Positions 1-64,000 of a stretch of DNA of 64,000 nucleotides are shown piece by piece. The notes beneath the pieces were generated by a model. The model searched no databases. It was not told the DNA's origin and saw only the letters and a list, made by a program, of their open reading frames with translations. Position 1 is the first letter of the stretch. Each line of letters starts with the position of its first letter. The DNA is taken from contig JAXHVD010000022.1 of NCBI GenBank assembly GCA_034189385.1, forward strand, positions 1 through 64,000, written 5' to 3'. The position numbers and the translations under genes are program-made. This stretch comes from Thermodesulfobacteriota bacterium. Its GTDB lineage: Bacteria > Desulfobacterota > Desulfobacteria > Desulfobacterales > C00003060.

Positions 1-823
1 TCCTCTTTGACCACCTGCCCACTGCCGCCAATGAGGACGAATTCAAATCCTTGCTGCCTCAGTATCTTGATCGCGGCCAGTATCTCCATGCCCCGCTAGG
101 AGCAGTTCACTAGACGCTTACTTATATATCAAAAAAATATAGCCCCTGGTAGTGGCTGTGTCAAGGGGAGGTGAAAGCAACACAGTTTCAGAAGTCCTAA
201 CACTTTTAGATTGAAGAGAAGGCCGTCGTCAAATCGATGGCCTTTTGCTGTTTTGAAAGGAGGTGAATAGAAATGGCTTACACGCCAGAACTCAGCGACA
301 GAGGAAGTGCGACAGTTGTGGCTGCAATCCCCATAAACACGGGCATTAGAGAGACGATGCCCATGCCAAATCTCCTGTCTCTCCACCTTGGCCAGGATTT
401 TATCAGCGCTTTCAGCTTTATTCCCCCAGTACAGAAGTTATCGGGACCTTTTTCTTTACCAACAAAGGATGACATTCGTGTCATGCCAATCGCTACCTCT
501 CTTACATAATGTAGTCCAATTATCGTACCGAGCTTAGCTCCGTCCGATAATTCACATTATATAATCGAGGCGATTGGCCCGCCACTCATGTCGACTGTTT
601 TTGTATCCCTTCCGGAGACATCACCGCCCACAACACACACCGTTCAAAAAAGGCATACCGTACCATTAACCAGGGGCAAATCGTCCATTATACGGGCTCT
701 CACGAAGCCGTATAGTAATTCATGTCATGTAGCAATTCATTTCCTTGCCATCACACCGCTTTCGACACCAGCACCTTTAAGAATCCCAACCCAAACCACT
801 CTTTACCAGGAAAGGAGGCCATT

Positions 824-1222
824 ATGTGGAACGAACCGACAAAGGGACGGCTGGACAGGATACCACGGCTCTATGAGACCGAACACATCCCCCTAAAGGA
901 CAAGCTTATCCACTTTCATTTCTTCATCGGAGGGTGTGATTGGTACATCTGCGAGTATGACGGCGAGGACCTGTTCTTTGGATTCGCCATTTTGAACAGG
1001 GATTTTCAAAACGGGGAGTGGGGCTATGTGAGCTTCAGCGAATTGAAAGCCATCAAGATACACGGCTGGCTGGAGATTGATTCTGAAACGGAAGATGTCT
1101 GGACCATCCGCCCAGCACGGGAGGTTGAAAAGATAAGGATAGCCCATGGATGGCTGGAGCAGAAAGAACCAACCCGTACCGAGACAAAGGCAGAGCCAAT
1201 GACAGTCAGTCCCATCCCTTAA
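824..1222 (+). CDS. DUF2958 family protein
   Basis: IPRLYETE...HFFIGGCDWYICEYDGEDLFFGF...EWGYVSFSEL signature; AAGGAGG SD before ATG 824 (ORF track start 722 is over-extended). Confidence 0.85.
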   Translation: MWNEPTKGRLDRIPRLYETEHIPLKDKLIHFHFFIGGCDWYICEYDGEDLFFGFAILNRDFQNGEWGYVSFSELKAIKIHGWLEIDSETEDVWTIRPAREVEKIRIAHGWLEQKEPTRTETKAEPMTVSPIP

Positions 1223-1307
1223 CCCACAACCAACTGTAAGTCCGTGAACAGAAGCCCTGGGGGCCACTATCCCTGGGGCTTTTTTGTTCTGGAAAGGAGG
1301 TGGACCT

Positions 1308-1499
1308 ATGACCAAGGAACAAGAGCGCCAGTACCAGGACCCAGAGCTGTTAAGGGAAATCCTGAAGAGAACCCTGAACGGTATGAAGTTCCGCTTGGAC
1401 TGCGGGCATCACATTACTTTTGGAGAGGTTCTTGGCAACGACATCACAATTATCAACGGCAAGGAGTTCAAGGTTATATGCTCCATGTGTGGACACTAA
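1308..1499 (+). CDS. Small hypothetical protein, probable Zn-binding (CGHH...CxxC)
   Basis: AAGGAGGTG SD at ~1294-1302, ATG 1308, 63 aa. Confidence 0.7.
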   Translation: MTKEQERQYQDPELLREILKRTLNGMKFRLDCGHHITFGEVLGNDITIINGKEFKVICSMCGH

Positions 1500-1552
1500 A
1501 GCTTGGCAAACAATACAACTGGCTGGTACAATAGGAAGGGAGGTGAAGATAG

Positions 1553-1720
1553 ATGGATGATTTCTTTGATGACTTGGACACTGAGGACTATGCTCTAATA
1601 GGTGGGCTCATAGGAATGTTTGAAGACGAGGCCCAAGAAGAAAGACGCAGACGGAAGAGATTGGAAGAAGAGATGTTGAATCCTGATGACAGTTTTCACG
1701 GCGAGGACGGCAACATTTAG
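1553..1720 (+). CDS. Small acidic hypothetical protein (55 aa), absent from the ORF track
   Basis: GGGAGGTG SD; MDDFFDDLDTEDYALIGGLIGMFEDEAQEERRRRKRLEEEMLNPDDSFHGEDGNI*. Confidence 0.7.
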   Translation: MDDFFDDLDTEDYALIGGLIGMFEDEAQEERRRRKRLEEEMLNPDDSFHGEDGNI

Positions 1721-1809
1721 GCAGATGGCACAGATTCTCCAGAAAGACCCAATCCGCACACCCCATATTCTTGGTGCCACCCACTACAATCTCACTTTTA
1801 GGGGGTAAG

Positions 1810-2142
1810 ATGGCAAAGATAATATCAATACTGACCGGAAAGGAGCTTGAATCAATGAAAGCACTGTATCTTGACAGTTTCGGAAGTCTCATAGGATTCA
1901 GATTCAGCGCTAGCCAAGGCTCTGCTGAAGTGTTGATGACATTTCCGGAATTACAGAGGCTCTTGGAAGAGCTGGGCGAGTATGAAAACTCCCAGGCACA
2001 ACCTAACCAACAAGTATTAGGGGCGATTAAAATCCTCAATGAATACCTTTTTGGCTTCCCGTTAGGGCTAGTAGCCAACGTGGTCATTGGGCAATCCCAT
2101 GTGAGGATTCAGCCTGACCCACCGATTGAAACGCCCGATTAG
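1810..2142 (+). CDS. Hypothetical protein
   Basis: GGGGGT SD-like before ATG 1810; co-directional with neighbours; no recognised motif. Confidence 0.55.
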   Translation: MAKIISILTGKELESMKALYLDSFGSLIGFRFSASQGSAEVLMTFPELQRLLEELGEYENSQAQPNQQVLGAIKILNEYLFGFPLGLVANVVIGQSHVRIQPDPPIETPD

Positions 2143-2429
2143 AAACGGAAGAGCGGCAACTAGTTCCCATAAGTCAAACCGGTTGCCCCCCATCCTCACA
2201 CACCCTCATGGTCCCTATGTTCGAGCACATCCGTCCCAACAGCGCTACCAACCTATTATAACCACTACGATTTTTCTTGAATTCCGTGCCCATATCTGCT
2301 AATTGAAATACAAAGAACTATGGCCAGCCCCCTATCGTTCACAGGACTGGTTGGACAGCACCGCTACTAGAAATAACCATCACGCATATTTCTTGTTCGT
2401 TTATCTCCCGTGTCAAGACAGGAGGTCTT

Positions 2430-3053
2430 ATGTCATCAAAACTAAAAGAATGTCCAACTTGTGGAAAAGAGGTAGCAAAATCGGCCAAGATTTGCCCCCA
2501 CTGCGGAGAAAAGCTGAAAAAGAGATGGTTCCTCAAAGCACTGATTGCAATCGTTCTGTTGATAATCGCTGTTATCGTACTAGGCCCCTCCGAACAAGAA
2601 AAAGCTACAACCGTGAATTCACCATCTCAAGGCCAGCAAAAGGCTACCTTTCGTATTACGAATGTAAAAAAATATAGCACTGACCACTATAAATATAAAT
2701 CCAAATTGCCACTAGTTTCCATAGCAATCGAGAATACAGGTGCAACAGCAATCACATCCAAGGCACTTAAGTGCCTTGTATCTTTTATAGACCTTGACAA
2801 CAAAAGAATTATTACTCAATATCAACGCAATCTCTTGAATGATTTTAAAGAGATTGCTCCTGGATTTACTTCACCCTTGATTGGCATACAAATTCTTAAC
2901 GTAGAAGCCAAGCTTGTAAAACTCATTGGCCAACGGCCTATCAGCTTTAGGATAAGCGCAACCGTGAAATGTGAACTTAATCAACATGTACAAGAGAAGG
3001 CGGTCATCTTTTATCCTTCAGAATACACTTCGCTCCCAGTTTGGGACTGGTGA
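2430..3053 (+). CDS. Zinc-ribbon plus single-TM membrane protein of mobile elements
   Basis: N-terminal CPTCG...CPHCG, hydrophobic helix, exported C-domain; AGGAGG SD. Confidence 0.8.
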   Translation: MSSKLKECPTCGKEVAKSAKICPHCGEKLKKRWFLKALIAIVLLIIAVIVLGPSEQEKATTVNSPSQGQQKATFRITNVKKYSTDHYKYKSKLPLVSIAIENTGATAITSKALKCLVSFIDLDNKRIITQYQRNLLNDFKEIAPGFTSPLIGIQILNVEAKLVKLIGQRPISFRISATVKCELNQHVQEKAVIFYPSEYTSLPVWDW

Positions 3054-3120
3054 TAGCTGGCCACAAACGAGTAGTCAGAAGACTCCCTTATTACTTTCCC
3101 TACCACATCAGGAGCCACCC

Positions 3121-3723
3121 ATGTCAAAGTACCTTACAGCGAAAGAACTCATGGAACGCTGGAACGTCAAGCACTTCGAGCTTTTTCACGAATACATTAC
3201 AAAGGGTCTCCAGCCCTATGATGACATGGGCAATCCAAGAAGCCCAGCGGACGTATCACTTAGCATAGGGGCACATATAGCACCGCCTGTATGTAAGAAT
3301 TGGGAGGACGTGGAGCTTCCAGAGCCCACGGAACACGTTAGGGAGATTGTTGAAAGAACCGTGTACGGCTCACTGTTCAAGAAAAGCGACGTAGACGAAA
3401 TTGAAAAACAGGGTCGCACCGAGGCAGATACAAAGGAAAGGATTCCCGACCTGCCGCAAGGAAAGAAGAAACCACGCCTATCTGTTGGCAAGGATAGGAA
3501 ACCACGCCCATCTGCGATACATAGAATACGTGTAAGAGCGAAAGCGGAGGAACTTTGGCTTCTCAACCCTGAAGAAACAATTGCTGACATGGCCCACAGA
3601 GACGAACTACACGAGACCTATCTCCATGAAAGGAAGGAGTGCTACTCTGAGGAACAGGTTCAGCGCTGGATACGCGACCTCTGCCCTAATCCTAAACGAG
3701 GAAGACCCAAGAAGAAGACATAG
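3121..3723 (+). CDS. Putative DNA-binding regulator of the element
   Basis: AGGAG SD before ATG 3121; N-terminus YLTAKELMERWNV resembles AlpA/Xis HTH starts; C-terminal HTH-like segment and basic KRGRPKK tail. Confidence 0.6.
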   Translation: MSKYLTAKELMERWNVKHFELFHEYITKGLQPYDDMGNPRSPADVSLSIGAHIAPPVCKNWEDVELPEPTEHVREIVERTVYGSLFKKSDVDEIEKQGRTEADTKERIPDLPQGKKKPRLSVGKDRKPRPSAIHRIRVRAKAEELWLLNPEETIADMAHRDELHETYLHERKECYSEEQVQRWIRDLCPNPKRGRPKKKT

Positions 3724-3814
3724 TCAGATAAATACACCAGCGTTAGCCAGAATCCTCTTCCCAGATGGTTCAGCTCAGCCCATCTCACGTCCCATAAGTT
3801 TTTTCCGCCACAAC

Positions 3815-3940
3815 TAGAAAACCGTTTTCTACGCTAGATGAAAGTATTTTACTTTCCCATCTATAATCCCCACGACACACGGGTTTGTTGTTCCTGAACT
3901 CACCGAAAACACCTCTCTAAAACTAGAAAACCTTTTTCTA
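3815..3940. promoter_or_regulatory. Two copies of a 17-bp palindromic operator-like site TAGAAAACC(G/T)TTTTCTA
   Basis: Copies at 3815-3831 and 3924-3940, both preceded by AAC. Confidence 0.6.
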
Positions 3941-4102
3941 CAGCTTCATCCCGATGATAAGAGTAAAATGTTGTACTATAATGTCTATAGAAACGCTCAA
4001 TAACTGTCTCCGCCATGTTGATGGCCATAAAAAGTGATATCAGTTTCATACGCATCATCTTAACAGCGACCGTCCTCACGTCAATTAGACAAGTCGCTTA
4101 AT

Positions 4103-4225
4103 AGAAGAGGACACAAGACCACAACACAACCTGTGAAGCCCCTCCCAGTCGCTTTGAAGGGCTTCCAGGCAAATCCGACGGACAGATTGTTCCCGTTCGT
4201 CGGGGTGGTTTTGTGTCCTTTTTTT
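4103..4225 (+). ncRNA. Putative three-way-junction structured RNA/leader upstream of the polymerase-like gene
   Basis: 20-bp closing stem 4103-4122/4205-4224 enclosing hairpins 4130-4169 and 4174-4204; G-U pairs favour the + strand; ends in a U tract. Confidence 0.65.
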
Positions 4226-4234
4226 GTCGGGTAA

Positions 4235-5677
4235 ATGCAGGACAGGAAGATTTTAACGAAAGCGAGGAAGTTATGGCCTATGGAATACAAGGAATGGCTG
4301 GAAAGAGCAATCGGGCTCGATTTAAACCTTGGCATCTATAACGACTATGCCATGCGAATAGCAGATATGATTTACTCACAAATTCACCGCTCTAAATGGA
4401 GAGCTGACTATAAGCCAGCCTTCTCCCGCATCATAGCCAATCTAAGAGTGTCTTATGAATTAGGCATCCCGCTTCATTACAGCAGAGACACTAACAGGAA
4501 ATACCAAGAATTCAGCGGTTGGCGCCTTCGGAATCTCGTTGACGCCATGGACGAGGAAAATCTCATCGAACAACATAACGGCTACTATGACGAGGAATTC
4601 GGTGGCAAGGAAACTCGAATGTGGGCGAGCGAAGACCTTATCGGTCTGTTTTTGGCTATACAGCCAGAGGACGTCGTGTTGGACCCTCCAGACCCAGTCG
4701 TAGATCTAAAGGACAGACCGCCAAAGAAGAATGGAAAAAGGCAGAAGCCAAAGAGCGTACCCTATCGGAGAAGCGTTGAAACCGATGCTATGACAAAGGA
4801 GCTGAAACAATACGGCGAGATGATGCTACGTCATCGAGTGGAACTCCACATTTCCAGCGATGATGATTTGTCAGAGAAAGCCGAGGAGCAATTAGTAAAT
4901 CTAATAACTCTGTATCGATATTCCTATCTTAGTATCCTGTATCCTAAGGGATTTCCTAATGCTAGCTATTCAATACTAAACACTAACAACTCTAGTAATA
5001 ACAGAATTGCTACCATTACTTACGAAATAGGCCAGCCGATAGGTATTAGATTCAGATACTGTTGGCTTCATCGAAGTTTCAGCGAAAAATTCACGTTGGG
5101 CGGTAGATACTATGGGGCACCTTGGCAATTCATTGGTGGTGAACTCAGAGCCCACATAACCATAGATGGACAATCGACCGTAGAACCTGATTACTCGGGC
5201 TACCATCTGCGGATGCTCTATCACCTGGAAGGTATCGAGTGCGAGAAAGACCCCTATGGGTTCTGTGAGCCGAAATTGAGAACTCTGTATAAGGACGTTG
5301 CCTTGATAATGATAAATTGTGGAGCAAAGCGATACCTTACCAATAGCATCAAGAAGCGGTTCAGGGACAAGGGACGGGAAAATGAGTTTGGCAAAGAAAT
5401 CTTTGACAAGGGTTTCATTAAGAAGATGGTTGCTGAATGCGAGGCATTCCATGAACCAGTCAAGGGCTTTTTCTGTTCCGACGTGGGTATCAAACTTCAA
5501 TACATCGACAGCGAGATAACATCCTGCGTGTTGGACCATTTTATCAGTGGCGACATTCCAATCCTGCCAGTCCATGACAGTTTTGTCGTGGCAGAGGAAC
5601 ACGGGCAGGTTTTACGCACGGTTATGACGGAGGCGTATGAATACCATTTGGGATTTGAGCCAGTGATAACGGGTTAA
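4235..5677 (+). CDS. Stand-alone superfamily-A (Pol I/T7 RNAP-like) nucleic-acid polymerase
   Basis: GGRYY, motif A DYSGYHLR, motif B RTLYK, LQYIDSEI, motif C VHDSF; no exonuclease or helicase domain apparent. Confidence 0.75.
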   Translation: MQDRKILTKARKLWPMEYKEWLERAIGLDLNLGIYNDYAMRIADMIYSQIHRSKWRADYKPAFSRIIANLRVSYELGIPLHYSRDTNRKYQEFSGWRLRNLVDAMDEENLIEQHNGYYDEEFGGKETRMWASEDLIGLFLAIQPEDVVLDPPDPVVDLKDRPPKKNGKRQKPKSVPYRRSVETDAMTKELKQYGEMMLRHRVELHISSDDDLSEKAEEQLVNLITLYRYSYLSILYPKGFPNASYSILNTNNSSNNRIATITYEIGQPIGIRFRYCWLHRSFSEKFTLGGRYYGAPWQFIGGELRAHITIDGQSTVEPDYSGYHLRMLYHLEGIECEKDPYGFCEPKLRTLYKDVALIMINCGAKRYLTNSIKKRFRDKGRENEFGKEIFDKGFIKKMVAECEAFHEPVKGFFCSDVGIKLQYIDSEITSCVLDHFISGDIPILPVHDSFVVAEEHGQVLRTVMTEAYEYHLGFEPVITG

Positions 5678-5879
5678 TTCCCTGGCAACGAGAGAGCCGA
5701 CCTCTAAAACTCGGCAACTACCCCCGCCTCCTCGGGGGACAAGCTGTGAATCAGCCATCGATTTTTTGAGGGGGATTTTTCAAATGGCTGAAATAGGATT
5801 TCCGAACCAATGGCAAGAGTTGACGCCATTTACACACAATGCTATTCACGCAAGAAATGGGTGCGAGGGAGGAGTGTGT

Positions 5880-7028
5880 ATGAAGGGGTCTATAAGCTAT
5901 GAGAGGGACAGGAAGAGGTGGGTCGTAGTTTGGTATTACGAGGGCAAGGATTACAAGGTTCGCCGATACAAGGGCGAGTTCCTATGGCATAGAACCATCG
6001 CTGAAAAGTGTCTCGCTCTCATCCAGGGCAGATGGGAAGACCATCTCCAAGGCAAATGCCAGTTTCGCATAGAGGAGTTCACGGGAAAAGGTTGGACAGA
6101 CGTAATAGAGTTCTATGAAACCTGGCTGAAAGAAGTAGTTAAAGGCAGTACCAAACCAGCCACATACAAATGTTATCGGTCCTACTTGACAAACTGGATT
6201 CAACCCTTTTTTGAAAAGAATCCTGTGAGGCTCCATGAGATACAGTTGGACACCTTGGTAAAGCTCAAGAACAGCATCACGCTCCAGCCCAAAGGCAAAT
6301 TCAACGTCATGAATGCCTTTCACGCCATGATGGATTACGGATGGAGGTCAAAGAGGATTCCCGAAATGCCACCCTTTCCCAAGAAGAGTGAGTATGGTCT
6401 TAAAGACCCAGAGTGGTCATGGTACACAAGAGAACAAAGGGACATGGTGTTGAACGCCATCCCACAGGAGCACAAACCGATTTTTGACTTTCTGGTAAAG
6501 CATTACCGAAGACCAGGAGAGGCTTGTGCCATGTTTAAGACCGATTATGACGCCATAAACGACGCTTTCTGGATTAGACGGACAATCAGCGACAGGAAAT
6601 TGACTGAAACCACCAAGACAGGGAAAGCCCATTATACCCCTTGTGATAGCGATTTCACCGCCACCGCCCGACGGCTTCTTAACGAAAACCTGGACAGTCC
6701 TTTCCTTTTTGTCAATCCACGCAGCAGGAAGAAGAATGAAGGTGGGCGGTACACATTGGAGAGCTTGAACACTGTTTGGAAAAAGGCGTGCGACGAGGCG
6801 GGAGTTCCGAGGATCTCCCTATACCACGGAACCAAACACACCGCTTGTACGCTGTTTGTGGAAGAAGGCGGAGGCCCCGATGAGCTACAAATTCTGACGG
6901 ACCATGCCCGCCGAGAGTCAGTTGAACGGTATTATAAGATAACTCTTAATCGCAAAAGGCGGATAATGAATCGCAGTAAGGTGATATCACTCTATCCCAA
7001 AGCTATCCCAGGGCCATCAGAGGAGTAA
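5880..7028 (+). CDS. int: Tyrosine recombinase / phage-type integrase
   Basis: RRPGEA (R), KTG (K), YHGTKH (HxxK), LTDH...ERYY (H, Y); GGAGGAG SD before ATG 5880; adjacent to att site. Confidence 0.9.
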   Translation: MKGSISYERDRKRWVVVWYYEGKDYKVRRYKGEFLWHRTIAEKCLALIQGRWEDHLQGKCQFRIEEFTGKGWTDVIEFYETWLKEVVKGSTKPATYKCYRSYLTNWIQPFFEKNPVRLHEIQLDTLVKLKNSITLQPKGKFNVMNAFHAMMDYGWRSKRIPEMPPFPKKSEYGLKDPEWSWYTREQRDMVLNAIPQEHKPIFDFLVKHYRRPGEACAMFKTDYDAINDAFWIRRTISDRKLTETTKTGKAHYTPCDSDFTATARRLLNENLDSPFLFVNPRSRKKNEGGRYTLESLNTVWKKACDEAGVPRISLYHGTKHTACTLFVEEGGGPDELQILTDHARRESVERYYKITLNRKRRIMNRSKVISLYPKAIPGPSEE

Positions 7029-7069
7029 TAATCCTCATTTATTTCAACTGGTTGGCGGAAGGTGTTGAA

Positions 7070-7094
7070 GTTCGATTCCCATGCACTTCCGCCA
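7070..7094 (+). repeat. att site: 3' fragment of tRNA-Sec (T-loop, acceptor 3' strand, GCCA)
   Basis: GTTCGATTCCCATGCACTTCCGCCA has the CTTCCGCCA end typical of selC; no 5' half upstream. Confidence 0.8.
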
Positions 7095-7202
7095 CAATTT
7101 CCTTTTATATCAAGATGTTGAGACAGATCGGCCCTTTCGAAACACGTCCCAAAGGCGTTCGTCTCCCGCCATATTATTCTGTGCAGGCCCAATTCATGCG
7201 CT

Positions 7203-7871
7203 CTAGGACGATGTCCCAATGAGAGAGCGAAACGTTTCGATCGTAGCACGGTAGTCGGAGCTGCCGAAGATGGCAGAACCGGCTACAAAGACGTTCGCGC
7301 CTGCCTCGGACACCTGTTGAATCGTCCCCTGGTTTACCCCCCCATCGACGGCAATGAGGATCGGTAGGCTCTTGGCGTCGATCATCGATTTCAGGGCCCT
7401 TATCTTTTCAAGGGCCTGGGGGATGAACTTCTGTCCTCCAAAGCCCGGGTTGACGCTCATGACCAAGACCAGGTCCACATCCTCCAAGATCCATTCCAAG
7501 GTCGAAAGGGGCGTCGATGGATTCAGGGCCACCCCTGCCTTGGCGCCATGGTCTTTGATAGCCTGAATCGTCCTGTGGAGGTGATAGCAGGCCTCGGGAT
7601 GGACGGTCACATAACTGGAGCTGCCCCCTGCTTGGGCAAAGGCCTCCACATACTGGTCGGGGTTTTCGATCATCAGGTGCATGTCAAGGGGAAGGGCGGT
7701 CACCCTTCTCACCGCTTCTGCCACCAAGGGGCCGATGGTGATGTTGGGCACGAAATGGCCGTCCATGACGTCCACATGGATCCAATCGGCACCGGCCGCC
7801 TCTACGGCCTTGATCTCATCGCCAAGCTTTGCAAAGTCTGCAGACAATATGGATGGGGCAATAAGCTTCAT
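7203..7871 (-). CDS. rpe: Ribulose-phosphate 3-epimerase
   Basis: [37 protein letters not shown]. Confidence 0.98.
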
Positions 7872-7937
7872 GTTTCTCCTCCATGATGCGTAACAGCCGA
7901 TTCATTTCCTGCGGTTTCCACCAAGGGGACTTGGTGC

Positions 7938-8918
7938 CTAAAGAGGTGGCAGGCCAGGATCTTCAAAACGCCCTTCAGGAGGGCAACTCCATGCCAACTC
8001 TCCGTCTTGGTAGAAAAAAAGTGTTACCCCAGAGGTGCGGGGGGTCAGCATCCAGACCTCCTTCCCAGGGGGTTCAAAAGCGTCATATAGATCATAGAGC
8101 ATCCCAAAGGCGCTTATGCGAAGCCGAAGGTGTCTCTTCAGCCAGCCGCTGGATACACGATGATGAAAGACGTAGAGCCCCTTGTCAAGGATCGGCATCT
8201 GTTCTGACCTGTTTAGGGTCAAATTTACCAGGCTCCCAGAAGCAACAGGGTGTCCAGCCAAGGGCCTTTGACCTACCACCACATCTTTTGGCAGGTTGCT
8301 CTTCTGGACAGAGCGAATCTGGCCCAGGTTCAGTTGAGATCGCTCCAATATAAAGATGGCATCTTCCACGGTAAGACCATCCAAGTAGGGCATCTTAAAT
8401 CTCACCGGCCTTCGGCCAAGGCTGATCAACAAGTCTATAGGAGTGCCCCGCTTGACCTTTGTGCCGGGAGGCGGTGCTTGGCCCATGAGTTCGCCCCTCG
8501 TGGCCCGTTGGCTGTGTGTTTTGGAAACGACCCCTTCTGCAAGCCCATTCTCTTCCATGATGATATGGGCTTCACGTACGTCCATGCCCACCAGATTGGG
8601 TACAAGCACACTCTTGGGCCCTTTGGACAACACAATTCTTATGTCTCGGTCTTTCTTTACCTCGGCACCGGGTCTGGGGTCCTGATAGGCCACATGGTTC
8701 TTGGGAAGGTTGGCCCTATATTCGAAACCGCTTATCTTGATATTGAGTCCCAGGTCGGTGAGAATCTCCAGCGCATATACCACATCTTTGCCTCCAAGAT
8801 CGGGCACGACGACGACATCCTCACTCCTGATAATGAACCTCAGGGTGAGATAGCCAGTGGCTCCTGCAATGACGGCAAAAAGCCCAAAGAGTATCCCTAT
8901 CCTGAAAACAGCCCTCAC
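7938..8918 (-). CDS. PASTA domain-containing membrane protein
   Basis: N-terminal TM and three PASTA repeats (VPDLGG, VPNLVG, MPYLDG). Confidence 0.9.
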   Translation of the reverse strand: MRAVFRIGILFGLFAVIAGATGYLTLRFIIRSEDVVVVPDLGGKDVVYALEILTDLGLNIKISGFEYRANLPKNHVAYQDPRPGAEVKKDRDIRIVLSKGPKSVLVPNLVGMDVREAHIIMEENGLAEGVVSKTHSQRATRGELMGQAPPPGTKVKRGTPIDLLISLGRRPVRFKMPYLDGLTVEDAIFILERSQLNLGQIRSVQKSNLPKDVVVGQRPLAGHPVASGSLVNLTLNRSEQMPILDKGLYVFHHRVSSGWLKRHLRLRISAFGMLYDLYDAFEPPGKEVWMLTPRTSGVTLFFYQDGELAWSCPPEGRFEDPGLPPL

Positions 8919-10291
8919 GGCCCAATCCTCTCTAGGCGAACGGCAAAGAACCCGTCCATGTTGTGTTGGTGCGGCACTGTTCTGAAGATGCCTGACCTAT
9001 CAACGACGTGCTCATTCATGTCAGGAAGCGTGCAAGGTGAACGACTTATAGCAAAATCACGGTGATTTTTCAAAAAGGCGTCTACCACGCTATCGCCTTC
9101 TTCTGGCTCAAGACTGCACACGCAGTAGACCAGCCATCCTCCTCTTCTTACCAGGGGCGCTAGGGCGGCCAACAAGCGGGACTGTTGGCGTTGAAGTCTC
9201 AACAGGTCTTCTTCCCTTTTTTTCCATTTTATATCTGGGTTTCTTCGAACCACTCCCAGACCCGAACAGGGGGCATCCAGCAAGATCCGGTCAAACGTGG
9301 CGGCAAGGTTGTTGGGCACCGGCAACGACAGGTCGTGGCGCCAAGTGGTCACCATAGAGATGCCAAGCCGTTTCATGGCTGTCCTCAGAGAGCCCAGTTT
9401 CCAGGCCTCTCGATCCATGGCCTGCAAGACGCCTGAATTCTTCATGAGTTGGGCCATGTGCCCTGTTTTACCTCCGAGGCCCGCGCAAGCGTCCAAGGTG
9501 GTCTCGCCCCCCTTGGGGTCGAGGAAATAGGTGATGAGTTGTGCGGCTTCATCTTGGACCTGAAACCAGCCCTTTTGAAAGGGCGACATCTCGTCGACGG
9601 GCTGTTTCAGACCCGTGAGGGCAAGGCCTTCGGGGGCAAATCTTGTTTCCCTTATCTTCCTAACATGGGCGATGAGAGACCGATGCAGTTTTTTTCGAGA
9701 AACCTTCAAGGTGTTTGCCCGAATGGTCACAGGAGGGATTTGATTGTTTGTCTTGCAGAGCCGTTTTGTCTCTTCCACGCCCAGGTGCCTGACCCACCGC
9801 TTGACCATCCAAAAAGGGTGCGATTCTCCTATGGCGATGGCGGCCACCGGATCATCCCGTTCATCGGGCAAGGGCACGTCCTGCGCCTTCCTCACGGCTG
9901 CTCGCAGCACTGCATTGACAAATCGAACGGTCCAGAGAGGGGCCTTGCCTTTGGCCAGTTCGACAGAATCGTTGACAGCCGCAAACACGGGAATGCGTGA
10001 AAGAAAGAGTATCTGATAGAGACCTAACCGGATAATGTTCAGGACCGGCGGATCGATTTTGTCAATAGGGGTGTTTGACAGGTCTTTAATCACCCAGTCG
10101 AGGCGGGCCTGCCATCGGAGGACCCCGAAGACCAGGTTGTTGGCCAAGGCACGGTCGGTTTGAGCCAGTCGGGGCCTCTTTTCGAAGGCTTGGGTGAGGA
10201 GGCTGTCCAAGGTAATGTGAGGGTCGTCAAGAGCATTCAAGACGCAAAGGGCTATCTGTCGCGCGATGGCGGCCATGACCTGGCTATCCAA
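8915..10291 (-). CDS. rsmB: 16S rRNA m5C967 methyltransferase
   Basis: NusB-like N-domain, QDEAAQ, DACAGLGGKT, DAPCSGLG; follows fmt. Confidence 0.95.
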   Translation of the reverse strand: MDSQVMAAIARQIALCVLNALDDPHITLDSLLTQAFEKRPRLAQTDRALANNLVFGVLRWQARLDWVIKDLSNTPIDKIDPPVLNIIRLGLYQILFLSRIPVFAAVNDSVELAKGKAPLWTVRFVNAVLRAAVRKAQDVPLPDERDDPVAAIAIGESHPFWMVKRWVRHLGVEETKRLCKTNNQIPPVTIRANTLKVSRKKLHRSLIAHVRKIRETRFAPEGLALTGLKQPVDEMSPFQKGWFQVQDEAAQLITYFLDPKGGETTLDACAGLGGKTGHMAQLMKNSGVLQAMDREAWKLGSLRTAMKRLGISMVTTWRHDLSLPVPNNLAATFDRILLDAPCSGLGVVRRNPDIKWKKREEDLLRLQRQQSRLLAALAPLVRRGGWLVYCVCSLEPEEGDSVVDAFLKNHRDFAISRSPCTLPDMNEHVVDRSGIFRTVPHQHNMDGFFAVRLERIGP

Positions 10292-11237
10292 GAACGGTGC
10301 CAGGTGGCACAGGACAGCCCCTCAAGAACGTCTCCATAGGGAGCCGTTTGCCGGATTCAAGCTGAACCTCTGTCAGGCTCAGCACCCCACGGCCCGTTGC
10401 CACATCCAGCTCCCCAGGGAATCCCTCCAAAACAGTGCCTGGTTTTTGGCGGGACCCCTTCTGGGATATCTTGCAGCGAAACACCTTGAGCCGTTTACCC
10501 ACGAAAGAAGTAAAAGCTCCAGGCCACGGATTCACCCCACGAATGTATGCATCCAAAGAGATCGCGTCCTTGGACCAGTCGATGCGTCCATTCTCTTTCT
10601 TGAGGAGAGGCGCATAGGTGGCCTCTGACTCCTCTTGAGGGGTACCCGAGATGGCCCCGGACGCTAACTGCTCCAATGTTTGGACAAGGAGTTTGGCACC
10701 GACCTCGGCCAGTCGGCCGTGGAGGCTTTCAGAGGTCTCCTCCGGACCGATCGATACCTTGGCGGTCATGAGCAGGTCTCCTGTATCCATGCCTTCATCC
10801 ATCCACATAGTGGTGACGCCCGTCTCTTGTTCCCCATTGATGATCGCCCACTGTATGGGGGCGGGCCCTCGGTATTTGGGAAGAAGAGAGGCATGGATAT
10901 TGATAGCACCCAAGCGGGGAATAGCAAGGACCGATCCAGGCAAGATATGACCATAGGCAACGACAACAAATAAGTCTGGGTCAAGGGCGATAATCTTTTC
11001 CAAAAAGGGCTGTTCTTTGATCTTTGCAGGTTGCAACAGGGGATAGCCGAGGCTCATAGCAGCTTGCTTGACAGCAGAGGCCTTCGTACGGCGGCCACGC
11101 CCTCTTGGACGGTCGGGCTTGGTCACGACGGCTAGGACGTCATAATGGCTGTCATGGAGCCCCTTAAGGGTTGGAACCGCAAATGCTGGGGTTCCCATAA
11201 ATACGATTCGATAAGGGCTCACAGTCACACTCCGCAA
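10284..11237 (-). CDS. fmt: Methionyl-tRNA formyltransferase
   Basis: FMGTPAFA, NIHASLLPKYRGPAPIQ, MDTGD; exact start uncertain. Confidence 0.97.
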   Translation of the reverse strand: MRSVTVSPYRIVFMGTPAFAVPTLKGLHDSHYDVLAVVTKPDRPRGRGRRTKASAVKQAAMSLGYPLLQPAKIKEQPFLEKIIALDPDLFVVVAYGHILPGSVLAIPRLGAINIHASLLPKYRGPAPIQWAIINGEQETGVTTMWMDEGMDTGDLLMTAKVSIGPEETSESLHGRLAEVGAKLLVQTLEQLASGAISGTPQEESEATYAPLLKKENGRIDWSKDAISLDAYIRGVNPWPGAFTSFVGKRLKVFRCKISQKGSRQKPGTVLEGFPGELDVATGRGVLSLTEVQLESGKRLPMETFLRGCPVPPGTVLG

Positions 11238-11440
11238 AGCGGCTCGGCGTCATCGGCCTCTGGCAGATCAACACCTATCAAAAATTTAAGATTATCCTTC
11301 ACCCCGGTCTTCACCGGGGTGAGGAGCTTTTACGATTGCATCAGTTTTAAAGCCCTCCAAAAACGCGGTGCGTCAGGAGGCATCAAACCCTGACACCAGT
11401 AAGATCCGCCTCATGTCTCTTCCCAAAACCCTTAGGCCTG

Positions 11441-12466
11441 CTAGAAGATGTCAATGCGAACAGGCACTTCCAGGAACTCCAGGCCTTTTTGGTTCGTATA
11501 GATCTTCAGGGTATCCATGTTTACCCCCTTCTTAAGCTTTTCGGCGATGGGTTCAACGAATACCCGCACTGTGCGGCCGGGAGTCAGTACCGTAACAACG
11601 GCCTTAAAGAGCGATTTTTCCAATTCCGCCTTATTGATTTTCAAATCATTGCCCTTGTTTAGAACAATCGTCACGGGACGCCTGGCAAACCTATCGCCGG
11701 TCTTTGCCTGCGCCACCCGCTCCTGTGACAGGCGGCCAAAACTCACTGTTCTTGGCCGTGCTTCCACAGTGGCCCTGACGTTGCCTGATATCCGGATCAC
11801 GATCTGGGGCTTTTCCGGATAGTTGGTGCTCAACGTGATCTGGCCGCCGTAAGTTGTTTCTTCTTTGACCTTGTTTTTAACCGTCAGTTTGTAGGTGCGT
11901 CCCTTGTCCGTCTCCTCCAACTCTGCCGTCACCTTGTCCGGAACAGAGACAGACTCCAGTTTGACCGTCAATGGCTCCTTTTTCTTCGCCTGCACATGAA
12001 CAACCTGTTTGATCTCATCACCCACGATCCCCCTTAGCTGCACGTATCGCGGTTTGAGATCGATCGGGGCCCAAATGTTGCCTTGCATACTGATGGTCAT
12101 CTGGGGATTCTTGGGGTCATTGGTCATCACCCGGGCCGACTTGTTCATCCTGCCTTGATAACCCTTTGTGCGCAACTCTAACGTAATCTTCCCCTCACCT
12201 CCGGGGGGGATGGTCCGGTCAAACCGGGCCACACTGCAGCCTCAACCCGGTTTGACGCTCTTGATCTCCAGGGGAGCATCGCCGCGGTTAAAGACCCGGA
12301 AGTCGTGTTTTACCACCTCGCCTTGGGAGACCTGAGAAAAGTCATAGGTGGGTTTTTCTATCTCCACGGCCGGTACGGCCTTTTGTTCCTCTGCTGCTTG
12401 TGTGAACCCGGCCACAACCATGAGCGCCAGCCATCCCAAGAGCATACCTCTAACGAACCGCATCAT
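11441..12466 (-). CDS. DUF1573 domain exported protein, probable selenoprotein (UGA at 12242-12244 read as Sec; 341 aa)
   Basis: ORFs 12242-12466 and 11441-12232 are in frame: EIKSVKPG-UGA-GCSVARFD, matching the family xCGC motif; signal peptide; SECIS-like hairpin. Confidence 0.85.
12211..12231 (-). promoter_or_regulatory. Bacterial SECIS-like hairpin
   Basis: UGGCCCGGU-UUG-ACCGGACCA starting 10 nt after the UGA, with G in the apical loop. Confidence 0.7.
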
Positions 12467-12650
12467 CTTCTTCCTCCTTCACTGAACTGGTTGAGTCTGT
12501 GATCAACAGGGCTGTGTCGTCGGAGAGCATTTCTTGGTCTCCTACCACAAATTCTTGCTGTTTCGGCAACGGCCTGTCAACAATAATAATGCCTTTTGGC
12601 GATACTTCAACCATGCTGACAGACCAAAACCGGTCTCATGTGTATTCCCT

Positions 12651-12790
12651 GAGCCCCTTTTTACACCCCTTCTCACTTCAGGCTGTGAGCTTTTTGATCC
12701 GCCAAGGCGGACCGCTCATCCCGACGGAGTCTGGAATGGGTGCCCCAAAAAGCCCAAAATGAATGTTCGAAAGAGAGACACAACAGCCTC
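12651..12790. repeat. Degenerate copy of the small element at 30200-30332 (inverted)
   Basis: 12688-12754 matches the reverse complement of 30236-30295 (AGCTTTTTGATCCGC..GGCGGACC...GGAATGGGT.CCCCAAAAAGCC). Confidence 0.7.
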
Positions 12791-12814
12791 TTCGTGCCAC
12801 CATGGCCTGTGCCC

Positions 12815-13516
12815 CTACGTGTTCACCCTATCCAGATGGCCATCTGCTTCAAGGCGATGCCGGTTCACGGCGAGGTGGGCCTGACGCACGGGTTCCGGCA
12901 GTCTATATCCCCTGGAGCAATCAAGGATTAAGCTGATGGCTTCTGCCAGGGTAATGGCATGGCCGGAAGAGACAAAAACCGGTTTTATCCCTGCGCGAGT
13001 CCTCACTACGGCCCCCACCATCCGTCCCTGGTAGTTTAAGGGGGCTGTGCTTCCTTTTGCCTGGCCTGGTGGCCGGTGAGAGCCTACCAGGCGTGTCTTG
13101 GCACAGCCGATGGTCGGACAGTCAAGAATTAAACCCATATGGGATGCCAGGCCCATGCCCCTGGGATGGGCGATCCCCTGGCCGTCAAAGATAATCACGT
13201 CGGGCGTTGTGGCGAGTTTGCTGAAGGCCCTTTCCAATACAGGGGCCTCGCGAAAAGAGAGCAGACCGGCCACATAGGGAAATGACGTGGTATCTGAGGC
13301 CAAGGCCCTATCCGTTAGCACAAGATCTGGAAAGGCGAAGACAAGAACCGCTCCATAAACGTCACGACCCCGGGGGTGATAGGAGACATCAGCACCGGCT
13401 ACGGTGCGAATCGGCCTCGACAGGGGTTTCTCGCAAATTTGGCGGGAAAGGCGCTCTTGAACGGCCAGGGCTTCCCTATACTGCAAGTTCCAGGGGTGCA
13501 GTGTGCGGATTTTCAT
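12815..13516 (-). CDS. nfi: Endonuclease V
   Basis: VAGADVSY, FPYVAGLLSFRE, FDGQGIAHPR, RLPEP; ATG overlaps NUDIX stop (ATGA). Confidence 0.95.
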   Translation of the reverse strand: MKIRTLHPWNLQYREALAVQERLSRQICEKPLSRPIRTVAGADVSYHPRGRDVYGAVLVFAFPDLVLTDRALASDTTSFPYVAGLLSFREAPVLERAFSKLATTPDVIIFDGQGIAHPRGMGLASHMGLILDCPTIGCAKTRLVGSHRPPGQAKGSTAPLNYQGRMVGAVVRTRAGIKPVFVSSGHAITLAEAISLILDCSRGYRLPEPVRQAHLAVNRHRLEADGHLDRVNT

Positions 13517-14079
13517 AGATATTGAGCGGCCATCAACATGTACCACAGACCGGCAGCTATCAAATCCCCCCTTGAGGATGCTTGCTCAAAGAAGGAGGCC
13601 AGTTTGTCCTTTCTGACACGATGGACCTCAATCTTCTCAGATGGCTCCAATTCCTGTGGTTGTGGGGTGGCATCTTCTTCCAGTTCCACCACCACGCAGT
13701 ATCCAGTCTCTCTGACCAAGGCACTGTTTAACGTAAGCCCTGGAGATATATGAACGATTTTTCCTGTGTAACCGGTCTCCTCCTGGAGCTCTCGAAGGGC
13801 GCATGCCTCCACGGTGTCATCATCTAGGACCCCTGCAGGAAAAGCAATCACGTACCTGTCAAAGACTACCCGATATTGTCTGATGAAAAGGAGGTCACCA
13901 GATTCCTTGAACCGGGCCATGATGAGGACCGACGTGCGGGTATGGGTACGCTCAATGTAATCCCATTGAAGGATGTCTCCTGCATCGTTTTTGTAGATCA
14001 CCCTTTTGGGTTGGATCCATTGACTTTCCGAACAGTTAACCGTCTTTAAGATATTCACGGCAAGCCTCGTCTGTTTCAT
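13513..14079 (-). CDS. NUDIX hydrolase (ADP-ribose pyrophosphatase-like)
   Basis: RQYR, FPAG...ALRELQEETGY Nudix box. Confidence 0.9.
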   Translation of the reverse strand: MKQTRLAVNILKTVNCSESQWIQPKRVIYKNDAGDILQWDYIERTHTRTSVLIMARFKESGDLLFIRQYRVVFDRYVIAFPAGVLDDDTVEACALRELQEETGYTGKIVHISPGLTLNSALVRETGYCVVVELEEDATPQPQELEPSEKIEVHRVRKDKLASFFEQASSRGDLIAAGLWYMLMAAQYL

Positions 14080-15202
14080 TGGTATATGGTGCCTTGGTCC
14101 CAGGATTCTCCTGCAAGCACCCACCTTCAACTTCCACCTCCACAGCCGTTCGCACCATCGTCATTCCAATGATAGTCAATGAAACCAGTCCCAAAACGAT
14201 GGCCGGGACCATCTGAAAGACATGATTAGCCAAGGTGAACCCAGCCGCTTCACCTGCCGGGATACCGAAGATAAGAAGCCCGAACACGCCCCCTGCTTCC
14301 CAGAGGCCCCAGAAACCGGGGGCAGAGGGAAGCGAAATAAAGAAGCAGAGGATAACCATGACTGCATACATTTGAAAAAAAGAGAGCTGAATGCCAGGAC
14401 AACCAAAGGCCATGACGTAATGAGAAGCCCCGGCCGCGGCCCACACAAGGACGGAAAGAACCAGGCAAAGCCCAAGCTTTTTGGGACTTTTAAGAAGTTC
14501 AAACCCTGCGGCTAGGTTGTCGATAATCCGAACAACAGGGGTACAAAGCCTCTCTCTCATCACTTGGCGGAGGGATGGGCTAAAAAAGAAAAGGAGGTTC
14601 GGCAGGTTCAGCACCACCCGCGTCATGGCCGTCCGGGTCTTTCTGAAACTCACTAGGGCGATGGCCAACACAAGTCCGATAAGCAACTTAAGGGTCGTCA
14701 TGCCACTCATCTGAAGAGTGGCTTTGTCCAGATGATAGCCGGCGAAGGTCAAATGAAGGCTTGAGCTGATTTCAACAGTGGCAAAGACGATGACAAAAGA
14801 GACGATCAGTATAATGACGTCTAGGGCCCTTTCAACGCCGACCGTGGCCAGCACCTTGGTGAAGGAGACGTTTTCTCTCTTGGAGAGGACCGCCGGTCTG
14901 ACCAGCTCTCCTAGCCTGGCCGGCAAGAGGCAATTGGCCATGAAGCCTATCATGGTGGCATGGTATGCACTGGGAAAGGCGGTCCTTCGGACCGGAGCCA
15001 GGAGGAGCTGCCACCTCACGACCCTGATCGCGAAACTCATGATGGCAAGAGACATTGAAGGGATCGCCCACCAGTAGTTCACCCTCTTCAGATAGTCTAC
15101 AAGTTCGCCAAGGGGGATATTCTTAAAGGTAAAATAAAGGGCAAAAAGAGACAGCAACAGCCCTGCCAAGAGAGACAGACAGCTTTTCTTGTTCCAAAAC
15201 AT
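14036..15202 (-). CDS. Lysylphosphatidylglycerol synthase TM / flippase-like (UPF0104) membrane protein
   Basis: RWQLLL, NCLLPARLGELVR, VERALD, PSAPG.GLWE; multi-TM. Confidence 0.88.
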   Translation of the reverse strand: MFWNKKSCLSLLAGLLLSLFALYFTFKNIPLGELVDYLKRVNYWWAIPSMSLAIMSFAIRVVRWQLLLAPVRRTAFPSAYHATMIGFMANCLLPARLGELVRPAVLSKRENVSFTKVLATVGVERALDVIILIVSFVIVFATVEISSSLHLTFAGYHLDKATLQMSGMTTLKLLIGLVLAIALVSFRKTRTAMTRVVLNLPNLLFFFSPSLRQVMRERLCTPVVRIIDNLAAGFELLKSPKKLGLCLVLSVLVWAAAGASHYVMAFGCPGIQLSFFQMYAVMVILCFFISLPSAPGFWGLWEAGGVFGLLIFGIPAGEAAGFTLANHVFQMVPAIVLGLVSLTIIGMTMVRTAVEVEVEGGCLQENPGTKAPYTNETDEACREYLKDG

Positions 15203-15272
15203 GCTCTGGCAGGGCCCCTTGTGTGATGTGGATAGCTCAATGCGCAGGGAAACTCAGGCCAGACAGTGTCCC

Positions 15273-16205
15273 TCATGGCCTCGATAGAATCTCTCTGGCT
15301 TGGGTAATATCTTTGTTGATTTGGGTGGCAAGGGCCTCTGGCCCCGAGAATCTCTTTTCTCCTCGTAGCCGATGGATGAAGTTGACGCGGATCGGTTGAT
15401 CGTAAATGTCCTGGTCAAAATCAAGGATGTGGACCTCTATGCTGAACTCCCCATTATCAAAGGTTGGGCTGTACCCGATGTTGGCCACACCCTCGTAAGT
15501 CTTGTCTTCAACCTCCACCGTCACTGTGTACACGCCACCTTTGGGGCAGAGCTCATCCGTGAGCCTGAGATTGGCCGTGGGAAATCCCAGCAATCTTCCC
15601 CCTCGATCCCGGCCCCGTATCACCGTGCCTCGAACCTGATAATAGCGGCCCAGTAGTTGCCTGGCTTCCACCATCTGTCCTTCCGCTACCAAGTTTCGAA
15701 CCTCCGTGCTGCTGATGCGTCGAGGCCCGGCTTCAACCCATCCAGAGACAATCACTTCAAACCCATAGGTCCTGCCCATGTCCTTGAGCAATGCGATGTT
15801 TCCCTCCCGCTTCTTGCCAAAGGAGTAGTCCTGCCCTACCACCACACCTTTCATGCCAATCACATCGCAGAGGATGTCTTTGACAAATGCGCGGGCCGGG
15901 GTCGCAGCAAAGGCACGGGTAAAGGGGACACATATCAATGTGTCTATACCTGTGGCGGCAATCAACTCTACCTTCTGCTCATAAAGGGTGATGAGACGGA
16001 AGTGTTTGCCACAGTTAAGGACCCGGATGGGATGGGGCTCAAAGGTCATGACTACAGAGGTGCCATTGATGCTGCGTGCCTTTTCCATGACCTGACGGAA
16101 AAGGGCTTGATGTCCAAGGTGGACGCCGTCAAAATTGCCTATGGTGAGGACGGCGTTGTTAAGTGGCGCCGTAATTTCTGCTACATCAGTGATAAGTTCC
16201 ATCAT
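15273..16205 (-). CDS. ribF: Bifunctional riboflavin kinase / FAD synthetase
   Basis: GNFDGVHLGHQ, TFEPHP, ISSTEVR, GFPTAN, EVHILDF. Confidence 0.97.
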   Translation of the reverse strand: MMELITDVAEITAPLNNAVLTIGNFDGVHLGHQALFRQVMEKARSINGTSVVMTFEPHPIRVLNCGKHFRLITLYEQKVELIAATGIDTLICVPFTRAFAATPARAFVKDILCDVIGMKGVVVGQDYSFGKKREGNIALLKDMGRTYGFEVIVSGWVEAGPRRISSTEVRNLVAEGQMVEARQLLGRYYQVRGTVIRGRDRGGRLLGFPTANLRLTDELCPKGGVYTVTVEVEDKTYEGVANIGYSPTFDNGEFSIEVHILDFDQDIYDQPIRVNFIHRLRGEKRFSGPEALATQINKDITQAREILSRP

Positions 16206-16224
16206 GATCGTTCCATTATGTCCC

Positions 16225-16253
16225 TTGACAATGAAGTCAAATCCCTATATATA
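16225..16253 (+). promoter_or_regulatory. Sigma70-type promoter for tRNA-Leu
   Basis: TTGACA-17 nt-TATATA. Confidence 0.6.
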
Positions 16254-16296
16254 AAGCATTTCATACATAAAATCAATAATTTTCTTCCTTATAGGT

Positions 16297-16383
16297 GCCG
16301 AAGTGGCGGAACTGGTAGACGCGCTAGGTTCAGGGTCTAGTGGATGAATGTCCGTGCGAGTTCGAGTCTCGCCTTCGGCACCA
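16297..16383 (+). tRNA. tRNA-Leu(CAG)
   Basis: 87-nt cloverleaf GCCGAAG...CTTCGGC ACCA, loop TTCAGGG, long variable arm. Confidence 0.97.
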
Positions 16384-16394
16384 GCAATAAAAAC

Positions 16395-16427
16395 AAGGGG
16401 TTACGTGTATTCACGTAGCCCCTTTTT
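16395..16427 (+). terminator. Intrinsic terminator after tRNA-Leu, supplied by the island
   Basis: AAGGGGTTACGTG-tatt-CACGTAGCCCCTTTTT. Confidence 0.75.
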
Positions 16428-16536
16428 CGTAGACGCAATTCTTGCTGGCTACAAAATGGCTAAAGTTTGTAAGTCAGATTAGATATATTTTATTTGATAT
16501 CGGGTGGTTGAGAGTTGTTACAGGTTAAAGAAAAGT

Positions 16537-16944
16537 TCAGTTTTTTAGCTCTGTTGGATTTTCGTATGTATTACCTATTATTTTAAATGTGTCTGCTGCT
16601 TTTACTTCTTTTATATGTCCGAAAAATGGTATTTTTTCTTTTCTTCCAATTACATCAACATAAAAAGCTCCATCTTTATACTTTATTATTCCTTTGAAAT
16701 AATCTGTTCCCCAAGAAAAGCCATTACTATATCCATAATTAATAATATCTTCCTCATATATTTCTTTTCCATTCTTATCTTTAAGACCTGTGTATTGCAT
16801 TAAGATAAGATTTAAATCATTTGCCATATCAAAAAACTCATTCAGGCTTTTTGTTATTCTTACAGAGCCCTTAATACCTATTCTATCGCCACTGGTCATT
16901 TTCTTTTTTTCTTTATCCCAAGCTCTAAATCTAAATTCTCTCAT
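16537..16944 (-). CDS. YopX family phage protein
   Basis: MREFRFRAWD, LMQYTGLKDKNGKEIYEEDI, IIGNTYENP. Confidence 0.93.
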   Translation of the reverse strand: MREFRFRAWDKEKKKMTSGDRIGIKGSVRITKSLNEFFDMANDLNLILMQYTGLKDKNGKEIYEEDIINYGYSNGFSWGTDYFKGIIKYKDGAFYVDVIGRKEKIPFFGHIKEVKAADTFKIIGNTYENPTELKN

Positions 16945-17073
16945 AAGTTTTTGAACAAAAAAGGCGGAACTTAGCAAAGGGAGTAACCACTAACCTTCAC
17001 CGAGTTTCCGCCGTTTCTGTTGGTTACTAATTAAAAATAGTTTTAAAAACGTGTATATAAGGACACACAATAC

Positions 17074-17101
17074 ATTATAACATACTGAAATAATTTGTCA
17101 A
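17074..17101 (-). promoter_or_regulatory. Consensus sigma70 promoter driving the YopX leader
   Basis: Minus strand TTGACA-16 nt-TATAAT with extended -10 TG. Confidence 0.75.
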
Positions 17102-17170
17102 TGTGCATAAAACCTCTTATTTTTTAAGCAAAATCCTTCAAAAAAACTTCCTCATGGCCTATTTTTTCTC

Positions 17171-17199
17171 TTGCAATACACCATATGTAGTAGTATAAG
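17171..17199 (+). promoter_or_regulatory. Sigma70 promoter for the island tRNA
   Basis: TTGCAA-17 nt-TATAAG. Confidence 0.6.
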
Positions 17200-17251
17200 A
17201 GGCAAAATAAAAAAGGAGACCCAATATAGGGGGGTCTCCTCTGTTCTAGGT

Positions 17252-17329
17252 GCCCTCGTAGCTTAAAGGATTAAAGCAACGATCTCCCGAATCGTTAGAA
17301 TCCGAGTTCGAATCTCGGCGGGGGCACCA
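17252..17329 (+). tRNA. Island-borne tRNA with CCC anticodon (nominally Gly) on an Arg-like body
   Basis: Complete cloverleaf GCCCTCG/CGGGGGC, D GCTT/AAGC, AC stem ACGAT/ATCGT, loop CTCCCGA, T CCGAG-TTCGAAT-CTCGG, ACCA end. Confidence 0.88.
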
Positions 17330-17543
17330 TCTGTAACTGTAAGTTCATTCTCTGCAAAAACTTGACTATTTGTCAACTACTTTTTTGAAAAGTTTAAAAA
17401 CTTCTCGCTAAAGAATGGCTACAAAAAACTTTCCTAACCCTTCCTTTTTAGGGTGTTCCCTTCCTAAATCTTCCTATAACTTTTTTAAGGTAATTTAGTT
17501 AGTTAGGTAATATTAGGCGGTTAGAAAAATAGGTGAGAAAACT

Positions 17544-17598
17544 TTCAGGGTCTAGTGGGTGTACGCCCGTGCGAGTTCGAGTCTCGCCTTCGGCACCA
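17544..17598 (+). repeat. att site: displaced original 3' portion of tRNA-Leu
   Basis: Starts at the anticodon loop TTCAGGG; identical to 16329-16383 except in the variable arm. Confidence 0.92.
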
Positions 17599-17911
17599 CG
17601 CCTATCAAGGCCCTCAGGCCGCACTAGCAGTGTGAGTGTCTCTCCGCCAGCCCAGTGGCTGTTGGAAAACCAATTAGGGTTCTATTAAGCACCGCCAAGG
17701 AGTCTGTCAACCCGGCCCCCGGGAGGGAGCAAATCCGAGAAGGGGCAAAGACTTGACAAACCCTTTGCTATCACATACCCAGTCACCAGGATCTGGTTCG
17801 CCGAGGAGCGGTGGGCTTCAGATGCAACCTCTCATGGGATGAGATACAGATGCTGCGTCTCCGGGCCTTTGACCGGCCATCAGCGCATTGTTTAGAATGC
17901 AAGGGGGAAAA

Positions 17912-19231
17912 ATGAGACCAACCCTAGGAAGACTGGCAACGTTGTGGGTCTTGATGCTGCTTTCGGTTTCTCTTGTCTCGTGCAACGGAAACGGAGGCGA
18001 CAGTGGCGCTTCATCGCAGACAGTCCAAGGGGCCTTCATCGCCTCTGAGAGGGAGCGGAGCATGGTCCCCGCAACCAGTCCATGGGATGTAGATGAGCTT
18101 GTTGAGGGGAACACGGACTTTGCCTTTGACCTGTATCAGGCCCTGCGAGACGAAGATGATAATGTGATCTATTCGCCTTACAGCATTTCTCTGGCCCTGG
18201 CCATGACCTTTGGAGGCGCCAGACATCAGACAGAAATGCAGATGGCAGAGACCCTCAACTTCACCTTGGGCCAAGAAGGGGTCCACCCTGCCTTTAATGC
18301 CCTTGACTTGGAACTGGAAAGACGCGGAAAAGGTGCCCAGGGCAGTGATGGAAAAGGATTCCGGCTTCATGTCGCCAACGCCATTTGGGGGCAGGCCGGC
18401 TATTCGTTCCTTTCAGATTTTCTTGATACCCTGGCCGAGAACTATGGGGCCGGTTTAAGGTTGCTCGATTTTGCCGCCGTGCCGGAAGAATCCCGCCTTA
18501 CGATCAATGACTGGGTCAGTGATGAGACTGAAGAAAGGATCCCAGATTTGCTTCCCCCGGGGTCTGTCACCTCCCTTACCCGGCTGGTCCTCACCAACGC
18601 TATTTACTTTAATGCTGCCTGGAATTTTCCCTTTGACGAGTTGGGAACCCAACCGGGTTTGTTTCATCTCCTAGGCGGCGGTGAGGTCACAGCGGACATG
18701 ATGTCCCAGGTGGAGCACTTCAACTACTTTAGGGGGAGCTATTATCAGGTAATCGAACTCCCCTATGATGGCCATGAGCTTTCCATGGTGATCTTCATCC
18801 CCGATGAAGGGTGGTTTGAAGCATTTGAAAACGTCTTGACGGCGGACAAGGTGGACGAGATGGTAAAAGGACTGTCTCCCGAAAACGTGAGCTTGACCAT
18901 GCCCAAATTTACGTTCGACTTTGGCCTCAGCCTGAATCAAATCCTGGCAGCCATGGGGATGCCTGACGCCTTTGATCCCACGGCGGCCGATTTCTCGGGC
19001 ATGGACGGTTCCCGCAGCCTTTTTATCTCAAATGTTTTGCACAAGGCCTTCATCGCTGTGGATGAAGAAGGCACAGAGGCTGCTGCTGCAACGGCAGTGG
19101 TGATGGAACTGACCGCTGTGCTTGATCCTCCCATTGTGGTGTCCATTGACCGGCCCTTTGTCTTTATGATTCGAGACTTGGAGACAAGGACAGTGCTTTT
19201 CATGGGCCGGGTCTTGCATCCTGAGACTTGA
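17912..19231 (+). CDS. Serpin family lipoprotein
   Basis: Lipobox LVSC; YSPYSIS, LTNAIYF..W, hinge EEGTEAAAATAV, DRPFVFMI. Confidence 0.93.
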   Translation: MRPTLGRLATLWVLMLLSVSLVSCNGNGGDSGASSQTVQGAFIASERERSMVPATSPWDVDELVEGNTDFAFDLYQALRDEDDNVIYSPYSISLALAMTFGGARHQTEMQMAETLNFTLGQEGVHPAFNALDLELERRGKGAQGSDGKGFRLHVANAIWGQAGYSFLSDFLDTLAENYGAGLRLLDFAAVPEESRLTINDWVSDETEERIPDLLPPGSVTSLTRLVLTNAIYFNAAWNFPFDELGTQPGLFHLLGGGEVTADMMSQVEHFNYFRGSYYQVIELPYDGHELSMVIFIPDEGWFEAFENVLTADKVDEMVKGLSPENVSLTMPKFTFDFGLSLNQILAAMGMPDAFDPTAADFSGMDGSRSLFISNVLHKAFIAVDEEGTEAAAATAVVMELTAVLDPPIVVSIDRPFVFMIRDLETRTVLFMGRVLHPET

Positions 19232-19446
19232 TGGTTTCGTAAGAAGTCTTTTGCAAAAGAGATTGAGTTCGCCGTGGCGGAGGAGAAAAGCATTGGAGAT
19301 GCTCGGCGTTAGAAAATATCCCGATCGTCGGGATCTCAGGGCCCTTTCTCAAAAAAAGAAGGGGGATCGGAATTTGCTTGGAAGGGAAAGAAAGTGCCTG
19401 CCTGTAAAGACGGACTCCAGGCAGGCACAAGTCGCAGTTCGGTGCT

Positions 19447-20121
19447 TTAGAGTTTTGACATGAGCTCTTCTGTCACTTCTGTGACGCTGGGCGCTCCGTC
19501 AAGGGTGATGTACTTGATCTTGCCTTCTTTTTCAGCTAGGTCTTTGAAATAGTAAGCAGCGGCCAAGGTGCCGGTGTCCGTATCGTAGTAAATAGCGTGG
19601 CGTTTGTCGATCGCCCCTTCGTCTTGATCATCCGATCGGGCCGAAAGCTCCCCGCCGCACACGCGGCATTTGTCGCCATTTGGTTTAATGGCATCGATGA
19701 AGATGTTATTCGGATGGTTGTTGTCGTTGGCACAGAGCCTGCGGCCCATGATGCGGTTTTTGGCAATCTGTCGATCCAGAAGCACCTCGACAACGATATT
19801 CAGATCCAAACCCGATGCCTTAAGGGCTTCGTCCAGCTTGATGGACTGTGCCTTGCTCCTGGGGAACCCATCGAGTAGCCAACCATTCTTGCAATCGTCT
19901 TGCTTCAGACGGTCCAGGATCATGGGAATGGTGATTTCATCTGGCACCAGTTCCCCACGGTCTATATACTCTTTGGCCTTCTTGCCGATGTCCGTGCCTT
20001 TGCCGATGTTTTCTCGAAAGATCGCACCTGATTCAATGTGAGGCAGGTTGTACTTGTCCTTCACGATCGCTCCCTGTGTTCCCTTGCCACTGCCGTTTGG
20101 TCCAAACATCAAAATGTTCAT
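19447..20121 (-). CDS. adk: Adenylate kinase with metal-binding LID (C-x5-H-x15-C-x2-C)
   Basis: GPNGSGKGTQ, LDGFPR, CANDNNH...CRVC. Confidence 0.97.
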   Translation of the reverse strand: MNILMFGPNGSGKGTQGAIVKDKYNLPHIESGAIFRENIGKGTDIGKKAKEYIDRGELVPDEITIPMILDRLKQDDCKNGWLLDGFPRSKAQSIKLDEALKASGLDLNIVVEVLLDRQIAKNRIMGRRLCANDNNHPNNIFIDAIKPNGDKCRVCGGELSARSDDQDEGAIDKRHAIYYDTDTGTLAAAYYFKDLAEKEGKIKYITLDGAPSVTEVTEELMSKL

Positions 20122-20350
20122 ACACCTCTCCTTTCTTGACTATTTTTTAGCGGAAATGCAGATGTGAGGTCTGACCTGGAGATTAGAGTTGATCTCGCAC
20201 AGTGGCTCAGGTATAAGAATTTGGACAGTTTGTCAAGAAGTTTGAGTTGCTTGAAACCAGGTGCCCTATTTTTTTCTTGACAGGGCAAGGTAAGGAGATT
20301 TAAAAGAATGGGTTTTCAAGCACCTTACAATCAAAAGAAGAGAATGGATT

Positions 20351-20785
20351 ATGAAAACATACAGCGCGAAAATAGAAGAAGTTGACAGGGCATGGCACGT
20401 CATTGATGCCAGCGGGTGCGTGTTGGGCAGACTGGCTGCCCTCGTTGCCACCCGCCTCAGGGGAAAGCACAAGCCCACGTACACGCCTCATGTAGACACA
20501 GGCGATCACGTCATTGTCGTTAACGCGGCAAAGGTGACCCTGACCGGTAGAAAACTGGACCAGAAGATGTACTACCACCACAGTGGCTATATGGGGGGGC
20601 TGAAGTCTGCCACGGCCAAGCAGCTCTTGGAGAAGCGGCCTGGAGATCTGGTCATCCATGCCGTGAGAGGGATGCTTCCGAAGAACAGGCTCGGCCGCAA
20701 GATGCTCAAGAAGCTCAAGGTGTATGCTGGGCCCGATCATCCACACGTGGCACAGCAACCACAACCACTGCAACTTCAAGTGTAG
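20351..20785 (+). CDS. rplM: 50S ribosomal protein L13
   Basis: [33 protein letters not shown]. Confidence 0.99.
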
Positions 20786-20794
20786 GAGAATTCC

Positions 20795-21184
20795 ATGCCA
20801 GAAGTCTATTATGGTACCGGTAAACGGAAAACATCCGTGGCCAGGACATGGGTCAAACCGGGAAGCGGAAACATTACGATCAACAGGCGCAGTATTGACA
20901 ATTATTTCGGCAGAGAGACGGCCAAGATGATTGTAGAACAACCCCTCGTTTTGACGGATACTTCCGGCAAGTTTGACATTACTGTCAATGTCTCTGGCGG
21001 CGGTATTTCGGGCCAGGCGTCAGCCATTCGGCACGGTATCACCAAGGCCTTGCTGCAGGTGAATCCCGAATATCGACAGGTCCTGAAGAAGGCCGGTTTT
21101 GTGACACGGGATCCAAGGATAAAAGAGAGGAAGAAATACGGGCAAAGAGGGGCCCGTGCCCACTTCCAGTATTCCAAGCGATAG
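20795..21184 (+). CDS. rpsI: 30S ribosomal protein S9
   Basis: [24 protein letters not shown]...QYSKR. Confidence 0.99.
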
Positions 21185-21330
21185 ATCAAGGGGCCTTTTG
21201 GTGAACAGCTTTAGGGAGGGGGTTTAGGGCTTCTTCCCTTTTTTTTCTCTTTTAAGGGACGTGTTGGAGGGGCGTTTAGGGCGTCAAACCGCTAGAGTCC
21301 ATAGGAACGACAGACGGAGGTGAATCGATC

Positions 21331-21555
21331 GTGGCCAAAGAAGAAGCTATAGAGGTCCGTGGTAAGGTCATCCAGGACATGTCACACGGCACCTACAAGG
21401 TGGAGCTGGAGAACAAACACCAGATACTTGCCCATCCCTGTGGAAAGATGCGAAAGTATTCGATAAAGATCCTTCCTGGAGACATGGTGAAGGTGGAGCT
21501 GTCGCCCTATGATCTTTCCCGTGGGAGGATTACGTATCGTTTTAGCGGCCGTTAG
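21331..21555 (+). CDS. infA: Translation initiation factor IF-1
   Basis: [14 protein letters not shown]...[31 protein letters not shown]. Confidence 0.95.
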
Positions 21556-21937
21556 GACGAGGGGCGCAAAAATGAGTCATCCCCTTTTCTGCCTCTGTCT
21601 TGGCTTTCACTGTTGCCTGCTTCTAATGCCCAGCGTCTAAACGGCAAGACAGGCCTTTCTGACCATGATCTGAGCCCTTTTTTCATCACGCCTCTTTTCC
21701 TTCCATAAGAAACTGTCTCCCCCATCCTGGGCACGCGCCCACGAAATCGTGACAACGCGCCGCGGCATGCCTCGGATGCCCCTGCAATCAGCGCGTGATG
21801 CCACGGGAGGCTCAAGACCATCGGGCCCACGGTCTGGCCATTGTCCGGATGAGGCACAACGGCCTGCCATAAAAAGACTCCTGGCAAGGTGGACCGGGCT
21901 GTAGACTAGACGGTGCCCTTTGGAGGAGATTTTTGAT

Positions 21938-21966
21938 TTGACAAGTCTAGGGCTTTCCCATAAAGT
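21938..21966 (+). promoter_or_regulatory. Sigma70-type promoter for argC
   Basis: TTGACA-17 nt-TAAAGT. Confidence 0.55.
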
Positions 21967-22044
21967 CGTTTTACAAGAATAACTGGTGGTTAGGACGAAA
22001 TCAGGCCATCAAGGCTGAGCGTCCCCACGCTCCTAGGAGGCACG

Positions 22045-23082
22045 ATGGTAAGAGCAGCAGTCATTGGCGCAACGGGCTATGCAGGGGCCGAGTTGGTGCG
22101 GCTCCTCTCTGGTCATCCTCATGTAGAGCTGTCCATGGTCACCTCCCGCCAGCATGCGGGCACCCCCTTTTCCCATATCTACCCGGCCATGGCCGGAAAG
22201 GTGGAATTGACCTGTGCATCCTTTTCTCAAGAGGCTGTGTGTGAGGCCGCTGACGTGGTCTTTACGGCCCTTCCTCACAAGGCATCCATGGATGTGGTGC
22301 CGGGACTCATTGACGGGGGCAAAAAAGTCGTTGATCTGAGTGCCGATTTCAGGTTCAAGGACCCCGCCACCTATGAGGCCTGGTATGAACCCCATCAGGC
22401 AAGGGACCTGCTCAAGACTGCCGTCTACGGGCTTCCTGAAGTCTATTCCGATCAGATCCAAGGCGCCTCCCTTATTGGCAATCCAGGCTGCTATCCTACC
22501 AGCGTCCTTCTTCCCTTGCTGCCCTTGGTCAAGGCGTCCTTTGTGGATCTTGACAGCATCGTGGCAGACTCAAAATCCGGCACAAGTGGCGCTGGGCGAG
22601 CAGTAAGCCTGGGCACCCATTTCTGCGAGGTCAACGAAGGCTTTAAGGCCTACAAGGTTGCAGAGCATCGTCATAACCCGGAGATGAACGAAGTCTTGAG
22701 CCTCTTTGCGGGACGGACGATGCATATTACTTTCACACCCCATTTGGTGCCCATGACCCGTGGCATGCTAACGACCACGTACGTGGGGCTGAACGAAAGG
22801 ATTGCCCCCGAGGAAGTGGCTTTGCGTCTTGATTCCTTTTATGGGGAAAAGCCTTTTGTTCGTATATGTCGGCCCGGTACCTTTCCCAACACAATGTTCG
22901 TCAAGGGGACAAATTATTGCGATATTGGGTTGAAAGTGGCCCAGGACACGGGACGACTTGTCCTTGTGTCTGCCATCGACAATCTCGTGAAAGGGGCTTC
23001 GGGCCAAGCCGTGCAGAACATGAACCTCATGTTCGGGTTTCCCGAGACGGCAGGTTTGGATCAGGTTCCCTTTCCTCTGTAG
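22045..23082 (+). CDS. argC: N-acetyl-gamma-glutamyl-phosphate reductase
   Basis: GATGYAGAEL, DLSADFR, NPGCYPT, DNLVKGASGQAVQNMN. Confidence 0.98.
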   Translation: MVRAAVIGATGYAGAELVRLLSGHPHVELSMVTSRQHAGTPFSHIYPAMAGKVELTCASFSQEAVCEAADVVFTALPHKASMDVVPGLIDGGKKVVDLSADFRFKDPATYEAWYEPHQARDLLKTAVYGLPEVYSDQIQGASLIGNPGCYPTSVLLPLLPLVKASFVDLDSIVADSKSGTSGAGRAVSLGTHFCEVNEGFKAYKVAEHRHNPEMNEVLSLFAGRTMHITFTPHLVPMTRGMLTTTYVGLNERIAPEEVALRLDSFYGEKPFVRICRPGTFPNTMFVKGTNYCDIGLKVAQDTGRLVLVSAIDNLVKGASGQAVQNMNLMFGFPETAGLDQVPFPL

Positions 23083-23244
23083 TGGCGTCCATGAGGCGGG
23101 CTGGAGGGAACGTCCACCCTGGAAGCTTCGATAAGGTCTAACCCCCTTGCCGTGCCGGCACGCTTTCCGGTCTGATCATCGTTGATAGGGCATCTCTGCC
23201 TGCTCTCTTGGACAGAGGCTCACGCCTTAACAGGTTGCCATTCG

Positions 23245-24015
23245 ATGAAGCGAAACTTTAAACTGGTCATGGAATACGACGGCACGGGCTATCATGGATG
23301 GCAGCGCCAGAAAGAGATTCCAACCATTCAGGGGACCATTGAGACGCAATTAAAGACCATGACAGGGCAGTCCGTGACTGTCATAGGGTCAGGCCGCACC
23401 GATGCCGGCGTGCACGCCCTGAACCAGGTAGCCAACTTTGTGGTGGACACCCAACTCACCGCCGACATCTTCAAGAAGGGTCTGAACAGTCTTCTTCCCG
23501 CAGACATCGTGATCAAAGAATGCCAGGAGGTGGACACCGCCTTCCATGCGCGATATGATGCGTTGAGCAAGACCTATGATTATCGCCTATTGAATCACCC
23601 TGTGCGGGCAGCGCTCCTTCGGCAGTTCGCCTGGCACATCAGAAAACCCCTTGACGAAAAGGCCATGAGGGTGGCCATGGAATGTCTCAAGGGCGAACAC
23701 GACTTCTCAGCCTTTGAGGCCGTTGGAAGCCCCAGGTCCCACTCCAGAAGGACCGCCCTGAATGTGGGCCTGACGGCAAAAGATCCCAAGGGTTACTTGG
23801 TTTTTAGCATGGAGGCTGATGGATTTTTGCGCTCCATGGTCCGCAACGTCGTGGGGACCCTGGTGGATGTAGGTGTGGGGAGAATGTCCCCAGAGGGGTT
23901 TGGAGATGTCTTGGCTTCAAAGGATCGTAAACAGGCAGGGATCACGGCCCCTCCACAGGGCCTGTTCCTAAGGGAAGTAAAATACCAGCACACTTCCGGT
24001 TCAACGGGCTGGTAA
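23245..24015 (+). CDS. truA: tRNA pseudouridine(38-40) synthase
   Basis: EYDGTGYHGWQRQ, GSGRTDAGVHA, FHARY, MVRNVVG, APPQGLFL. Confidence 0.97.
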   Translation: MKRNFKLVMEYDGTGYHGWQRQKEIPTIQGTIETQLKTMTGQSVTVIGSGRTDAGVHALNQVANFVVDTQLTADIFKKGLNSLLPADIVIKECQEVDTAFHARYDALSKTYDYRLLNHPVRAALLRQFAWHIRKPLDEKAMRVAMECLKGEHDFSAFEAVGSPRSHSRRTALNVGLTAKDPKGYLVFSMEADGFLRSMVRNVVGTLVDVGVGRMSPEGFGDVLASKDRKQAGITAPPQGLFLREVKYQHTSGSTGW

Positions 24016-24175
24016 CGTTTAAGAGTTGAGGCAAATCCTCTTAGCAGGCAGCTAAGAGGATAGGGAGGATAATGGTATGCGGGCTACTTAAAGGCATTGG
24101 ATGCCGAAGAGAAGCGATTCGCCCTATCGGGAAGTCGTGTGTCCAGAAATAGACTGTCACAATCTGAACGTTACT
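24011..24175 (-). mobile_element. MITE family A, copy 1 (165 bp, internally deleted)
   Basis: TIRs GGTAACGTTTA / TGAACGTTACT; 8-bp TSD AACGGGCT (24003-24010, 24176-24183); reverse-complement homology to 42135-42338. Confidence 0.88.
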
Positions 24176-24198
24176 AACGGGCTGGAAGCGGTCATTTC

Positions 24199-26460
24199 TC
24201 ATCGGCCCTTGTGGCTGCGCTTAATGACAAAATCGTCATAGGTGGACATGATATCCCTTCGGCTGATGACTCCAAGGAGGCGCCCGGGATCCTGTGGGTG
24301 GACCACAGGGAGGATGGAGAAATCTCCTTGGGTAATTCTGGTGAGGCCTAAAAAGAGACTATCTTCTTCTGTCACCGTGACCAGATTGCGTGTGGCGATG
24401 TCTTTTGCAGTGAGCCCCTTTTCTCTTTCCCCCTCAGAAGCCTTCTGGCAGTCTGATAAAGAGATGATGCCAACGAGTCGATCATTGGCGTCCATGACAC
24501 AGAAGCTGTTGAACTTGCTTTTGTAAACGAAGTCCTGGAGGCTCTTAAAAGACATGTCAGCGTCGACGGTTTCAGCTCCCCGTCTCATGGCCGCTCCCAC
24601 TGGGATGTTCTTCAGCTGACTGATTTCGCGATCAGATTCAATATCCACCCGTTGGTGACTTGATTTTATCTCTTCTACTCTCTGGTTATAATACTCAATG
24701 ACTTCCCTACGGTCCAGCATGCCCAGCAACACCCTGTGGTCTTCATCTTTGACAACAGGAAGCCTTTGAATGTTGCGAACGGTAAACTTTTTGAGCACCT
24801 CATTGAGATCTTCAGAGGGGGTTGTCACGATGATGCCTGGGTTGGCCACATCCTTCATGACGATGAGGTCTCCCATGGACTGGTCGAAGATGATTCCCCG
24901 AATATCGTTTATGGAGAATATGCCGGTCAACAATCTTTCTCTGTTCACGACTGGGAAGTAGTGCTGATCCGTAGAAGAGAAGATGTCCCTGAAGGCCGTC
25001 AAGGGCATATGTTCAGGCACAAGCTTCACATGTCTCACTTTGGGCATGAGCTCGTTGACCCGAATCGTGCCAAGGACGTCTACGAAGAAGTCACCGCGAT
25101 GGGCATTGGAGTCTATTCTTGTGGATACCTGTTTTTCGTAGATGGTCCATTTCTTGGTAAGCAAGTAAGCCAGAGAGCAGACAAGCAGACTGGGCAAGAG
25201 TAGATGATAAGAGTTGGTCATCTCACTGACAAAAATAATGGTGGAGATGGGGGCGTTGGAGACGGCAGCAAAGAAACCGGCCATGCCGACAACGACAAAG
25301 GCACCCGGCTCGGTCACAACGCTCGGTATGATGCTGTGGAAGATCCTCCCCACAGCTCCTCCAAAGGCCCCGCCGATGACAACAGAGGGGCCGAAAACAC
25401 CACCACTTCCGCCTGATCCTATAGAAAAAGAGGTAGTAAAAATTTTCCCAAAGGCCAGACCGAGGAGAAAGAGGGTAGGCAGTGCATTGTCCAGGGCCAT
25501 CTGGGCGGAACCGTAGCCAAAGGCAAGGGTTTCTTTCATGAAGAAGCAGCCGATAGCACCGGTGCAAAGGCCCCCAATGGCCGGCTTTAGATGATTTGGG
25601 ACGTTCCATTTACTGAAAAGCCGGTGCACTCCGTAGAAGGATTTCACATAGAGAATCCCACCGCCCGCTAGGACGAAGGCCAGCACGATGTAAGGTCCCA
25701 GCTCAATGGGGTTGCGAAAGACGAAATCCGGTGACTGAAACAGGGACCCCCATCCAAAGACGAGACAGAAAAGACAGTAGGCAACAACAGAAGAGATGCC
25801 TGCAGGTATAATGACCTCTGCCTCGAATTCAGGCTCACGGTAAAGGACCTCAGCAGCAAAGAGTGCCGCTGCCAATGGGGCGCGAAAGATGGCTCCAACG
25901 CCGGCACCGATACCGGCTGCCAACATGATACGACGTTGCCGGTCAGAGAGCTTGAGTCTTGTGGCAAGATAGGAGCCAAAGCCAGCTCCTATCTGGGCGA
26001 TGGGCCCTTCCCGGCCTCCTGAACCGCCCGTCGTGATGGTCACAGCGGAAGCGATGGTCTTTATAAAAGGGATTCTCCCTCGAACGAACCCTCCCTTGTT
26101 ATGGTAGGAGTCAATGGCGGCGTCTGTGCCGTGACCTTCAGCCTCAGGGGCAAAGGTATAAACCAGCCATCCGCTAAAGAGGCCGCCTAGAGAGGGCATG
26201 AGAAACAGCATCCAGGGGTTCAAGGGTTTGCCTGAAGGCAGAAAAAGGTGGGCCTCTCCAGCCGGGCCATGGGGACGATAGCCGGCCATCATCTCTAAGA
26301 AAACATATAGGCCCACTTGGCACAGATATTGAAAAACAATAGCGCCCAGCCCTGCAATGAGACCTATGAGGATGTAATAGAAGGTCCATTTGCCTGCGGA
26401 GGTGATGCGGGCAGTTGTCAGTCCGGCTGCGAAGTGAGTTGCCGAAGCCTTATTCTTCAA
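24199..26460 (-). CDS. ClC-family chloride channel/antiporter with two CBS pairs
   Basis: GHGTD, GGSGGREGP, GGVFGPS, extended C-terminus with four CBS motifs; start codon uncertain. Confidence 0.93.
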   Translation of the reverse strand: MKNKASATHFAAGLTTARITSAGKWTFYYILIGLIAGLGAIVFQYLCQVGLYVFLEMMAGYRPHGPAGEAHLFLPSGKPLNPWMLFLMPSLGGLFSGWLVYTFAPEAEGHGTDAAIDSYHNKGGFVRGRIPFIKTIASAVTITTGGSGGREGPIAQIGAGFGSYLATRLKLSDRQRRIMLAAGIGAGVGAIFRAPLAAALFAAEVLYREPEFEAEVIIPAGISSVVAYCLFCLVFGWGSLFQSPDFVFRNPIELGPYIVLAFVLAGGGILYVKSFYGVHRLFSKWNVPNHLKPAIGGLCTGAIGCFFMKETLAFGYGSAQMALDNALPTLFLLGLAFGKIFTTSFSIGSGGSGGVFGPSVVIGGAFGGAVGRIFHSIIPSVVTEPGAFVVVGMAGFFAAVSNAPISTIIFVSEMTNSYHLLLPSLLVCSLAYLLTKKWTIYEKQVSTRIDSNAHRGDFFVDVLGTIRVNELMPKVRHVKLVPEHMPLTAFRDIFSSTDQHYFPVVNRERLLTGIFSINDIRGIIFDQSMGDLIVMKDVANPGIIVTTPSEDLNEVLKKFTVRNIQRLPVVKDEDHRVLLGMLDRREVIEYYNQRVEEIKSSHQRVDIESDREISQLKNIPVGAAMRRGAETVDADMSFKSLQDFVYKSKFNSFCVMDANDRLVGIISLSDCQKASEGEREKGLTAKDIATRNLVTVTEEDSLFLGLTRITQGDFSILPVVHPQDPGRLLGVISRRDIMSTYDDFVIKRSHKGR

Positions 26461-26647
26461 AGGAATTGCCTTTTACTTCCATATTTGTTACTGGACGGGT
26501 CGTTCTGCGAACACCCCTATTGGCTATCAAAATATGTGTTCTTTGATTACGGGATTGACCAAATACGTGTGTCGACATAGACTTATAGTGACGGCCACAG
26601 CGTGGGTCAAGTGAAAAGCCCCAAAGAAACAGATGGGAGGGATGATC

Positions 26648-27841
26648 ATGTTGGTGTCCGAACGAATCAAGGCTATCAAACCGTCTCCGACCCTGGCCAT
26701 GAACGCAAAGGCCCTGTCTATGAGACAGGCAGGTGTGGATGTGATCAGCTTTGGTGTTGGAGAACCCGATTTTGACACACCTAAGCACATCTGCGAGGAA
26801 GCGGTCCGGGCCATGGAGGAGGGGTTTACGAGGTACACGGCCGTAGGGGGGGTGCCAGAGCTAAAAGATGCCATTATAGAGAAATTTGGGCAGGACAATG
26901 GCCTGCACTATGAGCGCGAGGAAGTCATGGTTTCCTGCGGAGGCAAACACGTGCTCTATAACTTGGCTCAGGCCACCTTGAACCCTGGTGATGAAGTTAT
27001 CATTGCTGCACCCTATTGGGTTTCTTATCCTCCCATTGTGGTTCTGGCGGGGGGGAGACCTGTCATTGTGGAAACAAAGGAGGCTGAGGACTTTAAGTTG
27101 TCTCCCCATGCCTTGGAGGATGCCATCACACCTCGAACCAAGCTGTTGATTCTAAATAGCCCTTCCAATCCCACGGGATCGGTTTACACCCAATCTGAAC
27201 TGGAGGCCTTGGCCGAAGTGGTCTTAAGGCACGACATATGGGTCGTCTCAGATGACATCTACGAAAAGCTCATTTTCGACGGCAAGCCCTTTTTCTGCAT
27301 CGCACAGGCAGGCGAGGAGGTCAAATCAAGGACGCTTGTTGTCAACGGGTTGTCCAAGGCCTATGCCATGACGGGCTGGCGTATCGGGTATGTGGGCGGG
27401 GCCCGTGAAGTCATTGCGGGGATGACAAAAATACAAAGCCAGAGCACATCAAATCCCAATTCCATCGCTCAGAGGGCTGCCATCGCGGCATTGAGGGGGC
27501 CGCAGGATTTAATTCCGGAGATGATGCAGGCCTTTCACGAGCGACGTAAGTACCTGGTAGATCGATTGAATGGTCTGCCTGGGGTCCAGTGCAACATGCC
27601 TGGGGGGGCTTTCTACGCCTTTCCCAATTTTAGCGCGTATTTCACAGACAACATGATAGACGGCAACATAGAAGGCTCTGCCAGTCTTTGCGAGTACCTC
27701 TTAACCGAGGCACGGGTGGCCCTTGTGCCGGGCGTTGCCTTTGGCGCAGACGATTTCATCAGATTCTCTTTTGCAACAAGCCTGGAGGTTATAAAGGAAG
27801 GGCTAGAGAGAGTAGAGGGGGCACTTCACAGGCTGGGGTAG
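26648..27841 (+). CDS. aspC: PLP-dependent class I aminotransferase (aspartate aminotransferase)
   Basis: GEPDFDTP, NSPSNPTG, SDDIY, SKAYAMTGWRIG. Confidence 0.9.
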   Translation: MLVSERIKAIKPSPTLAMNAKALSMRQAGVDVISFGVGEPDFDTPKHICEEAVRAMEEGFTRYTAVGGVPELKDAIIEKFGQDNGLHYEREEVMVSCGGKHVLYNLAQATLNPGDEVIIAAPYWVSYPPIVVLAGGRPVIVETKEAEDFKLSPHALEDAITPRTKLLILNSPSNPTGSVYTQSELEALAEVVLRHDIWVVSDDIYEKLIFDGKPFFCIAQAGEEVKSRTLVVNGLSKAYAMTGWRIGYVGGAREVIAGMTKIQSQSTSNPNSIAQRAAIAALRGPQDLIPEMMQAFHERRKYLVDRLNGLPGVQCNMPGGAFYAFPNFSAYFTDNMIDGNIEGSASLCEYLLTEARVALVPGVAFGADDFIRFSFATSLEVIKEGLERVEGALHRLG

Positions 27842-27873
27842 GCAATATTTAGTGCTGACAACTGGGGCATTGC

Positions 27874-28041
27874 ACGGGCTGTTGCCCAAATTCCTTTTCG
27901 TTTGGTCCAAGGTATCTTCTGATCACGCCCGGAGAGACCCAAGGCTTGCTCCGGTGACACGTCAAAACAAGACAGGCCAAGATTTGGCGGCAAAGACTTT
28001 TTGGTGATGGCCCAAAGGAATCTGTTTGGGCAACAGCCCGT
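27874..28041. mobile_element. MITE-like element with perfect 17-bp terminal inverted repeats
   Basis: ACGGGCTGTTGCCCAAA (27874-27890) / TTTGGGCAACAGCCCGT (28025-28041); non-coding interior. Confidence 0.7.
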
Positions 28042-28078
28042 TGTACGAATGACCACTGACAGATGGTGAGCGGTGGAA

Positions 28079-28366
28079 CTAGTGGGCATTTCGCTTGGAT
28101 GCCTTGAGCGGGTTGATCTTTGCACCATTTTCCCTGGCAGACGTCTTCACATGGGTGGCAAGGTTACATTTGCCGTTTTTCCATTTGAGTGAAGGGTCGG
28201 GGCAAGCTGTGCAATACCATCCTGAGACACATTCTGAGGCGCGGTCACAGCCCTCGCATTGTTCCACAATGGGATGGCACGTACCGCCATTGAAAGAACA
28301 CCCGTTCTTGGTCATAAATGGACACTCTACGCCGGGCTTTACAGTTGTACAGTCCATTGGAATCAC
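28079..28366 (-). CDS. PxxKW family cysteine-rich protein
   Basis: CEGC, YC...PSLKW..GKCNLATH, KINPLKASKR. Confidence 0.9.
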   Translation of the reverse strand: MIPMDCTTVKPGVECPFMTKNGCSFNGGTCHPIVEQCEGCDRASECVSGWYCTACPDPSLKWKNGKCNLATHVKTSARENGAKINPLKASKRNAH

Positions 28367-28830
28367 CCCCTTTTCTTTCTAATTCTGTAGGCTCATGAAC
28401 AGGGCCCAAGAAGCGTCCTTTCATATGAACGAAATGGTCCTTTGTCAACAAGATTCCCAGACCTTCGTTCTTTTTTCTTCATGAGGCGCTCTTTTATTGT
28501 TGCGTCTCGGTCTCTTCCGGGAACGCGATCGTTGGAATGAGTCTTGCATGTCTTTCCTTTGCAGCACGTTTTTTCTCTTTGGACAAACCAAGGGAAGGTT
28601 CAAGCGCTTTGGTTGTGGACATGTCCCTTGTTTGCTAATAAGCCTTCAAGGTAGCAGGGACGCAGTTGTGTGCTCTGGTAAAGGCAGTCTTTCGGCTTTC
28701 CGTCCAGGCATGCCTCGATTACAGGTGGCTGTATGAGAGAGTCACTTGGCGTCAACAAATTGTCACCCGCACCCAGGGAGGGCTTGAACCGAATAAGGGA
28801 GCGCAATCTCCACAGGAGACGAGGTGGCTT

Positions 28831-30042
28831 ATGCCGATCTATTTGTGGCGAGGAGAAGACAGAAAGGGCATTATCCAGAAGGGTGAAGTAGAGGCTGATG
28901 ACCAGAAGGCCGCAGAAGCCCAAGTGCGGCGCATGAACATCAGGGTCACCAAAATAAAGAAAAAGCCCAAAGATTTGTTTGAAAACGTCGGCTTTTTGCA
29001 GCCTCGGGTACGCAACGCTGATGTAGTTGTATTTGCAAGACAATTTGCAACCATGATAAACGCCGGACTTCCACTGATTCAGTGCCTTGATATCTTGCAG
29101 GCACAGCAAGAAAACAAAACCTTCAAGACCATGTTGAAGGATATCAAGGAGTCTGTAGAGAGCGGCTCAACCCTTGCGGATGCCTTGGGGAAGTATCCGG
29201 CCATATTTGACGACCTTTTCGCAAACATGGTAGCGGCGGGAGAAACAGCCGGTATCTTGGACACCATCTTAAACCGACTTTCAGAGTACATGGAAAAAGC
29301 TCAGAGGCTCAAGAAGCAGGTCAAGTCGGCCATGACGTATCCCATTATAGTCCTTGTCGTTGCCGTCCTTGTGATTAGCGTCATCTTGGTCTTTGTCATT
29401 CCCGTCTTCAAAGAGATGTTCGAGGACTTTGGGGGAGCCCTCCCTGTACCCACTCAGATTGTCGTAAACATGAGCGAGTTTGTTCAGAGTAACATCCTGT
29501 ATGTCATTGTCGGCATTGTCATTTTTGTCTTCTTATTTAGAAAGTTTTATGCCACTGAAAAGGGTCGTGCCATCGTAGACAACTATCTGCTGAAGATACC
29601 TATTTTTGGCGCACTCTTGCGTAAGGTGGCGGTGGCGAAATTTACACGAACCCTTGGCACCATGGTCGGCAGCGGGGTGCCCATCTTGGACGCGTTGAAT
29701 ATTACGGCAAAGACCTCAGGCAACAAGACCGTTGAGACGGCCATCATGAAGACGCGGTCGGCTATTAGCGAGGGGCAAACCATGGCAGCCCCCCTGGGTG
29801 AGACTGGGGTGTTTCCTTCCATGGTGTGTCAGATGGTGGCGGTGGGAGAATCTACAGGGGCCTTGGATTCCATGCTTGCCAAAATAGCCGATTATTATGA
29901 TGAAGAAGTGGATGCCGCAGTCGCAACCCTCACGTCTATGATTGAGCCCTTTATGATGGTGTTTCTGGGTGCTACCATTGGCGGGTTGGTTATTGCGATG
30001 TACTTGCCCATTTTCCAGATGGCTGGTGCTATTGGTGGATAA
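28831..30042 (+). CDS. pilC: Type IV pilus inner-membrane platform protein (T2SS F family)
   Basis: FARQFATMINAGLP, AGETAGILD, AMTYP, IEPFMMV, AMYLPIF; GAGGTG SD. Confidence 0.95.
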   Translation: MPIYLWRGEDRKGIIQKGEVEADDQKAAEAQVRRMNIRVTKIKKKPKDLFENVGFLQPRVRNADVVVFARQFATMINAGLPLIQCLDILQAQQENKTFKTMLKDIKESVESGSTLADALGKYPAIFDDLFANMVAAGETAGILDTILNRLSEYMEKAQRLKKQVKSAMTYPIIVLVVAVLVISVILVFVIPVFKEMFEDFGGALPVPTQIVVNMSEFVQSNILYVIVGIVIFVFLFRKFYATEKGRAIVDNYLLKIPIFGALLRKVAVAKFTRTLGTMVGSGVPILDALNITAKTSGNKTVETAIMKTRSAISEGQTMAAPLGETGVFPSMVCQMVAVGESTGALDSMLAKIADYYDEEVDAAVATLTSMIEPFMMVFLGATIGGLVIAMYLPIFQMAGAIGG

Positions 30043-30199
30043 TGCACAGTCTAAGGCCAAGCCCTTTGTGCCCATGCCGTGCGTCTTGGGGGCTTGAAGC
30101 CGATTCCCCTTGCCAATAGCAAAGGGATGTGCAAACGTGTCCTCAGATCCTGCACGCGCCCCTGTTCATTTCAATCTCCCCTTTTCAACAAGACTCAGC

Positions 30200-30332
30200 G
30201 AGGGCTTTGCATAACCGGTTTGAGCGGCCATTACAGGCTTTTTGGGGAACCCATTCCGGCGAAGCGAAGGGTCCGCCCTTGCGGATCAAAAAGCTTGTAG
30301 GAAGAAGCGAAAATGGGTTTTGCAAAGGTCTC
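30200..30332. mobile_element. Small non-autonomous element with IS5-like ends (family B)
   Basis: GAGGGCTTTGCATAACC / GGTTTTGCAAAGGTCTC inverted ends (14/17); core shared with 12688-12754. Confidence 0.65.
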
Positions 30333-30442
30333 TTGGCAACGAGGGATCTGGGCCCCCGTGGTCTCTGACCCTTCCCCACCTGCCGGGCCTTTTATCTTGA
30401 CACGTTGGGGCAAATAAGTTAGCAGGAATCCTTTAAACTTTT

Positions 30443-30644
30443 AGTAACGTTCAGAGGTTGTGGCATCTTGTAGGCCGGAGCAGACCATTTGACGATAGGG
30501 ACGCGGATCTCTTCGGCATCTCATGCCCTTGAGACGCCTATGTCATTGGCGCAGATGCAACAAGGCTGTGTGCCTGTGTTGTGCGCTTTTTTCTATTACC
30601 CCAACTGCTGAACAACTGGGCTTGGTTCAACGCTTGAACGTGCC
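30443..30644 (+). mobile_element. MITE family A, copy 2 (202 bp, diverged), in the lysS leader
   Basis: AGTAACGTTCA...TGAACGTGCC; TSD AAACTTTT/AAGCTTTT; shared GATAGGG...TCTCTTCGGCATC core. Confidence 0.8.
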
Positions 30645-30670
30645 AAGCTTTTCCATGAGGTGGCTATCCA

Positions 30671-32146
30671 GTGGACGAATCTGATGTTTTCCGTCAGCGA
30701 CGAGAGAAGGCAAAGATCCTAACTGATCGTGGTATTGAGCTCTATCCAAACGACTTTAGGGTTTCACACACCGTAAGGGGCGTGAAGGCATGCATTGAGA
30801 AGGACAAGGAGGCTGGAGACTCTGGGGCTATTTATGCCATGGCCGGCAGGATGATGGCGCTCAGATCTTTCGGTAGGGCAGCGTTCCTGCACTTCAAGGA
30901 CCAAACGGGCAGGCTTCAAGCCTACGTCAAACAAGACGAGATTGGCAAGGAAGCCCATGCCATGTTCAAACAGATGGACATTGGTGACTTCATCGGGCTC
31001 AGAGGCACCGTGTTTCAGACCAAGACGGGCGAATGGACCCTTTTAGCCAAAGAGATTCGATTGCTTTGTAAGGCCGTTCGGCCGTTGCCTGAAAAGTTCC
31101 ATGGACTGAAAGATCCGGAAAAGCGCTACCGAAAGAGGTACCTGGACCTCATTATGAACCCGAGTGTTCGGGATATCTTTGTTAACAGGGCACGGATCAT
31201 TCAGGCGTTTCGGGAGTTCCTGCTGGCCCGGGACTTCCTGGAAGTAGAGACACCGATGATGCAGCCTATTCCCGGAGGGGCTGAGGCGACTCCTTTTAAG
31301 ACCTTTCACAAGGCCTTGGGGATGGAACTCTTCCTGCGAATAGCTCCGGAGCTTTACCTAAAACGATTGGTTATAGGGGGGATTGAAGCCGTTTTTGAAA
31401 TAAACAGGAATTTTAGGAATGAAGGGGTCTCAACGAGACACAACCCAGAGTTCACGATGCTGGAATTCTACCTGGCCTATGCCACCTATGACGACCTGAT
31501 GACCTTGACTGAGGAGATGTTCAGATTTGTAACCCGGAGAATATTGGGAGAACCCCATTTCACATACCAAGGAAACCAGATTGATTTGGACGGTCCTTGG
31601 CGCCGATTGACCCTCAAAGACGCCCTGAGTGAGCTGGGGGGGGTCGATCCTCTTCTTCTCAGTGACAAGGAAGGATTGCTCGATTTTGCCCGGTCCAAAG
31701 GGATTCAGGTGACAAAGAGACGACGGCTTGGCAAAATCTTGGCCAAGCTATTCGAGGTATTGGTGGAGCCCAAGTTGATAGCGCCCACTTTTGTTGTGGA
31801 CTATCCGGTAGAGATTTCACCCCTTGCCAGAAGGAGCAGGTCAGACCCCGGTGTAACCGAGCGATTCGAGCTGTTTATTGGAGGCAATGAGATAGCTAAC
31901 GGGTTTTCAGAGCTAAACGATCCCATCGACCAGAGAGATCGCTTTTTGGACCAGGTGACAGATCGTCAAGACGGTGACGAAGAGGCCCATTACATGGATG
32001 AAGACTATGTGACGGCTCTCGAATATGGAATGCCTCCTACGGCGGGAGAAGGTATCGGCATTGACAGGTTTGTCATGTTGCTAACCGATGTTGCTTCCAT
32101 CCGTGAAGTTATCCTTTTCCCCTTGTTAAGGCAATTTGATCGTTAG
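30671..32146 (+). CDS. lysS: Lysine--tRNA ligase (class II)
   Basis: LPEKFHGLKD, RYLDLI, LRIAPELYLKRL, FRNEG, YGMPPTAGEGIGIDR. Confidence 0.98.
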   Translation: MDESDVFRQRREKAKILTDRGIELYPNDFRVSHTVRGVKACIEKDKEAGDSGAIYAMAGRMMALRSFGRAAFLHFKDQTGRLQAYVKQDEIGKEAHAMFKQMDIGDFIGLRGTVFQTKTGEWTLLAKEIRLLCKAVRPLPEKFHGLKDPEKRYRKRYLDLIMNPSVRDIFVNRARIIQAFREFLLARDFLEVETPMMQPIPGGAEATPFKTFHKALGMELFLRIAPELYLKRLVIGGIEAVFEINRNFRNEGVSTRHNPEFTMLEFYLAYATYDDLMTLTEEMFRFVTRRILGEPHFTYQGNQIDLDGPWRRLTLKDALSELGGVDPLLLSDKEGLLDFARSKGIQVTKRRRLGKILAKLFEVLVEPKLIAPTFVVDYPVEISPLARRSRSDPGVTERFELFIGGNEIANGFSELNDPIDQRDRFLDQVTDRQDGDEEAHYMDEDYVTALEYGMPPTAGEGIGIDRFVMLLTDVASIREVILFPLLRQFDR

Positions 32147-32319
32147 TGCGTGCCCATCTGCACGCCCTGCAAGGAAGCGGGCACTAGTGTCATGCACCAG
32201 AAGTGCCATTAGTCACGGTGCAGCCGAAAGTCTTTTAGGTGCGACATTGAGTATTTTCGGAAGTTATTGTTGAGAAGCCATCGTGGCTTTTTGAGACCTC
32301 AGACAAAGAAGCTTTAGAG

Positions 32320-33576
32320 ATGTCCTTTGAACTATTTGTCGGCCTTCGGTACCTTCGGGCAAAACAAAAAGAGGCCTTCATTTCAATAAACGCCTTTATA
32401 TCTATCGCAGGGGTCATGCTCGGCGTGACGGCCATGATGGTGGTTTTGGCAGTCATGACTGGGTTCAGTGCGGACATTAAATCGAAGATCCTGGGCATGA
32501 ATGCCCATATCCGTGTCATGAGCCAGAGCGGGAACCTAAAGGACTATGGACAGGTACTGAAGAAGATTGAGGGGGTGCACGGGGTGACGGCTGCGGCTCC
32601 TTTCGTCCACAGTCAAGTGATGCTTCGTGGTGGGTCCCATATTTCCGGGGCAATCTTGAAGGGAATCGACCCGTCCAGGGCTGGTCGGGTATTGGATTTG
32701 GAAAAAAATATGAGGGACCATGATCTGCGCGCACTCAGCCAGCCAGAGGGCACACAGACAGATGGAGGCGTCGCCCCCGTTCCTGGCATTATCTTGGGAC
32801 AAGAGCTTGCCAGGTTGCTGATGGTGGGTCCTGAAGATGAATTGCATGTCATCTCTCCCACAGGGGGCAGCCTCACGCCCGTCGGAGGGCGGGTGCCCTA
32901 CATGAAAAGATTTAGAGTCGTGGGGCTCTTTGATTCAGGGATGTATGACTACGATACATCCTTTGCCTATGTCTCTATTGAATCGGCCCAGCGGCTGTTG
33001 AGGCTTGGAGATTCAGTCAATGGGATCGAGGTGAGGGCCGATGACATCTATCGTGTTGGTCCTATCTGCCAGACTATTTTGGAGGGCCTTGGCCCTGGTT
33101 ATTGGACGCAGGACTGGATGGAAATGAACAAGAATTTCTTTTCTGCCCTGAAGCTGGAAAAGACCGTCATGTTCATCATTCTGGTACTCATCATCTTGGT
33201 GGCTGCTTTCAACATCGTCAGTACGCTGATCATGATGGTCATGGACAAGACCAAGGAGATTGCTATTCTCAAGTCCATGGGTGCAAAGGGGAAGAGCATC
33301 ATGAAGATCTTCATGTTCGATGGTCTTATAATAGGTATAGCGGGGACTATCTTGGGCCTTATAGGAGGGGGCTTGCTGTGCTATTTGTTAGAGCGTTATG
33401 AATTTGTCAAGCTTCCAAGTGATGTCTACTATATTTCCACCCTCCCTGTCAGAGTCCAGGTGTTAGATGTGGTCCTCATCGCCCTGTCGGCAGTGGCCAT
33501 TAGCTTCTTGGCGACCCTCTACCCGTCCTATCAGGCGTCCAGGTTGGATCCAGCTACAGCTATTAAGTATGAATAG
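32320..33576 (+). CDS. lolE: Lipoprotein-releasing ABC transporter permease LolC/E
   Basis: [36 protein letters not shown]; precedes lolD. Confidence 0.9.
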
Positions 33577-34261
33577 GCAGCTTCGGCCATTGGTGAGCGT
33601 TGTAGACGTCCACAAATCCTTTGCCACAAATGGCAACCGGGTGGACGTGTTGCGGGGGGTTTCCTTGGAGATCCAGCAGGGAGAAATGATTGCCGTTGTG
33701 GGTGCCTCTGGCGTGGGCAAGTCCACATTGCTTCATGTCTTGGGAACCTTAGAACGACCCGATAGTGGAGATGTCCTTTATGGAGGTGAGGAGGTTTTCA
33801 GCTACGATGACGAGAAACTGGCCTCTTTCCGCAACGAGTCTATCGGCTTTGTCTTTCAGTTTCACCACTTGTTGCCGGAGTTTAATGCCCTGGAAAACAC
33901 GATGATGCCTGCCCTTATCAAGGGCATGAATGTGACAGAGGCGAGTGAACAGGCTGAAACCATATTGGTCCGCGTTGGCCTGAAAGATCGGCTTCGCCAT
34001 CAGGTGGGCGAGCTTTCAGGAGGCGAACAACAGAGGGTGGCTGTGGCTAGGTCTTTGGTCCTTCGGCCATCGGTCCTCTTGGCGGACGAACCGACCGGTA
34101 ATCTTGATACAAAGACTGGTGAGACCATACACGATCTTCTGATCTCCTTGAACCGTGATGACGATGTGACGGCTGTCATCGTGACCCATAACATGAAGTT
34201 GGCTGAAAGATTATCCCGTCAGGTGACCCTGATTGACGGGAGGGCAGTCTCGGTAGATTGA
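33569..34261 (+). CDS. lolD: Lipoprotein-releasing ABC transporter ATPase
   Basis: [35 protein letters not shown]. Confidence 0.93.
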
Positions 34262-34262
34262 G

Positions 34263-36908
34263 GTGCGTATGCTAAGGCGATGGTTGTGTGCTGTGCTGAT
34301 CTTGTTGCCCGGCTGGATAAGTGTCATAGCCCAGGAGCACTTGCGAGTAGTAGTTCTTCCCTTTGAGATACACGCCCCTCAAGGGGGAGAAGGCCTGAAA
34401 GGCCAGATTCGGACGCTCCTTGCAAATCAACTCAAAGAGGAGGGGATGGTGGTTGTGGAACCGTCGATCCCCCATGAGGCCCCACTTGTTTCCAAAGACT
34501 TGAGATTGGAACAGGTCCGCGCATTGGGCTCAGGGGCAGGCGCCGACTTCGTCATATGGGGAAGTCTTACTCAGATGGGGCAGCAGTACAGTCTGGATGC
34601 CAAGATGGTGAGAGCCTATGGCGAGAAGCCGCCAGAGATTCTATACGTTGCAGGGGAGGGTATGGAGAATTTGTTATACTCTGTTCGGCAGCTTGGACAG
34701 GACATCAGCATGAGGATGTACGAGAGGGACAAGGTGGCCGAGGTCTTGCTCACAGGCAACAAGCGGATAGAGTCTGAGGCCATCAAGCGGGTGATGAAGA
34801 CCAAGAAGGGTGGTGTCTATCTAGCCAAGCACATCAGGGCTGATGTGAAGGCCATTTATGGGATGGGCTATTTTGGTGACGTCCGCGTCGAGGCCGACAC
34901 TACGCCTGAAGGAAAGGTGGTCACTTTCCAAGTTGCAGAGAAAGAGACCGTTCGCAACATCAAGACACGGGGGAACAACGAGTTTGACGACGAAAAGATC
35001 AAAGGCTTGATTCGTACCAGGAAGGGGAGCGTCTTGAACATCAACAGGCTTCGCGATTCCGTAAAGGAGATTGAGAACCTTTACAAGGAGGAGGGCTACC
35101 ATCATGTGAAGGTGACCTATGTGACAAAGCCTGTTTCAGAGGGCCGTGTGGATGTTGATTTTGTAATTGAAGAAGGCGACAAGGCTTTCATCAAGTCCCT
35201 CTCTTTTGAAGGCAACCACACCTATGATGATGATACGTTGAAGGACCTGATGAAGACCAAGGTGAAGGGTTTCTTTTCATGGTTTACCTCGTCGGGAGAT
35301 TATGATCCTGAGGTTCTGGAACAAGATTTGTCTAAGGTCGCTGCTTTTTATCACAATCATGGCTACATTCAGGCAAGGGTTGGAGGGCCGCAAGTCACCT
35401 ATAAGGGTAACTGGATTCATATTGCCATGAAGATAGAGGAGGGGCCGCAGTTTACGGTTGGTGATGTGGATATTGCAGGAGATCTCATACAGCCTAAGCA
35501 GGTCCTGCTGGAGAAGATAGAGACTGCCACAGGCCAGGTTTACAACCGTGAACTGATAAGGAGTGATATACTCAGTTTGAGAGACGCCTATTCCGATGCA
35601 GGATATGCGCACCCTGATATCTCCCCACAGGTTGACAAGGATTTTGAAAAACACAAGGCTCATATTACCTATGTCGTCCACAAGGGGCCAGTGGTCTATT
35701 TTGAAAAGATCATGATTGCGGGCAACACCAAGACGCGGGACAAGGTGATTCGCAGAGAGCTCCAGGTCTACGAGCAAGAACTCTTCAGCGGGAGACGGTT
35801 GAAGAGAGGCGCGCGTAACTTGTATCGCCTTGATTATTTTGAAGACGTAAAGGTGAACCCCACAAAGGGGACGGCCGATGACAAAATGATCCTTAAGATC
35901 GACGTGACGGAAAAGCCCACCGGTGCATTTAGTTTTGGCGGTGGCTACAGCTCCGTAGACGACGTGTTTCTTATGGGATCGATTTCACAAAGAAACTTCC
36001 TCGGCAGAGGGCAAACTCTTAGCTTGCAGGCCCAGTTGGGCGGCCGAACCAACACCTTTACATTCAGCTTCACGGAACCATGGCTGTTTGACACGCCACT
36101 GACAGCAGGTTTTGATCTCTACAATACGGAAAGGGACTATGATACCTATGACAAGGATAGCATAGGGGGCACCGTTCGTTTCGGCTATCCTGTCCTGGAC
36201 TACACCCGGGCCTTCTTTTCCTACAACTATGACCGGGGCGACATCAGGAACCTCACAGAAGAGGCTTCTGCTGCCATCAAGGATCTTGAAGGATTAAACG
36301 TGGCCCACACAGTGACTGCGGTTTTAAGCCGGGATTCAAGGGACCGTGTTTTTCAGCCCACTGAGGGCTCGGACAACAGCATTACCGTCAAACATGCTGG
36401 AACGCCCTTTGGTGGCGATATTGGGTACACCAAGTATGTTCTTGATTCTGGATGGTATTTCCCCCTTTTTTGGGATACCGTTGGTCTGTTGCATGGTCGT
36501 ACAGGCTTTATCCACGGTGACCCTGTGGGCAAGGTGCCCTTGTGGGAGCGCTTCTACCTGGGAGGCATGGGTTCTGTGCGGGGTTACGAGTGGCGGGATA
36601 TCAGCCCCAGAGACCCGGAGACGGGGGACGAGATCGGGGGAAACAAGATGCTACAGTTTAATGTGGAGTTCATGTTTCCCCTCATAAAGGAATCAGGCCT
36701 GCAAGGGGTCCTGTTCTGCGATGCGGGAATGGCCTATGATAATGGAGAAGACATGGACCTCGGTGAGTTGAGAAAGAGCATAGGCTACGGTATCAGATGG
36801 TATTCTCCAATAGGCCCCATCCGTTTGGAATATGGATACATCTTGGATGACAAAGAAGGGAAAAAAGGCGATGGAGGGTTTGAGTTCACCATGGGGGCTG
36901 CGTTTTAG
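34263..36908 (+). CDS. bamA: Outer membrane protein assembly factor with extra N-terminal domain
   Basis: POTRA repeats, GNTKTRDKVIRRE, VRGY, SPIGPIRL, terminal F. Confidence 0.96.
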   Translation: MRMLRRWLCAVLILLPGWISVIAQEHLRVVVLPFEIHAPQGGEGLKGQIRTLLANQLKEEGMVVVEPSIPHEAPLVSKDLRLEQVRALGSGAGADFVIWGSLTQMGQQYSLDAKMVRAYGEKPPEILYVAGEGMENLLYSVRQLGQDISMRMYERDKVAEVLLTGNKRIESEAIKRVMKTKKGGVYLAKHIRADVKAIYGMGYFGDVRVEADTTPEGKVVTFQVAEKETVRNIKTRGNNEFDDEKIKGLIRTRKGSVLNINRLRDSVKEIENLYKEEGYHHVKVTYVTKPVSEGRVDVDFVIEEGDKAFIKSLSFEGNHTYDDDTLKDLMKTKVKGFFSWFTSSGDYDPEVLEQDLSKVAAFYHNHGYIQARVGGPQVTYKGNWIHIAMKIEEGPQFTVGDVDIAGDLIQPKQVLLEKIETATGQVYNRELIRSDILSLRDAYSDAGYAHPDISPQVDKDFEKHKAHITYVVHKGPVVYFEKIMIAGNTKTRDKVIRRELQVYEQELFSGRRLKRGARNLYRLDYFEDVKVNPTKGTADDKMILKIDVTEKPTGAFSFGGGYSSVDDVFLMGSISQRNFLGRGQTLSLQAQLGGRTNTFTFSFTEPWLFDTPLTAGFDLYNTERDYDTYDKDSIGGTVRFGYPVLDYTRAFFSYNYDRGDIRNLTEEASAAIKDLEGLNVAHTVTAVLSRDSRDRVFQPTEGSDNSITVKHAGTPFGGDIGYTKYVLDSGWYFPLFWDTVGLLHGRTGFIHGDPVGKVPLWERFYLGGMGSVRGYEWRDISPRDPETGDEIGGNKMLQFNVEFMFPLIKESGLQGVLFCDAGMAYDNGEDMDLGELRKSIGYGIRWYSPIGPIRLEYGYILDDKEGKKGDGGFEFTMGAAF

Positions 36909-36916
36909 GCCAAGGG

Positions 36917-36995
36917 TCATTGGCCATTGGTCATTTGTCATTGGTATGCCGTTGTTTGCTGCCTGTGACAGATGACGAGTGACAAATGACAATTG
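36917..36995. repeat. Inverted pair of heptamer tandem repeats (GTCATTG)n/(TGACAAA)n
   Basis: Four degenerate 7-mers in each orientation, able to form a hairpin, between bamA and skp. Confidence 0.75.
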
Positions 36996-37017
36996 ATGAA
37001 AAGGGGAGGTTTTTCTC

Positions 37018-37557
37018 ATGAAGGCACCTACCATGTTTTTGGTTTTGACCCTATGTCTGTTGGGTTTTGCAGGGAGCGTCTGCGGGGCTGAGGTGGCAAA
37101 GATAGGTGTGATCGATTTCCAGGTGATCATTGACACTTCCAATGCTGGAAAGCGGTCCGCCGGTGAGATGAAGTCGCAGGGAAAGGAAATGGAGCAGACC
37201 CTTAAAGAAAAAGAGGCCGAAGTCGAAGAGCTCAAGAAGGCCTTAGAGCAGAAGGCCCTCGTCATGAGTGAAGAGGCCCGAGAGAAAAAGGAGCGGGAGT
37301 TGCGGATCAAGGCCATTGATTTCGATTCTCTCAGGAAGAAGTACCTGGAGACTTTAAAGGATCTGAATCTCAAACTCTCTGACAGGATCAAGGAAGACGT
37401 TTTTCACATTGTTGAGGACATAGGAAAGCGGGAAGGTTACTTGTTGATTTTGGAACGGAGGGTTGGAGGCGTTGTCTATGCGCCTCATGCGATTGACATC
37501 ACGGACAGGGTCATAGAGGCCTATAACAAACAAGATGCGCAACGAGAGAAGCAATAG
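37018..37557 (+). CDS. skp: OmpH/Skp periplasmic chaperone
   Basis: Signal peptide, KIGVID, coiled coil, DITDRVI; between bamA and lpxD. Confidence 0.92.
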   Translation: MKAPTMFLVLTLCLLGFAGSVCGAEVAKIGVIDFQVIIDTSNAGKRSAGEMKSQGKEMEQTLKEKEAEVEELKKALEQKALVMSEEAREKKERELRIKAIDFDSLRKKYLETLKDLNLKLSDRIKEDVFHIVEDIGKREGYLLILERRVGGVVYAPHAIDITDRVIEAYNKQDAQREKQ

Positions 37558-37559
37558 AA

Positions 37560-38615
37560 ATGACTGAACTTTCCATAAGCAAGATTGCGGAGTTGGTAAA
37601 AGGTGAAGTGATCGGAGATGCCGCCCTTGTCGTTGGAGGCGTTGCCCCATTTGATGACGCCGGCCGAAACGATCTCACCTTTGCCACGTCTGCAAGCTTC
37701 AAGCAGCGGATTGACGAAACCGGCGCCGGGGCAGTGATTGTCCCCCTTGATGTCCTCCAGTCCCGGAAGGTTCTTGTCCGTGTGGAGAATCCCTATCTGG
37801 CTTTCGCCAAGGTTTCGGCCCTGTTCCATGCCACCTCCCGGTCGGTGGTTGGGATCAGTCCACGGGCCACGGTAGGGAGGAATTTCAGGTGCGGCAAGGA
37901 TATCTCCGCCTATCCGGGTGTTTTTATTGGAGACAATGTGACCGTAGGTGACCGTGTCACCTTGGAGCCGGGCGTGATGGTTGGGCACGGCGTAAGGCTG
38001 GGAGATGATGTTGTTGTCCGTCCCAACGTCTCCATTTTGGATCGTTGCCAAATCGGCAACAGGGTTCTAATTCATGCCGGTTCCGTCATCGGCAGCGACG
38101 GCTTTGGTTTCGCCTCAGATGGGGACAAATACTACAAAATCCCGCAGGTTGGTATTGTGCGCATTGACGATGATGTGGAAATAGGCGCATGCAATACGAT
38201 TGATCGAGCTACCTTTGGCCAAACGTGGATCAAACGGGGGGTCAAGACAGACAATTTGGTCCACATTGCCCACAATGTAGTGGTGGGCGAAGATACTGTT
38301 CTGGTGGCGCAGGTAGGGATATCAGGCAGTGTAACCATTGGAAACCATTCTATCCTTGCGGGCCAGGCGGGGGTGGCACAACATGTTACTATTGGCAGTC
38401 GCGTAACCGTTGGGGGTCAGTCCGGGATTGGTAAGTCTATACCAGACGGTCAGATCGTTTCTGGAACCCCGGGTATGCCACATCGCCTTTGGCTGAGGGC
38501 CTCCAATATCATCCCCAAGCTGCCTGACATGAGAAGGAAAATGACAGAGTTGGAGAGGCGAATCCAGAAGCTGGAGAAGCTGGAAGAAGCCCTAAAAGAC
38601 GAAGATGAGTCATAG
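37560..38615 (+). CDS. lpxD: UDP-3-O-acylglucosamine N-acyltransferase
   Basis: NPYLAFA, IGSDGFGF, TIDRAT, DNLVHIAHN, hexapeptide repeats. Confidence 0.97.
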   Translation: MTELSISKIAELVKGEVIGDAALVVGGVAPFDDAGRNDLTFATSASFKQRIDETGAGAVIVPLDVLQSRKVLVRVENPYLAFAKVSALFHATSRSVVGISPRATVGRNFRCGKDISAYPGVFIGDNVTVGDRVTLEPGVMVGHGVRLGDDVVVRPNVSILDRCQIGNRVLIHAGSVIGSDGFGFASDGDKYYKIPQVGIVRIDDDVEIGACNTIDRATFGQTWIKRGVKTDNLVHIAHNVVVGEDTVLVAQVGISGSVTIGNHSILAGQAGVAQHVTIGSRVTVGGQSGIGKSIPDGQIVSGTPGMPHRLWLRASNIIPKLPDMRRKMTELERRIQKLEKLEEALKDEDES

Positions 38616-38644
38616 ACACCTTGCCTGCCCGAAAGGAATGATTC

Positions 38645-39091
38645 ATGGAGATGGTATACGACATTCAAAAAATCATGGAGTTCTTGCCTCATCGATATCC
38701 CTTTATTCTGGTGGATCGCATTTTGGAGGTGGTGCCGGATCAGCGTATCTTGGGCTTGAAGAATGTGACGATGAATGAGCCGTTTTTTCAGGGCCACTTC
38801 CCGGGAAGACCGGTCATGCCAGGCGTGTTGATTGTTGAGGCCATGGCGCAGACTGGAGGGGTTCTGGTCTTTGCCTCACTTCCCGAAGACCAAAGGACCG
38901 GTCCGATCTACTTCATGGGTATTGACAAGGCCCGCTTCAGAAAACCTGTGACACCAGGAGACCAGCTCATTTTCGACATAGTTTGGACTAAGAGACGGGG
39001 AAATGTCTCAAAGATGTCCGGCAAGGCTACGGTGGACGGAAAGGTCGTTGCAGAGGCTGAAGTAACGGCCATGATCGGAGACAGGGCATGA
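38645..39091 (+). CDS. fabZ: 3-hydroxyacyl-ACP dehydratase
   Basis: [25 protein letters not shown]. Confidence 0.98.
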
Positions 39092-39861
39092 TACATCCCA
39101 CTGCTGTGGTGGATTCGAATGCGGAGATAGAAAGGGATGTAGAGGTCGGGCCCTATGTTGTCATAGGCCCTGACGTGAGAATACATGCCGGCACTGTTAT
39201 CGGTCCCCATGCCACTATTGATCCGTACACCACAGTCGGTCCGAAGTGCACCATATTCCAACACGCGGCCATAGGTGGGGTTCCTCAGGCCCTGAAGTAC
39301 AAGGGAGAAAAGACGTTCGTAAAGATCGGCGGAGGGACCACCATTAGAGAATTTGTGACTATTCATCGGGGCACGGAGTTCGGGGGGGGGATGACGGAGG
39401 TTGGAGAAGAGAATTATCTCATGGCCTATTCCCATATTGCTCACGATTGCTTCACCGGTCGAGGGGTCATTTTTGCCAATGGGGCAAGCCTGGGTGGGCA
39501 CATTCGGGTGGGGGATTATGCCACCATGGGGGCCTTTGCGGCAGTTCACCAGTTTGCGCGGATCGGAGACTATGCCTTTGTGGGAGCCGTCAGTGGGGTC
39601 ACAAAGGACATTCCACCCTATGTGCTTGCCTCAGGGACCCCCCGGGCCAAACTTCACGGCCTGAACTCTGTTGGGCTCAGGCGGCATCACTTCGCAGCCC
39701 CGACTATTCAAGCCCTCAAAGGGGCCTATCGCATCGTCTTTCGCCTCGGATTGACCTTAAATGAAGCGATAGAGAGGGTGAGGGCGGAGGTAGAGCAGAT
39801 CCCTGAGGTGATCCATTTTATAGAGTTTGTCAAGTCATCGGAGCGAGGAATTACCAGATAG
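39088..39861 (+). CDS. lpxA: UDP-N-acetylglucosamine acyltransferase
   Basis: IHPTAVV, IREFVTIHRGT, HIAHDC, VHQF. Confidence 0.98.
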   Translation: MIHPTAVVDSNAEIERDVEVGPYVVIGPDVRIHAGTVIGPHATIDPYTTVGPKCTIFQHAAIGGVPQALKYKGEKTFVKIGGGTTIREFVTIHRGTEFGGGMTEVGEENYLMAYSHIAHDCFTGRGVIFANGASLGGHIRVGDYATMGAFAAVHQFARIGDYAFVGAVSGVTKDIPPYVLASGTPRAKLHGLNSVGLRRHHFAAPTIQALKGAYRIVFRLGLTLNEAIERVRAEVEQIPEVIHFIEFVKSSERGITR

Positions 39862-39907
39862 TGCTTGGTCGCGTGTTACTTATGGGGAAACCGGTGGGCA
39901 GCAGTAC

Positions 39908-40726
39908 ATGACTACCATGGAACGGATTGGACTCATCTCGGGGAGCGGGCAGTTCCCCGTTGTCTTTTCAAGGGCTGCAAGGAAAAAGGGACTGAAGGTC
40001 TATGCCATAGCCCATGAAGGAGAAACAGAGCCCCGTTTGGAGACCTTTGTGGAGGCCATGAAGTGGATCAAGATCGGCCAACTGAATCAACTCATTTCAT
40101 TCTTCAGGGGCCATGGCGTGAAGGATGCCGTGATGGCAGGGGCCATCACCAAAACCAAGATGTTCTCTGATGTGAGGCCCGATTTAAAAGCCCTGAAGGT
40201 TCTTGCCACGATGGACCACACACAAGATGATGGCCTCTTGCGGGCCTTTGCCAGGGAGCTGGAACGGGCGGGAATTACCATCCACGCCTCAACTTTCTTG
40301 CTTCCAGAGCTCTTGGCGCAGAAAGGACGTTGGACGCGGCGTAAACCCTCCAAGTCTGAGATGTCTGATGTGCGTTTTGGATGGGGTATCGTCAAAGAGA
40401 TCGGAAGACTAGACATCGGTCAAACGGTCGTTGTCAGGGATGGGTCGGTGATGGCCGTCGAGGCCATTGACGGCACCAATGCTACCATAAAGCGAGGGGG
40501 AACGCTTGGAAGGGAAAAGACCGTTGTGGTGAAGGCAAGCAAGCCCAACCAGGATTTGCGCTTTGACATGCCTGCCGTGGGAGTGGAGACTATCCTGACG
40601 ATGGGTGATGCTAGGGCCTCGGTCTTGGCTGTTGAGGCCGGTAAGACACTGGTTTTTGACAGGGATGATATGGTAGAGCGTGCCAATGAGCAAGGTATTG
40701 CCATCATAGGTATAGATTGGGAGTGA
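39908..40726 (+). CDS. lpxI: UDP-2,3-diacylglucosamine diphosphatase
   Basis: GLISGSGQFP, DIGQTVV, AVEAIDGT, KPNQDLRFDMPAVG. Confidence 0.95.
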   Translation: MTTMERIGLISGSGQFPVVFSRAARKKGLKVYAIAHEGETEPRLETFVEAMKWIKIGQLNQLISFFRGHGVKDAVMAGAITKTKMFSDVRPDLKALKVLATMDHTQDDGLLRAFARELERAGITIHASTFLLPELLAQKGRWTRRKPSKSEMSDVRFGWGIVKEIGRLDIGQTVVVRDGSVMAVEAIDGTNATIKRGGTLGREKTVVVKASKPNQDLRFDMPAVGVETILTMGDARASVLAVEAGKTLVFDRDDMVERANEQGIAIIGIDWE

Positions 40727-40995
40727 GCGTTCACCGAGGTGCCCGGTGTCTCCAAAGTCAGTTCAAGTGGTCCTCCATCCAATTGTATAGCTCTTCGACG
40801 ACCTTTGTTGCAGTCCGACCTTAAAACAAGCTGCAAGAGAATAATCCTTTGACAGCACCGGTACAGGTTGAGGGTTGAAGGGTTCCACCAAGGGGATCAC
40901 CTGCATGCATTCTGAAACTTTGCAGAGAAGCGGGAATGATTGCCTTTCGAAGTCGGTGCGTGTCATCTAATGGCAGGCCTATTCATGGGAAGGTC

Positions 40996-42132
40996 ATGGA
41001 CGAGAAGAGAAAAATCATGATTGTGGCCGGCGAAGCGTCCGGTGACATGCACGGTGCACGCCTCGTTAAGGCTATGCAGGCGCACGATCCCGGCCTCGGC
41101 TTTTTGGGCGTAGGGGGAAAGGCCCTTCGACAAGCTGGCGTTCGCATAAGGGTTGACAACTCTGAAATAGCGGTCGTAGGGCTTTCGGAGGCCCTGTCCA
41201 AGCTTGGAGTCCTTTTCAGTGCCCTCAGGACCGTGAAGGAGGATCTAAGAAGCATTCGTCCTCACCTTGTCATTGTCATCGATTTTCCAGACTTTAACCT
41301 ACGGGTTTCCAAGATGGCCAAGAGGCTTGGTATCCCAGTCATGTACTACATTAGCCCTCAGATATGGGCATGGCGCACCGGCAGGGTAAAGAAGATCAAA
41401 AAGGTAGTAGACCATATGGTGGTGATCTTTCCCTTTGAAACGGCGTTTTACGAGAAATGGCATGTGCCGGTGACCTTTGTTGGGCATCCTTTGCTGGACA
41501 ATGTCAGTTCCGGGACATCTGAGGGGGCCAGGGAGGATCTTAGGGGGAAAGGCCCCCTCATCGGATTGCTCCCTGGCAGCCGAAATGAGGAGATTCGCCA
41601 CCTCCTTCCTACCATGGTTCAAGCGGCAGACATATTGTCGAAACATTTGTCGGATGTCCGGTTTGCTATCCCCGTGGCCTCTTCCGTGGACAAAGGCTTG
41701 GTGGAGGCTATTACGAAGCAAGGGACGTCGCGTTTTCTGATCGTGTCAGATCGGCTTCATGACATATTGGCGGAGGCTGCACTGGCCGTAACGGCATCTG
41801 GGACGGTGACTTTAGAGGCGGCTATTGCAGGCACTCCCATGATTATTGTGTATAAACTATCGGGTTTCAGCTACCGGGTTGGGAGGTGCCTGATTCGCGT
41901 AGAGCACATTGGCCTGGTGAACTTGGTGGCAGGTAGACGGGTTGTTCCGGAGTTGATTCAACACGAGGCTTCGGCAGAGAATATTTCCCACCACGTATTG
42001 GAGATGCTGGAAGATGAACATGCCCTTTTGACCATGCGGCGGCAGTTAGGTGATGTGGTGAAGCGTTTGGGCCATCCAGGGGCCTCAGAGCGTGCTGCAG
42101 AGGTGGCCATGGGGTTGCTCGCCAGAAACTGA
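40996..42132 (+). CDS. lpxB: Lipid-A-disaccharide synthase
   Basis: AGEASGD, IDFPDFN, SPQIWAWR, FVGHP, LPGSR, ASGTVTLE. Confidence 0.97.
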   Translation: MDEKRKIMIVAGEASGDMHGARLVKAMQAHDPGLGFLGVGGKALRQAGVRIRVDNSEIAVVGLSEALSKLGVLFSALRTVKEDLRSIRPHLVIVIDFPDFNLRVSKMAKRLGIPVMYYISPQIWAWRTGRVKKIKKVVDHMVVIFPFETAFYEKWHVPVTFVGHPLLDNVSSGTSEGAREDLRGKGPLIGLLPGSRNEEIRHLLPTMVQAADILSKHLSDVRFAIPVASSVDKGLVEAITKQGTSRFLIVSDRLHDILAEAALAVTASGTVTLEAAIAGTPMIIVYKLSGFSYRVGRCLIRVEHIGLVNLVAGRRVVPELIQHEASAENISHHVLEMLEDEHALLTMRRQLGDVVKRLGHPGASERAAEVAMGLLARN

Positions 42133-42134
42133 TT

Positions 42135-42338
42135 GGTGACGTTCAGAAGTTGTGACATCGTGTATTCATGGACAAACAACTTGCGGATAGGGCGAATCGC
42201 TTCTCTTCGGCATCCAATGCCTCTAAGTAGCCTATATCATAGGCGTAGATAGAAATGGCTGTATGCCTACGTTCAGCGATCCTCCCTATCCTTTTAATAG
42301 CCTATTAAGAGGGTTTGCCTCAACTTTTGAACGTTACC
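42135..42338 (+). mobile_element. MITE family A, copy 3 (204 bp)
   Basis: GGTGACGTTCA / TGAACGTTACC TIRs; perfect 8-bp TSD AACTGATT (42127-42134, 42339-42346). Confidence 0.9.
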
Positions 42339-42356
42339 AACTGATTCGGTTATCGT

Positions 42357-43034
42357 ATGGATAGAGAAAGATCACAAAGGTCCGGGTTGAAGTGGTGGCT
42401 CGTGGGCTGGCTTGGCAAGGGTTTGGTCGACCTGATTTGTGGCACTATCAGGATTTCCGTTGTGGGCCTTGAGAAGGCCAGGGCAGAGATCGAGTCGCGG
42501 CGGTTTATCCTGACCTTTTGGCACTCGAGGATCGCCGTCATCAGCTACTTGTACCAGAGGTGGGGGGCGGCCATACTGGTGAGCAACTCTAAGGACGGAG
42601 AGATCATGGCGCAGATACTCCAACGCCAGGGCCACGAGCCCATCCGTGGGTCAACGTCAAGACACGCCGTCCGGGCCCTGGCGAGATTAATCAGAGCACT
42701 AAAGCAGGAGAATCGTCCTGGAGTTATTGTCCCAGACGGCCCCCGGGGACCACGATTCAAAGTCCAGCCCGGCGTCATTACCTTGGCTCAGAAGACAGGG
42801 TATTCTATTGTGCCTGTGACTTACAGCGCAAAGAGGGTGAAAGTTTTTCAAAGCTGGGACAGATTCATCTTCCCTTACCCTTTTACCGAGGGTCGTGTTA
42901 TTTTCGGCAGACCCATGTCCACGCCTTCCACACTGGCCGCGGAGGAGCAAGATGTCTATCGGGTCAGGCTAGAAGAGGAACTCAATCGGATCACCAGGGC
43001 TGCAGACTGCTACTACGGACATCAAATAGACTAA
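42357..43034 (+). CDS. DUF374 lysophospholipid acyltransferase family (LpxJ-like)
   Basis: FWHSR, SKDGE, IRGST, PDGPRGP, SWDRF..PYPF; lipid A operon context. Confidence 0.85.
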   Translation: MDRERSQRSGLKWWLVGWLGKGLVDLICGTIRISVVGLEKARAEIESRRFILTFWHSRIAVISYLYQRWGAAILVSNSKDGEIMAQILQRQGHEPIRGSTSRHAVRALARLIRALKQENRPGVIVPDGPRGPRFKVQPGVITLAQKTGYSIVPVTYSAKRVKVFQSWDRFIFPYPFTEGRVIFGRPMSTPSTLAAEEQDVYRVRLEEELNRITRAADCYYGHQID

Positions 43035-43101
43035 ACCCGTTGCATAAACAACATGGCAAAAGGTCCTAAAAAGCAACGTTAGGGTAAAATGACATCGAGC
43101 T

Positions 43102-44880
43102 ATGGCTGTAAAGAGAAGAAATCGTAAAGACCTGCTGGAGGTATGCCGCCGGGTTCTGGGCCTCGTGAGATCGCAGTGGCGTCGTCTGGTATTGGCCATG
43201 TTGTGCATGCTGATGATAGCGTTGCTGACTCCTGCAAAAGCCTATCTCGTGAAGCCAGTCGTTGACGATATCTTTGTCAACAAAAACATGAGAATGCTGA
43301 AGCTCATTCCCTTTGCCATCATCATGATCTACGTATTGGAAGCGCTGTTTCTTTTTGGTCAGGCCTATCTCATGAACTACGTGGGCCATGGCCTTATCAA
43401 ACGACTGCGGGACCGGCTGTACAGCCACATTCAAATGTTGCCTTTGTCTTTTTTTCATCAACGCGAAACCGGCGTCCTCATGGCAAGGATAACAAATGAC
43501 GTGAGCATTATTAAGGGCATGGTTTCCAATGCTGCTGCAGGGATGGTGAAGGACGCTTTTAGCATCATAGGCCTTCTGTGCCTCATCTTCTACCTAGAGT
43601 GGAAGCTGGCCATCATTGCAGTCACTGTCTTGCCTCTGGCCGCAGTCCTTATTGTCCATTTTGGCAGAAGAATGCGCAAACTGAGCACTCGGCGCCAGGA
43701 AGCCATGGCGGACATGAGTTCCCTGGTCCATGAGACCTTTACCGGTACCAGAATTGTAAAGGCTTTTGGAATGGAACCTTATGAGAACAAGCGTTTTTTT
43801 GACAAGACGCATCGGCTCTTTAAGTATGAGATCAGGGCCGCAATCGTAAGATCCATGTCCTCGCCTGTGATGGGATTATTGGGTGGCACCGGTGTGGCCC
43901 TTATTGTCTGGTATGGAGGGGGAAGGGTGATTGACGGGGTATCGACGCCGGGCACGTTCTTTTCTTTTATGACTGCCCTCTTGATGTTCTACCAGCCGAT
44001 CAAGGCCATCAGTAAACTGAACAATACCATTCAAGAAGGGCTGGCAGCAGCAATTCGCGTCTATGACATCCTGGATACCAATTCGGATATCGAAGAGCGC
44101 CCTGATGCTGCAGAACTGGAGCCGGGCCATCATAAGATTGTTTTTCGCCACGTCTCTTTTAAGTATGACGATCAGATGGTCTTAAGAAACATCAATCTTC
44201 ACGTTAAGAGTGGAGAGGTTCTTGCTCTGGTGGGCATGAGCGGGGGGGGGAAGAGCACCTTGGTGAATTTGATCCCTCGCTTTTATGACGTATGGGAGGG
44301 GGATATCCTTATTGACGGGTGTGACATCCGGGATGTCACCATCAAATCGCTGCGAAATCAGATAGGGATGGTGACCCAAGATCCCATACTTTTTAATGAC
44401 ACCATTCGAAACAATGTTGCCTACGGCAATCTCAATGCCTCCGAAGAGGAGATCATTGGAGCCGCCAAAGCTGCCTATGCCTATGATTTTATACAGGGCT
44501 TCCCCGACAAGTTTGAAACCGTGGCGGGCGAGAAAGGCGTGCGACTTTCTGGCGGGGAAAAGCAGCGCATTTGCATTGCCCGTGCCCTTTTGAAAAACGC
44601 ACCTATCCTGATCCTTGACGAAGCCACCTCTTCACTGGATACGGAGTCGGAAGTGGCTGTCCAGCAGGCCCTTGAGAACTTGATGAAGGGTCGCACGACC
44701 TTTGTCATTGCCCATCGACTTTCTACTGTTCGCAATGCTGATCGGATCATCGTGATTGTAAGGGGCCGGATTGTGGAGGAGGGCACACATGAAGAACTCA
44801 TGGCCCTTGATGGAGAGTATTGTAAACTTCACGAAATGCAATTTGAAAACAAGAATCATCGCATCGCTTCTCCCTTATGA
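43102..44880 (+). CDS. msbA: Lipid A export ABC transporter
   Basis: Six-TM domain plus GMSGGGKST, LSGGEKQR, LDEATSSLD; context. Confidence 0.92.
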   Translation: MAVKRRNRKDLLEVCRRVLGLVRSQWRRLVLAMLCMLMIALLTPAKAYLVKPVVDDIFVNKNMRMLKLIPFAIIMIYVLEALFLFGQAYLMNYVGHGLIKRLRDRLYSHIQMLPLSFFHQRETGVLMARITNDVSIIKGMVSNAAAGMVKDAFSIIGLLCLIFYLEWKLAIIAVTVLPLAAVLIVHFGRRMRKLSTRRQEAMADMSSLVHETFTGTRIVKAFGMEPYENKRFFDKTHRLFKYEIRAAIVRSMSSPVMGLLGGTGVALIVWYGGGRVIDGVSTPGTFFSFMTALLMFYQPIKAISKLNNTIQEGLAAAIRVYDILDTNSDIEERPDAAELEPGHHKIVFRHVSFKYDDQMVLRNINLHVKSGEVLALVGMSGGGKSTLVNLIPRFYDVWEGDILIDGCDIRDVTIKSLRNQIGMVTQDPILFNDTIRNNVAYGNLNASEEEIIGAAKAAYAYDFIQGFPDKFETVAGEKGVRLSGGEKQRICIARALLKNAPILILDEATSSLDTESEVAVQQALENLMKGRTTFVIAHRLSTVRNADRIIVIVRGRIVEEGTHEELMALDGEYCKLHEMQFENKNHRIASPL

Positions 44881-44979
44881 GATAGACGGCCAACAGAAGG
44901 GTCAGGCTTTTAGGGACAGAAGCCGTTGGCCTTTGTCATGGGCCGCAAGTTTATCCCATGAGTCTGGATCAACGGCAAG

Positions 44980-46212
44980 ATGACGTTCATGAGAATTAAC
45001 AGCATCATCAACAGGTATGTCTTCAGGGAGATGATGCCCCCCTTTCTCATTAGCCTGGTTTTGTTCACCTTCCTTTTTTTCATGGCCAAGATACTGGACG
45101 TCACCGACCTTGTCGTGAACCACGGGGTGAGCCTCTCCTTCGTCTTCTTACTGCTCATCTGCTCCATTCCTTCTTTTCTGGTCTTTGTCTTTCCCATGTC
45201 CACCATGATGGGTGTGCTCCTTGGTTTCTTGAGGATGTCCAATGACAATGAGATTATTGCCATGAAAGGGGGCGGGTTGAGTCTCTATAGGCTTCTTCCT
45301 CCTGTGTTTGTTTTTTGCTCAGTGGGCTTCGTCGCAACAGCTTTCATGTGTATCTATGGATCTCCATGGGGAAGACTCTCCTTTAAGGCTGTACTCCTGA
45401 AGGCCGCTACATCGAATATTAGTATTGGCTTAAAAGAGCGCACATTTAACGACAGTTTTGAAGATGTGATGTTGTACGTAAGCAAGATTGACGGACGAGA
45501 GAATACCTTGACAGACGTCTTCATCGAGGACCGGCAAGCGTCTGGAATTGTGAGTACGGTTGTCGCGCCAAAGGGAAGGTTCCTTTCTGATTCCGAAAAC
45601 AACAACTTGCGGCTAACCCTGTTCAACGGGATTATCAACAATGTGAAGCAAAAGGACAAGACTGTTCATTCCGTCAGCTTCGATACCTATGACTTTGATC
45701 TGAAACTGGCCCAGGTGCTCTCCGCGAAAAAGCATAAACGAAAAAATAGAAAGGAGATGAGCCTGGTCGAATTGCGCCAGAGTCTGAGTGAGACCGATAA
45801 GAACAGTCCGAGGCACAAGGCGATCCTCATGGAATACCACAAGAGGTTTTCCATCCCAGTTGCATGTTTTGTGCTGGGGATCATAGCAGTTCCACTGGGC
45901 ATTCAATCAAGGCTTACAAAACGATCCTTTGGAATGGTCCTTGGCCTGTTTTTCTTTCTGATTTACTATATCCTTCTGTCTGCCGGCTGGGTTGCGGGAG
46001 AGTCCGGGATCTTACCTCCTGTTGTTGGCATTTGGAGCCCCAACGTAGTGATCGGCGCTGTTGGTCTATATCTTCTAGTGTCCAGTGCAAAGGAACGTCC
46101 TGTAGTGACGAGACTGACCGGCTTCGTTGGGACACAATGGGAGAAGATCAGCAGGGGAAAAGGTTTACCCTTTGCCGTTTTCCGTTCAGCGAAGGACAAA
46201 AAGCGCAGGTGA
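44980..46212 (+). CDS. lptF: LPS export permease
   Basis: YjgP/Q family: RMSNDNEIIAM, EYHKRFSIP, WSPNV. Confidence 0.9.
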   Translation: MTFMRINSIINRYVFREMMPPFLISLVLFTFLFFMAKILDVTDLVVNHGVSLSFVFLLLICSIPSFLVFVFPMSTMMGVLLGFLRMSNDNEIIAMKGGGLSLYRLLPPVFVFCSVGFVATAFMCIYGSPWGRLSFKAVLLKAATSNISIGLKERTFNDSFEDVMLYVSKIDGRENTLTDVFIEDRQASGIVSTVVAPKGRFLSDSENNNLRLTLFNGIINNVKQKDKTVHSVSFDTYDFDLKLAQVLSAKKHKRKNRKEMSLVELRQSLSETDKNSPRHKAILMEYHKRFSIPVACFVLGIIAVPLGIQSRLTKRSFGMVLGLFFFLIYYILLSAGWVAGESGILPPVVGIWSPNVVIGAVGLYLLVSSAKERPVVTRLTGFVGTQWEKISRGKGLPFAVFRSAKDKKRR

Positions 46213-46336
46213 TGATGCATCTTCAACGGAGACTCTGCGAAAGAGATGGCGGCGACAATAGGGTCAAACTGAGGGGAAGTGGAGGACCGACGGCGGTCGG
46301 CGGCCAGGGACTAGTAAGTAACGGTGAACGGTTACC

Positions 46337-47413
46337 ATGACGATCATTCATAGATACCTGACCAGGGAATTGCTCAAATACTTCTCAATTGTTCTAGCCT
46401 CTGTTGTGGGTATCTATCTGACTGTCGATTTCTTTGGGAAAATCGACGACTTTTTGGAGGCCAAGCTTCCGCTTTCACTGGCCCTTCAATTCTTTTCACT
46501 GAAGGTGCCCCTTATAGTGGGGCAGGTAATCCCCGTTGGGGTTCTATTAGCTGTTCTCATAGTCTTCGGCCTCATGGCTAAGAGTAATGAGATATTGGCT
46601 TTGAAAAGCGGCGGGGTCAGTGTCCGAACTCTCCTCAAGCCTGTGTGCGCTATGGGTCTCATAGCGAGTGTCGTGCTCTTTTTTCTAAGTGAAGTGTTGG
46701 TCCCCGTGACCACGGCAAAGTCAAACGAAATATGGCGCACTGAAGTAAAGGGCGAATCTGCAGTCTCGTCTAGGAAGAAAGATATTTGGATTAGTGGTGA
46801 CCACTCCATTCATCATGTGGCCTATTTCAACTTTTCCGATAAGACGATTTTCGGTGTCACATCGAACTATTTTGACAAGGATTTTCGCCTGGTAAAACGA
46901 CTTGACGCCCAGAAGGGTGTTTATGTGGAAGAAGGATGGCGTCTATTCGATGTCCTTGAACAGTCCTTGTTGAGTGGAAATGGTGGCTACGACGTCACCT
47001 GTAAGGATGACACCTTTGTACAACTTGAGTTTGGTCCCGAAGATCTCAGGAGGGTGGCTAAGAAGCCTGAAGAAATGAGTTACGGCGAGCTGTCCCGATA
47101 CATAGGTGAGGTTGAAGGCCGAGGGTATGACGCCACGAACCACAAGGTGGATCTTAACTCCAAAATAGCGTATCCCTTGGTGTGTTTGATCATGAGCATT
47201 TTAGGTGGGGGCTTGGCACTTTGGCGGGAAAGAAAGGAGGGCTTTGCCGGCAATATTTTCTATGGCATTGTTATGGCCTTCTTCTATTGGACCCTTCACA
47301 GTTTCTGCTTGTCCTTGGGATATGGGGAGTTCTTGCCGCCTATGGTGGCTGCGTGGATCGCGAACGGTCTGTTCGCCTGTTTTGGGATGTTTTTGTTGTT
47401 CCAGGCCGATTGA
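46337..47413 (+). CDS. lptG: LPS export permease
   Basis: SNEILALKSGG, PEEMSY.EL, KIAYP, LPPMVAAW. Confidence 0.9.
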   Translation: MTIIHRYLTRELLKYFSIVLASVVGIYLTVDFFGKIDDFLEAKLPLSLALQFFSLKVPLIVGQVIPVGVLLAVLIVFGLMAKSNEILALKSGGVSVRTLLKPVCAMGLIASVVLFFLSEVLVPVTTAKSNEIWRTEVKGESAVSSRKKDIWISGDHSIHHVAYFNFSDKTIFGVTSNYFDKDFRLVKRLDAQKGVYVEEGWRLFDVLEQSLLSGNGGYDVTCKDDTFVQLEFGPEDLRRVAKKPEEMSYGELSRYIGEVEGRGYDATNHKVDLNSKIAYPLVCLIMSILGGGLALWRERKEGFAGNIFYGIVMAFFYWTLHSFCLSLGYGEFLPPMVAAWIANGLFACFGMFLLFQAD

Positions 47414-47628
47414 ACCAGGTTGAAAAGGGATACTCTTTTTGTGGAACATTGGGCTGAAGGGCTTTTGTGCGCTGGCGCAAGTCCAGGTGCAAGGCGCACA
47501 GGGAAAAAGCGTTGCCAAGTGGCTCATGGTCCACACAGGACTCATCGGCCCCGCCCCAAGGGGATTTGCCTCACTATGCAACAAATGGATTCGGTAGGTT
47601 GTCCGATTTCAAGACACAGTACAATATC

Positions 47629-48909
47629 GTGATCATTCTTTACAATATATTGCTTTCCATGGGCATCGTTTTATGCCTGCCTGTCATCGTCGTAAAGGTG
47701 CTGACGGACCAGAAGAGGGGCCGCACCGTTTTCAGGAGACTGGGCGTGCATCGTTTTACCAAGGCCCCTGCAACAAGACCGATTTGGGTTCATGCCCTTT
47801 CTGTTGGTGAGGTGCTGGCCGCTACCCCCTTGGTAGAAGAGATACGAAAAACGCACGCCCATTGGCCTGTCGTCGTATCGGTATCAACGCTTACCGGTTA
47901 TGAGATTGCCAAAAGGACCTTGGAAGCCGATGTTGATCAGATCTTTTACTTTCCCTATGACGTGGTTTGGTCTGTGAGAAGGATCATTCGCTCCATCCAT
48001 CCTGCCATATTCATCTTGGTGGAATCAGATATTTGGCCGAATTTCGTATACGAGATGAAGAGACAGCACATTCCCTTTGTTCTTGTAAACGGCCGGATTT
48101 CGCCAAGGTCTTTTTCTGGATATGGATATTTTTCTTTCTTCATGAGGCATGTGTTTTCCAACGTGTCCAGCATTTGCACCCAGACCGCCATGGATGCCAG
48201 GCGGTTTCTGGCAATCGGGACTCCACCTGAGAAGATTCACATCACGGGAAATATGAAGTTTGATCAGGCGCCTGTCTTTGCATCCTGTGAAGAGGTCAGT
48301 GAAATGAGAGCGGCCATGGGCATCACACCAGTGGCTAAGGTGGTGGTGGCAGGAAGCACTCATGAGGGTGAGGAGGCGGTGCTGTCGCGTTGCGTCCGGG
48401 CCCTGAAGAGGAATTTCCCAGACCTTGTGTTGGTCCTGGTGCCGAGAGATCCATTGCGGGCCAAGAGCATTCAGGCAATCCTTAGCCAAACAGGATGTCT
48501 TGCTTTGTTGAAAACCCAATTAGGGAAAATGGAGCCAAAGTACATGCCGGAGGTCATCATTGTCGATACCATAGGCGAACTGAGACGACTATATGCCATG
48601 GCTGACGTCGTATTTGTGGGAAAAAGCCTGGTAGATCTGGGAGGGCAGAATCCACTGGAACCAGCAGCCTTGAAAAAGCCCATACTCTTTGGGCCTCATA
48701 TGTTCAATTTTCAACGCGTTTCCGAGCAACTTGTTCGACAAGGTGGCGCCCTACAGGTGGCAAACGAGGAGGAACTTTTGCATCAGCTAGATGCGCTGCT
48801 GGCCGATGCCGCCAGATCCGAAGCTATGGGAATGGAGGCCTACAGGGTTTTTCAGATGAACCGAGGCGCTGTTGACAACACCTTAAGGGTGATTGAGGAG
48901 TTTCTGTAG
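47629..48909 (+). CDS. waaA: Kdo transferase, copy 1
   Basis: WVHALSVGE, ESDIWPN, GNMKFD, AGSTHEGE, GGQNPLEP; GTG start aligned with copy 2. Confidence 0.95.
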   Translation: MIILYNILLSMGIVLCLPVIVVKVLTDQKRGRTVFRRLGVHRFTKAPATRPIWVHALSVGEVLAATPLVEEIRKTHAHWPVVVSVSTLTGYEIAKRTLEADVDQIFYFPYDVVWSVRRIIRSIHPAIFILVESDIWPNFVYEMKRQHIPFVLVNGRISPRSFSGYGYFSFFMRHVFSNVSSICTQTAMDARRFLAIGTPPEKIHITGNMKFDQAPVFASCEEVSEMRAAMGITPVAKVVVAGSTHEGEEAVLSRCVRALKRNFPDLVLVLVPRDPLRAKSIQAILSQTGCLALLKTQLGKMEPKYMPEVIIVDTIGELRRLYAMADVVFVGKSLVDLGGQNPLEPAALKKPILFGPHMFNFQRVSEQLVRQGGALQVANEEELLHQLDALLADAARSEAMGMEAYRVFQMNRGAVDNTLRVIEEFL

Positions 48910-48911
48910 GA

Positions 48912-50024
48912 ATGGCTTCTCTGCGGAGCAAGATCGAGCGTGCCATGACTCAGGGGGGTGGGGCCGCCCGTCCCTTTTCATCACCCTTTGAATGGATACT
49001 CTACGTTTGTTCCCGGGTTTACGAACTTGCCGTGAGGCTCAGGCTCTGTCTTTACCAAAAGGGCATTTTTCGGCAAGAGGGATTACCGTGCAAGGTGATT
49101 TCTATCGGCAACTTGACGGTGGGGGGCACTGGAAAGACTCCCATGGTGCATTATGTAGCGACGCTGCTAAAGAAGATTGGCCTTGAGGTGGCCGTGATTA
49201 GTCGGGGATATGGAGGGGATGCCCAGCGATCGGGAGGCATTGTCTCAAATGGTAAGACCACCTTCATGGGACCAGAGGCATCAGGGGACGAACCCCAACT
49301 CTTGGCTTTAAAACTCAAGGGGATTCCATTGCTTGTGGGAAAGAACCGCTGTCGGGAAGCCAGGCGCGTCATTAAAGAATTCGGCGTATCGGTCCTGGTC
49401 CTGGATGACGGGTTCCAACACCTGCGTATGAAGAGGGACCTCGATCTGTTGCTCCTGGATAGCAAAAGGCCTTTTGGCAACGGCTACTGTCTTCCAAGGG
49501 GGACCCTTCGGGAACCTGTGAGACAGATGAAGCGTGCCACGGCCATAGTCCTCACGAGATGGCCAGAAACCTGCAGCCTGGCTCCAGAGCGCTCTATTAC
49601 CGAGGCTTGTGCCGAAGGACGTCCGATGTTCAAGTGTAGGCATGTGCCTGAGGCGCTATTTCCGGCTGGTAAAGAGGTGCCCCTGGAGCCGTCAAGTCTA
49701 AAGGGGCGAAGGCTTTTTGCCTTTTCCGGCCTTGGCCGAAATGAGTCCTTTCAAGAAACCATTGGCCAACTCAAAGGCCAGCTAGTCGGCTTCAGCGAGT
49801 TTCCGGACCATCATGGGTATTCTCATCGTGACCTGCGTTCAATCTGGAAAAGAGCCAGGGACTTGAAGGTTGACAACATCATCACAACTGAGAAGGATTT
49901 TGTAAAGATTCATACTGAGATTCCGGAAACCCCGCCGCTGTTGGTACTGGCGATTTCGATTTCATTTGGGGATGACGGGAAACGTTTTGACAGGTATGTG
50001 AGAAACTGGGCCTTGTCTCCTTAA
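48912..50024 (+). CDS. lpxK: Tetraacyldisaccharide 4'-kinase
   Basis: SIGNLTVGGTGKTP, SRGYG, LDDGFQH, FPDHH, TTEKD. Confidence 0.97.
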   Translation: MASLRSKIERAMTQGGGAARPFSSPFEWILYVCSRVYELAVRLRLCLYQKGIFRQEGLPCKVISIGNLTVGGTGKTPMVHYVATLLKKIGLEVAVISRGYGGDAQRSGGIVSNGKTTFMGPEASGDEPQLLALKLKGIPLLVGKNRCREARRVIKEFGVSVLVLDDGFQHLRMKRDLDLLLLDSKRPFGNGYCLPRGTLREPVRQMKRATAIVLTRWPETCSLAPERSITEACAEGRPMFKCRHVPEALFPAGKEVPLEPSSLKGRRLFAFSGLGRNESFQETIGQLKGQLVGFSEFPDHHGYSHRDLRSIWKRARDLKVDNIITTEKDFVKIHTEIPETPPLLVLAISISFGDDGKRFDRYVRNWALSP

Positions 50025-50089
50025 CTGGTTGACTGGCTAAATAGTTGACTGGTTAAGTGCTCGGCGTTGGGCCGTTTTCGCGCTGACTA

Positions 50090-51148
50090 ATGGACTACTC
50101 AACCAATAAGAACATACTCATCGTGAAAATGAGTTCCATCGGAGACGTGATACATACACTGCCGGCGGTGAATGCCCTAAGGGCACATTTTCCAGATGCC
50201 CGCATTACGTGGTTGGTGGAAGAGGCGGCGTCAGCGATTGTTGCATCCCATGAGGCCGTTGATCGTATGCTTATTTCAAAGAGGAGTCGATGGGTGAGGG
50301 GGCTTTTGGGGGCATCGTGCCTTGAAAATGCTAAAGAGATCTTTCGCTTCGCAGGGGAACTCCGAGACACCAGATATGACTTGGTCATTGACTTTCAAGG
50401 GCTGATGAAGAGCGCTGCCATGGTGGCCCTTTGCAGAGGAAAGCGTAAGATCGGCTACAACAGGACCAGGGAATGGAGTTACCTCGCTCTTGACGAACGC
50501 ATAGAGCCCTATGATATAAATACCCACGCAGTTTACAGATACTTGAATCTGATAAGCCATTTGGACGTTGACACGTCAAAGATAGAGTTCAAGATTCCCT
50601 ATGACGAGAAGGACCTGTCGCGTGTCCAAACCATGCTCCGTGAAGGAGGATGGAGTAGTGGACAACCCGTTGTTGCCATGAACCCGGTGGCAAGGTGGGA
50701 GACGAAGCTGTGGGACGCAGAAAAATTCGCTCATCTGGCAGACAGGCTCATAGCACACTCACGATGCCTTGTAGTATTTACCGGAAACGAGGCCGACAGG
50801 GAAGAAATCGCCAAGATTAGGTCTAGGATGAACCATTCGTGCATGGATTTATCGGGCCGGACCGGTTTAAGGCAATTGGCGGCCCTTTACGCGATATCCA
50901 CTTGTGTGGTATCTACGGACACAGGGCCCATGCATCTGGCTGCAGCAACGGAAACCCCTGTGGTGGCCCTCTTTGGTCCCACTGCCCCATGGAGGACAGG
51001 TCCCTTCGGTGAGGGTCACCAGGTCTTACGCTCAGAGATATCCTGCAGCCCCTGTTTCAAAAGAAAATGTGACAGTAAGACTTGCATGCAGGATATTTCC
51101 GTTTCGGGCGTTTTTGACTCTGTTGCAGCGATTCTGAAGAGGAGTTGA
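50090..51148 (+). CDS. GT9 LPS heptosyltransferase (WaaC/WaaF-like)
   Basis: KMSSIGDVIHTLP, DFQGLMKS, DTGPMHLAAA, LFGPT. Confidence 0.92.
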   Translation: MDYSTNKNILIVKMSSIGDVIHTLPAVNALRAHFPDARITWLVEEAASAIVASHEAVDRMLISKRSRWVRGLLGASCLENAKEIFRFAGELRDTRYDLVIDFQGLMKSAAMVALCRGKRKIGYNRTREWSYLALDERIEPYDINTHAVYRYLNLISHLDVDTSKIEFKIPYDEKDLSRVQTMLREGGWSSGQPVVAMNPVARWETKLWDAEKFAHLADRLIAHSRCLVVFTGNEADREEIAKIRSRMNHSCMDLSGRTGLRQLAALYAISTCVVSTDTGPMHLAAATETPVVALFGPTAPWRTGPFGEGHQVLRSEISCSPCFKRKCDSKTCMQDISVSGVFDSVAAILKRS

Positions 51149-51206
51149 GCCATTCGAAGACTAGTCGCATAGTCGAGTGGTTGAGCAGCAAAAGGGAGGT
51201 AAAGGC

Positions 51207-51380
51207 ATGACAATCAGCGAGGAGTTATTGGATATTTTGGCATGTCCCAAATGCAAAGGGGATATTTATCTTAACAAGACAAAAGACGGGCTTATCTGCG
51301 ATAAGTGTAAACTCCTTTATGAAATCAAGGACGACATTCCCATCATGTTGATCGATGAAGCCAAGCCCATAGAGACATGA
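51207..51380 (+). CDS. Trm112/YcaR family protein
   Basis: LLDILACPKCKG...YEIKDDIPIMLIDEA; GGGAGG SD. Confidence 0.93.
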   Translation: MTISEELLDILACPKCKGDIYLNKTKDGLICDKCKLLYEIKDDIPIMLIDEAKPIET

Positions 51381-51436
51381 GAGGCGGGAAGGCTGTTTAT
51401 GGCTGTTTTTTTTAGATGAGACGGGTGTAGGATGAG

Positions 51437-52111
51437 ATGTTCGACTCTTTGAAACTGTCCGATTTGTCCAAAAAGCGTTGTATGCTCCTTCGGCATGGCT
51501 CCCACACGAGACCTGCTTTGTGGGTGGTGAAAGAACATGGAGTGCGGGCTGTTGTGAAAGACTTCAGTCGAGGGAAGCTGTTCTATCGAGGCATTATTGG
51601 AAGATTTCTCGTATGGAGGGAAAGGAAGGCGTATAGAAAGCTGCGCGGCCTAAGGGGTATCCCCGCCTTATATGGAGTGATTGACGGTCTGGCATTGGTT
51701 CTGGAGGAAATTCCGGGCAAGAGGTTGAAAAAGCATAAAGGGGATACAGCGCTTTCCAAAGCCTTCTTTGATGCATTGGAAGAGACGATTGAAGACTTTC
51801 ACCGAAGAGGTGTGGCCCATTGTGATTTGAAGAATGCAAGTAATATCTTGGTGGGTAACGATGGGATGCCCTACATCGTGGATTGGGCTGCTTCCATTTC
51901 TGAGAGGGAATTGAGGTTCTTTCCCTTGAATCTCATCTACCGAAGATTTGTGTCAGATGATCGCGCGGCCATCACCAAGTTGGAGTTACAATATCGCCCC
52001 GATCTCCTGAGCCCAGAAGAGAAACGGTGTTATCAAGACCGGAGTCTTGTAGAAAGAGCCGTCAGAGGTGTTAGGAATGCTCTCCGCAGGGCGTTGCAGA
52101 GAATCGCCTGA
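51437..52111 (+). CDS. Kdo/WaaP/RIO1-like kinase, copy 1
   Basis: VVKDF, HCDLKNASNILV, IVDWA; LPS operon context. Confidence 0.8.
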   Translation: MFDSLKLSDLSKKRCMLLRHGSHTRPALWVVKEHGVRAVVKDFSRGKLFYRGIIGRFLVWRERKAYRKLRGLRGIPALYGVIDGLALVLEEIPGKRLKKHKGDTALSKAFFDALEETIEDFHRRGVAHCDLKNASNILVGNDGMPYIVDWAASISERELRFFPLNLIYRRFVSDDRAAITKLELQYRPDLLSPEEKRCYQDRSLVERAVRGVRNALRRALQRIA

Positions 52112-52210
52112 GTGTTTGGTGGGGTCATCGATTGCCCAAAACAGATCTTTTTTACCTCGACGAAACCTTTCTTTCTACACCAAGTATTGCCAGGAACCCT
52201 GGAGGTTAAG

Positions 52211-52801
52211 ATGCTGCGAAATGCAGTGAGTCGCATCCACGAGATTTTCAACGATCGATGGCTGAGATCTTTGCTCAGAAAACTCCGTTACGCAATCTTT
52301 TTGGTCGCTATAGTAGTCTTGATTCCTCAAATAGAGCCTTCTTGGTTCCTGCCTGGATGTTTTCTGTGCCTTTTTGGGGAATCGATTCAGCTTTGGTGCT
52401 TCGCCTCTTTAGACAAAAACACGACACTCGCCGTGAAAGGACCCTATACCTTAATGCGAAACCCCATGTACATTGGCCGCTTCTTTCTTTTACTCGGGTG
52501 CCTGCTACTCACGGGGAATATCTGGATAATCATTGTCTTCACCCTCCTTTACTATTTTTATATGGTGAATCGGGTTCAAAGGGAAGAGGGCAAATTAAAG
52601 CGTGTCTTTGGGGAAGCATATGAGGATTACTGCCGAAAGGTGAACAGGTTCGTGCCGTCCTTTAAAGGAGTCGCCCCTGGATCATTATGGTTTTTCAGAT
52701 GGGAACTTCTTCTGAATAACAACGGACACTGGAACGCACTGGCAGTTATCATCTCTTTCGCAGTCTTCTATTTTTTTACCTTTGTCTATTCCGCGTCCTG
52801 A
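52211..52801 (+). CDS. Isoprenylcysteine carboxylmethyltransferase / PEMT family membrane protein
   Basis: GPYTLMRNPMYIG, EE..L...FGEAYEDY...VNRFVP. Confidence 0.88.
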   Translation: MLRNAVSRIHEIFNDRWLRSLLRKLRYAIFLVAIVVLIPQIEPSWFLPGCFLCLFGESIQLWCFASLDKNTTLAVKGPYTLMRNPMYIGRFFLLLGCLLLTGNIWIIIVFTLLYYFYMVNRVQREEGKLKRVFGEAYEDYCRKVNRFVPSFKGVAPGSLWFFRWELLLNNNGHWNALAVIISFAVFYFFTFVYSAS

Positions 52802-52881
52802 GAGATCATCTTTGGCAAGGTGAAATCGTCATCCTTGATGGCTTTTCTGTGGATGTAACATCTGCCAAGAGGCAATATATT

Positions 52882-53559
52882 ATGCGCATACTTCTGGTTG
52901 AAGATGATCTTAAGATTGCCTCTTTCATTCTAAAGGGGTTAAAGGAAGCGGGATTTGCTGTGGACCATGCAGTGGATGGGGAAGAGGGGCTCCATATGGC
53001 TTTAATGGAACCCTACGACACGGCCATTATTGACATCATGTTGCCCAAATTGGATGGTCTGAGTCTTATTGAGAGATTAAGGCAGAAAAAGACCAAGACA
53101 CCTGTTATCATCTTGAGTGCTAAACGGTCGGTAGATGATCGCGTGAAGGGGCTCCAAAGAGGCGGTGACGACTATCTCACAAAGCCTTTCGCTTTTTCTG
53201 AGCTTCTGGCTCGTGTACAAGCACTCATCCGAAGGGCAACGGATGCTTCAGAGCCTTCAAGTCTTTCGGTCGGTGATCTCTCCATGAACCTGCTTACCCG
53301 TGAGGTGGCCAGAGGGGACAAGAAGATCGACTTGCAGCCTCGCGAGTTTGCTCTGCTTGAATATCTGATGCGCAACGCAGGAAGGGTCGTTTCCAAGACC
53401 ATGATCATGGAACATGTCTGGGACTACAATTTTGACCCGCAGACCAACATTGTGGAGGTAAGGATATGCAGGTTGCGAGATAAGGTTGACAAAGATTTCG
53501 GGGTGAAGCTGATTCAAACCATTCGCGGGGCGGGATATGTACTTAGGGAAGCTACTTAG
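52882..53559 (+). CDS. OmpR/PhoB-family response regulator (CusR/CzcR-like), copy 1
   Basis: LVEDD, DIMLP, DDYLTKPF, TIRGAGY. Confidence 0.95.
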   Translation: MRILLVEDDLKIASFILKGLKEAGFAVDHAVDGEEGLHMALMEPYDTAIIDIMLPKLDGLSLIERLRQKKTKTPVIILSAKRSVDDRVKGLQRGGDDYLTKPFAFSELLARVQALIRRATDASEPSSLSVGDLSMNLLTREVARGDKKIDLQPREFALLEYLMRNAGRVVSKTMIMEHVWDYNFDPQTNIVEVRICRLRDKVDKDFGVKLIQTIRGAGYVLREAT

Positions 53560-54952
53560 ACTACGCCATACACTGGCGTTCAGACTCACCGTTTGGTACG
53601 CGGGCATATTCATCCTTTCATCTTTTGGGGGTTTTCTCGTCTTCTATCTGATGAACATTTCACTCATTCAGGAGGCCACTGATCAAGAACTCCTTAACGA
53701 GCGAACCGAATTTGCAACTCTCTTGAAATCGCAGGGTATTGATGCGGTGAAGACAGCAGCACAGCTTGAGGCCGAGTCTGAGGGTGTGGACAGAATGTTT
53801 TATCGCGTTCTCACCCTGTCCGGTAAGCTCCTTTGCACATCCGACATGTCAAGCTGGGGGAATCTAGCTGTCGACAGTGCGACATTACAGGGATTAAGTG
53901 GGGGAACCGGCTACCTCTTGGAAACAATGGCTATGCCAGAACACCAATATGACACCCGGATCCTCTACGCATTGATCGGGCCCGAAACCGTGTTACAGAT
54001 AGGCTTGTCATTGGAAGAGAACGCCCAGTTTCTGAAAAAGTTTCAAAGGTTATTTATTGTAATTATCGCTGCCATCGCTGTTTTTGCTGGTTTGATAGGA
54101 TGGTTCTTGGCAAGACGGGCAGTGCTGGGTGTGGAGGACGTTACCCGAACGGCACGCCATATATCGGAAGGTGCTTTGGAAAAGCGCGTTCCCGTGAAAT
54201 CCCGAGGAGATGAAATCGAACAGCTGGCAACCACCTTCAATAGCATGCTGGACCGGATTCAGACGCTGGTTATAGGCATGAGAGAGATGACTGACAACAT
54301 TGCCCATGACCTTAAAACGCCTATTACCAGAGTGCGAGGTGTGGCCGAAATGACCTTGACCACGGGAAAATCCATAGAGGATTACAGAGGCATGGCAGCG
54401 AACACCATAGAGGAGTGTGATCGTCTCCTTCAAATGATAAGGACGATGCTGGATATCTCAGAAGCTGAGGCAGGAGTCGTTAAGCTGGATATAGAAGAAA
54501 CGGATATTTGCCAAGTCATTTGCGAGGCATGTGAGCTCTTTGAGCCAATAGCTGAGGACAAGGGCATAGACATTGTACATAGATTGCCTCCCACTTGTCT
54601 GATACGTGCTGATACTCAGAGACTTCAACGAATGATAGCCAATCTTTTGGATAACGCGCTAAAATACACCGAACGCGAAGGCACGGTGAGCATTGCTGCC
54701 AATGGAGATCGACATCAGATCCTCATCTCAGTCCATGACACAGGGATCGGGATCTCCAAGGACGACCTGCCCCATATTTTTGACCGGTTCTATCGGTGCG
54801 ATCTGAGTCGCTCAGAGCCGGGTGTCGGTTTGGGCCTGAGTCTGGCCCTGGCAATTGCTCGGGCTCACGGTGGTAACATTACGGCTGAAAGCTGTGTCGG
54901 TAAAGGGAGCACCTTTACGATATCCCTCCCACGAGCGCCTCTTTCTCACTAA
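53537..54952 (+). CDS. HAMP sensor histidine kinase (CusS/CzcS-like)
   Basis: Two TMs, HAMP, AHDLKTP, NLLDNALKY, DTGIG, GLGLS. Confidence 0.95.
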   Translation: MYLGKLLRLRHTLAFRLTVWYAGIFILSSFGGFLVFYLMNISLIQEATDQELLNERTEFATLLKSQGIDAVKTAAQLEAESEGVDRMFYRVLTLSGKLLCTSDMSSWGNLAVDSATLQGLSGGTGYLLETMAMPEHQYDTRILYALIGPETVLQIGLSLEENAQFLKKFQRLFIVIIAAIAVFAGLIGWFLARRAVLGVEDVTRTARHISEGALEKRVPVKSRGDEIEQLATTFNSMLDRIQTLVIGMREMTDNIAHDLKTPITRVRGVAEMTLTTGKSIEDYRGMAANTIEECDRLLQMIRTMLDISEAEAGVVKLDIEETDICQVICEACELFEPIAEDKGIDIVHRLPPTCLIRADTQRLQRMIANLLDNALKYTEREGTVSIAANGDRHQILISVHDTGIGISKDDLPHIFDRFYRCDLSRSEPGVGLGLSLALAIARAHGGNITAESCVGKGSTFTISLPRAPLSH

Positions 54953-54965
54953 GCCCATCTGAAAT

Positions 54966-55003
54966 ATTACCAAATGGTAATCCCCCGGTAATTTCCTCGT
55001 TAG
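54966..55003 (+). promoter_or_regulatory. Putative response-regulator box 1
   Basis: ATTACCAAATGGTAAT palindrome plus GTAAT/GTAAT/GTTAG at 11-bp period. Confidence 0.7.
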
Positions 55004-55350
55004 GTTGTTGTGCTAATCAATCATTTATTGTCAGGGTGCCTACCCCCCTTTTGGCGGGTATCGGTAAACGGCAATTGATGAAGACGCAATGAACACTGTT
55101 CTGACAGAGCGCAGGGGCCATCTTTATCAGATCCAGAGTGGCAAGAAGTGAAAATGAACAATATTGGTGGGCGCATGGAGAAGGCGAATGGCCTTGAGTT
55201 GTGAGTCAGTGAAATGCGATGACGATCTGATTGATCTTTTCGTCCCGTATCCCCACTGCTCCAGCTCTTCATTGAAGCGGGATGGATCGATCGGACAGAA
55301 ATGGCTTGAAGCCAAGGAGTTGCAGAACCTCCAGAAAACAGGCTCAGATT

Positions 55351-56631
55351 ATGATCGTTCTCTACAACATGGTGATGTTGATAGGCAGCGCCCTGGCGCT
55401 GCCCGTTATTTTCGCAAAGATACTCACTTCTGAGAAACGGCAAAAAACGCTTGTCCGGCGTTTCCACCCAGATGTTTGCATTAGGGCTTCTGAGGCAAGA
55501 CCGATTTGGGTTCATGCCCTTTCTGTTGGCGAGGTGCTGGCGTCTATCCCTTTGGTAAGAGAGCTGCGGAAAACGCACGCCCATTGGCCGGTCGTCGTGT
55601 CTGTCTCAACGCTGACCGGTTATGAGATTGCCAAAAGGATGTTGGAAGGCCATGTCGATCAGATCTTCTTCTTCCCCTATGACCTGGTTTGGTCTGTGAG
55701 AAGAATCATCCGCTCCATCCATCCTGCCGTCTTCATCCTGGTGGAATCAGATATTTGGCCGAATTTCGTATACGAGATGAAGAGACAGCACATTCCTTTT
55801 GTCCTTGTAAACGGCCGGGTTTCACCAAGGTCTTTTTCAGGATATGGATGTCTGTCTTTTTTCATGAGACATGTGTTTTCCAATGTCTCCAGCATTTGCA
55901 CCCAGACTGACATGGACGCCAAAAGGTTTCGGGCAATTGGAGCTCCAACTGAGAAGATTCACATCACGGGAAATATGAAGTTTGATCAGACGCCCGTCTT
56001 TATGTCCGGTGAGGAGATCAGGAAAATGAGAGCATCCCTGGGCATCACACCAGCGGCTAAGGTGGTGGTGGCAGGAAGCACTCATGAGGGTGAGGAGGCG
56101 ATGCTGAGCCGTTGCTTCCAGGTCCTAAAAAGGAATTTCCCAGACCTTGTGTTGGTCCTTGTGCCGAGAGATCCGGCGCGGGCCAAGAGGATTCAAGAAA
56201 TGCTTAGCCAAAACGGATGCCTGGCCCTGTTAAGAACGCAATCACCGAGAATAGACGTAGGACCCGTGCCAGAGGTCATCATTGTCGATACCATGGGGGA
56301 ACTGAGACGACTATATGCCATAGCTGACGTGGTATTTGTGGGAAAAAGCCTGGTAGATCTCGGAGGGCAGAATCCACTGGAACCTGCGGCCGTAAGAAAG
56401 CCCATACTTTTTGGACCCTACATGTTCAATTTTGAGAGCATTGCCGGGCAACTGGTTCAACAAGGCGGCGCCTCGCTGGTGGCAAACGAGGCAGATCTGT
56501 TGGATCAGCTAGATGCCTTGCTGGCCGATGTGGGTAAGTGTGAAGCCATGGGAATGGAGGCTTACAGGGTCTTCAAGAGAAACCGTGGCGCCGTTGACAA
56601 GACCTTAAAGGTGATTGAGGAGTTTCTATAG
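55351..56631 (+). CDS. waaA: Kdo transferase, copy 2 (paralog)
   Basis: Long identical nucleotide blocks with 47629-48909; all motifs intact. Confidence 0.93.
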   Translation: MIVLYNMVMLIGSALALPVIFAKILTSEKRQKTLVRRFHPDVCIRASEARPIWVHALSVGEVLASIPLVRELRKTHAHWPVVVSVSTLTGYEIAKRMLEGHVDQIFFFPYDLVWSVRRIIRSIHPAVFILVESDIWPNFVYEMKRQHIPFVLVNGRVSPRSFSGYGCLSFFMRHVFSNVSSICTQTDMDAKRFRAIGAPTEKIHITGNMKFDQTPVFMSGEEIRKMRASLGITPAAKVVVAGSTHEGEEAMLSRCFQVLKRNFPDLVLVLVPRDPARAKRIQEMLSQNGCLALLRTQSPRIDVGPVPEVIIVDTMGELRRLYAIADVVFVGKSLVDLGGQNPLEPAAVRKPILFGPYMFNFESIAGQLVQQGGASLVANEADLLDQLDALLADVGKCEAMGMEAYRVFKRNRGAVDKTLKVIEEFL

Positions 56632-56641
56632 CAATTGGTGT

Positions 56642-56790
56642 TCATCACCCTTTGAGCGAACACTCTGCGCATGTTTCCTGGTTTAGGAATTGGCCATGAG
56701 GCTGAGGCCCTGTCTCGACCACAAGGGCGTTGCTAGACCAGAGGCGGTTACCGTGCAAGGTGGTTTCCAAAGGTAATCTGACGGAGGGGA
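56642..56790 (+). pseudogene. lpxK: lpxK 5' remnant
   Basis: Aligns to ~48978-49125 (TCATCACCCTTTGA...TTACCGTGCAAGGTG); truncated, no intact ORF. Confidence 0.85.
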
Positions 56791-56826
56791 AGGGTGTTTT
56801 GGAAAATGACACGGGAAGGGGAGTAG

Positions 56827-57501
56827 GTGTTCGACTCTCTGAGACTGTCTGATTTGCCTGAAAGAAGTTGCGGGATCCTGCGGCAGGTCTCGAACACAAG
56901 GCCTGTCATGTGGGTAGTAGAGGAGAATGGGCTGAGGGCTGTCGTCAAGGACTTCAGTCAGGGCAAGCTATTCTATCGAACCATTGTTGGCAGGTTTCTC
57001 GTATGGAGGGAAAGAAAGGCGTACAGCAAGCTGAGAGGCGTTAAGGGTGTCCCTGCCCTGTATCGGGTGATCGACGGTCTGGCCTTGGTCGTGGAGGAAA
57101 TTCCGGGCAAGAGGTTGAAGAAGCATAAGCGGGACATAGCGCTTTCTGAGGCCTTTTTTGATGCCCTGGAAGAGACGGTTGGACGTTTTCACCGACGTGG
57201 CATGGCCCACTGTGATCTAAAAAATGCGAGTAATGTCTTGGTGGGCCATGACGGGCTGCCCCACATCGTAGACTGGGCTGCTTCCATATGTGACAGGGAA
57301 TTGAGATGGTTTCCCCTGAATCTCATCTTTAGGAGGTTCCTTTTAGACGATGAGATGGCCATCATCAAGTTAAAATTGCGACATGCCCCTGAAATGTTAA
57401 GCTCCGACGAAAGGAGGCGCTATGGGCGCCGAAGCAAGGCTGAAAAGGTGGTGAGGTCCGCGAGAGACATGTTGCGGACAAGGCTTCAAAAGATGGTGTG
57501 A
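56827..57501 (+). CDS. Kdo/WaaP/RIO1-like kinase, copy 2
   Basis: Same length (224 aa) and motifs as 51437-52111. Confidence 0.85.
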   Translation: MFDSLRLSDLPERSCGILRQVSNTRPVMWVVEENGLRAVVKDFSQGKLFYRTIVGRFLVWRERKAYSKLRGVKGVPALYRVIDGLALVVEEIPGKRLKKHKRDIALSEAFFDALEETVGRFHRRGMAHCDLKNASNVLVGHDGLPHIVDWAASICDRELRWFPLNLIFRRFLLDDEMAIIKLKLRHAPEMLSSDERRRYGRRSKAEKVVRSARDMLRTRLQKMV

Positions 57502-57537
57502 CCGCTTCGTTTTCGAAATCTTCCAGAGGTTCTTTTC

Positions 57538-58206
57538 ATGCGTATACTTTTGGTCGAAGATGATTTGAAAATTACCTTCTTTATCTCAAAGGGGTTTAAG
57601 GCGGAGGGTCTTTCAATAGACCATGCGGCAGACGGAGAAGAGGCCCTTCAGCTCCTTTTAAAGAAACCGTACGACGCGGCCATCATCGACATCATGTTGC
57701 CCAAAGTGGACGGCCTGACGGTCATTGAGGAGCTCCGGCGGCAAAATGTCAACACCCCGGTGATTATTTTGAGTGCGAGGAGGTCGGCAGATGATCGCGT
57801 GAATCGGCTCCGAAGAGATGGTGACGATTATCTGACAAAACCTTTTGCTTTTTCCGAACTCCTGGCCCGTGTGCAGGCATTAGTTCGAAGATCCGGCGGC
57901 ATTTCAGAGCCTACGGGCCTTTCGGTCGCTGATCTTTCCATTGATCTTCTCACCCATGAGGTTGTTAGAGGAAAGAAAAAAATAGACCTGCAACCTCGCG
58001 AGTACGCCTTGCTTGAGTATTTAATGCGCAATGCGGGACGGGTCGTTTCCAAGACGATGATCATGGAACATGCCTGGGACTACAGCTTTGATCCTCAGAC
58101 AAACGTAGTCGAAGCAAGAATATGCAGATTGCGAGACAAGGTTGATAACGACTTTGGGACAAAGCTGATTCACACCATCCCAGGGGCTGGATATGTACTC
58201 AAATAG
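57538..58206 (+). CDS. OmpR-family response regulator, copy 2 (orphan)
   Basis: Paralog of 52882-53559; TIPGAGY instead of TIRGAGY. Confidence 0.88.
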   Translation: MRILLVEDDLKITFFISKGFKAEGLSIDHAADGEEALQLLLKKPYDAAIIDIMLPKVDGLTVIEELRRQNVNTPVIILSARRSADDRVNRLRRDGDDYLTKPFAFSELLARVQALVRRSGGISEPTGLSVADLSIDLLTHEVVRGKKKIDLQPREYALLEYLMRNAGRVVSKTMIMEHAWDYSFDPQTNVVEARICRLRDKVDNDFGTKLIHTIPGAGYVLK

Positions 58207-58510
58207 CGGGGTCAGGTCTAGAGAAACCTTGGCTTGCGGTTGTCCCTCTGGTACGCGGGGATCCTTACCATTTCGAGTTTTGTGGGCTTTTCCACTCTTT
58301 GTTTCAGGAAAATGTCCCTCGTCCGGGTGGTTAGAGATCAATAACTGTTGAACGAACGTTGCGAGTTTGCCAGTGTGGTCAGAGCGGTGCGGTGCCAGCT
58401 ATTGGTTTGGGCCTCAGCCTAGCCCATGGAAGTAACCTTACGGCCACAAGCTCCGTCGGAAAGGGAAGCTTCACGGTCCACCTGCCTCGAGAGCCTCTCA
58501 CAGACTGTCT
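58207..58510 (+). pseudogene. Histidine kinase remnant (5' and 3' ends fused, middle deleted)
   Basis: TGGTACGCGGG matches the HK 5' part; GGTTTGGGCCT...GTCGGAAAGGGAAGC...GAGAGCCTCT matches the HK 3' end. Confidence 0.85.
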
Positions 58511-58521
58511 CCATCTGAAGT

Positions 58522-58560
58522 ATTACCAAATGGTAATCTTCATGTAATCTTCTCGTTAAT
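58522..58560 (+). promoter_or_regulatory. Putative response-regulator box 2
   Basis: Identical ATTACCAAATGGTAAT plus GTAAT/GTAAT/GTTAA at 11-bp period. Confidence 0.7.
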
Positions 58561-58711
58561 TTGCTGTCGTATCTTCTCAGAACGGAAAATGAAGCTCGGC
58601 AAACCTCCACATGTGTCTGTAGTGGGCACACCTGCTAACGTCGGTGTGTTTATTGCCTCGCTTTCCGGCAGCTTGGAAATTCCAAAGCTTCTATAAAGAG
58701 TACTGCAAAGG

Positions 58712-59779
58712 ATGGGGACAGTGGAACCCAGGTCTTCTAAGTCATCCAACACGGGCCGTTTAGAGTCGGTGGACCCTATTGCATTCCATAGGAACCCCTC
58801 TCTTTTGTCCGTTGTGGTGCCGGTCTATAACGAGCAGGAGGTGATCCGTGAATTCCATCATCGGCTTTCAGAAGTACTTGAAGGGCCTGACATTACGGCA
58901 GAAATTGTCTATGTGAACGATGGAAGCACCGATGGCACACTGGATATTCTGTTGGCCCTGAACAGGGGGGATAACAATGTCCACGTAATCGATCTGACAC
59001 GAAATTTCGGCAAAGAGATCGCCATGACTGCCGGGCTGGATCATGCTGTGGGTGACGCGGTCGTCCTTATTGATGCCGACCTTCAGGATCCTCCGGAGAT
59101 GATCCCTCACATGGTCAGAGAATGGCACAATGGGTATGATGTGGTTTACATGAAGCGGATCAGTCGCCGGGGTGAGTCGATGTTGAAAAAGGTGACAGCC
59201 CGGGCTTTTTACTGCTTTATGCACAAGGTCAGTCCTGTTGAAATACCCGTAAACGCAGGTGATTTTCGCCTGCTAAGTCGCCGTGCAGTAGATGCGTTGC
59301 GGCAGATGCCGGAGCGCAACCGTTTCATGAAAGGTCTATTTGCTTGGATAGGCTATCGGCAGAAGGAACTGGTTTACCACCGCGACCCCCGTTATGCGGG
59401 CCATTCGAAGTGGAACTATTGGGCATTGTGGAACTTTGCTCTAGAGGGAATCACCTCGTTCACCGTATCGCCGTTGAAGGTGGCCAGTTATGTGGGGCTG
59501 CTTACGGCAGCAGTCGCCTTTCTATATGGTCTGCTGGTGGTCCTCAAAACTCTTCTGCTGGGAGATCCGGTACCTGGTTATCCCAGCTTGATGGTAGTGA
59601 TTCTCTTCCTAGGGGGCATTCAGTTGATGGCCACAGGCATCCTCGGTGAATACGTTGGACGGGTGTTCATGGAGACCAAGGGGCGACCGCTTTACTTAGT
59701 AAAGGGCCATTTCAGAAGCGCGTCGTCCCAACGTCCCATCAAGATCAGAGAAAAGGCGACCATGAATGTGGTTTCATAG
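58712..59779 (+). CDS. GT2 polyprenol-phosphate glycosyltransferase (GtrB/ArnC-like)
   Basis: VVPVYNE, VNDGSTDGT, RNFGKE, IDADLQDPP, GDFRL, two C-terminal TMs; start uncertain. Confidence 0.92.
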   Translation: MGTVEPRSSKSSNTGRLESVDPIAFHRNPSLLSVVVPVYNEQEVIREFHHRLSEVLEGPDITAEIVYVNDGSTDGTLDILLALNRGDNNVHVIDLTRNFGKEIAMTAGLDHAVGDAVVLIDADLQDPPEMIPHMVREWHNGYDVVYMKRISRRGESMLKKVTARAFYCFMHKVSPVEIPVNAGDFRLLSRRAVDALRQMPERNRFMKGLFAWIGYRQKELVYHRDPRYAGHSKWNYWALWNFALEGITSFTVSPLKVASYVGLLTAAVAFLYGLLVVLKTLLLGDPVPGYPSLMVVILFLGGIQLMATGILGEYVGRVFMETKGRPLYLVKGHFRSASSQRPIKIREKATMNVVS

Positions 59780-61256
59780 TCAACTTACCACCTTTCAGAG
59801 AAAATATCTTGGCCGTGTGTTGATATTTGTGGCTCTGGTCCGTCTGGTTACACTGGGTGCCTACCCCTTGGCAGACACCACTGAAGCACGATACGCTGAA
59901 ATCGCCCGGGAGATGGTTGCAACGGGCAACTGGATCACCCCGCAAGTAGATGGCGGTGTGCCCTTTTGGGGGAAGCCCCCCCTGTCCATCTGGGCCGCCA
60001 CCGCTTCTTTCAAAGCCTTTGGCATCAACGAATTCGGTGCCCGTTTCCCCAGCTTTGTTTTCGCGTTGATCGTGGCTTGGCTATGTTATCTCATGGCAGA
60101 GAGACAGTATGGACACGAGCAGGGGTTACTTGCCGTTATGCTGCTTTCAACGCAGGCCATTTTTTTTGTGGTGGCTGGTTGCGTGATGACGGACCCTGCC
60201 CTTGTTCTTGGTACGACGCTGTCAATGGTCGGCTTTTGGCGGGGGCTGACCGAAACGGGGTTCGTCGGCCGTATGTGGGGTTACCTGTTCTTTGCAGGGA
60301 TTGCCATCGGCTTGCTGGCTAAGGGCCCTGTCGCAGTCGTCCTTAGCCTCTTCCCCGTTGGTGTTTGGGTGGTGTGGAGGAATAGATGGGATAGCGTATG
60401 GAAAGGTCTTCCTTGGATAAGTGGATCACTGCTGGCTATTGCCATCAGTCTGCCCTGGTACCTGTTGGCAGAGGCAAGAACGCCGGGATTTCTGGAATAT
60501 TTTCTGGTCGGAGAACACTGGAAACGATTTGTGGAAAGCGGTTGGACTGGGGATCTTTATGGGAACGCCCATTCACAGCCCCGTGGCACGATTTGGTTGT
60601 ACTGGCTGTTGGCAGCTTTTCCGTGGTCCTTTGTGTTTGTCACGAGGCTGCTACGATTGGCACGGCATGGAGGGACATCAAATGGCATGTCATTCACTGA
60701 CGATCGGTCGGTTTACCTTCTTCTCTGGACGCTTACACCGATGATTTTTTTCACATTTGCCGGAAACATACTGTGGACCTACGTGTTGCCGGGGTTGCCG
60801 GCCTTTGCACTGTTGATGGCCGGGATGGTCCCTTCAGCCGTGGATGTGCGAATGGGGAAGGCTCTTGAATCAAAAGGGGGCGGCGCTATCATCCCTCTAG
60901 CGGGATGGACGACGCCATTGGTCTTTGTTCTTGTGCTTTCATTGTCGGCTCTTGGTCTTATTTCAACAAAGAAGTGTCACAATCATCTCGTATCTCGATA
61001 TGAATGTGCACGGACAGAGAAAGCGAGTCAGCTCATTTATCTATTCAAAAGGCCTTATTCGGCACAATTTTACACTGGTGGTTTGGCCAAGAGGGTCACG
61101 ACCTTGAGTGAGGCCGAGACGTTTCTAGACAATAAGACCCAAGACTTTTTTGCTGTGAAAAAGAGTCGGTTCCATAAACTGCCCGTTACCTTTCGCTTCA
61201 GACTAGAGAATTTAGGCGAATACGCTGGTTACTTGCTCTTACGTGAGCGCGTGTAG
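59766..61256 (+). CDS. ArnT-like GT-C glycosyltransferase
   Basis: TTEARYAEIAREM..GNWITP, KPPL, EFGARFPS, LAKGP, PWY, YVLP; multi-TM. Confidence 0.9.
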   Translation: MWFHSQLTTFQRKYLGRVLIFVALVRLVTLGAYPLADTTEARYAEIAREMVATGNWITPQVDGGVPFWGKPPLSIWAATASFKAFGINEFGARFPSFVFALIVAWLCYLMAERQYGHEQGLLAVMLLSTQAIFFVVAGCVMTDPALVLGTTLSMVGFWRGLTETGFVGRMWGYLFFAGIAIGLLAKGPVAVVLSLFPVGVWVVWRNRWDSVWKGLPWISGSLLAIAISLPWYLLAEARTPGFLEYFLVGEHWKRFVESGWTGDLYGNAHSQPRGTIWLYWLLAAFPWSFVFVTRLLRLARHGGTSNGMSFTDDRSVYLLLWTLTPMIFFTFAGNILWTYVLPGLPAFALLMAGMVPSAVDVRMGKALESKGGGAIIPLAGWTTPLVFVLVLSLSALGLISTKKCHNHLVSRYECARTEKASQLIYLFKRPYSAQFYTGGLAKRVTTLSEAETFLDNKTQDFFAVKKSRFHKLPVTFRFRLENLGEYAGYLLLRERV

Positions 61257-61378
61257 TGTCAAGGTAGAGGGAATATCAGACTTGCAGCTTTTTGAGGAGG
61301 CCAACCGAGTTTTGAGCAGTGGTCATGATAAGCGCTTTTTTGCCTTCATTCATACATCTGGAAACCATCGACCGCTAG
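61257..61378 (+). pseudogene. Internal fragment of an LTA synthase / sulfatase-like gene
   Basis: GISDLQLFEEANRVL...FFAFIHTSGNHRP resembles the LtaS-family catalytic-domain segment. Confidence 0.6.
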
Positions 61379-61427
61379 GCAGCCTCGGCATGATCGCCCT
61401 CGGCACCCTGGGATCCACACCCATGTT

Positions 61428-62093
61428 TCATTTCCATAGATCCTCGTAGAAATAGGTAAGACCTGCAAGGCCTCCGAATGCATTGAGCCCATCATTTCTG
61501 TTCGCAATACCTGCATTGGATATATGTTGAAATTGGGCTTCGGCATCGAAAGACCATTTCTCGTTGATCAGGTAATGACAACCCAAACTGCCCTCCAACG
61601 TGAATTCAATGGCCTGTCCGATGACCGCCTGGGAATGATCCTTATAGGCATCGGTGTATACGATGCCTGCCCCCGCTTGGATATAGGGGACAAGCTTCCA
61701 GCCCGGCTGAACCAGGTTGTACCGTCCGAGGGCTGCCAGACCTCCAATATAGTTGCCAGGGCCTTTATAGATGATTGAGTTGGTAAGTTCCAATATGACC
61801 TCAAGGTTCCCTCTTAGGAGCGACCGTGAGTCGTCTGGGGAGTTCAACATGCGGCTGATGCGTAAGTCTGTCCTTGCATAGTCGAATGCAGGGTAGTGTT
61901 GGTCGGCAAGCAAAGTAGGAGAAAATAAGGCCCCTGAGACAAGTTGAACAGTTACGCGGCCTTTAGTGAACAACTTCGATTGCGGCGGCGTGTTTGGTTC
62001 ATCGTTCGACTCTTTGTCGGCGATGGCCAAAGAGGGCAGAATCACAAGGGCTATGATAGAAAAGAGGAGAAGGGCTTTGGCTGGTGGGTTCAT
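61428..62093 (-). CDS. Acyloxyacyl hydrolase / PagL-like lipid A deacylase
   Basis: Signal peptide, beta-barrel pattern, HISNAG...N.GLN catalytic motif. Confidence 0.85.
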   Translation of the reverse strand: MNPPAKALLLFSIIALVILPSLAIADKESNDEPNTPPQSKLFTKGRVTVQLVSGALFSPTLLADQHYPAFDYARTDLRISRMLNSPDDSRSLLRGNLEVILELTNSIIYKGPGNYIGGLAALGRYNLVQPGWKLVPYIQAGAGIVYTDAYKDHSQAVIGQAIEFTLEGSLGCHYLINEKWSFDAEAQFQHISNAGIANRNDGLNAFGGLAGLTYFYEDLWK

Positions 62094-62197
62094 TTGAGCT
62101 CCTCCATAAACTGCCTACAGAAAAAACAAAGAGGTACCGGAGACATGGTTCAGACAGGTCTTCATTCGAGCATTGCCAGATGCTATGCCTCTTCCCC

Positions 62198-62313
62198 AGC
62201 GTTGCAAAAGTCGAGGATGCTCCAGGTCCAAGGCGACCAAGGGTGAGGCTGTACTAAGGTACGCCGAATCCTTGGCAACGCAGGAGATGGGGTGTACTCG
62301 GCTTTCCGAAAGG
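62198..62313. repeat. Intergenic palindromic MITE/REP-like element
   Basis: Nested hairpins (CCAAGGGT..GTAC-TAAG-GTAC..ATCCTTGG), imperfect inverted ends; single copy here. Confidence 0.45.
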
Positions 62314-62436
62314 GTAAGAAATATGGCTGTTTTTTACCTGCCTGCTGGACATCACCAATAGTTGATTCCTCGGTGCCGCTCGTAACAACCGCATACGTAG
62401 GCCATTGCTGTTTTTGAAGATTCTGTGCCATATTTC

Positions 62437-63966
62437 TTATGCAACATTGGGGTCTTCTCTGGTGAAATAGTCGGAGATAACACCCATGAAGGGATTATAT
62501 TTTATGGCATAGTGACGCATCCCCTTTCTTACAAAATGATGGGATATTTCTTTGTCCTCGTCCATGAGGTGAGGCTCTCGCTTTTCCCATTGTTCTGCAT
62601 TCAACGACAACATCTCATCTACTTTTTTCTTGTAGAACTCTGCCACAGGAAGATCTGAATAGGCGTTCACAAACCAAGGCATAGCGCTTCCCACCTTTTT
62701 CAGAAAAAGATTATGCTTCTCTCCAAAGTCAAGGCAAGAACTTTCTGTGAAGTTTTCCATTTGCTCCATTTTTTCGTAATCAATGTGACTGAATTTGGCG
62801 CTTAGTTCATTGGCCTTGGTCCCGGGGAAAGGGAAAAAGAACGACCAGCGATAACGGCCAGGTTTGGCTTGTGCCATGAGTCCAATTGTAGCCATGACAT
62901 CCTCATAGGTCTCGCCAGGAAGCCCGATCATCAGAAAGACGGAGGTATGCAGGCCAAAGGCATGGGCAGTCTCTATGGATTTCACAATCTTCTCGTTTGT
63001 CATGTGGCGGTTTAGAATCTGGCGACGAATTCTAGCACTGCCGCTTTCTACCCCGAACTTGACAATCTTACAATTGGCTTGAGACAGTGCCCGTGCACGT
63101 TCCGTGTCAAAAAAACCCACATGAGCGTTTACCACAAAAGGGATGGAACAGAGTTGTCTATAGGCCTGACAAAAGGCTGATACGTACGGTCGATAAAAAG
63201 TGAAAAGGTCGTCATCAAAGATAAACATCTTGATATTCTTATAATGGGCAAGAAGATACTCAATTTCAGCAATCATCTGTTGAACGTCGAAATGTCTTAT
63301 ATAGTTGAGTTCCTTAAAGCTACACTGCAAATCTCTACGATAATGCTTTACCATCTGGTGGTTGAAGCAGTAAGTGCAGGAAAAGGGACATCCCCGCGAG
63401 CCCATCAAGCCAACCCAACCATTTTTGGCATCAATGATTTTCTGAAAGTCGAAAATATCATAGTCCTTGGGAGGTAACTCTTTAAGTTCTGGTAGGGGGC
63501 GCACCGGATTAATGCAAATCTTGCCGTTTTGGACATATCCCAGATTTCGCACCTGTGCCACATCTTCTTGTCTGGAGAGTTTTTCTACAAATTCCAGGAA
63601 GGCCTCCTCTGCCTCTCCTCGAATAATATAGTCAAATGCCCTTGTTTGAAGAATCTCTTCTGGCGCCGCCAAGGTATGAATGCCCCCACATACCAAGGGG
63701 GCAGAAGTGGCTTCACGGGCCCACTCAGCAAGCTGTCGGGCATAAGTCCATTGATTCGTCACCACAGAAAAGCCCACCACGTCCGGAGCGATTTCCTTTA
63801 TTCGGGCGATGAATTCTGCCTTGGAAGGCAGTGCTGCTAGGTCTTCACATAGTTGCCACAAATCCACCGCGTGCCCGGCTTTTTTGAGCACCGCAGACAT
63901 ATGGGCAATGCCGTAGGCAAATCCTAGCTGCGAGTTAGCGTTAGGATAGATGAAAAGGATTTTCAT
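62437..63966 (-). CDS. B12-binding domain radical SAM protein
   Basis: GGIH, GEAE, SRGCPFSCTYC, FDDDLF, GVESGS, MIGLPGET. Confidence 0.93.
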   Translation of the reverse strand: MKILFIYPNANSQLGFAYGIAHMSAVLKKAGHAVDLWQLCEDLAALPSKAEFIARIKEIAPDVVGFSVVTNQWTYARQLAEWAREATSAPLVCGGIHTLAAPEEILQTRAFDYIIRGEAEEAFLEFVEKLSRQEDVAQVRNLGYVQNGKICINPVRPLPELKELPPKDYDIFDFQKIIDAKNGWVGLMGSRGCPFSCTYCFNHQMVKHYRRDLQCSFKELNYIRHFDVQQMIAEIEYLLAHYKNIKMFIFDDDLFTFYRPYVSAFCQAYRQLCSIPFVVNAHVGFFDTERARALSQANCKIVKFGVESGSARIRRQILNRHMTNEKIVKSIETAHAFGLHTSVFLMIGLPGETYEDVMATIGLMAQAKPGRYRWSFFFPFPGTKANELSAKFSHIDYEKMEQMENFTESSCLDFGEKHNLFLKKVGSAMPWFVNAYSDLPVAEFYKKKVDEMLSLNAEQWEKREPHLMDEDKEISHHFVRKGMRHYAIKYNPFMGVISDYFTREDPNVA

Positions 63967-64000
63967 GTGTTATATGGCACCTTGCGTCTAACCCCTTGCT

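Follow-up and report, generated by a model that had tools for sequence, protein, structure and literature searches.

A predicted winged-helix, minimal family-A polymerase encoded in an integrative island at tRNA-Sec

The integrative island and the region upstream of the polymerase gene

The window, that is, the whole 64-kb stretch of DNA that was analysed, opens with one part of an integrative island that carries a gene for a family-A-like polymerase, termed the polymerase ORF herein, followed by a tyrosine integrase (Table 1). The island spans at least 11 kb and was put into the 3' end of tRNA-Sec by the tyrosine integrase, with its sequence not closed across a contig gap. Its attR matched a copy on contig C31 (positions 4006-4048) at 40 of 43 positions, and the same contig holds an intact tRNA-Sec (4024-4121). 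Relatives retain the empty site: tRNA-Sec was located near rpe in three of eight relatives' loci, directly adjacent in L084 and at distances of about 200 nt in L083 and about 420 nt in L090. The att repeats at tRNA-Sec and this empty site bear out the earlier, sequence-only reading of this DNA, which had placed the polymerase within an integrative element. G+C content was 39-50% across the left island part versus 52-58% in the host DNA beyond position 7100 and was low at both island ends. Of 37 genomes from the genus, one carried the polymerase gene. Base 1 of the window is also base 1 of its contig, and the about ten-fold read depth over bases 1-300 in run X1 points to a repeat at the contig end.

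Table 1. Features of the island part and of the polymerase gene within the window.
Feature	Position (nt)	Strand	Details
Left island part, cut by the contig end	1-3723	+	Co-directional small ORFs
DUF2958-like ORF	722-1222	+	Pfam E 0.0018, under the Pfam cut-off
Zinc-ribbon protein	2430-3053	+	Pfam
250-aa ORF	2971-3723	+	No family match
Palindrome copy 1, AACTAGAAAACCGTTTTCTAC	3812-3832	none	Candidate protein-binding site; 17-bp core TAGAAAACNGTTTTCTA at 3815-3831
Sigma-70-like promoter match	3838-3867	+	Just 3' of palindrome 1; 10/12 consensus positions; consensus match only
Palindrome copy 2, AACTAGAAAACCTTTTTCTAC	3921-3941	none	17-bp core TAGAAAACNGTTTTCTA at 3924-3940; 109 nt from copy 1
Sigma-70-like promoter match	3954-3982	+	Just 3' of palindrome 2; 10/12 consensus positions; consensus match only
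Strongly structured leader	4096-4232	+	From folding energy
Winged-helix and minimal family-A polymerase gene	4235-5677	+	480 aa; likely true start 4280 (465 aa)
Predicted winged-helix domain, N-terminal	4337-4678	+	Residues about 35-148; structure matches
Predicted polymerase core	4682-5674	+	Residues about 150-480
AT-rich stretch coding for a linker	4952-5029	+	Residues 240-265; low-confidence, hypervariable
Tyrosine integrase	5766-7028	+	PF00589 E 1e-13; phrog_1 E 1.6e-31; likely start 5880
attR, 43-nt direct repeat	7070-7112	+	3'-terminal 25 nt of tRNA-Sec and 18 further nt

The integrase is the next plus-strand ORF after the polymerase gene, as had been claimed, and no ORF of at least 40 aa lies between the two. 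Its match to PF00589 scored 51.8 bits against a cut-off of 27.1, with an E value of 8e-14 when the ORF was started at position 5880.

The island's other end, on contig C31 (L078), encodes a 661-aa ORF whose model (pLDDT 82.6) retrieved MCMs at all of structure ranks 1-11 (Z 22.4-18.6, residues about 230-545). MCM5 was the best match (Z 22.4), and SCCmec Cch and SaPIbov1 Rep reached Z scores of 11.8 and 10.0, respectively. Among homologues of this MCM-like helicase, fusions to DnaG-type primase domains are numerous and a single fusion to a Prim-Pol occurs, while the 661-aa ORF itself contained no primase domain. None of 54 related loci had a helicase homologue at most 8 kb from the polymerase gene. 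Helicase and polymerase lie on different contigs with an unclosed gap between them, and may thus stem from separate elements integrated in tandem.

Upstream of the polymerase gene, the 17-bp palindrome matched twice in the 64-kb window versus 0.02 matches expected, and two matches were reached in 1 of 100 shuffles; the palindrome pair behind the proposed operators is real. The motif was absent from 93 other related loci examined and from the other island end. The structured leader proved equally genuine: positions 4090-4237 folded at -64.9 kcal/mol (z about -6.2 to -6.1), and none of 200 shuffles was as stable. A long outer stem (core arms 4105-4122 and 4205-4222) surrounds two hairpins, continuing into a T7 tract at 4219-4225, and two G.T wobbles favour the plus strand. 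Judged by its sequence, the leader looks like a terminator or attenuator. Its hairpin recurs in a few close relatives only, where the CACAAG/CTTGTG stem of the plus-strand hairpin is again found upstream of the gene. The proposed module of operators, structured RNA, polymerase and integrase is present here only as a set of sequence features; the palindrome is not shared and the hairpin is kept in few close relatives.

Fold, active site and family of the polymerase

The 480-aa ORF carries the motifs GGRYY, DYSGYHLR, RTLYK, LQYIDSEI and VHDSF, in the order first reported for it. Its likelier start is M16 (nt 4280), given a GAGG 12 nt 5' of that codon, a pLDDT below 50 for residues 1-16 in the AlphaFold model, and an ESM Atlas entry for the protein that starts at residue 16. 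Searches of Pfam and NCBIfam gave no family at E <= 0.1, exonuclease, helicase and TOPRIM families included, in agreement with the domain content stated previously. An AT-rich patch inside the gene had been linked to a possible self-priming replicon; the patch exists (G+C 28-37% across about 4850-5030), but it encodes a low-confidence linker that coincides with the insertion region seen as hypervariable in the family alignment, and no sign of an internal origin was found.

Structure comparison placed the protein among family-A polymerases. The AlphaFold2 model had a pLDDT of 87.9 and a pTM of 0.86, and all 46 of the matches listed by Foldseek against the PDB were family-A polymerases, 18 of them at E <= 1e-3, with human mitochondrial RNA polymerase (RNAP) as the best match. 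VIA-align ranks 1-17 were likewise all family-A DNA or RNA polymerases, with Z scores of 13.7-7.3 over model residues about 150-480. These included apPol (Z 13.7, rmsd 4.0, 251 residues aligned), yeast mtRNAP (Z 11.7, 346 residues aligned from residue 37), T7 RNAP (Z 10.7), and N4 mini-vRNAP (Z 8.6). The N-terminal domain matched the winged helices of eS19, MarR-type and ORC proteins (Z 6-7.3, rmsd 2.6-3.8 A, 76-99 residues), and the best PDB profile match of the polymerase family was S19e, at a weak E value of 1.5. As modelled, the polymerase ORF is a winged-helix domain fused to a minimal family-A (Pol I/T7-RNAP-like) core, with no nuclease domain.

Conservation was read from two family alignments, one of 46 sequences and one of 144 representatives at most 50% identical to one another. 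R291, R305, E317, D319 and K353 were invariant in both; D448 and S449 were invariant in the smaller alignment, and in the larger one they showed conservation of at least 90%, as did H324, D339, R349, N361 and H447. Model and alignments together resolved two thumb helices (181-198 and 214-227) and a beta-hairpin (279-293) carrying the invariant R291, and the core motifs comprised motif A (D319), the fingers residues D339 and R349xxxK353, and motif C (H447-D448-S449). D448 lies in a beta-hairpin turn and D319 after a strand in the model, as in palm motifs C and A. The alignments indicate that the invariant family residues occupy the positions of the Pol I palm and fingers active-site motifs, which, with the family-A matches at the best structural ranks, upholds the family-A palm proposed at the outset.

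Alignment by hhalign with the organism's own PolA family paired GGRFY with TGRLS, WQxxP with LQNIP, DYSxxHxR with DYSQIELR, and RxxxK with RRQAK; motif A is Pol I-like, as had been read. The probabilities of these alignments were only 3.5% and 1.7%, Pfam DNA_pol_A did not match the ORF at E <= 0.1, and hmmsearch of the family profiles A1 and A4 against PDB sequences found no polymerase. Kinship with Pol I was accordingly not significant by sequence methods alone.

Three conserved residues may bear on nucleotide choice. H324, N361 and S449 presumably correspond to Klenow E710, Y766 and E883, the first two positions having been placed via the hhalign comparison with PolA and the third via the HD motif of the host PolA, whose motif C reads HDE where the polymerase ORF has HDS. 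In Pol I, E710, Y766 and E883 govern sugar selection or catalysis. Because His, Asn and Ser differ from Pol I at all three, the use of dNTPs by the polymerase ORF is not assured. We take HDSF and GRxY to be T7-RNAP-like (IHDSF and RGRVY).

The polymerase family comprises 12,193 clusters at 50% identity; its members occur in bacteria, on integrative islands and in lytic phages. It is covered by neither a Pfam nor an NCBIfam model, and 24 of 25 diverse members had no Pfam domain, the remaining one having a MerR domain. The lytic phages with members include ICP1, and some have them at 2-3 places per genome, so the role of the family is not tied to integrative islands. Adjacency to integrases, anticipated for the homologs, held in part: a Tyr or Ser recombinase was located at most three ORFs away in 16 of 50 related loci. 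For loci whose match starts by query residue 42, the count was 7 of 12, with the usual order being polymerase, HTH_17 gene, integrase, and a tyrosine integrase also follows the gene in the closest relative retrieved (75% identity). Recurrent neighbours of the family were recombinases and small HTH or MerR genes, with no fixed effector, and no nuclease recurred among the neighbours by Pfam.

Some further neighbours were observed. ArdC-N was present near family members in L013 and L024 and DUF932 in L003, and restriction-modification, Mrr, AbiE and SLFN-type genes were found near several members. One neighbouring ESM Atlas cluster bears the automatic name 'DNA-directed RNA polymerase family protein'.

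Proposed role and its alternatives

We consider it probable that the polymerase ORF is an initiator, that is, a primase-polymerase, with which the excised island starts its own replication. Through the winged helix, the enzyme would be targeted to a defined site, for which the upstream palindromes or the leader hairpin are candidates. De novo initiation and extension of a strand would fall to the palm, after which replication would be carried onward by the MCM-like helicase of the other island end or by the host replisome. The fold, the conserved catalytic residues, the integration site and the tie to mobile elements were established here, and priming, nucleotide use, the DNA site bound and a pairing with the helicase are inferences.

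A bolder version of this initiator role is unlikely, though not negligibly so: the winged-helix mini-polymerase may suffice by itself for de novo initiation at a specific site, as the smallest family-A enzyme known to do so, and may use NTPs. An SSB partner would then be unneeded, and the fused winged helix would read a structured DNA signal, with the long plus-strand hairpin and its CACAAG/CTTGTG stem, or the palindrome pair, as candidates. His, Asn and Ser at the sugar-selecting positions make NTP use possible, and an NTP-using enzyme would amount to an RNA polymerase or primase of half the usual size, directed by a hairpin or an operator. The N4 virion RNAP, which acts on hairpin promoters, offers a loose parallel. 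If true, the more than 12,000 sequence clusters, those of ICP1-type lytic phages included, would represent a large class of initiating polymerases.

Whichever version holds, the fusion of a DNA-binding domain to a minimal core in this family provides a compact single-chain test of how a primer-dependent fold gains the ability to start chains and how the choice between DNA and RNA synthesis is made in the family-A fold. For annotation, the family marks putatively replicative integrative islands, of which the example here lies at tRNA-Sec with an MCM-like helicase.

Other roles can be weighed against that of a replication initiator. The same primase-polymerase could act at the entry stage, turning incoming single-stranded island DNA from conjugative mobilisation or transformation into an integrase-ready duplex, as has been proposed for PolA-SSB primases (10.1101/2022.12.02.518924). 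Genes of the plasmid or ICE leading-region type near the family (DUF2958-like, ArdC-N, DUF932) are consistent with this, and the long plus-strand hairpin could act in single-stranded DNA. However, these markers are few and weak, neither the window nor 4 kb of the other island end contained a relaxase, oriT or coupling protein, and an MCM-like helicase suits duplex replication better; we regard an entry-stage role as unlikely.

It is also quite unlikely that the protein is a mini single-subunit RNA polymerase, the winged helix of which would read an element promoter at the palindromes or hairpin and which would transcribe island genes or make primers. RNA polymerases, such as yeast mtRNAP, fit the model about as closely as DNA polymerases do, and an RNA polymerase was the best Foldseek match. 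The HDS of motif C, as in T7 RNAP, the conserved His at the Pol I steric-gate Glu position, and the automatic name of one neighbouring ESM Atlas cluster point in the same direction. T7-type RNAPs have a conserved motif-B Tyr (Y639), but N361 replaces it here, at the position aligned to the PolA Tyr. Moreover, the absence of any Pfam match at E <= 0.1 extends to the RNA polymerase families, the sole tested relative in the class, CcPol, prefers dNTPs, and the setting of the gene, with an MCM-like helicase, is one of replication and integration rather than transcription.

The possibility of defence has been raised for A-family primases of mobile genetic elements (10.1101/2022.12.02.518924). The polymerase would in that case make DNA or RNA that aborts or signals phage infection, the island being a mere carrier, and both the defence genes near several family members and the presence of members in lytic phages, sometimes at several places per genome, would fit. 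We judge such a part in conflict very unlikely, as PADLOC gave no match, the recurrent neighbours include no fixed effector, and defence genes are common cargo of any island. Finally, a catalytically dead fold whose sole task is to bind DNA as a regulator, or to assist recombination as an accessory factor, would suit the fused winged helix, the adjacent palindromes, and the vestigial RRM core that is all some PolA-SSB family members retain, but is hardly credible with both metal-binding Asp residues, the hairpin Arg and RxxxK invariant or nearly so across the 144 representatives.

Comparison with known systems

The initiator role proposed here has a precedent in the TV-Pols, minimal family-A polymerases described in 2008 as predicted primase-polymerases of mobile elements, a subset of which have an extra N-terminal domain and are linked to lambda-type integrases, resolvases or transposases (PMC2579912). 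The polymerase ORF resembles TV-Pols in its size class (400-600 aa), in having only the family-A core (thumb, Arg hairpin, two palm Asp, fingers Asp and RxxxK), in having no fused or linked nuclease, and in combining an extra N-terminal domain with a mobile-element site beside an integrase. The definition given there allows for a neighbouring D5-type helicase, of which none was seen here, the island having an MCM-like helicase instead; the N-terminal domain is described as all-helical, whereas here it is a predicted winged helix with strands (PMC2579912). All class hallmarks are present, and the polymerase ORF belongs to the TV-Pol class or sits next to it.

Similarity to a candidate TV-Pol was not significant by sequence. 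Profiles A1 and A4 had no match in Microcystis phage LMM01, and ORF30 of that phage, which we guess to be its TV-Pol, gave an hhalign E value of 0.015 and an hmmsearch score of -2.3 bits, a likeness at the level of motifs only. The Zamilon virophage replication protein was a fold match only (E 9.9e-4, rank 31).

One TV-Pol, CcPol, is the proven primase subunit of SCCmec CcPol-MP; it prefers dNTPs and primes only with its SSB partner MP, and the pair is encoded together with a helicase, Cch2, and recombinases (PMC7581432). No other TV-Pol had been characterised as of 2020, to the knowledge of those authors (PMC7581432), and no later biochemical test of any was found in the literature searched. 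CcPol is thus the sole biochemically proven case of this logic (PMC7581432; 10.1101/2022.12.02.518924). With TV-Pols described in 2008 (PMC2579912) and one member proven (PMC7581432), the locus is not a new kind of system, and the suggestion of an uncharacterised one in the sequence-only reading is not supported in that form.

Several differences set the two apart. CcPol retains some of the exonuclease region as well as the residues by which Pol I discriminates between sugars, and it needs the small OB-fold partner MP, whereas the polymerase ORF carries a fused winged helix instead. CcPol-MP shares its operon with the helicase, and large serine recombinases come next, in contrast to the tyrosine integrase and the helicase on another contig here. 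The host of CcPol-MP is a Firmicute, and that of the polymerase ORF is not. Pfam recognised no SSB gene among the neighbours of the polymerase. MP itself was revealed by structure prediction of small ORFs.

Pol I (Klenow/Taq) and the T7-type RNAPs share with the polymerase ORF the palm/fingers/thumb fold (Z 10.7-13.7) and the order of motifs. The polymerase ORF is about half their size, lacks exonuclease or promoter-binding domains, is undetected by their Pfam models and, relative to Pol I, has His, Asn and Ser at the presumed positions of Klenow E710, Y766 and E883. ColE2 Rep and pRN1 ORF904, each a single protein for both origin recognition and synthesis of the first primer, have an AEP-type catalytic fold; the proposed working logic is alike and the catalytic fold unrelated, making the parallel one of analogy only. 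To our knowledge, besides the DnaG and AEP primases, the family-A pair CcPol-MP is the only proven type of primase.

Fold and active site of a minimal family-A polymerase

The five motifs that the sequence-only reading had described for the polymerase ORF all lie within 4235-5677 (+) and in the claimed order (GGRYY, DYSGYHLR, RTLYK, LQYIDSEI, and VHDSF), and the ORF that follows on this strand is an integrase, as that reading held, of the tyrosine type. M16 (nt 4280) is the likelier start codon of the polymerase, given a GAGG 12 nt 5' of it, pLDDT values below 50 for residues 1-16, and an ESM Atlas entry that begins at residue 16; the integrase start codon is probably at 5880. No model in Pfam, NCBIfam, or PADLOC matched the polymerase protein, and the sole PHROGs match was phrog_4756 (E = 8e-57), whose function is unknown. 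Searches of the polymerase family against PDB sequences with phmmer and hmmsearch gave no identification; the top profile match, S19e, was non-significant.

Structure prediction identified the fold. An AlphaFold2 model computed from the family alignment (pLDDT 87.9, pTM 0.86) was compared with the PDB using Foldseek, and the best 46 matches listed were all family-A polymerases, 18 of them with E ≤ 1e-3 (best E = 2e-4), including human mitochondrial RNAP, apicoplast Pol, Taq, Klenow, and Bst, which bears out the family-A palm proposed from sequence. VIA-align, which is independent of Foldseek, likewise filled ranks 1-17 with family-A enzymes, both DNA and RNA polymerases, each spanning model residues of about 150-480. 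Its Z scores were 13.7 for apPol, 12.9 for Aquifex Pol I, 12.1 for Pol nu, 11.9 for Klenow, and 11.3 for T7 DNAP among the DNA polymerases, and 11.7 for yeast mtRNAP, 10.7 for T7 RNAP, and 8.6 for N4 mini-vRNAP among the RNA polymerases. Residues 35-148, approximately, form a separate winged-helix domain, with the winged helices of eS19, MarR-type proteins, and ORC as its matches (Z 6-7.3).

Five residues, R291 (in GGRxY), R305, E317, D319, and K353, were invariant in both family alignments (46 and 144 sequences). D448 and S449 did not vary among the 46 sequences and were conserved to at least 90% among the 144, and H324, D339, R349, N361, and H447 were at least 90% conserved. In the model a beta-strand precedes D319, and D448 is part of a beta-turn-beta element, like palm motifs A and C. 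An active family-A enzyme would be expected to conserve just these residues. Alignment by hhalign with the polymerase domain of PolA from this organism and its relatives was statistically weak (probability 3.5% and 1.7%), and despite this score the register paired GGRFY with TGRLS, WQxxP with LQNIP, the invariant Arg with the Arg of IRxAF, DYSxxHxR with DYSQIELR, and RxxxK...IN with RRQAK...IY. Through this alignment, and in Klenow numbering, we take R291 to be R668, D319 to be D705, H324 to be E710, R349 to be R754, K353 to be K758, and N361 to be Y766; in motif C, which reads HDS here and HDE in the organism's PolA, D448 presumably corresponds to D882 and S449 to E883. At these equivalent positions the metal ligands and the template or primer contacts would be kept. 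Three positions tied to sugar selection or catalysis presumably differ from Pol I, one of which, HDS, looks like T7 RNAP, and the motif-B YG is absent, as had been remarked. With these unusual active-site residues the enzyme may use dNTPs or NTPs.

The AT-rich patch noted inside the gene is present, with G+C falling to 28-37% at about 4850-5030. It encodes residues of about 222-266, covering a low-confidence linker (240-265) that is the hypervariable insertion region of the family. An internal origin here was rejected, since no repeats were found in the patch and it coincides with the variable linker.

An island in tRNA-Sec with an MCM-like helicase

The polymerase gene belongs to an island inserted in the 3' end of tRNA-Sec, with all recognised genes co-directional. 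The insertion is established by a 43-nt repeat, a G+C contrast, and an empty site in relatives. One copy of the repeat lies 3' of the integrase and the other, on a second contig of the genome (C31), covers the final 25 nt of an intact tRNA-Sec; within the window no tRNA was called beside the integrase, and the att fragment there is partial. Beyond the tRNA on C31, G+C is 40-49% over 4 kb, resembling window positions 1-7000, versus a host-like 51-58% on the other side. The empty site is represented by relatives in which tRNA-Sec stands beside the rpe homologue found here at the island's flank (three of eight loci checked), adjoining it in L084 and separated from it by about 200 nt in L083 and about 420 nt in L090. 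The polymerase gene was present in one of 37 genomes of the genus.

Features of the island in the window and on C31, the contig of the same genome that carries the island's other end
Feature	Location	Strand	Remarks
Leader structure	4096-4232	+ (favoured by two G.T wobbles)	Long outer stem around two hairpins, then T7 tract
Polymerase ORF	4235-5677	+	480 aa; five motifs named in the text
Tyrosine integrase	5766-7028	+	PF00589, E = 1e-13; phrog_1, E = 1.6e-31
att repeat	7070-7112		43 nt; intergenic, 3' of integrase; 40/43 identical to C31 4006-4048
HTH_3 repressor-like protein	C31 99-620	-	173 aa
661-aa protein	C31 1385-3370	-	MCM-like AAA+ helicase; N-terminal Cys4 zinc ribbon
Intact tRNA-Sec	C31 4024-4121	-	att copy at 4006-4048

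Because the window begins at contig base 1, the island is cut off on the left, and the two parts, 4,005 nt on C31 and 7,069 nt in the window, give it a length of at least 11.1 kb. No overlap was found between the C31 end and the window contig end, so that a gap remains unclosed. In the probable source run, window positions 1-300 had about ten-fold the depth of the rest of the island (422 versus about 40), which suggests that the assembly was broken there, probably by a multi-copy repeat; loose ends were seen in the same run at positions 36, 85, and 121. A second, independent marine-sediment study yielded contigs that match stretches of the island, the leader and most of the polymerase gene among them, at 97-99% identity. 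Among contigs of the sequencing runs aligned to the window none had a junction across the att sites, and no RNA run was listed among the five matching runs.

Several other features of the island's left part were recorded. Directly 5' of the regulatory region, a 250-aa ORF (2971-3723) had no family match, also when read from an internal Met at 3121, and its N-terminal part looks, by eye, like an excisionase or MerR-type HTH. Strings similar to GGAAAGGAGGTG, at 254-267, 1291-1304, 1534-1547, and 1837-1850, precede the small plus-strand ORFs and are most simply read as strong ribosome-binding sites. Weak or partial matches were found to DUF2958 at 722-1222 and, near family members in three relatives' loci (L003, L013, and L024), to DUF932 and ArdC-N; all three families are typical of plasmid or ICE leading regions.

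On C31 the 661-aa protein was modelled (pLDDT 82.6) as an MCM-like AAA+ helicase with a C-terminal winged helix. Structural ranks 1-11 were all MCMs (Z 22.4-18.6), with SCCmec Cch at Z 11.8 and the SaPIbov1 Rep helicase at Z 10.0. Nearly all homologues carry PF27228. Many of them are chains of 850-1,060 aa that include DnaG-type primase domains (zf-CHC2, Toprim); in a single homologue the fusion is to Prim-Pol with PriCT_1, and a radical-SAM domain (PF04055) is present in two. The island's helicase is thus of a type found joined to primases in other elements; here it lacks a primase domain, and a separate gene on the island encodes a polymerase-fold protein. The helicase family was also found in one of 36 other genomes of the genus (G040, contig C484, 4133-5623), in an 896-aa open frame that is possibly a primase-fused form.

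We consider it rather probable that the island's replication module combines the winged-helix-fused minimal polymerase, as initiator or primase-polymerase, with the MCM-like helicase. The fold of the polymerase and its mobile setting are shown by the comparisons above; in such a module the polymerase would initiate or prime island replication, and the helicase would serve as its partner. A complex prediction for polymerase residues 16-480 with helicase residues 139-661 scored below the mark. The fused winged helix may replace an SSB partner.

Family spread, gene neighbourhoods, and the upstream region

With a cutoff of E ≤ 1e-3, the 46-sequence profile recovered 12,193 cluster representatives (clustering at 50% identity), of which 6,120 reached E ≤ 1e-30; the proteins are mostly 420-620 aa long and matched across almost their full length. 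Pfam found no domain in 25 diverse members apart from one fused MerR HTH. A profile word-index search returned 50 of 52 already known proteins, under uninformative names, and a plasmid search gave three weak matches, hypothetical or without annotation. Between 106 and 112 phage records matched, mostly Vibrio, Aeromonas, and Pseudoalteromonas phages, including ICP1 ORF100, and some lytic phages had two to three family places per genome. The phage matches listed were hypothetical or in unannotated records, bar one 'DNA polymerase' (Pseudomonas phage vB_PsaM_M1). These phage proteins were also the best BFVD structural matches to the polymerase model (E = 1e-23 to 1e-17). The carriers include lytic Vibrio, Aeromonas, and Pseudoalteromonas phages of 110-145 kb, examples being HQ641347 53113-54780 (ICP1 ORF100) and MF370964 7049-8320, and one phage member adjoins a MobE homing endonuclease.

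Gene neighbourhoods were examined in 53 loci from species-representative genomes, mostly Desulfobacterales MAGs; the polymerase ORF was called in 50, and three ORFs on each side were searched with Pfam. A tyrosine or serine recombinase lay within three ORFs in 16 of the 50 (L002, L003, L004 [serine], L005, L020, L021, L028, L029, L030, L032, L035, L037, L038, L044, L047, and L052), a count that includes the near-identical L029 and L030. Among the 12 loci whose match begins by query residue 42, seven had a recombinase. Typically the polymerase gene comes first and the integrase last, often with an HTH_17 excisionase-like gene between them (L002, L003, L005, and L032); L022 also has the HTH_17 gene, with no integrase recognised before the contig end. 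In the closest retrievable relative, a metagenome sequence at 75% identity, a tyrosine integrase immediately follows the polymerase. Directly 5' of the polymerase gene, nine loci (L009, L010, L012-L015, L018, L021, and L024) have a small MerR gene, and one homologue, P0002, has a MerR domain fused to its N-terminus, a possible sign that the polymerase has its own regulator or DNA-binding partner. No homologue of the MCM-like helicase was found within 8 kb of the polymerase gene in 54 loci, and Pfam recognised no SSB, D5-type, or DnaB-type helicase family among the neighbouring ORFs.

The proposed adjacency to integrases held in part of the loci examined, and upstream hairpins were seen in some close relatives. 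In the window, the 150 nt before the polymerase ORF fold at -64.9 kcal/mol (z -6.2), with none of 200 shuffles equally stable, in agreement with the structured leader that had been claimed. Long terminator-like hairpins lie just 5' of the gene in L007 (z -5.0), L029 and L030 (z -8.9), L028, L035, and L047, and none was found in the remaining close relatives; a search for close metagenome relatives with upstream DNA yielded a single locus, and its 5' half is missing. A CACAAG...CTTGTG stem followed by a T-run occurs in L007 (819-907) and L029 (7381-7443, and the same in L030), and the window hairpin (4103-4229) has an imperfect copy. The exact pair occurs four times in 629 kb of loci, three of these within 400 nt 5' of the gene versus 0.13 expected, with only two of the three loci independent. 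Alignment of the hairpins showed nothing in common beyond the 6-mer, and Rfam had no match in window positions 1-9000. The leader hairpin is a candidate attenuator, terminator of upstream genes, or DNA signal.

The palindromes read earlier as operators exist as two copies of TAGAAAACNGTTTTCTA, 109 nt apart (two matches in 64 kb versus 0.02 expected), each with a sigma-70-like match just downstream. TAGAAAACNGTTTTCTA was absent from the other 93 relatives' loci and from the island's other end, and no repeated palindromes were found upstream in other relatives; by these sequence comparisons the pair appears specific to this island.

Comparison with TV-Pol and CcPol

The polymerase had been put forward as a candidate for a new system; it belongs instead to a kind already known from computational definition and hardly tested so far. 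As Iyer et al. 2008 (PMC2579912) describe them, with Sputnik V13, SCCmec CcPol, and Brucella and Desulfococcus proteins among the members in their Fig. 2, TV-Pols are minimal family-A cores of 400-600 aa with a thumb, a beta-hairpin whose Arg is absolutely conserved, a pair of Asp residues, and fingers that carry RxxxK and an Asp; they are never nuclease-linked, occur in viruses and mobile elements, and are predicted primase-polymerases. A subset has an extra N-terminal domain and adjoins resolvases, lambda-type integrases, or transposases (PMC2579912). All of these class features, as listed there, are found in the polymerase ORF and its setting, with one difference: the N-terminal domain is all-helical in that description and a winged helix here.

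ORF30 of Microcystis phage LMM01, taken to be that phage's TV-Pol as it abuts IS605-type transposases, was not significantly similar to the family (hhalign E = 0.015; hmmsearch -2.3 bits), and A1 and A4, profiles built from polymerase-family alignments, had no match in LMM01. The likeness is at motif level only, for example YDVVKCH and VKTAVLAVINGA in translation.

To the knowledge of the 2020 authors (PMC7581432), no TV-Pol other than CcPol had been characterised, and our search of the literature after that study found no later characterisation. CcPol is the only tested relative. According to the two studies (PMC7581432; 10.1101/2022.12.02.518924), it is encoded in SCCmec with the helicase Cch2 and serine recombinases, when alone performs only primer extension, and primes with dNTPs together with a small OB-fold partner, MP.

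Follow-up and report, generated by a model that had tools for sequence, protein, structure and literature searches.

The RNA fold and its anatomy

The locus examined here raises the question of what a long, branched inverted repeat does in front of a gene for a polymerase-like protein. It lies in a 64,000-nt stretch of a Thermodesulfobacteriota genome, referred to below as the window, and a sequence-only reading had described it as a three-way-junction RNA controlling a replicase, for which an attenuator or immunity RNA, a template or primer RNA, and a single-stranded DNA promoter or origin were proposed as possible functions.

RNA fold prediction gives the plus strand of 4103-4228 a free energy of -62.4 kcal/mol (z -7.63), equalled by none of 200 shuffled sequences, and the branched three-way junction is thus borne out as a real fold. 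The predicted structure (4104..4223, plus strand) consists of a closing helix, P1 (4104-4122/4205-4223), and two inner hairpins, P2 (4130-4141/4159-4169) and P3 (4174-4183/4195-4204), with loops of 17 and 11 nt. A 7-nt linker of A and C only, AACACAA (4123-4129), joins P1 to P2, 4 nt separate P2 from P3, and P3 is directly stacked on P1. The 20 bp attributed earlier to the closing helix correspond to 19 pairs in the minimum-free-energy fold, or 20 with A4103; the helix is better described as a 14-bp GC-closed core (4109-4122/4205-4218) that ends in GG/CC at its base and has a duplex energy of -23.0 kcal/mol, extended by the pairing of a U7 tract with upstream purines. Within the whole leader, from either candidate transcription start, the helices form with pair probabilities of ~1.0, and a 238-nt leader has a z of -6.7. 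Such stability is rare in the host: among 1378 gene-upstream regions, eight reach -62 kcal/mol or lower, and one, perhaps the present locus itself, contains an uninterrupted helix of at least 20 bp.

The U7 tract (4219..4225, plus strand) lies directly 3' of the GG/CC base of the core, so that the stretch 4109-4225 has the defining feature of an intrinsic terminator, a GC-closed helix with a U tract immediately after it; terminator scoring graded the combination as terminator-like, and the tract is the predicted termination site. The five non-Watson-Crick positions, from which selection on the plus strand had been deduced, are indeed all G-U pairs on that strand (4104-4223, 4107-4220, 4117-4210, 4174-4204 and 4181-4197), but two of them exist only because U7 folds back on purines further upstream, and another lies at a helix end. 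The minus strand of 4103-4228 also folds (-60.6 kcal/mol, z -6.8, 4 G-U), likewise into a helix with a U-rich tail, and as DNA the two strands are equal (-28.6 versus -28.5 kcal/mol). The argument for the plus strand rests mainly on the U tract, since the minus-strand RNA folds nearly as well and the DNA folds are equal.

The leader and the start of the polymerase gene

The fold stands between promoter-like sites and the polymerase gene. A plus-strand sigma70-like promoter (ATGATA-17-TATAAT, 3954..3982), with a predicted start near 3989, and a second one further upstream on the same strand (ATGAAA-18-TATAAT, 3838..3867) are consensus matches only, and such matches are no commoner in the region than in shuffled sequence (4 found, 3.6 expected). 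Each has a copy of a 21-nt near-palindromic repeat in front of it, one at 3812..3832, 5 nt before the upstream promoter, and one at 3921..3941, 12 nt before the downstream promoter; the two copies are 95% identical and form a candidate operator. A partial third copy occurs before the integrase gene, at 5702-5718, and the repeat as such may be an operator or an arm-type site. The ~120 nt of leader between the predicted start near 3989 and the helix hold no long ORF. A 28-codon ORF with a hydrophobic product (4015..4101, plus strand), whose stop ends 2 nt before P1, is present without a ribosome-binding site and may have arisen by chance. The promoter scan revealed no plus-strand promoter-like site between the U tract and the start codon at 4280, and expression of the polymerase gene would therefore depend on read-through. 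Of the upstream sequences, 3882-3895 pairs best with the 5' arm of P1; as an RNA antiterminator it was rejected, since 45.5% of shuffled sequences offered a partner as good.

The start codon itself had been placed 10 nt beyond the RNA, at 4235. That ATG has no ribosome-binding site, and a strain contig of another study, otherwise ~99% identical, has ATA in its place; a protein collection contains the 465-aa product that begins at 4280, while the 480-aa product is absent from it; the two closest homologs open with MEYKDW, which corresponds to a start at 4280; pairing with the anti-Shine-Dalgarno sequence amounts to -2.2 kcal/mol at 4235 versus -5.9 at 4280; and residues 1-16 of the predicted protein model have pLDDT values below 50. 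Together these results set the start at 4280, which is 54 nt past the end of the U7 tract, and the earlier spacing does not hold. The ribosome-binding region of the polymerase gene (GAGGA, 4259..4268, plus strand) is overlapped by a 7-nt complement of the P2 loop. It also precedes a 22-codon out-of-frame ORF (4273-4341), whose ATG is the better placed of the two for the ribosome-binding site (-8.1 versus -5.9 kcal/mol at 4280) and which could lower or couple translation of the polymerase.

The polymerase and its family

The gene behind the leader (4280..5677, plus strand) codes for 465 aa, predicted to form a winged helix and a core like those of PolA and T7 RNA polymerase, with no exonuclease. 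It matches phrog_4756 (E 8e-57); no family model of Pfam or NCBIfam fits it, and a sequence search of the PDB returned nothing. In the predicted structure (pLDDT 85.8), residues ~41-147 align modestly to winged helices (Z about 6-7), and the C-terminal core aligns to family A DNA polymerases (Z 13.6, rmsd 4.2, 251 residues) as well as to the mitochondrial (Z 11.7), T7 (10.5) and N4 (9.0) RNA polymerases. The catalytic set R291, D319, R349/K353 and D448 is intact, and all 32 sequences compared share R291, D319, K353 and D448. The residue at motif A +5 (residue 324 in the 480-aa frame), which may bear on the choice between NTPs and dNTPs, is His in 29 of 32 homologs and Glu in the phage protein AUR84708; in DNA polymerases the Glu at this position serves as a steric gate. 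N361 is invariant in the homologs, and in related enzymes the matching position is occupied by Tyr.

The protein matches AUR84708, a coding sequence of MG592441, by tblastn (E 5e-8) and by hhalign (99.5%, E 2.9e-22), and both belong to phrog_4756. AUR84708 is the representative divPolA2 protein of Yutin et al. 2024 (PMC11348598), the available text of which considers both a repair DNA polymerase and an RNA polymerase and leaves the substrate of the family unsettled. With homology to AUR84708, an active palm, no 3' exonuclease and an N-terminal globular domain, the feature set of divPolA2 is present here, and on sequence and modelled structure the product is assigned to divPolA2 as a protein with a polymerase fold. 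The gene next to the RNA is accordingly of the kind claimed earlier as far as its fold is concerned, whereas that it is the replicase of its element is something we infer. The two descriptions agree in the active palm, the missing exonuclease and a fold between those of DNA and RNA polymerases. They differ in that the available text of Yutin et al. places divPolA2 only in lytic phages and gives no assignment for its N-terminal domain, while the present genes lie in cellular integrative elements beside integrases and the N-terminal domain aligns to winged helices. No RNA is mentioned for divPolA2 in that text, nor is one beside divPolA2 described in the accessible parts of the literature searched, where the name itself led only to the work of Yutin et al.

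The family is large, with 9,208 clusters at 50% identity (E up to 0.001), and it occurs in 30 of 301 genomes of the host class and in none of 36 genomes of the same genus; a scan of the genome contigs for the polymerase gave three distant loci. The closest relatives are 58-73% identical as proteins (73% for P0001 and P0051, 58% for P0002), and the best loci for which DNA was compared stand at ~34-40%. At E up to 1, homologs of divPolA2 also turn up in 281 phage records, ICP1 and barbaviruses included, some of them with two or three copies. In P0002 the polymerase carries a fused MerR-type HTH domain, and in L007, L008 and L081 such a domain is encoded immediately in front of the gene.

The protein may also be compared with the TV-Pol polymerases, described, in the accessible parts of Iyer et al. 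2008 (PMC2579912) and of the Rice preprint, by a hairpin arginine, two aspartates, an RxxxK motif, the lack of a nuclease, and integrase or resolvase neighbours. All of these anatomical features are present in the polymerase and its neighbours. TV-Pol and the CcPol-MP primases share with it a minimal superfamily-A core without a nuclease, residence in mobile elements and adjoining tyrosine integrases or resolvases; it differs from them in that no D5 helicase or SSB was found among the neighbours scanned and in its alpha/beta N-terminal domain. Among the 281 phage records matched at E up to 1 there is no Microcystis phage; the likeness is one of described anatomy.

An element integrated at selC

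The polymerase gene lies together with a tyrosine integrase gene (5880..7028, plus strand; the frame is open from 5766, and the best ribosome-binding site precedes 5880) inside an element integrated at selC. The right boundary of this element is a duplicated 3' end of selC (tRNA-Sec) at 7070..7112 on the plus strand, 93% identical over 43 nt to the intact tRNA-Sec gene on contig C31; intact selC adjoins rpe in a genome of the same genus (G323), which identifies 7070-7112 as attR. An upstream ORF of ~200 aa (3121..3723, plus strand) matches no family at the cut-off and is a candidate regulator. Recombination genes are frequent beside relatives of the polymerase as well: 148 homolog loci gave 415 neighbouring ORFs, the largest cluster of which (20 ORFs in 20 loci) groups with the integrase of the window, the second (9 ORFs, 6 of them scanned) consists of serine recombinases and the third (8) of Xis-like HTH_17 proteins, the families being assigned from 110 proteins scanned.

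Several observations concern the wider setting of the element. In four further genomes of the genus (G256, G306, G307 and G308), the 3' end of selC lies on the same contig as rpe and 4-32 kb away from it, which makes selC a likely hot spot of integration in the host genus. Beside the intact selC on C31, the minus strand of L031:1385-3370 encodes a 661-aa P-loop protein, which matches no family at the cut-off and is accompanied by an XRE regulator; the P-loop protein is possibly the helicase of the present or a tandem element, and this left part, which is not joined to the contig of the window, may belong to another element. The first 121 nt of the window are a repeat common to the ends of contigs C13, C20 and C33 and to C8, and probably represent an insertion-sequence end that broke the assembly. 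A second integrase start, from the same sample (run X1, record 4), is 85% identical to 5784-6000 of the window with a different upstream region, and is a related element with other cargo.

Search for the fold elsewhere

The fold is so far unique. Rfam at gathering thresholds returned nothing but two tRNAs for the whole window, and at E up to 10 four chance matches on 3600-4400, none of them C4 or int-alpA; the resemblance to C4 and CI suggested earlier found no Rfam match at any threshold tried. A covariance model built from the single sequence of the RNA gave no match in 99 other loci, 98 of which are polymerase homolog loci, no second copy in the genome itself or in 149 relatives, and no match in 173 further loci (72 + 19 + 82), including nine more polymerase homologs. 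All the polymerase homolog loci searched in this way are ~40% identical or less, and the fold is not detectably conserved at that distance. Comparison of the leader by blastn gave chance matches in coding regions in 3 of 100 relatives and nothing in phages; four pattern scans of viral contigs returned 1, 39, 2 and 119 stretches, none confirmed among those examined (80 of the 119 in the last scan); and for a conserved promoter motif across homologs there were only isolated weak matches. For the strain contig (run X2), the rows listed include no substitution in 4103-4228, six in 4237-4640 and seven in the record, and this contig is too close to inform on conservation of the RNA.

Structured leaders in front of related polymerase genes

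The corresponding position in relatives was compared by three criteria, each count being made after near-duplicates had been removed together with loci in which the N-terminus was truncated or the flank short. By the first, terminator sites precede 13 of 64 homolog genes and 35 of 196 neighbours, with no separation; by the second, they were counted at 12 of 64 homolog loci, 37 of 300 host genes and 4 of 192 shuffled sequences. The third, a helix with a U tract at most 200 nt from the gene, is the only one of the three to separate and was written after the sequences had been inspected; with the window left out and at equal GC, it gave 11 of 68 homolog loci versus 13 of 283 ORFs of the same loci (p 0.002). 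Among host genes, 26 of 500 have such a site. If a promoter further upstream is required as well, the counts are 5 of 68 homolog loci versus 2 of 283 (p 0.004). The remaining 57 of the 68 relatives have no helix with a U tract by this criterion. Four loci (L004, L010, L259 and L264, the first and third being related) have a TTGACA-type promoter, a leader of 100-250 nt and a long helix with a U tract before the gene; these helices contain two to six G-U pairs and are better on the sense strand by 4.7-9.3 kcal/mol. In L089 the same position is taken by the Rfam RNA int-alpA, which scores 36.5 bits, over the cut-off, and ends 30 nt before the polymerase gene (1 of 40 loci at gathering). A class-tuned int-alpA model adds L075 (E 0.016; 2 of 100 sources), where, on this sequence match, int-alpA probably fills the slot. 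Taken together, there is moderate support for the view that exchangeable structured leaders often precede divPolA2 genes.

The int-alpA RNA (RF02996) deserves a closer comparison, as it too is a three-way junction, often with a U-rich tail, directly upstream of genes of integrative elements, a combination present in the RNA of the window. It is however ~70 nt long against ~120 nt here, and its UAG junction, its CGAAAA linker and the CCU in its P3 loop are missing from the present RNA, which does not reach the gathering cut-off of 35.8 bits and gives no match at E up to 10 on 3600-4400, nor any on 4103-4228 with the class-tuned model run with filters off. Within the host class, 28 of 150 genomes contain int-alpA RNA; it was not found in the genome under study. 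On the tests run, the leader fold at this locus is not assigned to C4, CI or int-alpA.

A property of int-alpA itself emerged from these searches. Its P3 loop has a complement 5-15 nt beyond the junction, just in front of the ribosome-binding site (L165-L194, L089), with compensatory changes (CCTG/CAGG, CCGT/ACGG, CCTCG/CGAGG). The longest loop match averages 5.2 nt over 28 hits, compared with 4.0 (maximum 4.5) for swapped partners and 3.2 for shuffled ones. This pattern suggests a pseudoknot that would control translation and that is absent from the Rfam consensus line. The source paper of int-alpA is presumably PMC5737381; the accessible main text of that paper does not name the RNA, the function and pseudoknot of which may be treated in its supplement, and the accessible parts of PMC13612085 and PMC12370729 add nothing on its function.

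A leader terminator as the best explanation

The reading that best accounts for these results, and to which we assign a probability of about 0.55, is that the fold is a cis-acting leader terminator or attenuator, formed by the plus-strand RNA, which holds the polymerase and integrase genes down. It draws on the helix and U7 anatomy, the position, the helices in the same slot of relatives, int-alpA in L089 and L075, and two further hairpins with U tracts within the same element. The latter were seen by eye at ~219-248 and 1246-1287, directly before strong ribosome-binding sites, and the element seems to be punctuated by terminators. Of the functions proposed from sequence, that of an attenuator is thus the best supported, by the promoter-like site, leader, helix and U7 tract, while membership in the CI or C4 families is not. 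Host RNA polymerase would start near 3989; P2 and P3 would fold first and bring the strands of P1 together; and P1 would zip to its GG/CC base while the U tract is being made, so that most transcripts would stop near 4225. The product would be a leader RNA of ~237 nt, and divPolA2 and the integrase behind it would be kept low while the element is integrated. Read-through would require that the 5' arm of P1 be held, whether by a protein encoded in the element, by a ribosome positioned where the 4015-4101 ORF ends or by an antiterminated polymerase. In transcripts that continue into the gene, the ribosome-binding region may in addition be covered by pairing with the P2 loop.

As in known intrinsic leader terminators, a GC-closed helix followed by U7 lies between promoter and start codon; the present helix differs from them in closing two nested hairpins, and no alternative antiterminator fold was found. 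A terminator that closes an 82-nt branched loop is unusual. The reading is further weakened by the enrichment on the third criterion only, the 57 of 68 relatives that have no such site, the failure to find an antiterminator and promoters at chance frequency.

Alternative explanations

An unlikely possibility is a plain terminator, not a regulated switch, that serves an upstream unit (a stand-alone small RNA or the mRNA of the hydrophobic 28-aa ORF) or works in both directions as an insulator; expression of the polymerase would then be rare or would start from an unrecognised site. It would agree with the failure to find an antiterminator, with the helix and U-rich tail of the minus strand and with a fold found nowhere else; but the upstream ORF has no ribosome-binding site, the lack of a plus-strand promoter-like site between the U tract and 4280 leaves the gene in need of read-through, and two nested hairpins exceed what a plain terminator needs.

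Slightly more doubtful is a CI- or C4-like immunity or translational switch, whereby a stable RNA of ~120 nt, cut out or acting in cis, would pair through its P2 loop with both flanks and silence resident or incoming copies of the element. The P2 loop is complementary over 7 nt (4149-4155) to 4259-4265, which overlaps the ribosome-binding region of the polymerase gene, and over 6 nt (4148-4153) to 4065-4070; the former is equalled at 40 of 1378 host start regions and by 3.2% of shuffled loops, and the upstream and downstream complements together by 0.7% of shuffled sequences, a weak result, as they were found after the fact. The loop-target duplexes reach only ~-11 kcal/mol, and the linker AACACAA has no complement of at least 7 nt within 3000-6000. 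The covariation of the int-alpA P3 loop with sequence before the start codon is a precedent in the same slot. A CCA-type tail is a feature of RNase P substrates. According to the accessible text of PMC4825925, P4 CI pairs with seqA upstream and seqC downstream, causing termination, and that of PMC5499578 describes RNase P processing of P4 CI and C4 RNA to a short stable RNA and action in trans. The present RNA resembles P4 CI and the C4 RNA of P1 and P7 as a structured leader before replication-type genes of an integrated element, with predicted premature termination and with short candidate complements on both sides; it differs in having no match to the Rfam C4 model (RF01695), in having candidate targets for one loop only, and in ending in a U7 tract, unlike the CCA-type tail of CI- and C4-like RNAs.

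It is quite doubtful, though of interest, that the element uses divPolA2 as an RNA polymerase or primase of its own and that the junction is a sensor, bound by the winged helix or copied, which switches on the polymerase and integrase, the leaders in the slot (junction, long helices, int-alpA) being interchangeable. Very unlikely is an RNA partner of divPolA2, which would serve as template, primer or guide in the manner of a retron but with no reverse transcriptase, or would be a site through which the winged helix regulates its own gene. The adjacency, the intact catalytic residues, the unsettled substrate of the family (PMC11348598, in its available text) and the His at motif A +5 in place of the Glu of DNA polymerases would suit it; an obligatory partner, however, should be conserved, and the fold is absent from the 98 + 9 homolog loci (~40% identical or less, searched with a one-sequence model). 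The slot in relatives holds unrelated structures or none, and its filling by differing leaders is evidence against one obligatory RNA partner. The locus differs from a retron in that the protein has a PolA fold, no reverse transcriptase is present and the RNA is not found beside homologs, so that the retron-like proposal, like that of a hairpin origin, has no support.

Hairpin promoters such as those of N4 have a short stem and a very short loop. A single-stranded DNA hairpin serving as origin, primase site or promoter for the polymerase is the least probable of the proposals, for although an inverted repeat lies beside a polymerase-fold gene whose nearest folds include the N4 and mitochondrial RNA polymerases, the DNA strands show no preference, the loops of 11 and 17 nt are unlike those of short-loop hairpin promoters, the T tract is explained by termination, and the structure is not detectably conserved in the loci searched.

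Implications for the divPolA2 family

In print, as far as the searches reach, divPolA2 is known only from phages, and the present work places it in chromosomal integrative elements, where it is apparently held down by structured leaders. As a leader terminator the fold is a modest result, yet it offers a handle on a large uncharacterised polymerase family, and promoter, leader and gene form a small testable unit. Were the leader bound or copied by the enzyme, this would define the activity of the divPolA2 family and give its more than 9,000 clusters a first ligand.

Follow-up and report, generated by a model that had tools for sequence, protein, structure and literature searches.

On the plus strand of the window, the whole 64,000-nucleotide stretch of DNA analysed here, positions 17252–17329 hold a tRNA gene that combines an arginine-type body with the anticodon CCC. 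The gene lies in a low-GC islet bounded by a host tRNA-Leu gene and a repeat of its 3' part, in the company of a phage gene, promoter-like sites and a hairpin:

16297–16383, plus strand: host tRNA-Leu(CAG), integration target and left attachment site (ARAGORN, repeat); it adjoins ribF in 9 of 9 relative loci tested
16384–17543, no strand: low-GC islet of 1.16 kb, a prophage remnant without integrase; GC 0.31–0.35 against 0.52 in the genome, only the tRNA-Leu part being matched in 40 relatives
16537–16977, minus strand: intact phage gene of the yopX family, likely start Met12 (Pfam YopX, E 4e-25; phrog_98)
17074–17101, minus strand: sigma-70-like promoter facing yopX, 12-of-12 with an extended -10 (sigma-70 scan)
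17144–17200, plus strand: promoter-like stretch resembling the host nrdD promoter (G000:C3:109541-109598; sequence match with 84% identity across 58 bp, E 2e-9), with -35 TTGCAA and -10 TATAAG
17178–17193, plus strand: NrdR-box-like site between the -35 and the -10, 17.1 bits, 11th in the genome (matrix of 12 boxes)
17214–17240, no strand: GC-rich hairpin of 9 bp between promoter and tRNA (fold); terminator-like on the minus strand, with a U-rich tail, and with a weak tail on the plus strand
17252–17329, plus strand: tRNA gene with an Arg-type body (A20, U20a, C3-G70, G37, A73), anticodon CCC, a 6-nt variable region and encoded CCA (ARAGORN, Rfam, fold, position and covariance models)
17286–17288, plus strand: anticodon CCC, reading GGG, with G37 at 17289 (sequence, ARAGORN; no other letter in the contig of sequencing run X1)
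17347–17376, minus strand: promoter-like site, a 10-of-12 consensus match only, aimed back across the tRNA; a possible antisense transcript would end at the hairpin
17544–17598, plus strand: 55-bp direct repeat (93%) of the tRNA-Leu 3' part, right attachment site (repeat family D9)

ARAGORN names the gene tRNA-Gly(CCC), and it matches Rfam RF00005 with 59.1 bits (E 3e-10). Structure prediction on its strand yields a 7/5 cloverleaf, without the 8/4 or 9/3 acceptor branch of allo-tRNAs; none of the 20 scored stem pairs is mismatched, all 10 invariant bases are kept, and the acceptor stem combines G1-C72, C2-G71, C3-G70 and C4-G69 with a single U5·G68 wobble. The intact cloverleaf with encoded CCA of the original prediction is thus borne out, as are the letters it singled out: CCC within the anticodon loop CT CCC GA, where U33 is normal and G37 follows, A20 at 17270 within the D-loop AAAGGATTA, A73 at 17326, C3-G70, and the variable region of 6 nt at 17296–17301. 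The glycine determinants C35, C36, G1-C72 and C2-G71 are present, and U73 and G3-C70 are replaced by A73 and C3-G70; the arginine determinants A20, C35 and A/G73 are present, and G36/U36 is replaced by C36. An 8-nt loop, as in a +1 frameshift suppressor, is out, because the sole register with full stems leaves 7 nt. Evidence for C-to-U editing of CCC to CCU is lacking; Arg(CCU) genes have A37 and this gene has G37.

The only recognised protein gene of the 1.16-kb islet is yopX, and neither an integrase nor a synthetase partner for the tRNA was found there. None of the 13 glycine codons of yopX is GGG, which is attributed to low GC and not used as evidence. The islet would represent both ends of a deleted prophage. 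Between its attachment copies (16329–16383 and 17544–17598) the variable arm of tRNA-Leu has undergone compensatory changes, and a contig of run X3 joins the right-hand version to the 5' half of tRNA-Leu. Directly downstream of the islet lies a bacterial serpin gene (17888–19231; Pfam E 6e-113). Elsewhere in the window, two neighbouring minus-strand ORFs at 11441–12466 each contain a portion of a DUF1573 domain, as though a single gene had been split, and 47700–58600 contains long internal repeats (74–89% identity, spacings 4.7–7.7 kb) suggestive of paralogous modular genes.

Promoter-like sites around the tRNA

The original prediction credited the tRNA with a promoter of its own. TTGCAA-17-TATAAG does lie upstream, at 17171–17199, inside the 58 bp that resemble the nrdD promoter; however, it is not among the matches of the sigma-70 scan, and the hairpin, which the terminator scan with its loop limit of 8 missed, stands between it and the tRNA. 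On these sequence features, the upstream promoter may have belonged to a phage gene that has since been lost, and not to the tRNA.

The box between -35 and -10 is accompanied by a second NrdR-like site at 17219, which is weak (8.2 bits) and lies at a spacing of 41 rather than 31–32. As described in PMC2892513, NrdR acts at two boxes about 31–32 bp apart that overlap the promoter. The nrdD promoters of genus relatives follow the order TTGCAA, box, -10 and, 31–32 bp on, second box, with a box at about -46 to -52 in 6 of 8, and the host encodes an NrdR-like protein. Tandem NrdR-like boxes 31–33 bp apart also precede non-nrd genes of the host genome (G000 C64:115131, C1:172471, C63:76597, C1:137584, C12:174230, C9:45481 and C23:16870), among them a ParA-like gene, possibly reflecting a wide regulon. 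NrdR control of the islet promoter is a lead only, because similar tandem boxes precede several non-nrd genes and the matrix was seeded with what we take to be the NrdR box.

Body type and relatives of the tRNA gene

As a comparison set we used the unique tRNAs of the host and its relatives in the host's order, 30 Arg (including four Arg(CCG)) and 16 Gly. All 30 Arg tRNAs have A20 and 4 have G37; all 16 Gly tRNAs have U73, as the original prediction held for bacterial tRNA-Gly, together with G3-C70 and A37. Covariance models scored the window gene at 62.5 bits for Arg, 43.8 for Gly, the lowest value, and 64.4 for phage Trp. A position model with the anticodon masked placed it 53.7 bits toward Arg over Gly, with leave-one-out scores of −99 to −31 for Gly genes and a median of +90 (minimum −8) for Arg genes. 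Both kinds of model thus place Arg above Gly, in support of the predicted anticodon-shifted tRNA-Arg. Position-model scores were −119.3 for Arg, close to −117.5 for Glu (a 3-sequence set), and far lower, −173.0, for Gly; a Glu origin is ruled out by the D-stem sequence. The phage Trp model does not discriminate, because 11 of its 12 genes were chosen by the A20 pattern and known phage Arg genes reach 59–62 bits on it; all 12 training genes have G73, against A73 (and C36, not A36) in the window gene.

Among phage tRNAs with the U13-A22/GGAT D-arm, eight of nine are Arg, comprising four Arg(UCU), two of them identical, and four Arg(ACG) with G37, and the ninth is Trp; the remaining stretches of those viral scans are not tRNAs. 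These comparisons support an anticodon-shifted gene of Arg lineage on phage-derived DNA, and its simplest parent would be a G37-bearing phage Arg(NCG) gene; a single base change would suffice if the parental anticodon was CCG.

Close homologues were sought in several collections. None of the 94 phage records returned by BLAST covered 80% of the query, and the plasmid search yielded a single short match; viral pattern scans returned 0, 0, 1, 4 and 7 stretches, none with CCC. No homologue was present among 40 relatives and 36 family genomes, and the one match in 400 phylum genomes lies inside a coding region and is no tRNA. None of 32 viral yopX relatives (26–49% identity) carries such a tRNA. 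The original prediction had offered a recent mutant as one option, and the loop is indeed one base from that of Arg(CCG); yet the same body with CCG was not found in phages, plasmids, viral patterns, or family and phylum genomes, so that recent mutation is a conjecture about its origin.

Comparable genes occur elsewhere. The general pattern A20 + CCC + purine 73 returned 1 viral, 23 genome and 36 metagenome stretches, of which ARAGORN at its default cut-off accepted 24 unique Arg-body CCC genes besides the window gene, the others being chance matches, attachment-site remnants, duplicates or below the cut-off. The genome and metagenome scans covered the Arg-body CCC pattern alone, and their counts have no matched control for other anticodons; the viral control pattern gave 16 CCA in 22 (15 of them tRNAs), 1 TCA and 5 NCC, too few for an enrichment test. 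At least two pairs are broken in 10 of the 24 genes (in two partly through parsing) against none of 30 normal Arg, and seven are fully paired. Position 37 is A in 20 and G in 4, a split that fits transition versus transversion. By these features the set would look like decaying extra copies.

Three small families (L012/L024/L108, L094/L109 and L032/L112) keep CCC while both sides of stem pairs change. A transposase domain was found at 5 of 27 loci, one of them below the cut-off, and toxin-antitoxin-like domains at 3 of 27, in 97 of 113 ORFs scanned and with no background rate. Matches to normal Arg(CCG) and Arg(CCT)-type genes were also present in all five host genomes of Arg-body CCC genes that were checked.

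Several of these loci deserve notice in their own right. L012:1500-1574, L024:2501-2574 and L108:1499-1574 (and L102) form a fully paired family in which CCC is kept through a compensatory 31-39 change and the tRNA is followed by conserved, hairpin-containing sequence; L024 neighbours an IS1595 transposase, an HTH-IrrE/DUF4411 pair and LexA, and L012 a PIN gene. As a candidate for a hybrid tRNA under selection, this family is stronger than the window gene. L094:1485-1560 with L109:545-622 and L032:542-616 with L112:11-86 are two pairs of diverged Arg-body CCC tRNAs, L094 and L032 adjoining DDE or IS1595 transposases. L099:407-482, the closest look-alike in D-arm, loop and variable region, adjoins an IS1-like transposase and has an 11-of-12 promoter-like site aimed antisense across the tRNA. 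It shares with the window gene the D-arm, the CCC-G37 loop and the style of the variable loop, as well as a hairpin upstream and, on the minus strand downstream, a promoter-like site; the two agree at 47 of 69 positions and differ in 10 stem pairs, and L099 resembles the window gene less than a normal Arg(CCT) does. Viral Arg-body tRNAs with the loops GCC, TCC and ACC(G) followed by G37 occur at L193:284-359, L196:298-374 and L195:284-359. The Arg-body genes L083:65-142 and L105:1500-1574 have 8-nt loops, CCCG according to ARAGORN, and could be four-base decoders or homopolymer errors.

Charging and competing explanations

The host's own tRNAs (ARAGORN, genome) include Gly with GCC, TCC and CCC, the last a normal tRNA-Gly(CCC) on contig C62, and Arg with ACG, TCG, CCG and CCT. 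The genome encodes a full-length ArgRS, DTD and the GlyQ subunit of an alpha2beta2-type GlyRS, with one ArgRS N-domain and one GlyQ. With ordinary Gly and Arg tRNAs and enzymes in place, the window gene is therefore an extra. In 56 host ORFs GGG aligned to Gly at 246 of 323 positions and to Arg at 9, and GGC to Gly at 305 of 414 and to Arg at 20, a comparison that detects only fixed recoding and to which low-level mistranslation is invisible. Reassignment of GGG to Arg is ruled out, since GGG aligns to Gly like other Gly codons and tRNA-Gly(CCC) is kept. In the host genome (completeness 90%), ARAGORN listed no tRNA-Trp, tRNA-Ile(GAU), tRNA-Ala(UGC) or tRNA-Arg(UCU), which probably were not assembled.

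An ACC anticodon reportedly lowers arginylation in E. coli. Table 1 of PMC9976931 gives the bacterial Arg identity as A20, C35, U/G36 and A/G73, the same list as in the original prediction, and the Gly identity as U73, G1-C72, C2-G71, G3-C70, C35 and C36; the paper names A20 as the main determinant for E. coli ArgRS. One of its sentences has 'U/C36', which we take for a slip because its own Table 1 and PMC4742068 conflict with it. A yeast tRNA-Arg changed from CCG to CCC was no substrate in vivo, CCA and CCU forms being fully charged (PMC4742068), a result that is suggestive only, because yeast ArgRS leans less on position 20 than do bacteria. On the glycine side, according to PMC10464925, U73A abolishes GlyRS activity in L. 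plantarum and lowers it in E. coli, and R4-Y69 is preferred; PMC3990555 also treats this identity, and an engineered fusion enzyme described there gave rescue with an A73 tRNA. DTD is about 100-fold faster on Gly-tRNA with A73 (10.1101/322289). This suggests that the window tRNA would be bound by both ArgRS and GlyRS and loaded well by neither.

Considering its structure, context and Arg-type body, the host enzymes present and the lack of GGG recoding, we regard the window gene as probably a phage tRNA-Arg in which G36 became C, tolerated and poorly charged in a prophage remnant. A temperate phage would have integrated at tRNA-Leu, and a later deletion would have left its two ends, yopX and one phage-type tRNA. 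The ancestor of the tRNA would be a phage tRNA-Arg with G37 and an NCG anticodon, in the simplest case Arg(CCG), and the single change G36 to C would have produced the present gene. It would fold and carry CCA, and ArgRS would still bind it through A20 and C35 and charge it poorly because of C36. The host's alpha2beta2 GlyRS would meet C35, C36, G1-C72 and C2-G71 but no U73, and DTD would strip any glycine from the A73 tRNA. Mostly uncharged and nearly silent, and for that reason tolerated, the tRNA would add at most traces of Arg or Gly at GGG. The CCG parent, the poor charging, which is extrapolated from the enzymes of other organisms, and the low impact are the points at which we infer most.

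Several findings count against this explanation. The window gene lacks any decay; CCC persists in the three small families alongside compensatory changes in the stems; L099 keeps the D-arm and the CCC-G37 loop although 10 stem pairs differ. The decisive charging result comes from yeast, the E. coli side being covered by review statements, the phage Trp model scores as high as the Arg model, and no same-body CCG parent was found.

The retention of CCC across diverged copies in those three families would also fit a selected class of mobile tRNAs with an Arg body and a Gly anticodon, a reading that we hold to be unlikely. Such a tRNA would act as an uncharged decoy (through stalling at GGG, the stringent response or as a synthetase sponge) or would mistranslate at a low level; release of NrdR would turn it on and an antisense RNA would dampen it. 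The transposases and toxin-antitoxin-like domains at some loci recall the allo-tRNAs of PMC5389517, but their counts have no background rate near ordinary tRNAs. Coexistence with normal Arg(CCG) and Arg(CCT)-type genes in the five host genomes speaks for the same reading; however, the families may be unrelated to the window gene and to one another (in the comparison of the window gene with L099, 47 of 69 positions agree, and a normal Arg(CCT) is closer). The hairpin just upstream and the minus-strand promoter-like site just downstream are common to the window gene and L099, two loci chosen post hoc. The NrdR-like box does rank 11th in the genome, but its partner box scores poorly and lies at the wrong spacing, and between the promoter and the tRNA stands a hairpin that resembles a terminator. 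In its fullest form, with the window gene as a member of an undescribed and repeatedly evolved class, selected as inducible translation poisons or decoys and here governed by an NrdR-type nucleotide-stress promoter with an antisense RNA buffer, the proposal is still less likely.

We consider it improbable that the tRNA is an efficient missense suppressor inserting Arg at GGG, which would require bacterial ArgRS to rely mainly on A20 and C35. A20, C35, A73 and C3-G70 are all present, the host ArgRS is full length, A20 is the main E. coli determinant (PMC9976931) and E. coli ArgRS is described as charging a tRNA-Arg with an amber anticodon. However, C36 blocked arginylation in every yeast variant carrying it that is reported in PMC4742068. 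With GGG at 20 per 1000 codons in the host and the depth of the islet in X1 matching that of the chromosome, strong mistranslation would be costly; the alignments, which register fixed recoding only, have no excess of Arg at GGG. Insertion of Arg at GGG, one function proposed originally, is thus doubtful in its efficient form, and evasion of an anticodon nuclease, another, lacks support: with a CCC anticodon the tRNA is no substitute for a cleaved tRNA-Arg, and to stand in for a cleaved tRNA-Gly it would need to be glycylated, against which A73 speaks. Among the proposed functions, an uncharged tRNA or a recent mutant fits best.

A descendant of a phage tRNA-Trp (CCA to CCC) or an unusual working tRNA-Gly is very improbable. 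Phage Trp tRNAs with GGAT D-loops do occur (15 of 22 matches), G37 is found in some of them, and their model gives 64.4 bits, but that model is the non-discriminating one and its genes have G73 throughout. In favour of a working tRNA-Gly are G1-C72, C2-G71, C35 and C36; against it stand the Gly score, the lowest of the covariance models, the absence of U73 and G3-C70, and the DTD encoded by the host.

We give almost no credence to CCC being a sequencing or assembly error: the anticodon does sit in a short C run, but all tRNA stems are in register and a separately assembled Logan contig of run X1 (1245 nt, depth 34.5, spanning 16354–17598) has identical letters across the islet, with no other letter among the matches listed and none of the CCG that would have undercut the original prediction. 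Flanking contigs have depths of 37.5 and 40.8, placing the islet at chromosomal depth. The X1 contig excludes an assembly slip; it is not an independent sample, because X1 is the probable source run of this DNA and contigs drop rare variants. The tRNA lies outside the coverage of runs X2 and X3.

Significance and comparison with known systems

If the favoured reading of a poorly charged phage tRNA-Arg holds, the gene is a trap for annotation, since tools call it tRNA-Gly, as well as a natural test of how far bacterial ArgRS tolerates C36 and an illustration of anticodon mutants surviving mainly once they cannot be charged. If instead such tRNAs are a selected class, mobile elements would be equipped with a device made of RNA alone that disturbs the translation of Gly codons and is controlled by stress, and the range of tRNA-ProX and the allo-tRNAs would grow to include an identity pair whose two synthetases both recognise the anticodon. 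We found no description of bacterial tRNAs with an Arg body and a Gly anticodon in the literature as represented by titles and the starts of abstracts, a body of text that mostly excludes subscription journals; supplementary tables may list such genes.

The nearest relatives in form are bacterial and phage tRNA-Arg, especially G37 Arg(CCG) and phage Arg(ACG), which have the same A20, U20a, C35, A73, C3-G70, G37, A38 and phage-style D-arm. The window gene differs from them in having C36 rather than G/U36, a 6-nt variable region and a Gly codon to read. The tRNA-ProX genes of Streptomyces and Kitasatospora (ProA, ProN and ProT; PMC11415595) likewise are extra genes that join the body of one isotype to the anticodon of another. 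They are described as a conserved family co-encoded with a dedicated ProRSx, whereas the window gene has no partner synthetase in the islet and no close homologue, and its cognate enzyme, unlike that of tRNA-ProX, reads the changed base.

Allo-tRNAs, reported from Acidobacteria and other groups (PMC5389517), are also extra tRNAs with mismatched anticodons on mobile DNA; they include active and inactive members and have transposase and toxin-antitoxin neighbours, as do some Arg-body CCC loci. With 8/4 or 9/3 branches and, for the most part, a Ser identity that is independent of the anticodon, they differ from the window gene, which has the canonical 7/5 branch and a short variable region. Pcar_R0061 of Pelobacter carbinolicus (PMC3543383) is again an isotype body with a foreign anticodon, its fold kept, and is thought not to take part in translation. 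Its recessed CCA, its A33 and its position near RNA-repair genes set it apart from the window gene, where the CCA end is normal, position 33 is U and the surroundings are those of a prophage remnant.
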